The notes beneath the pieces were generated by a model. The model saw only the letters and a list, made by a program, of their open reading frames with translations, ran no database searches and was not told where the DNA came from. 64,000 nucleotides of DNA from Eledone cirrhosa (Eukaryota). This document shows positions 1 through 64,000 of this stretch, piece by piece; the first letter of the stretch is position 1; each line of letters begins with the position of its first letter. Position numbers and translations under genes: made by a program. The stretch is from assembly GCA_964016885.1 (NCBI GenBank), contig OZ024748.1:48670001-48734000 (forward strand), written 5' to 3'.

Positions 1-31863: not shown

Positions 31864-32879
31864 TTATTGTATACTTACAGTAAACATGTTGACTAAACAG
31901 GGTTGTGTATGCAACCCATCAATCAGTAAATTAAGATGCAATTCAAGTCAAGCACTCAACATCGTGTTTTTTTTTCTTTCAAATATGATTTCTCAGTCAG
32001 TGATGGAGTATATGTAGAATAATGAAAATGTGAAATTTGGTGTAGATGTTTAAAGATCCTTTATTAACAAAGCTGTGATACATATTTCAATGATGATTGT
32101 GGTTTTTTCAGACCACATCATTATGTAATAAGGTTATATTTTCAAAGCAATCCAATCTAAAGACAAGGGAACGGACAGAAATGTTTTCATAGTTGGTGTC
32201 TGCCCCCTTGTCAACTTTAGTTCTCCTCCACAGCTTTGCGCAAGCGCGGAGGTGGTGAACTGGCTGATCATCCTTCGTCTAGCACCCAATTCTATGCCAG
32301 CATCTAGGGCCACATAGACAAGCCTATCTCACATACCAAGCCTCACTCACCACAGCTGGTCAGATGCTCCAGTTACAGAGTTCAATTTAGCCTAAATGTT
32401 TTAGTTTACTGGTAGGCTAACACCCAACAGACACCAGCACCAATAAACCAAAATCGTGTAGTGGAGTGCATGCATCGCCCTGTTTACTATCACATCTTTA
32501 TGGTGGGATAACACATTGACCATTGACCACAAAGTGGATAGATAAATTAATGCTAGGATCTATTTATATATGTGTATATATGTAAAGTGGTGATGTTGGT
32601 GTCACCGCAAAAAGCACCCAGCCCACACTGTAAAGTGGTCGTGTAGGTGTCTTGGCAAAAAGTACTCAGCCCATGCAGTTGTGTAGGTGTCTTGACAAAA
32701 TATATCCAGTTCACACTGTAAATGTGGTTGGCGTTAGGGAGGGCATCCAGCTGTAGAAACCAAGCTAAAATCAGTTCTGTATGAGCAAGTCATTTTCACC
32801 TGACTTAGCTTTGCCCACAACAGGACAACTCGTCTAACCCATGCTAGCCTGGAAGAATGGACATAAAATGTTGATGATG

Positions 32880-32923
<44 letters not shown>

Positions 32924-33017
32924 TAGTTTGGGAGAGTCATGTTGCCAATAAGTATAACAATATATGTTTCAACACATGTTTTCAGATAAGAAATCTCGCA
33001 AAACAAATTCAAAAACG

Positions 33018-33071
<54 letters not shown>

Positions 33072-33644
33072 CTTTCTCCATTCTTGTGTGTATCTATGTA
33101 TGTGTATGTGTCACATGAGTGAAGGAATGTGTTTTGTTGTTGTGTGTTTTCTGTTCCCTATCCATAATATTCTAACAATACAGCCTTCCATACTTTACCA
33201 CTGCCTTCAGTTAAAAGTCAACTTTTCGGATTATTGGATTAACTGGAAATTCTATTTGAGATTTAAAAAAAAATTAAGTGTGTGTGTGTGTGAGGTGCAT
33301 ATGCTTATGTGTGTGTCAGTGATGTTAAGGGTGGTAGTGTTGGTGCATGTGTGTGTCTGTTTATGTCTGTATATATATATGTGTGTGTGTAAGTAGTGTT
33401 ATGTGTGTTGGTGTTTGTGCATGTGTGTGTCTGTGTCTGTCTCTGTGTGTATGTATATGTGTGTAAGTCTGTGTGTAGATGTGTGTATGTGTCAGTAGTA
33501 TTAAAGGTGTTGGTGTTAAGTGGTGATGTGAAGACATTGAAATAAAACAAAGTGTCTCTGAGAATTCTTCACTCATTGCAAACTTTTTGATTCCATTAAC
33601 CTTTTCTACTAAATGGCACCAAACGGTATTAAAAGGCGGAGTCT

Positions 33645-33687
<43 letters not shown>

Positions 33688-33839
33688 CCATCATCATCAC
33701 CATCATCATCATCATCATCATCATCACCATCATCACCATCATCACCATCATCACCATCATCATCATCACCACCACCACCATCATCATCATCACCACCATC
33801 ATCATCACCACCATCATCATCATCATCATCACCACCACC

Positions 33840-33870
<31 letters not shown>

Positions 33871-33930
33871 CCACCACCATCACCGTCATCATCACCATCA
33901 CCATCACCACCATCATTATCATCATCATCA
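33645..33930. repeat. (CAT/CAC)n microsatellite
   Basis: Seen directly. Confidence 0.97.
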
Positions 33931-34155
33931 GGGTGGTGGAATGGCAGAATTGGTAGTGCGTCAGATACCCTGCTTTGTGGCATAGAGTTACGGCCCTTGA
34001 TGATCTGAGTTCATATCCCACCAAGGTTAACTTTGCCTTTCATCCTCATGGGGTCGATAAAATAAAGTACCAGTCTCGCATTGGGGTCGATTTAATCGAC
34101 TTTCCCCTCTCCCAAAATTGCTGGCCTTGTGCCTAAATAAGAAACCATTATTATT
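33931..34155 (+). mobile_element. tRNA-derived SINE family B, (ATT)n tail. More than 15 further full or partial copies, e.g. 3713-3920, 4245-4430, 26240-26500(-), 38648-38826, 40365-40535(-), 41697-41900, 42525-42855, 52790-53228(-), 63760-63950(-)
   Basis: TGGCAGAATTGG A box, GAGTTCA.ATCC B box, conserved gcctttcatcct..ggggtcgataaaataaagtaccagt block (possibly the Meta/MESC domain; unverified). Confidence 0.85.
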
Positions 34156-34285
34156 TGCTATATTTTTTTATAAATTGGTTTCAAGTTGTATTATTTCAGC
34201 AAAGATATCACTCTTTCTTCCTTACCAATTTTCTTTCTTTCTTTCTTATGGCCCATCACTATTTCCTCCATCTGTATATGTATGT

Positions 34286-34370
<85 letters not shown>

Positions 34371-34433
34371 CACATACATACATAAAGGTGTGTCCAAGAA
34401 TCTTTATTGATTGTCTTTTTTTATCTTTTTCAG

Positions 34434-34727
34434 ATTCCATGAATGTATCCGATGTTTTAGCTCAATATGTACTTCGGCTCATTTCTCACCTCGGACTTCA
34501 TCTTTAACGTCGTAAATATAGGATTTTAAAATGAACAGTATGGATAAACAAAAGGAACCATACTGATCTGCCCCCTCCCCCATTATTACAATGAGGACAT
34601 CTCGAAGTTTCAAGTTCCTTTATCGTCGTATTTTTGAAGCTACACAGCACCAAAGAGACATGTAGAGATTGTCTGCTCTAAATACCAGTGTAAAGCTCAT
34701 GTGAGCGTGTGTACTGACGGGGGGAGA
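34434..34727 (+). promoter_or_regulatory. Spliced 5' UTR part of the exon, with uORFs
   Basis: Lies between a strong acceptor and ATG 34728. uORFs at 34439-34507, 34531-34566, 34591-34665 and 34699-34704. Confidence 0.55.
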
Positions 34728-35920
34728 ATGAATTCTGAACCAGGACAGAGGAATGCTGTCAACTACGGTTCTGGATCCCACAGCCTCCAGTTCGGAGGAT
34801 TAACACATTTACCAATCACGTTAAAGACTCCTGTACTTCACACTGGAATTGTAACCGGAAATGGTGCTTTCCCAGTTGGAATTCAGAGCCTTGATCGTGG
34901 AATCTCTTCTATAGTTAATGTGCCGAATGAGCTCCCAGCTGGCTACATGTCTGCTGCCACCGTCCCCATTGGAAGCATGCCAACACAGTTCAGCAGTTTA
35001 CAAGGGACTTCTGAGGCACCACCGAACAATTGTTCCATTGATAAACTTTCTATCCACTACAAGAGCCTGCTGGACAGTATTATGCAATCTCAAGGTGCTG
35101 CTGCTGCTGCCGCTGCTGCTACTGCTACGTTGCCTAACTTTGACCATTTCTTGACACAATTTAACCAACAGCAACAGCATTCCCCTCATAGCCAGCTGAC
35201 CAGAGCACCACTCAACCACAATGCCTTTCTTCAGGCAACTAGCTTGGAACTTCCTGCCAATCTGATGGCCTGTATACAAGCACCAACCCCCACACAAATA
35301 AATCCTGGAAAGCTTACTAAAGAGGATGAAAACACTGTGTCTGAAGGGGACAGTGTCCTGTTCAATGGTCAGAACCATCTTCCAGAATTACAAGAACTTG
35401 GAGACTCTCTGTCAAACAGTTTTACTCTGCCTTCTCGGAATCTGCCATCAACTCCGTCTGTGGTTGCTGGTTCACTCGTCAGCCAGTTGTTGTTGAAAAA
35501 CACCACCACCAACAACAACACCATCACTACCGCCACCACCGCCACTACTAACACGGGCAACAATAACATCAATAACACAGATGTGGTGGCCAGCTGTAAT
35601 CACACTACCATCACCACCACAACAATCACTACAACAACAAGCAGTCATTTTGGATCCCCAATGTCTGCCCACGTACATTCACAGGTGGCTATTCCAACCA
35701 TTACAATGTTGACCACAAAATATCCTCAACCTACAAAACCAAATAACTCTCACCAAATAAACAGTCGGTGTAGTCAAAAGTCTGTGCCAGCCACTGATAC
35801 AGTAGAACCATCTCTAACATCTGAGTTACCATTCTATCCTAAAAAACTTTCCTTTTCTAGTGTAATTACACCTTTAGGCTGGAAACGAGTTCTAGAAGAA
35901 GGAGTTATTGTATATTACAG
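34728..35920 (+). CDS. First coding exon of an MBD5/MBD6 (Sba)-like protein: about 380 aa low-complexity N-terminus, then the start of the MBD domain
   Basis: Only long non-repetitive ORF in the window. Acceptor ttttttatctttttcag|34434, in-frame TGA at 34635, ATG at 34728, donor TACAG|gtaaga at 35920/35921 (phase 2). C-terminal VITPLGWKRVLEEGVIVYY(S) resembles the MBD5 start [21 protein letters not shown] (recalled, not searched). Confidence 0.75.
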
Positions 35921-36361
35921 GTAAGATGATATTTTTATTTTTTTGTTATTGTTTTTCTTCAGACATTATTTTTATTTTTATTTTACAGCATTGTGTTTTT
36001 GTCTTATTAACTGGCAGAGTTGTTAGAGCATCGGACAAGATATTTTGTGCTGATTTGTTTTGGCTCTCTGTACCTCTATGACTGTGTATGTACATACTTA
36101 CACACACACACCACACACCACACACCACACACACGCATACACACACTTTTCTTGTTATTAAAAAAAAAATAGTTGTTGCTGCTTTTATTTCATGTTTCCA
36201 CTGAATATTGTTTGCTCTGTCAATGGATAACTTTTACCATAAATGTTCCTGATAAGAAGATTCCAACAAACGGGGAAATAACAGTCTTTTTCCTCTGAAG
36301 ACTGGTGCCAGGTGTGTGGTACGGTAGTACAGACTGTACAGGGTGTTTGTGTTAGAGTAGT

Positions 36362-37142
36362 ACAGGGGTGGACAGGATGTAGTGAGACAGGGGTGGACAG
36401 GATGTAGTGAGACAGGTTGACAGGGTATAGTGAGACAGGGGTGGACAGGATGTAGTGAGACGGGTGGACAGGGTGTAGTGAGACAGGGGTGGACAGGATG
36501 TAGTGAGACAGGGGTGGACAGGATGTAGTGAGACAGGGGTGGACAGGATGTAGTGAGACAGGGGTGGACAGAGTATAGTGAGACAGGGTGTAGTGAGACG
36601 GTGAGACAGGAGTAGACAGGATGTAGTGAGACGGGTGGACAGGGTGTAGTGAGACAGGGGTGGACAGGATGTAGTGAGACAGGTGGACAGGGTGTAGTGA
36701 GACAGGGGTGGACAGGATGTAGTGAGACGGGTGGACAGGGTGTAGTGAGACAGGGGTGGACAGGATGTAGTGAGACAGGGGTGGACAGGATGTAGTGAGA
36801 CAGGGGTGGACAGGATGTAGTGAGACAGGGGTGGACAGGATGTAGTGAGACAGGGGTGGACAGAGTATAGTGAGACAGGGTGTAGTGAGACGGTGAGACA
36901 GGAGTAGACAGGATGTAGTGAGACGGGTGGACAGGGTGTAGTGAGACAGGGGTGGACAGGATGTAGTGAGACAGGTGGACAGGGTGTAGTGAGACAGGGG
37001 TGGACAGGATGTAGTGAGACAGGGGTGGACAGGATGTAGTGAGACGGGTGGACAGGATGTAGTGAGACAGGGGTGGACAGGATGTAGTGAGACAGGGTAT
37101 AGTGAGATGGTGAGACAGGGTGTAGACAGGGTGTAGTGAGAT
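36362..37142. repeat. About 25-bp G-rich minisatellite acaggggtggacaggatgtagtgag
   Basis: Seen directly; a variant block recurs at about 36571 and 36863. Confidence 0.95.
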
Positions 37143-38419
37143 GGGTAGATTGGGTGTTTAAAGTCTGTCATCTGCCTAATACTATAAAAGCAATGGATTA
37201 AAGTTAGCTTGCTATCTCATTTGATAACAGAAATCTATTCTGTTGTTTGTCTTGTAGTTTTCAATACAACTTTCTCTTTCTCCCTCCCTATCTCTCTCTT
37301 TCTCTCACTCTCTCTTTCCCCATCCTTCTTTCTCACTCCTATCCCTCTCTCTTTCTCGCTCTCCCTCCTCTCTCTCACACACACAGAAGTCTTAAATGAT
37401 TGTTTCTAATTAGTTTATTCTCTTGATTGATGTTATACCACATGCCAATAGTATTTGTAATGTTACTTCAATAAGAAATTAATCAATAATTTCTTCTGAA
37501 CTATTTCCTTTTAACTAATATATCAAGGTCATTGTCTTTAAGAAACAGTTCTTCCTAATCCATTTAATATACCAATCCCTCTTTTCATTTCTATTTCAAA
37601 TATTTTACTTTTCCACCTTTCAAATGTGAAACTTCTAGAATTAAAATTACATTCTTCCCAAATAAGAATTATATAATTTATAGAATTCCACAATTCTTTA
37701 TTATATTCTCTCAGTGATGTTCAAAGTTTCAAAGAAGCTATTTTCTAGGTCTTGGCCTGGTTGTGTGGTTAACATGTCAGTTATTGTACTAATGAGATTT
37801 CTGGTTCAATCTTAATGTAGAGCACTTCAGATTGGGTTTACCGATTCCTTATGAATGGAATTGGTAGATATCAACTATACAAAGCCTGTCGCATCTGTGT
37901 GTGTGCAGGCATCAGTTTTTTGTCTTTGGAGTTGTCACTTTGCATTTGACACCACTTTTGGGAATGTCTTGTTAATGTGATCTCCTGTGTTACAGGACAG
38001 TAAGAACTAATGCTATGAATCTAAAACTAATCACCGATTCTTAAAAGTATATCTATAATTACGAGATATGGACAATAACAATGTTATTGTGAAGTAAAAT
38101 TCATCTCTATCAGTTTGGACAGTGAGTGTTCAATTGCTTGATCAACTGAACTGTTCTTTAAATCTGCTGATCAAGACAATATTTCCTTAAACTTATGTTA
38201 ACTTCACTGGAGCCTGACTGTAGATATTTTCAATTATATATATATACACATACATACACACACATGCATGGGCTCACACACACATGTGAATATATACTAT
38301 TACTAAAATGGAAAATGGATGTTAAATTATACACTGCACTGAGCATATCAATTCTTTATTTATATTTTGCTGTAACTCAGTAGGGATTAATGAATCTTTT
38401 AAATCTTTTATGTTAATTA

Positions 38420-38493
38420 CACCTGAAGATGTCTCAGATTGCCTTGCATCATGATCTGATGGTGTAAACCAGACATAGAAATACATATGGTGG
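38420..38493 (+). ncRNA. Decayed long-stem-II hammerhead
   Basis: CAC-CUGAAGA-UGUCU...AGACA-ua-GAAAU-ACAU-AUG-GUG. Triplet ends in G and there is a 2-nt insert before GAAA. Confidence 0.45.
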
Positions 38494-41400
38494 ATTTATT
38501 CAACATTTAAAGAGTATATTGGAATATGGTCTTCTTTTATATATATATACTCTTTTACTCTTTTACCGGTTTCAGCCATCCGGCTGAGGCCATTTTAGCC
38601 AGGTATTTTACAGCTGGATGCCCTTCCTAACACCAACCACTGTAGATTGGCAGTATCGCTAGAGGGTCAGACACCATGCTTTCCAGCATAGTTACGTCCC
38701 TTTACGATCTGAGTTCAAATCCCGGCGAGGTTGACTTTGCCTTTCATCCTTACGGGGTCGATAAAATAAAGTACCAGTAATGCACTGGGTATTTGCTGGC
38801 CTTGTGCCTAAAGTAGAAACAATTATAAAGACACTCTTCCTGCTATTTCAAGCATTTAACTAATATATTTCTTCCATGTATTGTGCCGTTTGTTTTGTTA
38901 TTTCTGTTTACCTTTTACACACACGCACACACGCACACACACACACACACACACACAACAAAGGAAAGGAAAATTTAAATTCTTATCGAATTTCGATACA
39001 AGTTCAAATTTCAAATTTACCTTTATTTATTTATTCATTTGCATTTTTTATATTTTTTAAATCTACCATTTGCCCAGATTTCATTGCATGAAACCACATT
39101 AGTTCTTAGCAATTTGCAAATTTCAAACTGAAGAAGAAGGGTGGGGAAAAAAATTGACAGAAAGAAATTGAAATTTTTATTCTTGTCAGAAACAAAGGTA
39201 AAGCATTAATATTAATGACGATGGTGACAACAACAATAATAATCCGAAAAAATCTAGAGGTTATTCAATAATAAGAGCCTTAATGTCTGATTGAATTACA
39301 ATGAAGTAATACTCATGTTGTGGACATATAAATTATCAAATTTACAACAACAACAGACAAAAGAAGTCTTTGTTTTAAAGAGAAAACAAAAGGCAGTGAA
39401 TATAGTTTATTGAATGGATATTGGCAATTATAATGAGGTTGATTAATATTCAACATGAATGGTCTGTCTGTTGTAATATATGTTTATAGAGTAGCATTCG
39501 GCTTCCTGCCTAGACTTCCCCACCCAACAAGCTGGAGAGGGCAAACTGTCAAAGTATCAGCCACTCCGTGTCAGGTTTGTGGTCAAGCCTGTGGCAGTGG
39601 AGACTTCCGGCATTCTTTAGGCCTCCCGACCTCATCCCTACTCCCTGTCATCAAAGTGGAGTGGAGATGTCTATCTGCAGGTGTGAGGTGCAGTGGCTTT
39701 TCCAGCAGATCTCCCTTTCCATCCTCTAGGACAATGTCTTCTCCATCTTATCGGCCAGGAACACCATGAGATAAACTAACCCCTAGGTTTCATTTATGGT
39801 GGTGGCATGTGGATTAGATTTACTTCCATAAGCAGGACTAGGTTGAGAATTGGCATTATATGTGTTTTTATTCAGTAGACAGATTCTTTATAACATTGAC
39901 ACAAGGGTAGCAATATTTGAGGACAGTTGATTATATCAACCACAGTACTTGATGGGTACTTTATGGACTCTGGAACAATGAACAACAAAGTTGACGTTGG
40001 TGGGATTTGAACTCAGAACATAGAAAGTTGTAATGAAATACAGTAAAGTATTCTGTCTGACATTCTAATGACTCAGCCAATCCATTGCACCCCACAAAAA
40101 GTTTAACATGTTGGGTAAACTCCTAAGAGACAGTGGGTAAACTCCTAAGAGACAGTATCATCTGTGGGAATCAGATTCACACCTTTTGTATACTGGATAA
40201 CTGTGTTACCATTGCACCAAAGATAAAGTTGTCCTGCTGGGAATTGAACTCAGAAGACTGAGAGACATAACTTAAAACACAAGGAATTTTGTTCAGTCCT
40301 TTACTGGTTCTGTCATTCACCCCTAGAGACTCATCAAATAATGGATTCTCATTTAGGCTCATGGCCAACAATTTTTGGGGAGGGGCAAGTCAATTAAATC
40401 AACCCCAGTGCATTACTGGTACTTTATTTTATTGACTCTGTAAGAATGAAAGGTAAAGCTAACCTCGGCGGGATTTGAAATCCGAATGTAAAGGGCAGGG
40501 ACTCTATGCTGCAAAGTATGTTGTCTGATGCTCTACCATATGAAAATATATGTAGGTAAGAATGAACATTACTGTCACTACCAGATTTACAAATGAGCTA
40601 AGTAGGCTGTAGCCCAGGACCTCATAGTTAAATTTAAGCCCTCCCCTCTTTTCAATATATGTTAAAATATACAGTACCAGATTTACACAGGCTACAGCCC
40701 AGGTGCTCACAATCTAGCCCCTCTCCATGCTATTCCACTTCAAATATATGTTAAAATATAGCTATGAAACATGACATTTCGGTGAAAATTTAGAATATAA
40801 TACAGTTCTTTTTCATTGAGTGTCACCCATGATTTAGAGGTCAGCATAGAATATTGACATTATTGTATATGTAGGCTTACATTCAAGTACTTTTAATTTT
40901 TATTGGGTTTTCTTGTGAGCAGGTGCTCCCAAACGTTCCCTAACCCAACTCAGCCCAAGACACAGACACATAATTACTTTAATTCAGATTCTATTGCAGA
41001 TGGAAGGAAGTAAAATATGAAAAAAAAGCTACTGTGAAATAAATTAAGAATGACAGGACTTCTTTGAGTGAGAATGTAGTTGTGTTATAGAGGACAATAG
41101 AAAATTAGTTAGAAATAAATCAATGAGGAATACAAGGAAAACAGTTGTAAAATTATTGACCATGTTGACAACAAGGCTTATTAACTATTGTGAATATTTT
41201 GTTTTTTTAAAACATTGCCTTGGAGACCTGCATGTAGAATTCCAGATGGTTTCTTTGAAAAATGACGAGACACCTATATTTTATTGATTTATATGTCAAA
41301 TTCATTTAATTAATTATTCGTTTATAGTTCTATTTCTACTACCATTAACGAGACAATTCTAGCAGAGTTGTTACAACGTTGGATAGAATGCTTTATGGTG

Positions 41401-41899
41401 TTTGTTCCAACCCTGTGCTCTGAGTTCAAATGCTGCTAAAGTCAACTTTGCATTTCATCCTTTGGAAGTTGAAAAAAACAAGAACCAGTCCCGTACAGTA
41501 CAGGGATTGATTCTTCCCCTTGATCTCTTTCTCACTTCTTTATCTCTTCCTCTCTTTCCTTCTCTGGAAGAAGTCTGCTGTGATTAAGCTTGGAGAGGAA
41601 AAGGACTCCACCAGGTTTAAAAACAAATACCCAAGAAATGCTAGGTATGGGTTTAAAAAGAAAGGATTACTACAATTATTATTAAGGAGGAGCATATTGG
41701 ATTAGCAGATTTGGTAGAGCATCAGAAAACACACTTTGTAGCATAGTTATGACCCTTTACATTTTGATTTCAAATCCTGCCGTTCATCCTTATGGGGGTC
41801 GATAAAATAAAGTACCAGTCATGCACTGGGCTCAATTTAATTAACTTTCCCCTCCCCCAAATTGCTGGCCTTGTGCCTAAATCAGATACCATTATTATT

Positions 41900-42521
41900 A
41901 TTGTTTCTTTACTCAGCTTCTAAAGCTGGAGATGTATTACAGTGTTAGCTGTTCACCATCAGTGAACTGAGGTAACACCCCTTATTTTTCGAGTACCCTC
42001 CGGAGTATTTGAGCTGTTCCAAGCAATGCTGTTTTTAGTAAGTATTCCATCCGTATTGCATTCCCTATTTGTTTAATGTACTTGTCAAGATCTCTAATCA
42101 CTGTTCCCAAGACCCCTTTTTCAGTGATCACAACTGCTTAACCTCCCAAGCTAACCTGTCATATCTATCAATTTTTGTTATCAGCTGGACAGGCTATATC
42201 TGTGATCCAACGCTGTTTTCTTTCTCAATTAGTACAGCATCTGGTCTCCTATGCTCAATCTCATGGTCACACTGTATCACAAAGTCCCACAGGATCTTTA
42301 CATCATAATTTTCGATAAAGCCCTCAAGGTGGTATGTTTGTACCACTTTTCTGCTCTGTCATATTTACCACAAAGTACCCAGTGGACTATCCTTGCTATG
42401 CTGTTGTGACGTCTCTTATATTCTTTCTGAGCTAGTGGTGTACATTGACTGGTAATATGCCATACAGTTTCTTCATTCATGCCACAAATTCTACACCTAT
42501 CACTTTCCGCATTGTGGTCTA
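41900..42521 (-). mobile_element. R4/Dong-type LINE 3' fragment (CCHC knuckle plus restriction-like endonuclease)
   Basis: CRICGMNEETVWHITSQCTPLAQKEYKRRHNSIARIVHW..ILWDF..IEHRRPD..KTALLGTAQILRRVL*, followed by a (TAA)n tail. Confidence 0.85.
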
Positions 42522-43549
42522 CTCCATTGAGGTTAGCTTTGCCTTTCATCCTTACGGAGTCAATAAAATAAAGCACCAGTAATGCACTGGGGTCAATTTA
42601 ATCGACTTTCCCCCCTCCACCAAAATTGCTGGCCTTGTGCCTAAAGTAGAAACAATTATTATTATTGGCAGTATCAATAGAGCATAAAACAACATGCTTC
42701 GTGGTACAGAGTTACAACGCTTTACTTTCTGAGTTCAAATTCCGCTGAGGTTAACTTTGCCTTTCATCCTAACAAGGTCAATAAAATAAAGCACCAGTAA
42801 TACACTGGGGTAATTGCTGACCTTGTACCTATAGTAGAAACAATTATTATTATTATATGATTTTATTTGGTCAAGAGGTTACATATGGAGTAGTATTAGT
42901 CTCTTCCTTCCATTCAAAGCTCATTTTACATGAGAGTTTGCACTGTTGACTTCTAATAATAAGAACAATAATAAAATAATGTCTTATTATATACAAATTT
43001 GTGTTTTCCTGGCAGTAGTTTTACACAGTTTGACAAAAAATCCAATATAAACCAATCTTTGAATTGATTCATTGTTAACCACTCATTCTTTCCTTTTTTC
43101 TTTCGTCCTTATCTATATATATATATATACATATACACGCACACACATACAGATACATACACATGCACACATATACAGATACATACACACGCACACATAT
43201 ACAGATACATACACATGCACACATATACAGATACATACACACGCACACATACACACACATATATGTTTATGCATATACACACACACACACATATACTCAC
43301 ACTCTTTTGTTTTATATCTTTTAGTTCAAGTGCCAAGTTTCTGTGCTGTTTTTTCTTCTTTTAATGTTGGAAGCAACCAATTGTTAGCTAGAATATCTCA
43401 GTGATAGATTAACAAAGATGAGTTTAAAATCATCGTTAGCATTTTTCTTTGAAATTCTCACCCCTCCCACCACATCTAAATATCATTTCAAAGTGATCTT
43501 TCTTAATTGGCCTTCAGCAGTGTGAAATTCTGGCACAATAGTCAATCAG

Positions 43550-43961
43550 TGTCTCTCTCTCTCTCTCTCTCTTCCCCCTCACTGACTCTCTCTATCTCTC
43601 TCTCTCTCTCTGTCTTCCCCCTCACTGACTCTCTCTATCTCCCTCTCTGTCTTCCCCCTCACTGACTCTCTCTTTCTCTCTCTCTCTGTCTTCCCATTCA
43701 CTGACTCTCTCTCTCTATCTCTCTCTCTGTCTTCCCTCTCACTGACTCTCTCTCTCTCTCTCTGTCTTCCCCCTCACTGACTCTCTCTATCTCTCTCTCT
43801 GTCTTCCCCCTCACTTACTCTCTCTATCTATCTCTCTCTCTGTCTTCCCCCCTCACTGACTCTCTCTCTCTCTCTGTCTTCCCCTTCACTGACTCTCTCT
43901 ATCTCTCTCTCTGTCTTCCCCCTCACTGACTCGCTCTATTCTCTCTCTGTCTTCCCCCTCA

Positions 43962-44025
<64 letters not shown>
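43550..44025. repeat. CT-rich minisatellite (ctct..gtcttccccctcactga) plus (CT)n
   Basis: Seen directly. Confidence 0.93.
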
Positions 44026-44029
<4 letters not shown>

Positions 44030-44070
44030 AAACCCCACTCAGATATTAGACATTGGCTTCCATAATAACG

Positions 44071-46503
<2,433 letters not shown>

Positions 46504-46647
46504 TCCACTGCAAAGTGGTCGTGGAGGTGCCTCACTGTAAATGAGGTTGGTGTTAGGAAGGGCATCCAGCTGTAGAAATCAAGCCAGAATCAGTTCCCGT
46601 CCCACCCTTGCAAGCAGGAAAAAGTGGACGTAAAATGATGATGATGA

Positions 46648-46700
<53 letters not shown>

Positions 46701-47072
46701 TATATATATATATATAACCAAAATTAAATTAAAGATGTCATGTCTGAGAATATCAGAAACAAGCGCCATACCACCTGTAGAGTAAGCTCAAAGATTCAAA
46801 GGGATAAATCTGAGCATTTATTAGCATTAAATTAAAAATCGATTGATATATATATATAAAATAAACACATCAAACAATCACGGGGGATAATTTGTAAAGA
46901 GTGTAAACACACATAGTTACGTAGGTAACATATAAAACATTAACGAGAACCTTGAATATAGATACCATGCAATAATGATTAATCTCCTTTCGTTTACATG
47001 TATAAGTTATTTATTGTACATCGACCTGTTACATGTGTTACGCAAAGGATTGGCTCAAGGTCACCCATAGGA

Positions 47073-47108
<36 letters not shown>

Positions 47109-47199
47109 CGAAGGAAATGTGGTAAGGAACCAGGTGGACCATAACGCACCAAAGTACTCAATACTTAGGGTAGTAGAGTGGGTAATAGAAACAAGTAAG

Positions 47200-47294
47200 A
47201 CCCCGACGGCTGAGCTCGAGCCGTTTCGACGGCTAATTCTGTACTGAATGAAAAATTAATTCTGGTATTTAAATAGCCGAACTTATCAAGTGGT
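47200..47294 (-). ncRNA. Mirror copy of the U3-A8 hammerhead
   Basis: Reverse complement of 47469-47563 with one stem I change (ACCAC). Confidence 0.75.
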
Positions 47295-47468
47295 AATTCC
47301 ATATATGGAATTCAGTACAGAATTAGCCGTCGAAACGGCTTGAGCTCAGCCGTCGGGGTCTTACTTGTTCATATATATATATATATATATATGAACAAGT
47401 AAGACCCCGACGGCTGAGCTCAAGCCGTTTCGACGGCTAATTCTGTACTGAATTCCATATATGGAATT

Positions 47469-47563
47469 ACCCCTTGATAAGTTCGGCTATTTAAATACCA
47501 GAATTAATTTTTCATTCAGTACAGAATTAGCCGTCGAAACGGCTCGAGCTCAGCCGTCGGGGT
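47469..47563 (+). ncRNA. Type I hammerhead ribozyme, U3-A8 variant, long stem II
   Basis: ACCCC-UUGAUAA-G..CGGCUA...UAGCCG.C-GAAAC-GGCUCGAGCUCAGCC-GUC-GGGGU. Confidence 0.8.
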
Positions 47564-47601
47564 CTTACTTGTTTCTATTACCCACTCTACTACCCTAAGT
47601 A

Positions 47602-47640
<39 letters not shown>

Positions 47641-48179
47641 CAGTTAACTGAGTAGCTAGTAAATCATGTGTATCCAGTTTAGAAAAAGTACACTGTATCC
47701 CTACATGTTGTAAGAAGCAACTAAAAGAAGGATATCTGGTTATAAATCATTGTCTCAAGAAATCTCATCCAACTGGAAGGGACAATGTAAAAGTTATGAT
47801 GATTATAAAGTGGCCATTTTGGTGCTGCGACAAAACTGCTCAGCCGTGGCACAAGAAAAAGCACCTGATCCACACTAAAAAATGGTTGTTTTGGAGCTAT
47901 GACAAAACACACCCAGTCCACACTGTAAAGTAGTCATGTAGGTATCATGACAAAAAATACCCAGTCCACACTGTAAAGTGGTTGTTTTGGGGCCACAATA
48001 AAAAGCACCAAGTCCATGCTGTAAATGTGGTTGGCGTTAAGGACATCCAGCCATATAAACGAAGCAGTTCTGTATGAGCAAGACATGGTCACCTGATCCG
48101 ACTTGTCTCACAATGGGTGATGGTATCTGTGTGTTATTGTAAAATGCTGAGTTAATTTATTTTAACTATGAAATTACAA

Positions 48180-48750
48180 ATATTCTACACATATTACAAA
48201 TATTCCACAAATATTCCACAAATATTCCACATATATTCCACATATATTCCCCACACATATATTCCACACATATTCCACCCAAATATTCCACATATATTCC
48301 ACCCACATATATTCCACACATATATATTCTACCCACATAATCCACTTATGTTCCACCCACATATTCCACCCAAATATTCCACATATATATTCCACATATA
48401 TTCCACCCATATATTCCATACATATTCCACCCATATATTCCACATATATTCCACCCATATATTCTACCCATATATTCCACACACATTCCACCTATATATT
48501 CCACATATATTCCAGCCACATATATTCCACACATATATTCCACACATATATTCCACATATATTCCACATATATTCCACATATTCCACATATATTCCACAT
48601 ATTCCACCCACATATTCCATACATATTCCACCCATATATTCCACCCATATATTCCACATATATTCCACCCATATATTCTACCCATATATTCCACACACAT
48701 TCCACATATATTCCACACATATATTCCACACATATTCCACTCATATTCCA
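48180..48750. repeat. atattccac-based minisatellite
   Basis: Seen directly. Confidence 0.93.
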
Positions 48751-49016
48751 CTTACTTTTAATCCATTTTATATTAGAAATATTCTAGTTTCTTATATTTT
48801 TCTTGGTTTTCTAAATTATATTTTCAAATCGTGACAAGCTAAAACATATGTGAATAGTTTATGCAGTCGTATGTTAAGGTAAATTTTTAATTAAATAATT
48901 ATCTCATTAAATTCTGTCCAGATTATGGTAAAGTTATTTTGACTGTCTTACAAATAGATTAGAATATTGTTGAGAAAGAAGGTGTTTACCTCTTTTTAGT
49001 TGGCTCGTTTTTAAAT

Positions 49017-49130
<114 letters not shown>

Positions 49131-49401
49131 TGTGTATTTTTGTTTGTTTGTTTGTGTGTGTGTGTATTATAACAAGATATTGAAGTTTCACTTTAAAATG
49201 GTTTTATTGCATATCGTGTGTTACATATGTTTCACAGGCGATTGGCTATAGTTATTTATCTAGTGAACTTACAAAACTTCATTTCAAAATATATGGTACA
49301 TTGTTAATATTGTATTTAAAATGGAGGTGTAACTTATACACCTGTGTACATGGTAATTCTAAGTATTTTTGTTTTCTCTGTATATTTACTATGTATGTTA
49401 A

Positions 49402-49605
49402 CCCTTTAATGTTTAAACCGGCCAGAATTCTCTACCTTTTTCTGTTGAAACTGGCTGTAAAATGGTCGCTCAAACTGATTTTAATGTATTATTCTCAAAA
49501 TAAATACTTTCAAAATCTCATAGATTCGATATTATGTGAGATAATTTTGTGAGATGTACCATGAAAATATAATAGTATATATAGAGTAATGTGAATGCTA
49601 AAGGG
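49402..49605. mobile_element. piggyBac-like MITE
   Basis: TTAA|CCCTTTA...TAAAGGG|TTAA, 204 bp. Confidence 0.6.
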
Positions 49606-52600
49606 TTAAATGTTATGTTTAGCTATATTTAACCGTTTTAATACCAAACTGCCTAACACAGCAGTTTGTTAAAATTATACAAAACTGTTTATTTTAAAGT
49701 GATTATATTTATCTAAAAACCTTCTATCATAATTTTACGCCAGAAACTTTATTATGTCCCAAACACCAGCTTAATAAAATGAAGTAAAATGATTAACAAG
49801 TAAAGGTTTAGTAAAATGACTAACAAAGTTATATTACTAAATCTTTCTAACTTCTTGATTATAAGAGTTAATGTTTGTGTTGATTGTAAGAGTTAATGTT
49901 TGTGTTGTTGGTAAGAAAAGAGTTGAAATAGTTGGTCTACTGGTTATTGTGTTGGACTTCATAATGTTATGAGTTTGATTCCTGGAGCATGTGGTACATT
50001 GTGTACTTGACCAAAACACTTCATGCTGTTCTATCCAACTCAGCAGAATATGAGTACCAGTAGTAGCTTTGGGTTAGCCTTGCAATGGATTGGCGTCATT
50101 TCTGGGTGGGAGTTTTGTACTGCTGGTCACTTAACACCAATGAAACTATGATAATCACTAGCCTGATGAACCTTCATGCTTGGAGCAGAAAAGAGAAGGT
50201 AACTATGATGTCATCTGTATAGTATATAAGGTTGTGTGTATGTGAGGATGTAGAAAGGTCATGTAAGGTAAAAAGTGTGGCTGAGAAATTGGATGTTTTT
50301 CAGTACGTCTCAAGAAAATTACATTATCTGATAGTCTGACAGACATTTTTTGTGTTATTTTTTGAGGGGGTGTTTAATACTTAAGGAGACAGTGAATCAA
50401 CAGAGTTGTTAGTGTATTGTATAATGTTACTTAGTTTGATTATTTTTAATGGGTTTTAAAATTTTTATATTTCTGTCCAGGTTCCAGATTCTTAGGATCT
50501 GTCCAGGCTGCTATAAATGAGGGGATAGTAAATTATGGCTCATCAGCCAAATCCAACCCACAGTGTCATTTCATCAGGCCTTTAGATTTCTTGAAAGTTT
50601 GATGTTACATAACATTTTTTTAGTTTCCTTATCCATTTTGACCCACAGAACATCCAGTCCAAACTAAAGAGGTCGTGTAGGTGTCACGGCAAAAGAACAC
50701 GCAGTCCACACTGTAAAGTGGTTGTGTAGGAGACATGGTAAAAAAGGCTCCCAGTCGACACTGTAAATGTGGTGGATGTTTTGAAGGGCATCCAGCCGTA
50801 GAAAACCCGCCAGATACAGTCCTATACGAGTGAGACACGGTCACCCGATCAATCTTACCTCAAGTGGTACAATTGCCGTCTAACCCATGCTAGCGTGGAA
50901 GATAGACATTAAACGATAATGATGATGGATGTCATTTCATACAAACATTTTTAGTTTCTTTATCAACTTTGGTGATTGTCAGTGGAAGAAGAAATTTATT
51001 TTATTCTATGTTAAATGCTTACAATGAAAACCATTAAAGTAATTGATAAGCAAGCTGTTTCCATACTCTTGTATGATCAAGGTTTCAATTTGTATTTGAC
51101 TAGCTAGACATAAAAATATTTCTGATCCAGCCTGTCTCCAAAATAATTTGTCACGCTCTGGGTATAAATAGATGGAAAAGCCTGTCTCTGGGAGTATAAT
51201 GGGTATCAATTGTTGTGAGTTAATGGATCACTCATTTACAATTTACTGATGTTGTATGATGGTATGGCTCCATAACTCCCAATGGAGTTGTAGGGGTGCT
51301 GTAGTGGCCTACAGCATTTCTTGGGCATTTTTTAAGCCTAGAGGAGCCCATTCGTCTCCAGGTCCTCTTCCAGAGAAGGACAGAAAGTGAGAGAGAGAGA
51401 GAGAGGAAGTGAGAAAGATATAGAGGAAGAATCGACCCCAGTTTTAGACTAGGACTTTTTTTTCATCGACTTTAAAAAAAATGAAAGACAAAGTTGACCT
51501 CAGTGGAATTTGAACACAGAGAGCAGAGAGCTGCAACAAATGTCACAAAGCATTCTTATTTGATGTTCTAATGACTCTGCAAATTTTCTGCCATGTTGCT
51601 GTCATGTTGCTTGCAAACTGTACTTACAGATAGTGGCCTGAATGATTTGAGAGATATGTTGGTGATGGACACACAGTGTAGTGTTAATGGCACTGTGATA
51701 TGTACCTAGCTGACTCTTTAACCAATAATCTGATACCATCCCTATTCAACATGACCAGCTGTGACTCAAATAGTCTTGATTACTGTTCATAAAAGCAATT
51801 TGTTAATATGTAAAAAAAAAAAAAAAAAATCTGTTTGGCATGGTGAGTTTATAGAATATATAGTTACAGGCTACAACATATCTACATTTTAAATAAAGGA
51901 TTGGTTTATTTAATAAGGATGATTTAATACTTTTGTTCTTTTTTTTTTGCTGTTATTTGAAACCACTTCATTTGTGAGTTGTCATTTAACCAATTTATCA
52001 TACACCAATCTTAAATGTAATTCTAGTAACAACTAACAACCATGTTCTTTACATAAAAATAGCCAGCATGATATTTTTTCATTTTATCTTTAACATTTTT
52101 TTTCTTTATCTTTTTAAAATACTTTTGATCTTTAAATTATTGGAAAATAGTAAAAGAATTATTTCTAGTAGCAGTTTTATTTAATTAAAAAAAATAATAA
52201 ATAACACAAAAAAGACAACAAAACATCCAAGAGATTGGCTTCTTCACTGTTTTATTGAATGGGTTGTATTGATCTGCAAATTTATGTAATTATATAATTA
52301 CTTTTTTTTCTGGTTTTGATCTTTGCAACTCAATGTTTCATTTCATAGCGATGATGATGATGATGTATTTTGCAACAGTTTTTGATGTTTAGTATTCCAG
52401 CTGATCAACAAAACTAAATGTTCTTTGCATTAGAATGTTAAGTGGCTGAGTATTCCACAGAAATTTGAATGTATCCATAGTGTGACATTGTGTATGACAA
52501 GTTTAGGCCCTTATGTGTAGAGTACACCAAACAGACTTCCAACCACAGTTTGTTTCCCTAGTTTTATGTACAAAGTTTGTGGTGGGTCATGAGGCTATGA

Positions 52601-52928
52601 TAAGAGACACTTGCTCAAGGTACCCCAGTTTTATGGACAAGGTTTGTGGGGTGGGGGTGCTCATGAGGCTATGATAGGAGGTACTACACAATGGATTGAA
52701 TCTAGAGTATTAGGATTGCAAACTAAACTTAGCCATTCTGTTAAGATATATTTTATTGACACCATGAAGCTAACTTCGCCAATAATAATGGTTTCTGATT
52801 TAGGAACAAGGCCAACAATTTGGGGAGAGGGGAAAGTCAATTAAATCAACCCCAGTGCATAACTGGTACTTTATTTTATCAACCCCTTCCCTGTAAGGAT
52901 GAAAGGCAAAGTTAACCTCTCCAATAAC

Positions 52929-52959
<31 letters not shown>

Positions 52960-53659
52960 TTTCTACTTTTGCACAAGGCCAGCAATTACTCCAGTGCATT
53001 ACTGGTGCTTTATTTTATCGACCCCGAAAGGATGAAAGGCAAAGTTAACCTCGGCGGGATTTGAACTCAGACCGTAAAGGGACGTAACTATGCCGGAAAG
53101 CATGGCGTCCGACACTCTACCAATACTGCCAATCCACCGTCCTATATAATAATATTTGTTTCTACTTTTGGCACAAGGCCAGCAATTAGCCAGTGTATTA
53201 CTGGTACTTTATTTTATCGACCCCGAAAGTTGAGAGGAACTCTGAGAGGGAGTAAGGAGTGTTATATATATGTATATATGTATTATGTATGAGTGTGCTC
53301 GCGCGCACACACACTCACAGTCGCCTCTACATAAATAACAATAATAATAGTGAATCTTTATACATAGTAGTTGAGAAAATCAGGTAAAGTACTTCTCTAG
53401 TGAAGAATAAAGTAGACAGAGGCAGCATGAAGGAATGAAACCCCACATCTCTGTCAGAATCACCACTTCACACAAATCCAGATATTTGTAGGAACAGGAG
53501 TATTGTTGACTGAATTGACCTCAGTATATGTCTGGTACTTATCAAGACAAAATACTACCCAGCTGCTAAATATATCAGACAATTATCCTCCAATCCACAA
53601 TCTACTGTCTTAAAAGAAAGAGAGAGAAAGAACATGTTAGATAACATAACTATAGATCT

Positions 53660-53830
53660 GTCATGGGAAAACTGTGGCCCCATGAGCCACATGTGGCCCC
53701 ATGAACCACATGTGGCCCGCATGGCTTTCCGAATGAGGAGCCTAATTTGAAAATTGCCTCTAATTCTTTTAGTAGCGTGGCCATGTCATATGATGATCCA
53801 CATCCTGTGTGGCCCAGTGCTTGATAAAAC
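53660..53830. mobile_element. Possible hAT-type MITE remnant
   Basis: Repeated tgtggccc subterminal-like motifs; TIRs not clear. Confidence 0.35.
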
Positions 53831-54179
53831 TGTTATAGATAGATATACAATGCCTTAGAGATAAGTGGTGATAAATGGAACAGTCTTCTGATCATATGTC
53901 TTGTCTCGGCTAACCTAGGGCTAAACAACAACATCTTAATAGGATGATTATAAATTTTATCTAGAAAATTCATTGTCAGGTAAAAGAGCCTTTTTATTGT
54001 TTTTTGTGTTTTTCTTTTTATTTTCTTTTGTAAGATGGTGGATCTGAACTAGAAAGGATTAATCATAACTACTTTTATTAATAATAATTGTTTCTACATT
54101 TGGCACAAGGCCAGCAATTATCCCAGTGTATTACTGGTGCTTTATTTTATCGACTCCGTAAGGATGAAAGGCAAAGTGA

Positions 54180-54450
54180 AACCAGCCAAGCTCATGGATG
54201 TTATCCAACCATCTTGCTAAGGGTCTACTCCTGGGTTTCCTGCCGGTTGGTTTTGCCTGTAAAATCTGTCCAGTGATTCTTTCCTGAGACATTCTAACCA
54301 CATGTCCATAGTATCGGAGCTGAGGTCTTTCAATTTGGAGAAGTTGCAGTTCTATCTGGAGTGACTCTTTAATTTCCGAGCTACGCACTTTATTGGGTAA
54401 CGTTACTGCAAAGATCCTTCGGAGGAACCCCATATCGGCCACTTGTATTT
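54180..54450 (-). mobile_element. RTE-group LINE fragment
   Basis: MGFLRRIFAVTL..KVRSSEIKESL..QLRYYGHVVRM..GRKPRSRP..RWLD. Confidence 0.8.
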
Positions 54451-54526
54451 GCGATCGTATTCTTGAATATTATTACACTCTTTACTTTATATTCTTCTGA
54501 GTTGAATCTAACAACAATTGAACTTA

Positions 54527-55191
54527 GAGACTTGGAGTCACCTGAAGTTGATTGTTGGAGACTGGAGTCACCTGAAGTTGACTGTTGGAGACTGGAGTCA
54601 CCTGAAGTTGACTGTTGGAGACTGGAGTCACCTGAAGTTGACTGTTGGAGACTTGGAGTCACCTGAAGTTGACTGTTGGAGACTTGGAGTCACCTGAAGT
54701 TGACTGTTGGAGACTTGGAGTCACCTGAAGTTGACTGTTGGAGACTGGAGTCACCTGAAGTTGACTGTTGGAGACTGGAGTCACCTGAAGTTGACTGTTG
54801 GAGACTTGGAGTCACCTGAAGTTGACTGTTGGAGACTTGGAGTCACCTGAAGTTGACTGTTGGAGACTTGGAGTCACCTGAAGTTGACTGTTGGAGACTT
54901 GGAGTCACCTGAAGTTGACTGTTGGAGACTTGGAGTCACCTGAAGTTGACTGTTGGAGACTGGAGTCACCTGAAGTTGACTGTTGGAGACTGGAGTCACC
55001 TGAAGTTGACTGTTGGAGACTGGAGTCACCTGAAGTTGACTGTTGGAGACTGGAGTCACCTGAAGTTGACTGTTGGAGACTGGAGTCACCTGAAGTTGAC
55101 TGTTGGAGACTGGAGTCACCTGAAGTTGACTGTTGGAGACTTGGAGTCACCTGAAGTTGACTGTTGGAGACTTGGAGTCACCTGAAGTTGA
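54527..55191. repeat. 30/31-bp minisatellite tggagtcacctgaagttgactgttggagac(t), about 21-22 units
   Basis: Head-to-tail units with no spacers. Confidence 0.97.
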
Positions 55192-55506
55192 TATTGAAAT
55201 TATGTCTGATATTCTACTTCTGCCACAATTGTACACATTTTTGTTGTCCCCCCCCCCCCCCCCCATTTAGGATTTTGTTAAAAATAGGTTTTGTCAGTTA
55301 ATTTTCATAATCTTGGTTCCATTGCAAAAAAGAAAAGAAGAAATAATAATAAAAAAAGAAAAGAAACTATTACACCAAAAGAATATCAAAGAATTAATGA
55401 GAAAGCTAGAATTTCAGTTTAATGGTTGAAGGTGGAGGAAAAGGTCAGTATTAAATAGTTTGAACATTTGTTCTCCATCAGTTTATTGTATTTCATGTCT
55501 TGTTCT

Positions 55507-56930
55507 GTAGTGGTAGTGGTGGTGGTAGTACTAGTGGTAGTGGTGGTAGTACTACTACTAGTGGTAGTGGTAGTACTACTACTAGTGCTGGTGGTGGTAG
55601 TACTACTACTAGTGCTGGTGGTGGTAGTGGTGGTGGTGGTGGTAGTAGTAGTGGTAGTGGTGGTAGTACTACTACTAGTGGTAGTGGTGGTAGTGGTAGT
55701 ACTACTATTAGTGCTGGTGGTGGTAGTACTACTACTAGTGCTGGTGGTGGTAGTGCTGGTGGTGGTAGTGGTGGTGGTGGTAGTAGTAGTAGTGATGATG
55801 GTGGTGGTAGTGGTAGTAGTAGTAGTGGTGATAGTGGTGGTGGTGGTAGTAGTAGTAGTAGCACTAGTAATAGTAGAAGAGGTGGAGTGGGACAGTGGAG
55901 GTGGACTTAGTACTGAATGTGTAGAGTAGGACAGGGTTGTTGTGCAACTGAAGGGGTGGAGTGGGACAGTGTAGGTGGAGTGGGACAGGGTTGTTGTGCA
56001 ACTGAAGGGGTGGAGTGGGACAATGTAGGTGGAGTGGGACAGGGTTGTTGTGCAGCTGAAGGGGTGGAGTGGGACAATGTAGGTGGAGTGGGACAGGGTT
56101 GTTGTGTGGCTGAAGGGGTGGAGTGGGACAGGGTTGTTGTGTGGCTGAAGGGGTGGAGTGGGACAGGGTTGTTGTGTGGCTGAAGGGGTGGAGTGGGACA
56201 GGGTTGTTGTGCAACTGAAGGAGTGGAGTGGGACAATGTAGGTGGAGTGGGACAGGGTTGTTGTGCAGCTGAAGGGGTGGAGTGGGACAATGTAGGTGGA
56301 GTGGGACAGGGTTGTTGTGTGGCTGAAGGGGTGGAGTGGGACAGGGTTGTTGTGTGGCTGAAGGGGTGGAGTGGGACAATGTAGGTGGAGTGGGACAGGG
56401 TTGTTGTGTGGCTGAAGGGGTGGAGTGAGACAGGGTTGTTGTGTGGCTGAAGGGGTGGAGTGGGATAGTGTAGGTGGAGTGGGACAGGGTTGTTGTGCAA
56501 CTGAAGGAGTGGAGTGGGACAGTGTAGGTGGAGTGGGACAGGGTTGTTGTGTGGCTGAAGGGGTGGAGTGGGACAGTGTAAGTGGAGTGGGACAGGGTTG
56601 TTGTGCAACTGAAGGAGTGGAGTGGGACAGTGTAGGTGGAGTGGGACAATGTAGGTGGAGTGGGACAGGGTTGTTGTGTGGCTGAAGGGGTGGAGTGGGA
56701 CAGTGTAAGTGGAGTGGGACAGGGTTGTTGTGCAACTGAAGGAGTGGAGTGGGACAGTGTAGGTGGAGTGGGACAGTGTTGTTGTGCAACTGAAGGGTGG
56801 AGTGGGACAGTGTAGATGGAGCGGGACAGTGTAGGTGGAGTGGGACAGGGTTGTTGTGCAACTGAAGGAGTGGAGTGGGACAGTGTAGGTGGAGTGGGAC
56901 AGGGTTGTTGTGCAACTGAAGGAGTGGAGT
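55507..56930. repeat. (GTG/GTA)n followed by a G-rich 35/21-bp modular minisatellite
   Basis: ggagtgggacagggttgttgtg..ctgaaggggt and ggagtgggaca.tgtaggt modules. Confidence 0.95.
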
Positions 56931-58448
56931 GTGAAAAAGGTGGTTGAATGAGACAGTTTACCTTGTGAATATGATGTGTTATTTTACAATATCAGATCTA
57001 TTGTTGGATTGTCATCATCAAAATTTAACATCCATTTAGCATGGGTTAGACAAGTTGTCACATAGAGACAGGTCAGGTGGCCATATCTTGCTTATACAAA
57101 TCTGTATTTTGGCTTGGTTGCTCCAGCTGGATGCCCTTCCTAATACCAACCATGTTATATATATTTGGTGAGTTTACTTAACATTTTTATTATTGTATTT
57201 CAATAGAAATACATTGCCTATGTGTTAGAATAATTTTTGAAAATAATCAAAAATGTTTCATTAATAAACTGATATTTAGAACATTACTTAATAAACATTT
57301 CTAAAATAAAATTATGATGGAGAGTTTTGATATAAGTATTTTAAAATGTGAAGTTGTATCTCCTAAATCCAAGGTAGTTTCAGGTAGGGTTTGGTATTAA
57401 AAGGGTTAACTCTACTTACCCCAATGTACCTCAAACGTTCTGGGTATTTTAACAGCAATTCACTGGCATCCTATCAAAGTGCACAATTTACACGTGAAAA
57501 TCCTATAAACTTAAATTTATATCAAATCACAAAGACTTTTCAGTCTTTGGGGAATTTTTTGTCAGAATCTTCATTACTCTAAAACATTTTATTCTACATT
57601 TGCTTACATTATTGAAAATTTCTATTATAAATTTACTGTTAGGCATTTTCCACTGTTACATTTTCACATTTTCCTCTCTAATGATGTTTATTTAGACATG
57701 CATTTCCTATGTAAGTGGTTCCCAAGTGTAAATTATCGCTTTTTCACAGTACAAGGTGCAGGGGGAATGGATTTGATGCAGCCTTGGTGTGATGCACACC
57801 AAGGCAACTTTTAAAGAAGAATTTTTATTTAATTTCAAATTTGATGAACACATTAGACACCTGGAATAAAGAGGCACACATACATACATGCACACACACA
57901 TACATACATGCACACACACATACATACATACATACACACATACATACATACATGCATACATACATACATGCATGCACACATACATACATGCATGCACACA
58001 TACATACATGCATGCACACATACATTCAGGCATGCATACATACATACATGCATGCACGTATATACATGTATGAACATACATACACACATACACACACACA
58101 CATATATACATATTCACACACATACATTATATATAGTCACACACACACAATAAACACAGACATACACATGTGCACACATACATAAACATATATAGACATA
58201 CATAGACACATTACATTCACACACACACACACACAATAAACACATAGACATACATACACATAAACATATACACACACACACTCCTGCATGCTGTATACAC
58301 ATGCTGTACTCACATATACACGCTCCATGCTATACGCACTAGCATATTACACATACACACACGCACATCCATACAAATAACTTGTCAATTAATTATTTAA
58401 TGGAGATGTTGTATACTTACATACAACCTGTATTGTTAAGGACAGGAG

Positions 58449-59222
58449 GGTGGTGGTGGTGGTGGTGGTGGTGGTGGTGGTGGTGGTGGTGGTGGTAGTG
58501 GATGTGGTGGTGGTGGTGGTGGCAGTAGTGGATGTGGTGGTGGTGGTGGTGGCAGTAGTGGATGTGGTGGTGGTGGTGGATGTGGTGGTGGTGGTGGCAG
58601 TAGTGGATGTGGTGGTGGTGGTGGTGGCAGTAGTGGATGTAGTGGTGGTGGTGGTGGCAGTAGTGGATGTGGTGGTGGTGGTGGCAGTAGTGGATGTGGT
58701 GGTGGTGGTGGTGGCAGTAGTGGATGTGGTGGTGGTGGCAGTAGTGGGTGTGGTGGTGGTGGTGGTGGATGTGGTGGTGGTGGTGGCAGTAGTGGATGTG
58801 GTGGTGGTGGTGGCAGTAGTGGATGTAGTGGTGGTGGTGGCAGTAGTGTTTGTAGTGGTGGTGGTGGTGGCAGTAGTGGATGTGGTGGTGGTGGTGGTGG
58901 CAGTAGTGGATGTGGTGGTGGTGGTGGCAGTAGTGGATGTGGTGGTGGTGGTGGTGGCAGTAGTGGATGTGGTGGTGGTGGCAGTAGTGGATGTGGTGGT
59001 GGTGGCAGTAGTGGATGTGGTGGTGGTGGCAGTAGTGGATGTGGTGGTGGTGGTGGCAGTAGTGGATGTAGTGGTGGTGGTGGTGGCAGTAGTGGATGTG
59101 GTGGTGGTGGTGGTGGCAGTAGTGGATGTGGTGGTGGTGGTGGTAGCAGTAGTGGCTGTGGTGGTGGCAGTAGTGGATGTGGTGGTGGTGGCAGTAGTGG
59201 CTGTGGTGGTGGTAGTGATGGT
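58449..59222. repeat. (GGT)n-GGCAGTAGTGGAT minisatellite
   Basis: Seen directly. Confidence 0.96.
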
Positions 59223-59566
59223 GTATTAACATTTACATAGGTGTCATAAGATTTCAGGAATGTCATCCTGTTAAACTAGGTGACAATATGTTGGTATCTC
59301 AACAGTATGCAGCAGTATACAGGTGGAAACTACTGACGTTGTATTCTCTTTAAATATTAAATTAAATTAAAATATGTAGGATCTCACCATGTGTATATTA
59401 TTGTATATGTCGGGGTGGTTGAGGTGATGGGGTAGGGCACATGGCTGGAGGAAACAGAAAGGGGGGCTAGCAGCTAATGAAAAAGGTAAAATATAAAGGC
59501 AAGGGGAAAGGGGAACTTTACTGGAATGTAGACTATGGTAATGGTAGTAATACATGTATGTATGCA

Positions 59567-60826
59567 TGTTGAATGCATTTTCTGATGCTTGCACTGCCCT
59601 AGGATTGACTGTCAGTCTCAAGAAAAACGTTGTCATATACCAACCTGCCCTTAGTAAGCAAGTACAATGAATCAAATATCTATGTGTATGGTAAACGACT
59701 TTGTTGATCAGTTTGAGTTGTTGATCAGTTTGTCTACCTGGGAAGCACTGTCATTTGATACAGCAATCTTGATAATGAAATTCCACACAGGGTTAGGAAA
59801 GCAAGTGATGCTTTTGGAAAGCTAGAAAGGTGCCTCTGGGGTCGGCGAGACATATGCAAGAAGACAAAGGTAAAGTTGTATAAGGCACGTGTGCTCTCTT
59901 CTTGGCATGTGTGCTCTCTTCTCTTCTTTATGCCTGTGAGACCTGGGTCACATATCGACACCACATAAAAACAGTTGGAACATTTCCATCAGATGTATCT
60001 CAGATGGATCCATGGCGCTCACTGGAAGAGCCACATCAGTGATGTTGAGATTTTGGAAAGCTCTCTGGGTGAAAGCGTAGAAGCTCTTGTGCTTAAGCAA
60101 AGACTCTGATGGAGTGGTCACCTTGCCAGGGTGAAGGATTCTAGAATACTGAAACAACTTTTTTATGGAGAGTTAGTTAAAGGAAAATGACCTTCACATG
60201 AACTAAAAAAGAGGTATAAAGATTTGTTGAAAGCCTCCTTGAAAGACACTAACATCTCTGCTGATACATTTGAAAGCGTAGCTGCTGAGTGTAATAAATA
60301 GAGACTGTACATGAGGGGAAAGTTGCTTTCGAAGCATCTCGAATCGCATATGAGAAAGTAAAAATGGATGTGAGGAAGGGCATTGTTGTTGCATTTCCAG
60401 ACAGCGAAGGTCCTCCTATGGCGCTGACATGCACCATCTGTGCGAGACTCTGCCTCAGAAAAGCTGAACTCGAAAGTTATCTTCGTAGTCATAAAGTAAG
60501 ACCAGTGGTTGACTACCAGGCTGCTGTTGGAGAGGCTACTCATCATACCTGCCAAACATGTGGAAAAGCGTGTAGACCAGCAGGAGGGCTCAAGCGACAT
60601 GCAAAAGTACATGAAATCCAACCACAGCCAGCTATTGCCAGTGAATGTTTTGGTTGCCGACTCTGTGCAAGACATTTTAGATCATTGGCTGCGCTAAAAA
60701 ACCACATTCGATTGCAGCACCGTTAATTATTTATATATGTGTGTGTTTTTTTTTAAAATTCTATTTTGTTTATTTTTTTTAATCATGCAATGGCCATACT
60801 CGATACCGAGGGAGCAGCCATCATCA
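59567..60826 (+). mobile_element. RTE/BovB-like LINE 3' portion, degraded, with C-terminal C2H2-type fingers
   Basis: FVYLGS..ASDAFGKL..LLYACETW..WSGHLARV..KQLFYGEL..KRYKD; ORF 60364-60726 has three CxxC..H units; (CAT) tail. Confidence 0.88.
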
Positions 60827-60833
60827 TGTGCGT

Positions 60834-60864
<31 letters not shown>

Positions 60865-61204
60865 CATGTGTATGTATATATGTATGTATGTATGTATATG
60901 TGTGTGTGTGTGTATATATGTATGTGTGTGTGCATTTGTGTGTATGTATATATGTATGTGTGTGTATGTATGTATGTATGTATGCATGTGTGTGTGTGTA
61001 TGTATGTGTGTGTGTGTGTATGTATGTATGCATGTGTATGTATATATGTATGTATGTATATGTGTGTGTGTGTGTATATATGTATGTGTGTGTGCATTTG
61101 TGTGTATGTATATATGTATGTGTGTGTATGTATGTATGCATGTGCATGTGTGTGTGTGTGTGGGTGTGTGTGTGGGTGTGTGTGTGTGTGTGTGTGTATG
61201 TATG

Positions 61205-61258
<54 letters not shown>

Positions 61259-61354
61259 CATGTGTATGTATGTATATGTGTGTGTGTGTGTATATATGTA
61301 TGTGTGTGTGCATTTGTGTGTATGTATATATGTATGTGTGTGTATGTATGTATG

Positions 61355-61394
<40 letters not shown>

Positions 61395-61404
61395 CATGTG
61401 TATG

Positions 61405-61435
<31 letters not shown>

Positions 61436-61586
61436 ATGTGTGTGTGTGTGTATATATGTATGTGTGTGTGCATTTGTGTGTATGTATATATGTATGTGTG
61501 TGTATGTATATATGTATGTGTGTGTGTGTGTATGTATGCATGTGTGTATGTATGTATGCATGTGTGTGTGTGTGTGTATGTATATA
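60827..61586. repeat. (TG)/(TATG) compound microsatellite (other simple tracts: (CACG)n 18691-18790, (CT)n 19162-19305, (GT)n 49021-49130, (CATA)n 57875-58100)
   Basis: Seen directly. Confidence 0.97.
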
Positions 61587-61961
61587 CAGTGTACCCACGA
61601 CATTCGTGGCTCCAGTTATTCACAGAACCTAACTAATAACTGTTTGCAGAAACCACCCCTCATTGGCGGAATCATAAATATCTTCTGCAATTTTTTAATG
61701 GCTTTTTTGTAGCAATATATATTTTGTAGCAATATATATTTTGTAGCAATATATATTTTGTAGCAATATATATTTTGTAGCAATATATATTTTTCACGCT
61801 TTTTAATGCTAAATTATTAACAATTTACCGTATTTGCTGGCCTATATTTTACATTGTTTTGACGTTTATAGACATTTTTATGGACAACGTCCAATATTCG
61901 CAGTTTTTCACTCTTGTGGGTGCTCTAGGAGTAACCCCTGTGAATACCAGGGGGGCAACTG
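61587..61961. mobile_element. Tc1/mariner (Tigger-like) MITE with an internal 17-bp tandem repeat
   Basis: TA|CAGTGTACCC...GGGCAACTG|TA with degenerate TIRs; (ttttgtagcaatatata) x5 at about 61705-61790. Confidence 0.45.
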
Positions 61962-62044
61962 TATATATATGTGTGTTTATATATATGTATATATATAGAC
62001 ATATATATATCATCATCATCATCGTTTAACGTCCATCTTCCACG

Positions 62045-62078
<34 letters not shown>

Positions 62079-62269
62079 AATTAAAATACTAGAGTGTGTT
62101 GGAGTTAAACACCCTCTTCATATTATAGAAATGGCTCAATGTAATTAAACAGAGATATAGTTCAATGTAATTAATAGCTCAATGTAATTATAGCTCAATG
62201 TAATTAAACAGAGCCAAAGAATTATAAAAAATAAACCAAAGAAGCCTTCAATACATCAAAAGTCATTAT

Positions 62270-62311
62270 TTGCCAACAATGTTTCGTCCTATTAAATACT
62301 CATCAGGGCAA
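62270..62311 (-). ncRNA. Mirror copy of the minimal hammerhead
   Basis: UUGCC-CUGAUGA-GUAUU-UAAU-AGGAC-GAAAC-AUU-GUU-GGCAA. 5-bp stem I, weakened stem II. Confidence 0.75.
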
Positions 62312-62462
62312 GTAAAGCTACAAGAAGCACTATCGGCCAATACAAGCCAAAAACTCAGAAGAATATAGAGTATACATCTATTAAAGCTTAGGAAAGATGT
62401 ATACTCCATATTCTTCTGAGTTTTTGGCTTGTATTGGCCGATAGTGGTTCTTGTAGCTTTAC

Positions 62463-62504
62463 TTGCCCTGATGAGTCCTTAATAGGACGAAACATTGTTG
62501 GCTA
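62463..62504 (+). ncRNA. Minimal type I hammerhead ribozyme
   Basis: UUGCC-CUGAUGA-GUCCU-UAAU-AGGAC-GAAAC-AUU-GUU-GGCUA, then AATAAA. Confidence 0.85.
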
Positions 62505-62546
62505 ATAAAGACTTTTGATGTATTGAAAGCTTCTTTGGTTTATTTT

Positions 62547-62717
<171 letters not shown>

Positions 62718-62720
62718 ATA

Positions 62721-63235
<515 letters not shown>

Positions 63236-63468
63236 CACCCTTGCAAGCAGGGAAAAGTGGACGTAAAATGATGATGATGTATGTCTATATGTATACATAT
63301 GATTGACAACCATGCTAGCCTGGAAGATAGGCGCTAAACGATGATGATGATGATGATATTGTAGGTGAATGTACCTTTTATGTGTTGTACTGCTGAGGTT
63401 GATCTGGTGCTTGTAAGATCAAATACTACCATTTCTCTAGTATTATTATTTACTTTGGTACGGAAAAG

Positions 63469-63660
63469 GGAGGTGAATTGGCAGTATCGGTAGAGCGTTG
63501 GACGCCGTGCTTTCCAGCATAGTTACGTCCCTTTACGATCTGAGTTCAAATCCCGCCGAGGTTGACTTTGCCTTTCATCCTTACGGGGTCGATAAAATAA
63601 AGTACCAGGAATGCACTAGGTAATTGCTGGCCTTGTGCCTAAAGTAGAAACAATTATTAT
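63469..63660 (+). mobile_element. SINE family B
   Basis: Close match to 38648-38826. Confidence 0.85.
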
Positions 63661-63681
63661 TTACTTTGGTACCACCATCAC

Positions 63682-63719
<38 letters not shown>

Positions 63720-64000
63720 CTACCAAAATCAATACCACCACCATTATAATAATAATTTTAACATTGGCATAGATTCCAACAATTTGGGGGGGGGGGGGGG
63801 GGGGGGAGAGAATCAACTAAATCAACCCCAGTATTTCACTGGTACTATATTTAATTGACTCTGGAAAGAAGAAAGGCAAAAGATTTGAACTCAGAACGTA
63901 AAGCATCTGAACAAATACTGCAAGGCATGTTATTTGATGTTCTAACGACTAATAATAATAGCTGTAATGATATTATTGTTGATGTAAGCCCTTGTAAAGC

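What the first reader, a model, noticed from the sequence alone, without database searches (positions are those of the whole stretch)
47106..47603. Palindrome of palindromes: four ribozyme 3' halves and two complete U3-A8 ribozymes
A 444-bp near-perfect palindrome centred on (AT)n. Each arm has an internal inversion duplicating the stem II-GAAAC-stem III-GUC-stem I half. Either strand yields one full ribozyme plus an extra substrate-like half, allowing alternative or dimer-like folds (inference). The arms are almost identical and CpG-rich, so it is young. A relative at 62991 shows the family is mobile.
Basis: partly seen in the sequence, partly recalled or inferred. Interest (0 to 1): 0.75.

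Follow-up and report, generated by a model that had tools for sequence, protein, structure and literature searches.

The report
Mirror-copied Penelope retrotransposon stub
This 444-base mirror sequence is a short dead stub of a very common jumping gene, inserted in that family's usual head-to-head form and later likely copied back onto itself at a TA repeat; its self-cutting RNA motif is a known variant and is predicted not to fold here, so the locus is mostly ordinary.

Summary
The 444-bp palindrome is real in the assembly (47160-47603, one mismatch). It is the pseudo-LTR end of a young Hydra-type Penelope-like retrotransposon (PLE); 35 nt of it match exactly 19,405 times in this genome. The left half (47108-47370) is the family's standard insertion: a tailed and a tail-less arm joined head to head in (TA)n (64 of 73 sampled units). 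'Ribozyme 3' halves' are the norm (82 of 101 arms). The right half is a local mirror copy: it repeats the left half's junction and two substitutions found together nowhere else in the genome. Likely cause: DNA fold-back at the self-complementary (AT)11. Such mirrors are rare (0 of 75 sampled loci; one other example). The U3-A8 hammerhead is family-wide, shows stem II covariation and is already known from PLEs; in this palindrome its helices have zero predicted probability, so alternative or dimer folds are unsupported. Reads did not confirm or refute the locus. Side result: 13 of 50 very short insertions end exactly at the predicted cut with untemplated bases, a likely trace of cleavage in vivo. 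The scan noted two-start insertions, mirrored Hydra PLEs and turns near cut sites before, on other DNA.

The parts
47074..47107 (.). (TA)17 target microsatellite, left
   Evidence: sequence
47108..47308 (-). Left outer arm: PLE pLTR end, element positions 0 to -200, with the 80-nt 'tail' (47108-47188); three differences from family copy L002 (-81 C>T, -110 T>C, -183 C>A)
47200..47294 (-). Type I hammerhead motif, U3-A8 core at 47289, C17 at 47205; stem I broken by the private C>A at 47291
47295..47312 (.). Head-to-head junction of the first insertion at an 18-nt local palindrome (positions -200 / -141); repeated identically at 47451-47468
   Evidence: (D7)
47310..47370 (+). Left inner arm: tail-less arm, positions -141 to -81 (ribozyme 3' half, C17 at 47354); identical to family copy L002
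47371..47392 (.). (AT)11, centre of the mirror; likely fold-back primer
47393..47453 (-). Right inner arm: mirror copy of 47310-47370 (C17 at 47409)
47455..47603 (+). Right outer arm: mirror copy of the left outer arm, positions -200 to -52; shares -81 C>T and -110 T>C; stops at an AT-rich site that is not a family start point
47469..47563 (+). Intact type I hammerhead motif: 5-bp stem I, UUGAUAA core at 47474, stem II with long loop, GAAA, 5-bp stem III with a loop holding a palindrome, GUC with C17 at 47558
47604..47638 (.). Junction bases and (AT)n, right
62993..63185 (.). Older relative: ordinary tail + tail-less head-to-head unit turning in loop II, no 5' core

Best explanation
The locus is a 5'-truncated head-to-head insertion of a Hydra-type Penelope-like retrotransposon in a TA repeat (47108-47370), and 211 bp of it were likely duplicated later, in mirror orientation, by DNA fold-back synthesis primed at the self-complementary (AT)11. 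Step 1 (structure shown, mechanism inferred): the element's enzyme cuts (TA)n and primes two cDNAs from two fixed RNA start points (0 and about -80), which join at a short palindrome. Step 2 (copy relation shown, mechanism inferred): a 3' end in the (AT)n beside the tail-less arm snaps back, copies the insertion backwards through its junction to position -52, and rejoins the right flank at AT-rich microhomology. The hammerhead is the family's normal pLTR ribozyme carried along as a passenger; any transcript through the locus is predicted to form a 220-bp double-stranded stem that buries it.
For: Family: 40 full-length matches at 97-100% among 40 scored of 2268 candidates; 19,405 exact 35-mers, 0 in the reversed control; tandem array with a 3531-bp period and a 784-codon open frame with RT then GIY-YIG-type nuclease. 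Standard unit: in 75 loci taken in genome order, 3' ends lie at 0 to -2 (47 of 101 arms) or -74 to -78 by BLAST (52 of 101), 5' ends at -130 to -143 (74 of 101); 64 of 73 head-to-head units pair a tailed with a tail-less arm, none pairs two tails; 37 different junction strings among 43 parsed. Local copy: identical -200/-141 junction in both halves; the two outer-arm substitutions occur together only at the two arms of this locus; end -52 seen in 0 of 101 arms. Younger than the insertion: 1 mismatch in 222 bp between the halves, against 2 in 61 bp between the two arms of the first insertion, which is ordinary for the family (median 1 in 47 nt over 55 units). Second case: L037, a 96-nt mirror at (AT)17 that crosses its own junction and shares two private variants. 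Literature: inverted 5'-truncated copies and one-sided tails (PMC8557442), two RT starts and both-strand extension in vitro (PMC11167929), fold-back inverted duplications at breaks in yeast (PMC11724301, abstract only).
Against: No read bridged the locus, so an assembly or library fold-back is not excluded. The timing rests on three substitutions. Convergent tail-less ends in one (AT)n also arise from independent insertions (2 of 75 loci, L059 and L105), so the outline alone does not prove copying. Which polymerase and which nick made the mirror is not shown. Only one other element mirror was found among 231 loci scanned, many of them overlapping.
Confidence: 0.72

Rival explanations
1. The mirror copy was made by the PLE machinery itself, either while the first insertion was being completed or after its nuclease re-cut the adjacent (TA)n, with the reverse transcriptase extending the snapped-back end on DNA.
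For: The fold-back centre is the family's own target sequence; nearby re-insertion into the same (TA)n is common (10 of 75 loci have convergent neighbours); both mirrors found start at the tail-less end (window, L037).
Against: Copying during integration needs two RT errors in 200 nt or a source copy that is absent from the assembly; -52 is not a family start point. Host repair at (AT)n needs no element enzyme. This rival differs from the best explanation only in the enzyme and timing.
Confidence: 0.12
2. The right half is a library or assembly artefact (polymerase fold-back at the (AT)n).
For: Near-perfect palindrome centred on a self-priming repeat; no bridging record in four runs of one study.
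Against: Flanks are unique and not mirrored; the copy is short and ends at internal microhomology; the halves differ by one base; an older, diverged locus (L037) shows the same design.
Confidence: 0.09
3. Two independent insertions landed in one (AT)n and were then made alike by conversion between arms.
For: Independent convergent insertions occur (L059, L105, L043).
Against: Those cases differ in junction and subfamily (83-98% to the reference arm); here junction and private variants are identical over 211 bp.
Confidence: 0.04
4. One reading: a functional arrangement in which a full ribozyme and an extra substrate-like half switch folds or act as a dimer.
For: The isolated plus-strand motif folds as a hammerhead; loop III holds a palindrome compatible with published dimer models (PMC4209133).
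Against: Helix probabilities 0.0 whenever an antisense arm is included (4 of 4 contexts); the structure is single-copy and one ribozyme copy is already mutated in stem I; no sign of selection.
Confidence: 0.03

Closest known systems
Hydra-clade Penelope-like elements (Craig et al. 2021, PMC8557442; read: passages, section 11, supplement files S1 Hydra sheet and S2)
   Same: C-terminal nuclease, RW-basic motif, DKT, CxCx5C linker, CxxC and CxH, (TA)n targets, pLTR hammerhead, inverted 5'-truncated copy, tail at one end only. A cephalopod member (Hydra-1_Obim) is listed there.
   Different: Unit is 3.5 kb (listed families 1.1-3.0 kb); RWR instead of RWK; tail about 80 nt instead of 30-40; every Hydra hammerhead in the S2 rows I read starts with C3 and has a short stem III, whereas this family has U3-A8, a 5-bp stem III with a 9-nt loop and a loop II of about 35 nt. 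A secondary mirror duplication is not in the passages read.
U3-A8 minimal hammerheads of Schistosoma mansoni PLEs (Cervera and de la Pena 2014, PMC4209133; read: parts 1-2 of 4)
   Same: U3-A8 covariant core in a pLTR (about 1,300 hits there), G10.1-C11.1, motifs on opposite strands 100-700 bp apart.
   Different: Those are minimal motifs thought to need dimers; this one has a full stem III and is predicted to fold as a monomer when isolated.
PAc (Poseidon of Anolis) target-primed reverse transcription (Frangieh et al. 2024, PMC11167929; read: parts 1-2 of 4)
   Same: AT-rich targets, both strands extended, two internal start points that define the tail, start points at the pLTR/ORF boundary, ribozyme cleavage not needed for most insertions.
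   Different: Different clade; that study found no RNA reads ending at the cut, whereas here a small class of genomic copies ends exactly there.
Fold-back inverted duplications at DNA breaks (Yu et al. 2024, PMC11724301; read: abstract only)
   Same: Microhomology-primed self-copying at a break, captured by end joining.
   Different: Yeast events are mostly 5-34 bp; here 211 bp, primed at (AT)n; enzymes untested.

Membership tests
Penelope-like element (EN+) | Single ORF with RT and C-terminal GIY-YIG nuclease | tested here: met
   784-codon open frame with YRDD (415) and YIG (673); no Pfam hit at E<=1; nearest Atlas clusters score 0.96-0.99 and carry HTH_animal, GIY-YIG or RVT_1 on part of their members
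Penelope-like element (EN+) | Tandem or partial-tandem copies forming pLTRs; inverted 5'-truncated copies | tested here: met
   3531-bp tandem array; 73 head-to-head units in 75 loci
Penelope-like element (EN+) | [quoted passage not shown] | tested here: met
   64 of 73 units tail + tail-less, 0 tail + tail; tail about 80 nt, longer than the published 30-40
Hydra clade | DKG changed to DKT; RWK motif; no GxKF/Y | tested here: met
   DKT at 184, RWR at 104 (K>R variant), no GxK[FY] match
Hydra clade | CxCx5C linker; CxxC and CxH near the nuclease end | tested here: met
   Residues 639, 737, 765
Hydra clade | Insertion into (TA)n | tested here: met
   3' ends run into (TA)n in the printed loci
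Hydra clade | Placement in the Hydra clade of an RT tree | not tested
Hydra clade | Canonical (C3-G8) hammerhead | tested here: not met
   Core is U3-A8 in the young subfamilies and C3.A8 in 16 of 23 parsed copies of one older subfamily; so a variant on this feature
Type I hammerhead ribozyme | Three stems around core NUGANNA / GAAA / UH with a 3-8 pair | tested here: met
   no Rfam match even at E<=10
Type I hammerhead ribozyme | Covariation in stems | tested here: inconclusive
   20 hand-picked copies: 94.8% of cells paired, 3 stem II pairs with changes on both sides, none in stems I and III; changes are few events between related subfamilies; RNAalifold gave a different consensus for stem III
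Type I hammerhead ribozyme | Self-cleavage after C17 | not testable with these tools
   Indirect only: copies ending exactly at the first base after C17
Non-LTR retrozyme | Non-coding tandem monomers of a few hundred bases, each with a hammerhead | tested here: not met
   The sequence is the pLTR of a 3.5-kb coding element; no monomer array at this locus

The most novel reading that the evidence does not exclude
The genome records two unreported activities of this PLE: its U3-A8 ribozyme cuts a small share of template RNAs in vivo, so that reverse transcriptase runs off at the cut and adds untemplated bases (13 of 50 very short insertions end exactly there on both arms), and the element's own nuclease and polymerase re-cut the neighbouring (TA)n and build nested DNA palindromes such as this one. 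The cleavage trace alone I put at about 0.6; both together lower.
Probability: 0.2. Interest if true: 0.6.

Novelty: new member of a known kind. Interest (0 to 1): 0.3.

Why it matters
The locus itself is a dead passenger and has little consequence beyond being a possible source of long double-stranded RNA or a fragile hairpin. Its value is as an entry to a large natural record of PLE integration: strict pairing of the two start points, joining at short palindromes, and a class of copies that stop at the ribozyme cut. Whether PLE hammerheads cleave in vivo is open in the papers read (PMC8557442 calls their function unclear; PMC11167929 found no reads at the cut), and these copies make it testable from DNA.

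Tried and rejected
Rfam: only microRNA models matched the hairpin, all under their gathering scores among the 150 rows shown of 313; nothing on 47455-47600. Pfam: no family for four ORF pieces. Sequencing runs: no RNA holder listed; three best DNA holders are one sample and may be the assembly's source; contigs laid on 47455-47900 did not bridge the (AT)n, which the tool skips; the read check of the inner junction was not obtained, so artefact status stays open. Rejected: amplification of one short hairpin as a MITE-like unit (37 distinct junctions among 43); retrozyme array; third RT start at -52 (0 of 101 arms); the nested palindrome as a mobile unit. The comparison of positions -97 and -98 (112 and 84 matches) was not a clean control, because both sets were filled by the same short joined copies; I relied instead. 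Mirror scan hits in L095, L159 and L201 were simple repeats and were dropped. Literature searches listed no paper on nested PLE palindromes or on genomic ends at a PLE ribozyme cut; I saw only listings for most of them, and subscription papers (recalled: a 2017 RNA Biology paper on PLE hammerhead variants) were not available. Host-gene context and transcription of the locus were not examined. I did not determine the species.

Full report
Observation. The palindrome is as described: 47160-47603, 444 bp, one mismatch (47291 A against 47472 C), centred on (AT)11, with a 65-nt inverted repeat inside each arm. There are four ribozyme 3' halves and two U3-A8 cores. The plus-strand motif (47469-47563) is a complete type I hammerhead; the minus-strand one has the private C>A in stem I. 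Rfam has no matching model.

What the sequence is. The left outer arm matches a young, abundant repeat: 40 full-length places at 97-100% among the 40 scored of 2268 candidates, and 19,405 exact matches to a 35-nt piece, with 0 for the reversed control. Copies share about 1 kb upstream and often abut pieces of an RT-nuclease frame. A tandem array on contig C1 has a 3531-bp period and a 784-codon open frame that begins in the repeat's last 110 bases. The protein has YRDD, a C-terminal YIG, RWR, DKT, CxCx5C, CxxC and CxH and lacks GxKF/Y, the features that Craig et al. give for the Hydra clade of Penelope-like elements (PMC8557442 section 11). Pfam found nothing; the Atlas neighbours carry RT, GIY-YIG and HTH_animal families on part of their members. 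No tree was built, so the clade rests on motifs. Below, position 0 is the last base of the element's end (window 47108); the core starts at -181 and C17 is -97.

The left half is the family's standard insertion. I sampled 75 loci covering the first 100 listed matches on C1, in genome order (three duplicate loci dropped). Of 101 arms holding the 35-mer, 47 end at 0 to -2 and 52 at -74 to -78 (BLAST runs about 3 bases into the TA repeat, so the true end is about -80); 74 begin at -130 to -143, and only 19 reach the 5' core, so 82 are '3' halves'. Of 73 head-to-head units, 64 pair a tailed with a tail-less arm, 7 a tail with another end, 1 tail-less with another end, 1 two tail-less arms and none two tails. 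Junction strings differ (37 among 43 parsed), which argues for independent events; both arms share subfamily variants in 42 of 55 units. The hot spot overlaps a 14-nt near-palindrome in loop II, where two cDNA ends could anneal (inference). The window's unit joins -200 to -141 at an 18-nt local palindrome; L035 and L006 also turn near such sites. This agrees with the one-sided tail and inverted copies in PMC8557442 and with two RT starts and both-strand extension in PMC11167929. The relative at 62993-63185 is one more such unit.

The right half is a local copy. It repeats the junction exactly and carries the outer arm's two substitutions (-110 T>C, -81 C>T), which the inner arms lack. A 33-nt pattern with both matches only the two outer arms in 3.0 Gb. 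The copy stops at -52, an end seen in 0 of 101 arms, in AT-rich sequence that runs into the right (TA)n. The halves differ at 1 of 222 bp, while the two arms of the first insertion differ at 2 of 61 bp, ordinary for the family (0-7 per 47 nt, median 1, 55 units). So the copy is likely younger than the insertion, on small numbers. The simplest route is fold-back of a 3' end in (AT)n, copying through the junction, and rejoining by microhomology (inference; comparable events in yeast, PMC11724301, abstract only). A scan of 231 stored loci, many overlapping, found one other element mirror: L037, 96 nt, centred on (AT)17, crossing its own junction and sharing two private variants; none in the 75-locus sample. 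A similar outline arises from independent insertions in 2 of 75 loci, but with different junctions and sequence.

The ribozyme. The core is family-wide: UUGAUAA or UUGAGAA in the young subfamilies, UUGAUAA in 15 of 16 parsed copies of a distant subfamily whose loop II is largely different (9 of 25 not parsed), and CUGAGAA, a C3.A8 mismatch, in 16 of 23 parsed copies of a third (2 of 25 not parsed). In 20 hand-picked copies 94.8% of cells pair and three stem II pairs change on both sides; stems I and III give no such change, and RNAalifold preferred another fold for the stem III region. U3-A8 cores and opposite-strand pairs are already described in PLE pLTRs (PMC4209133); the Hydra hammerheads listed in supplement S2 of PMC8557442 all start with C3. 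Isolated, the plus motif forms its helices with probability 0.82-0.99; with any antisense arm included the probabilities are 0.0 and the RNA is one long hairpin of -427 kcal/mol. The proposed alternative or dimer folds are therefore unsupported.

Side result on cleavage. All 35-mer arms cross the cut by construction, so most templates were uncut, as in PMC11167929. But 101 loci have both arms joined within a few bases of the cut. Among the first 50, tallied by eye from the listing: 13 have both arms ending at -96, the first base of the 3' product, with 1-3 untemplated bases (mostly A or T) between; 13 are exact -96/-96 joins and 4 decayed forms of them, which a 2-base CG microhomology would also explain; 12 fit CG microhomology at -100; 6 have one arm at -96 and the other shorter; 2 are other. 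Stored examples have the usual tail + tail-less layout. This fits RT run-off at a ribozyme-cut end in roughly 1% or less of insertions; pausing at the foot of stem III is the rival. The mobile C3.A8 subfamily suggests cleavage is not needed for spreading.

Artefact check. The best DNA holders are one sample and may be the assembly's source; no RNA holder was listed. Contigs did not bridge the (AT)n. The locus is unconfirmed by reads; unique unmirrored flanks, the internal end point, the one mismatch and L037 argue that it is real.

Earlier notes of this scan (unchecked AI notes, read after my own analysis) report two-start head-to-head insertions, a mirrored Hydra PLE and turns near a cut site at other loci, and a U3-A8 PLE stub in another genome. 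They are not used as support.

Verdict. A known kind of insertion by a new member of a known PLE clade, plus a rare local mirror duplication. Interest 0.3.

Noticed in passing
G000, 101 loci; examples L238, L240, L241, L243, L254, L260: Very short head-to-head insertions whose arms end at the first base after the predicted ribozyme cut, often with untemplated A/T: likely trace of cleavage in vivo.
   Followed up: partly
L212-L236; also L051, L108, L129, L136: An amplified subfamily has a C3.A8 mismatched core (16 of 23 parsed), while relatives have U3-A8; suggests that an intact 3-8 pair is not needed for mobility.
   Followed up: partly
window 62265-62530: Another head-to-head palindrome, from a different family, with canonical CUGAUGA hammerhead cores at about 62310 (-) and 62468 (+), ending in (TA)n.
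   Followed up: no
window 4818-4866 (+) and about 16213-16170 (-): Two further type I hammerhead-like motifs of other families; the second also has a UUGAUAA core.
   Followed up: no
L184:1236-1457: The open frame starts inside the ribozyme's stem III region and its first Met is codon 68, about 90 nt past element position 0; the tail is the start of the frame, as in PAc. True start or splicing unknown.
   Followed up: no
L079 and L131: Short family arms repeated three times in tandem at 207-257 bp spacing.
   Followed up: no
L012, L018, L003: Pieces of other RT or GIY-YIG frames from different PLE-like families lie within 1.5 kb of family copies.
   Followed up: no
window 46348-46650, 63223-63280 and 63470-63660: tRNA-like SINE-type repeats and a shared 45-nt block ending in (GAT)n near both family copies; label is from recall, not from a call.
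   Followed up: no
window 47856-48025 and 48190-48750: A 48-bp three-copy tandem repeat and a degenerate ATATTCCAC-like minisatellite to the right of the finding.
   Followed up: no
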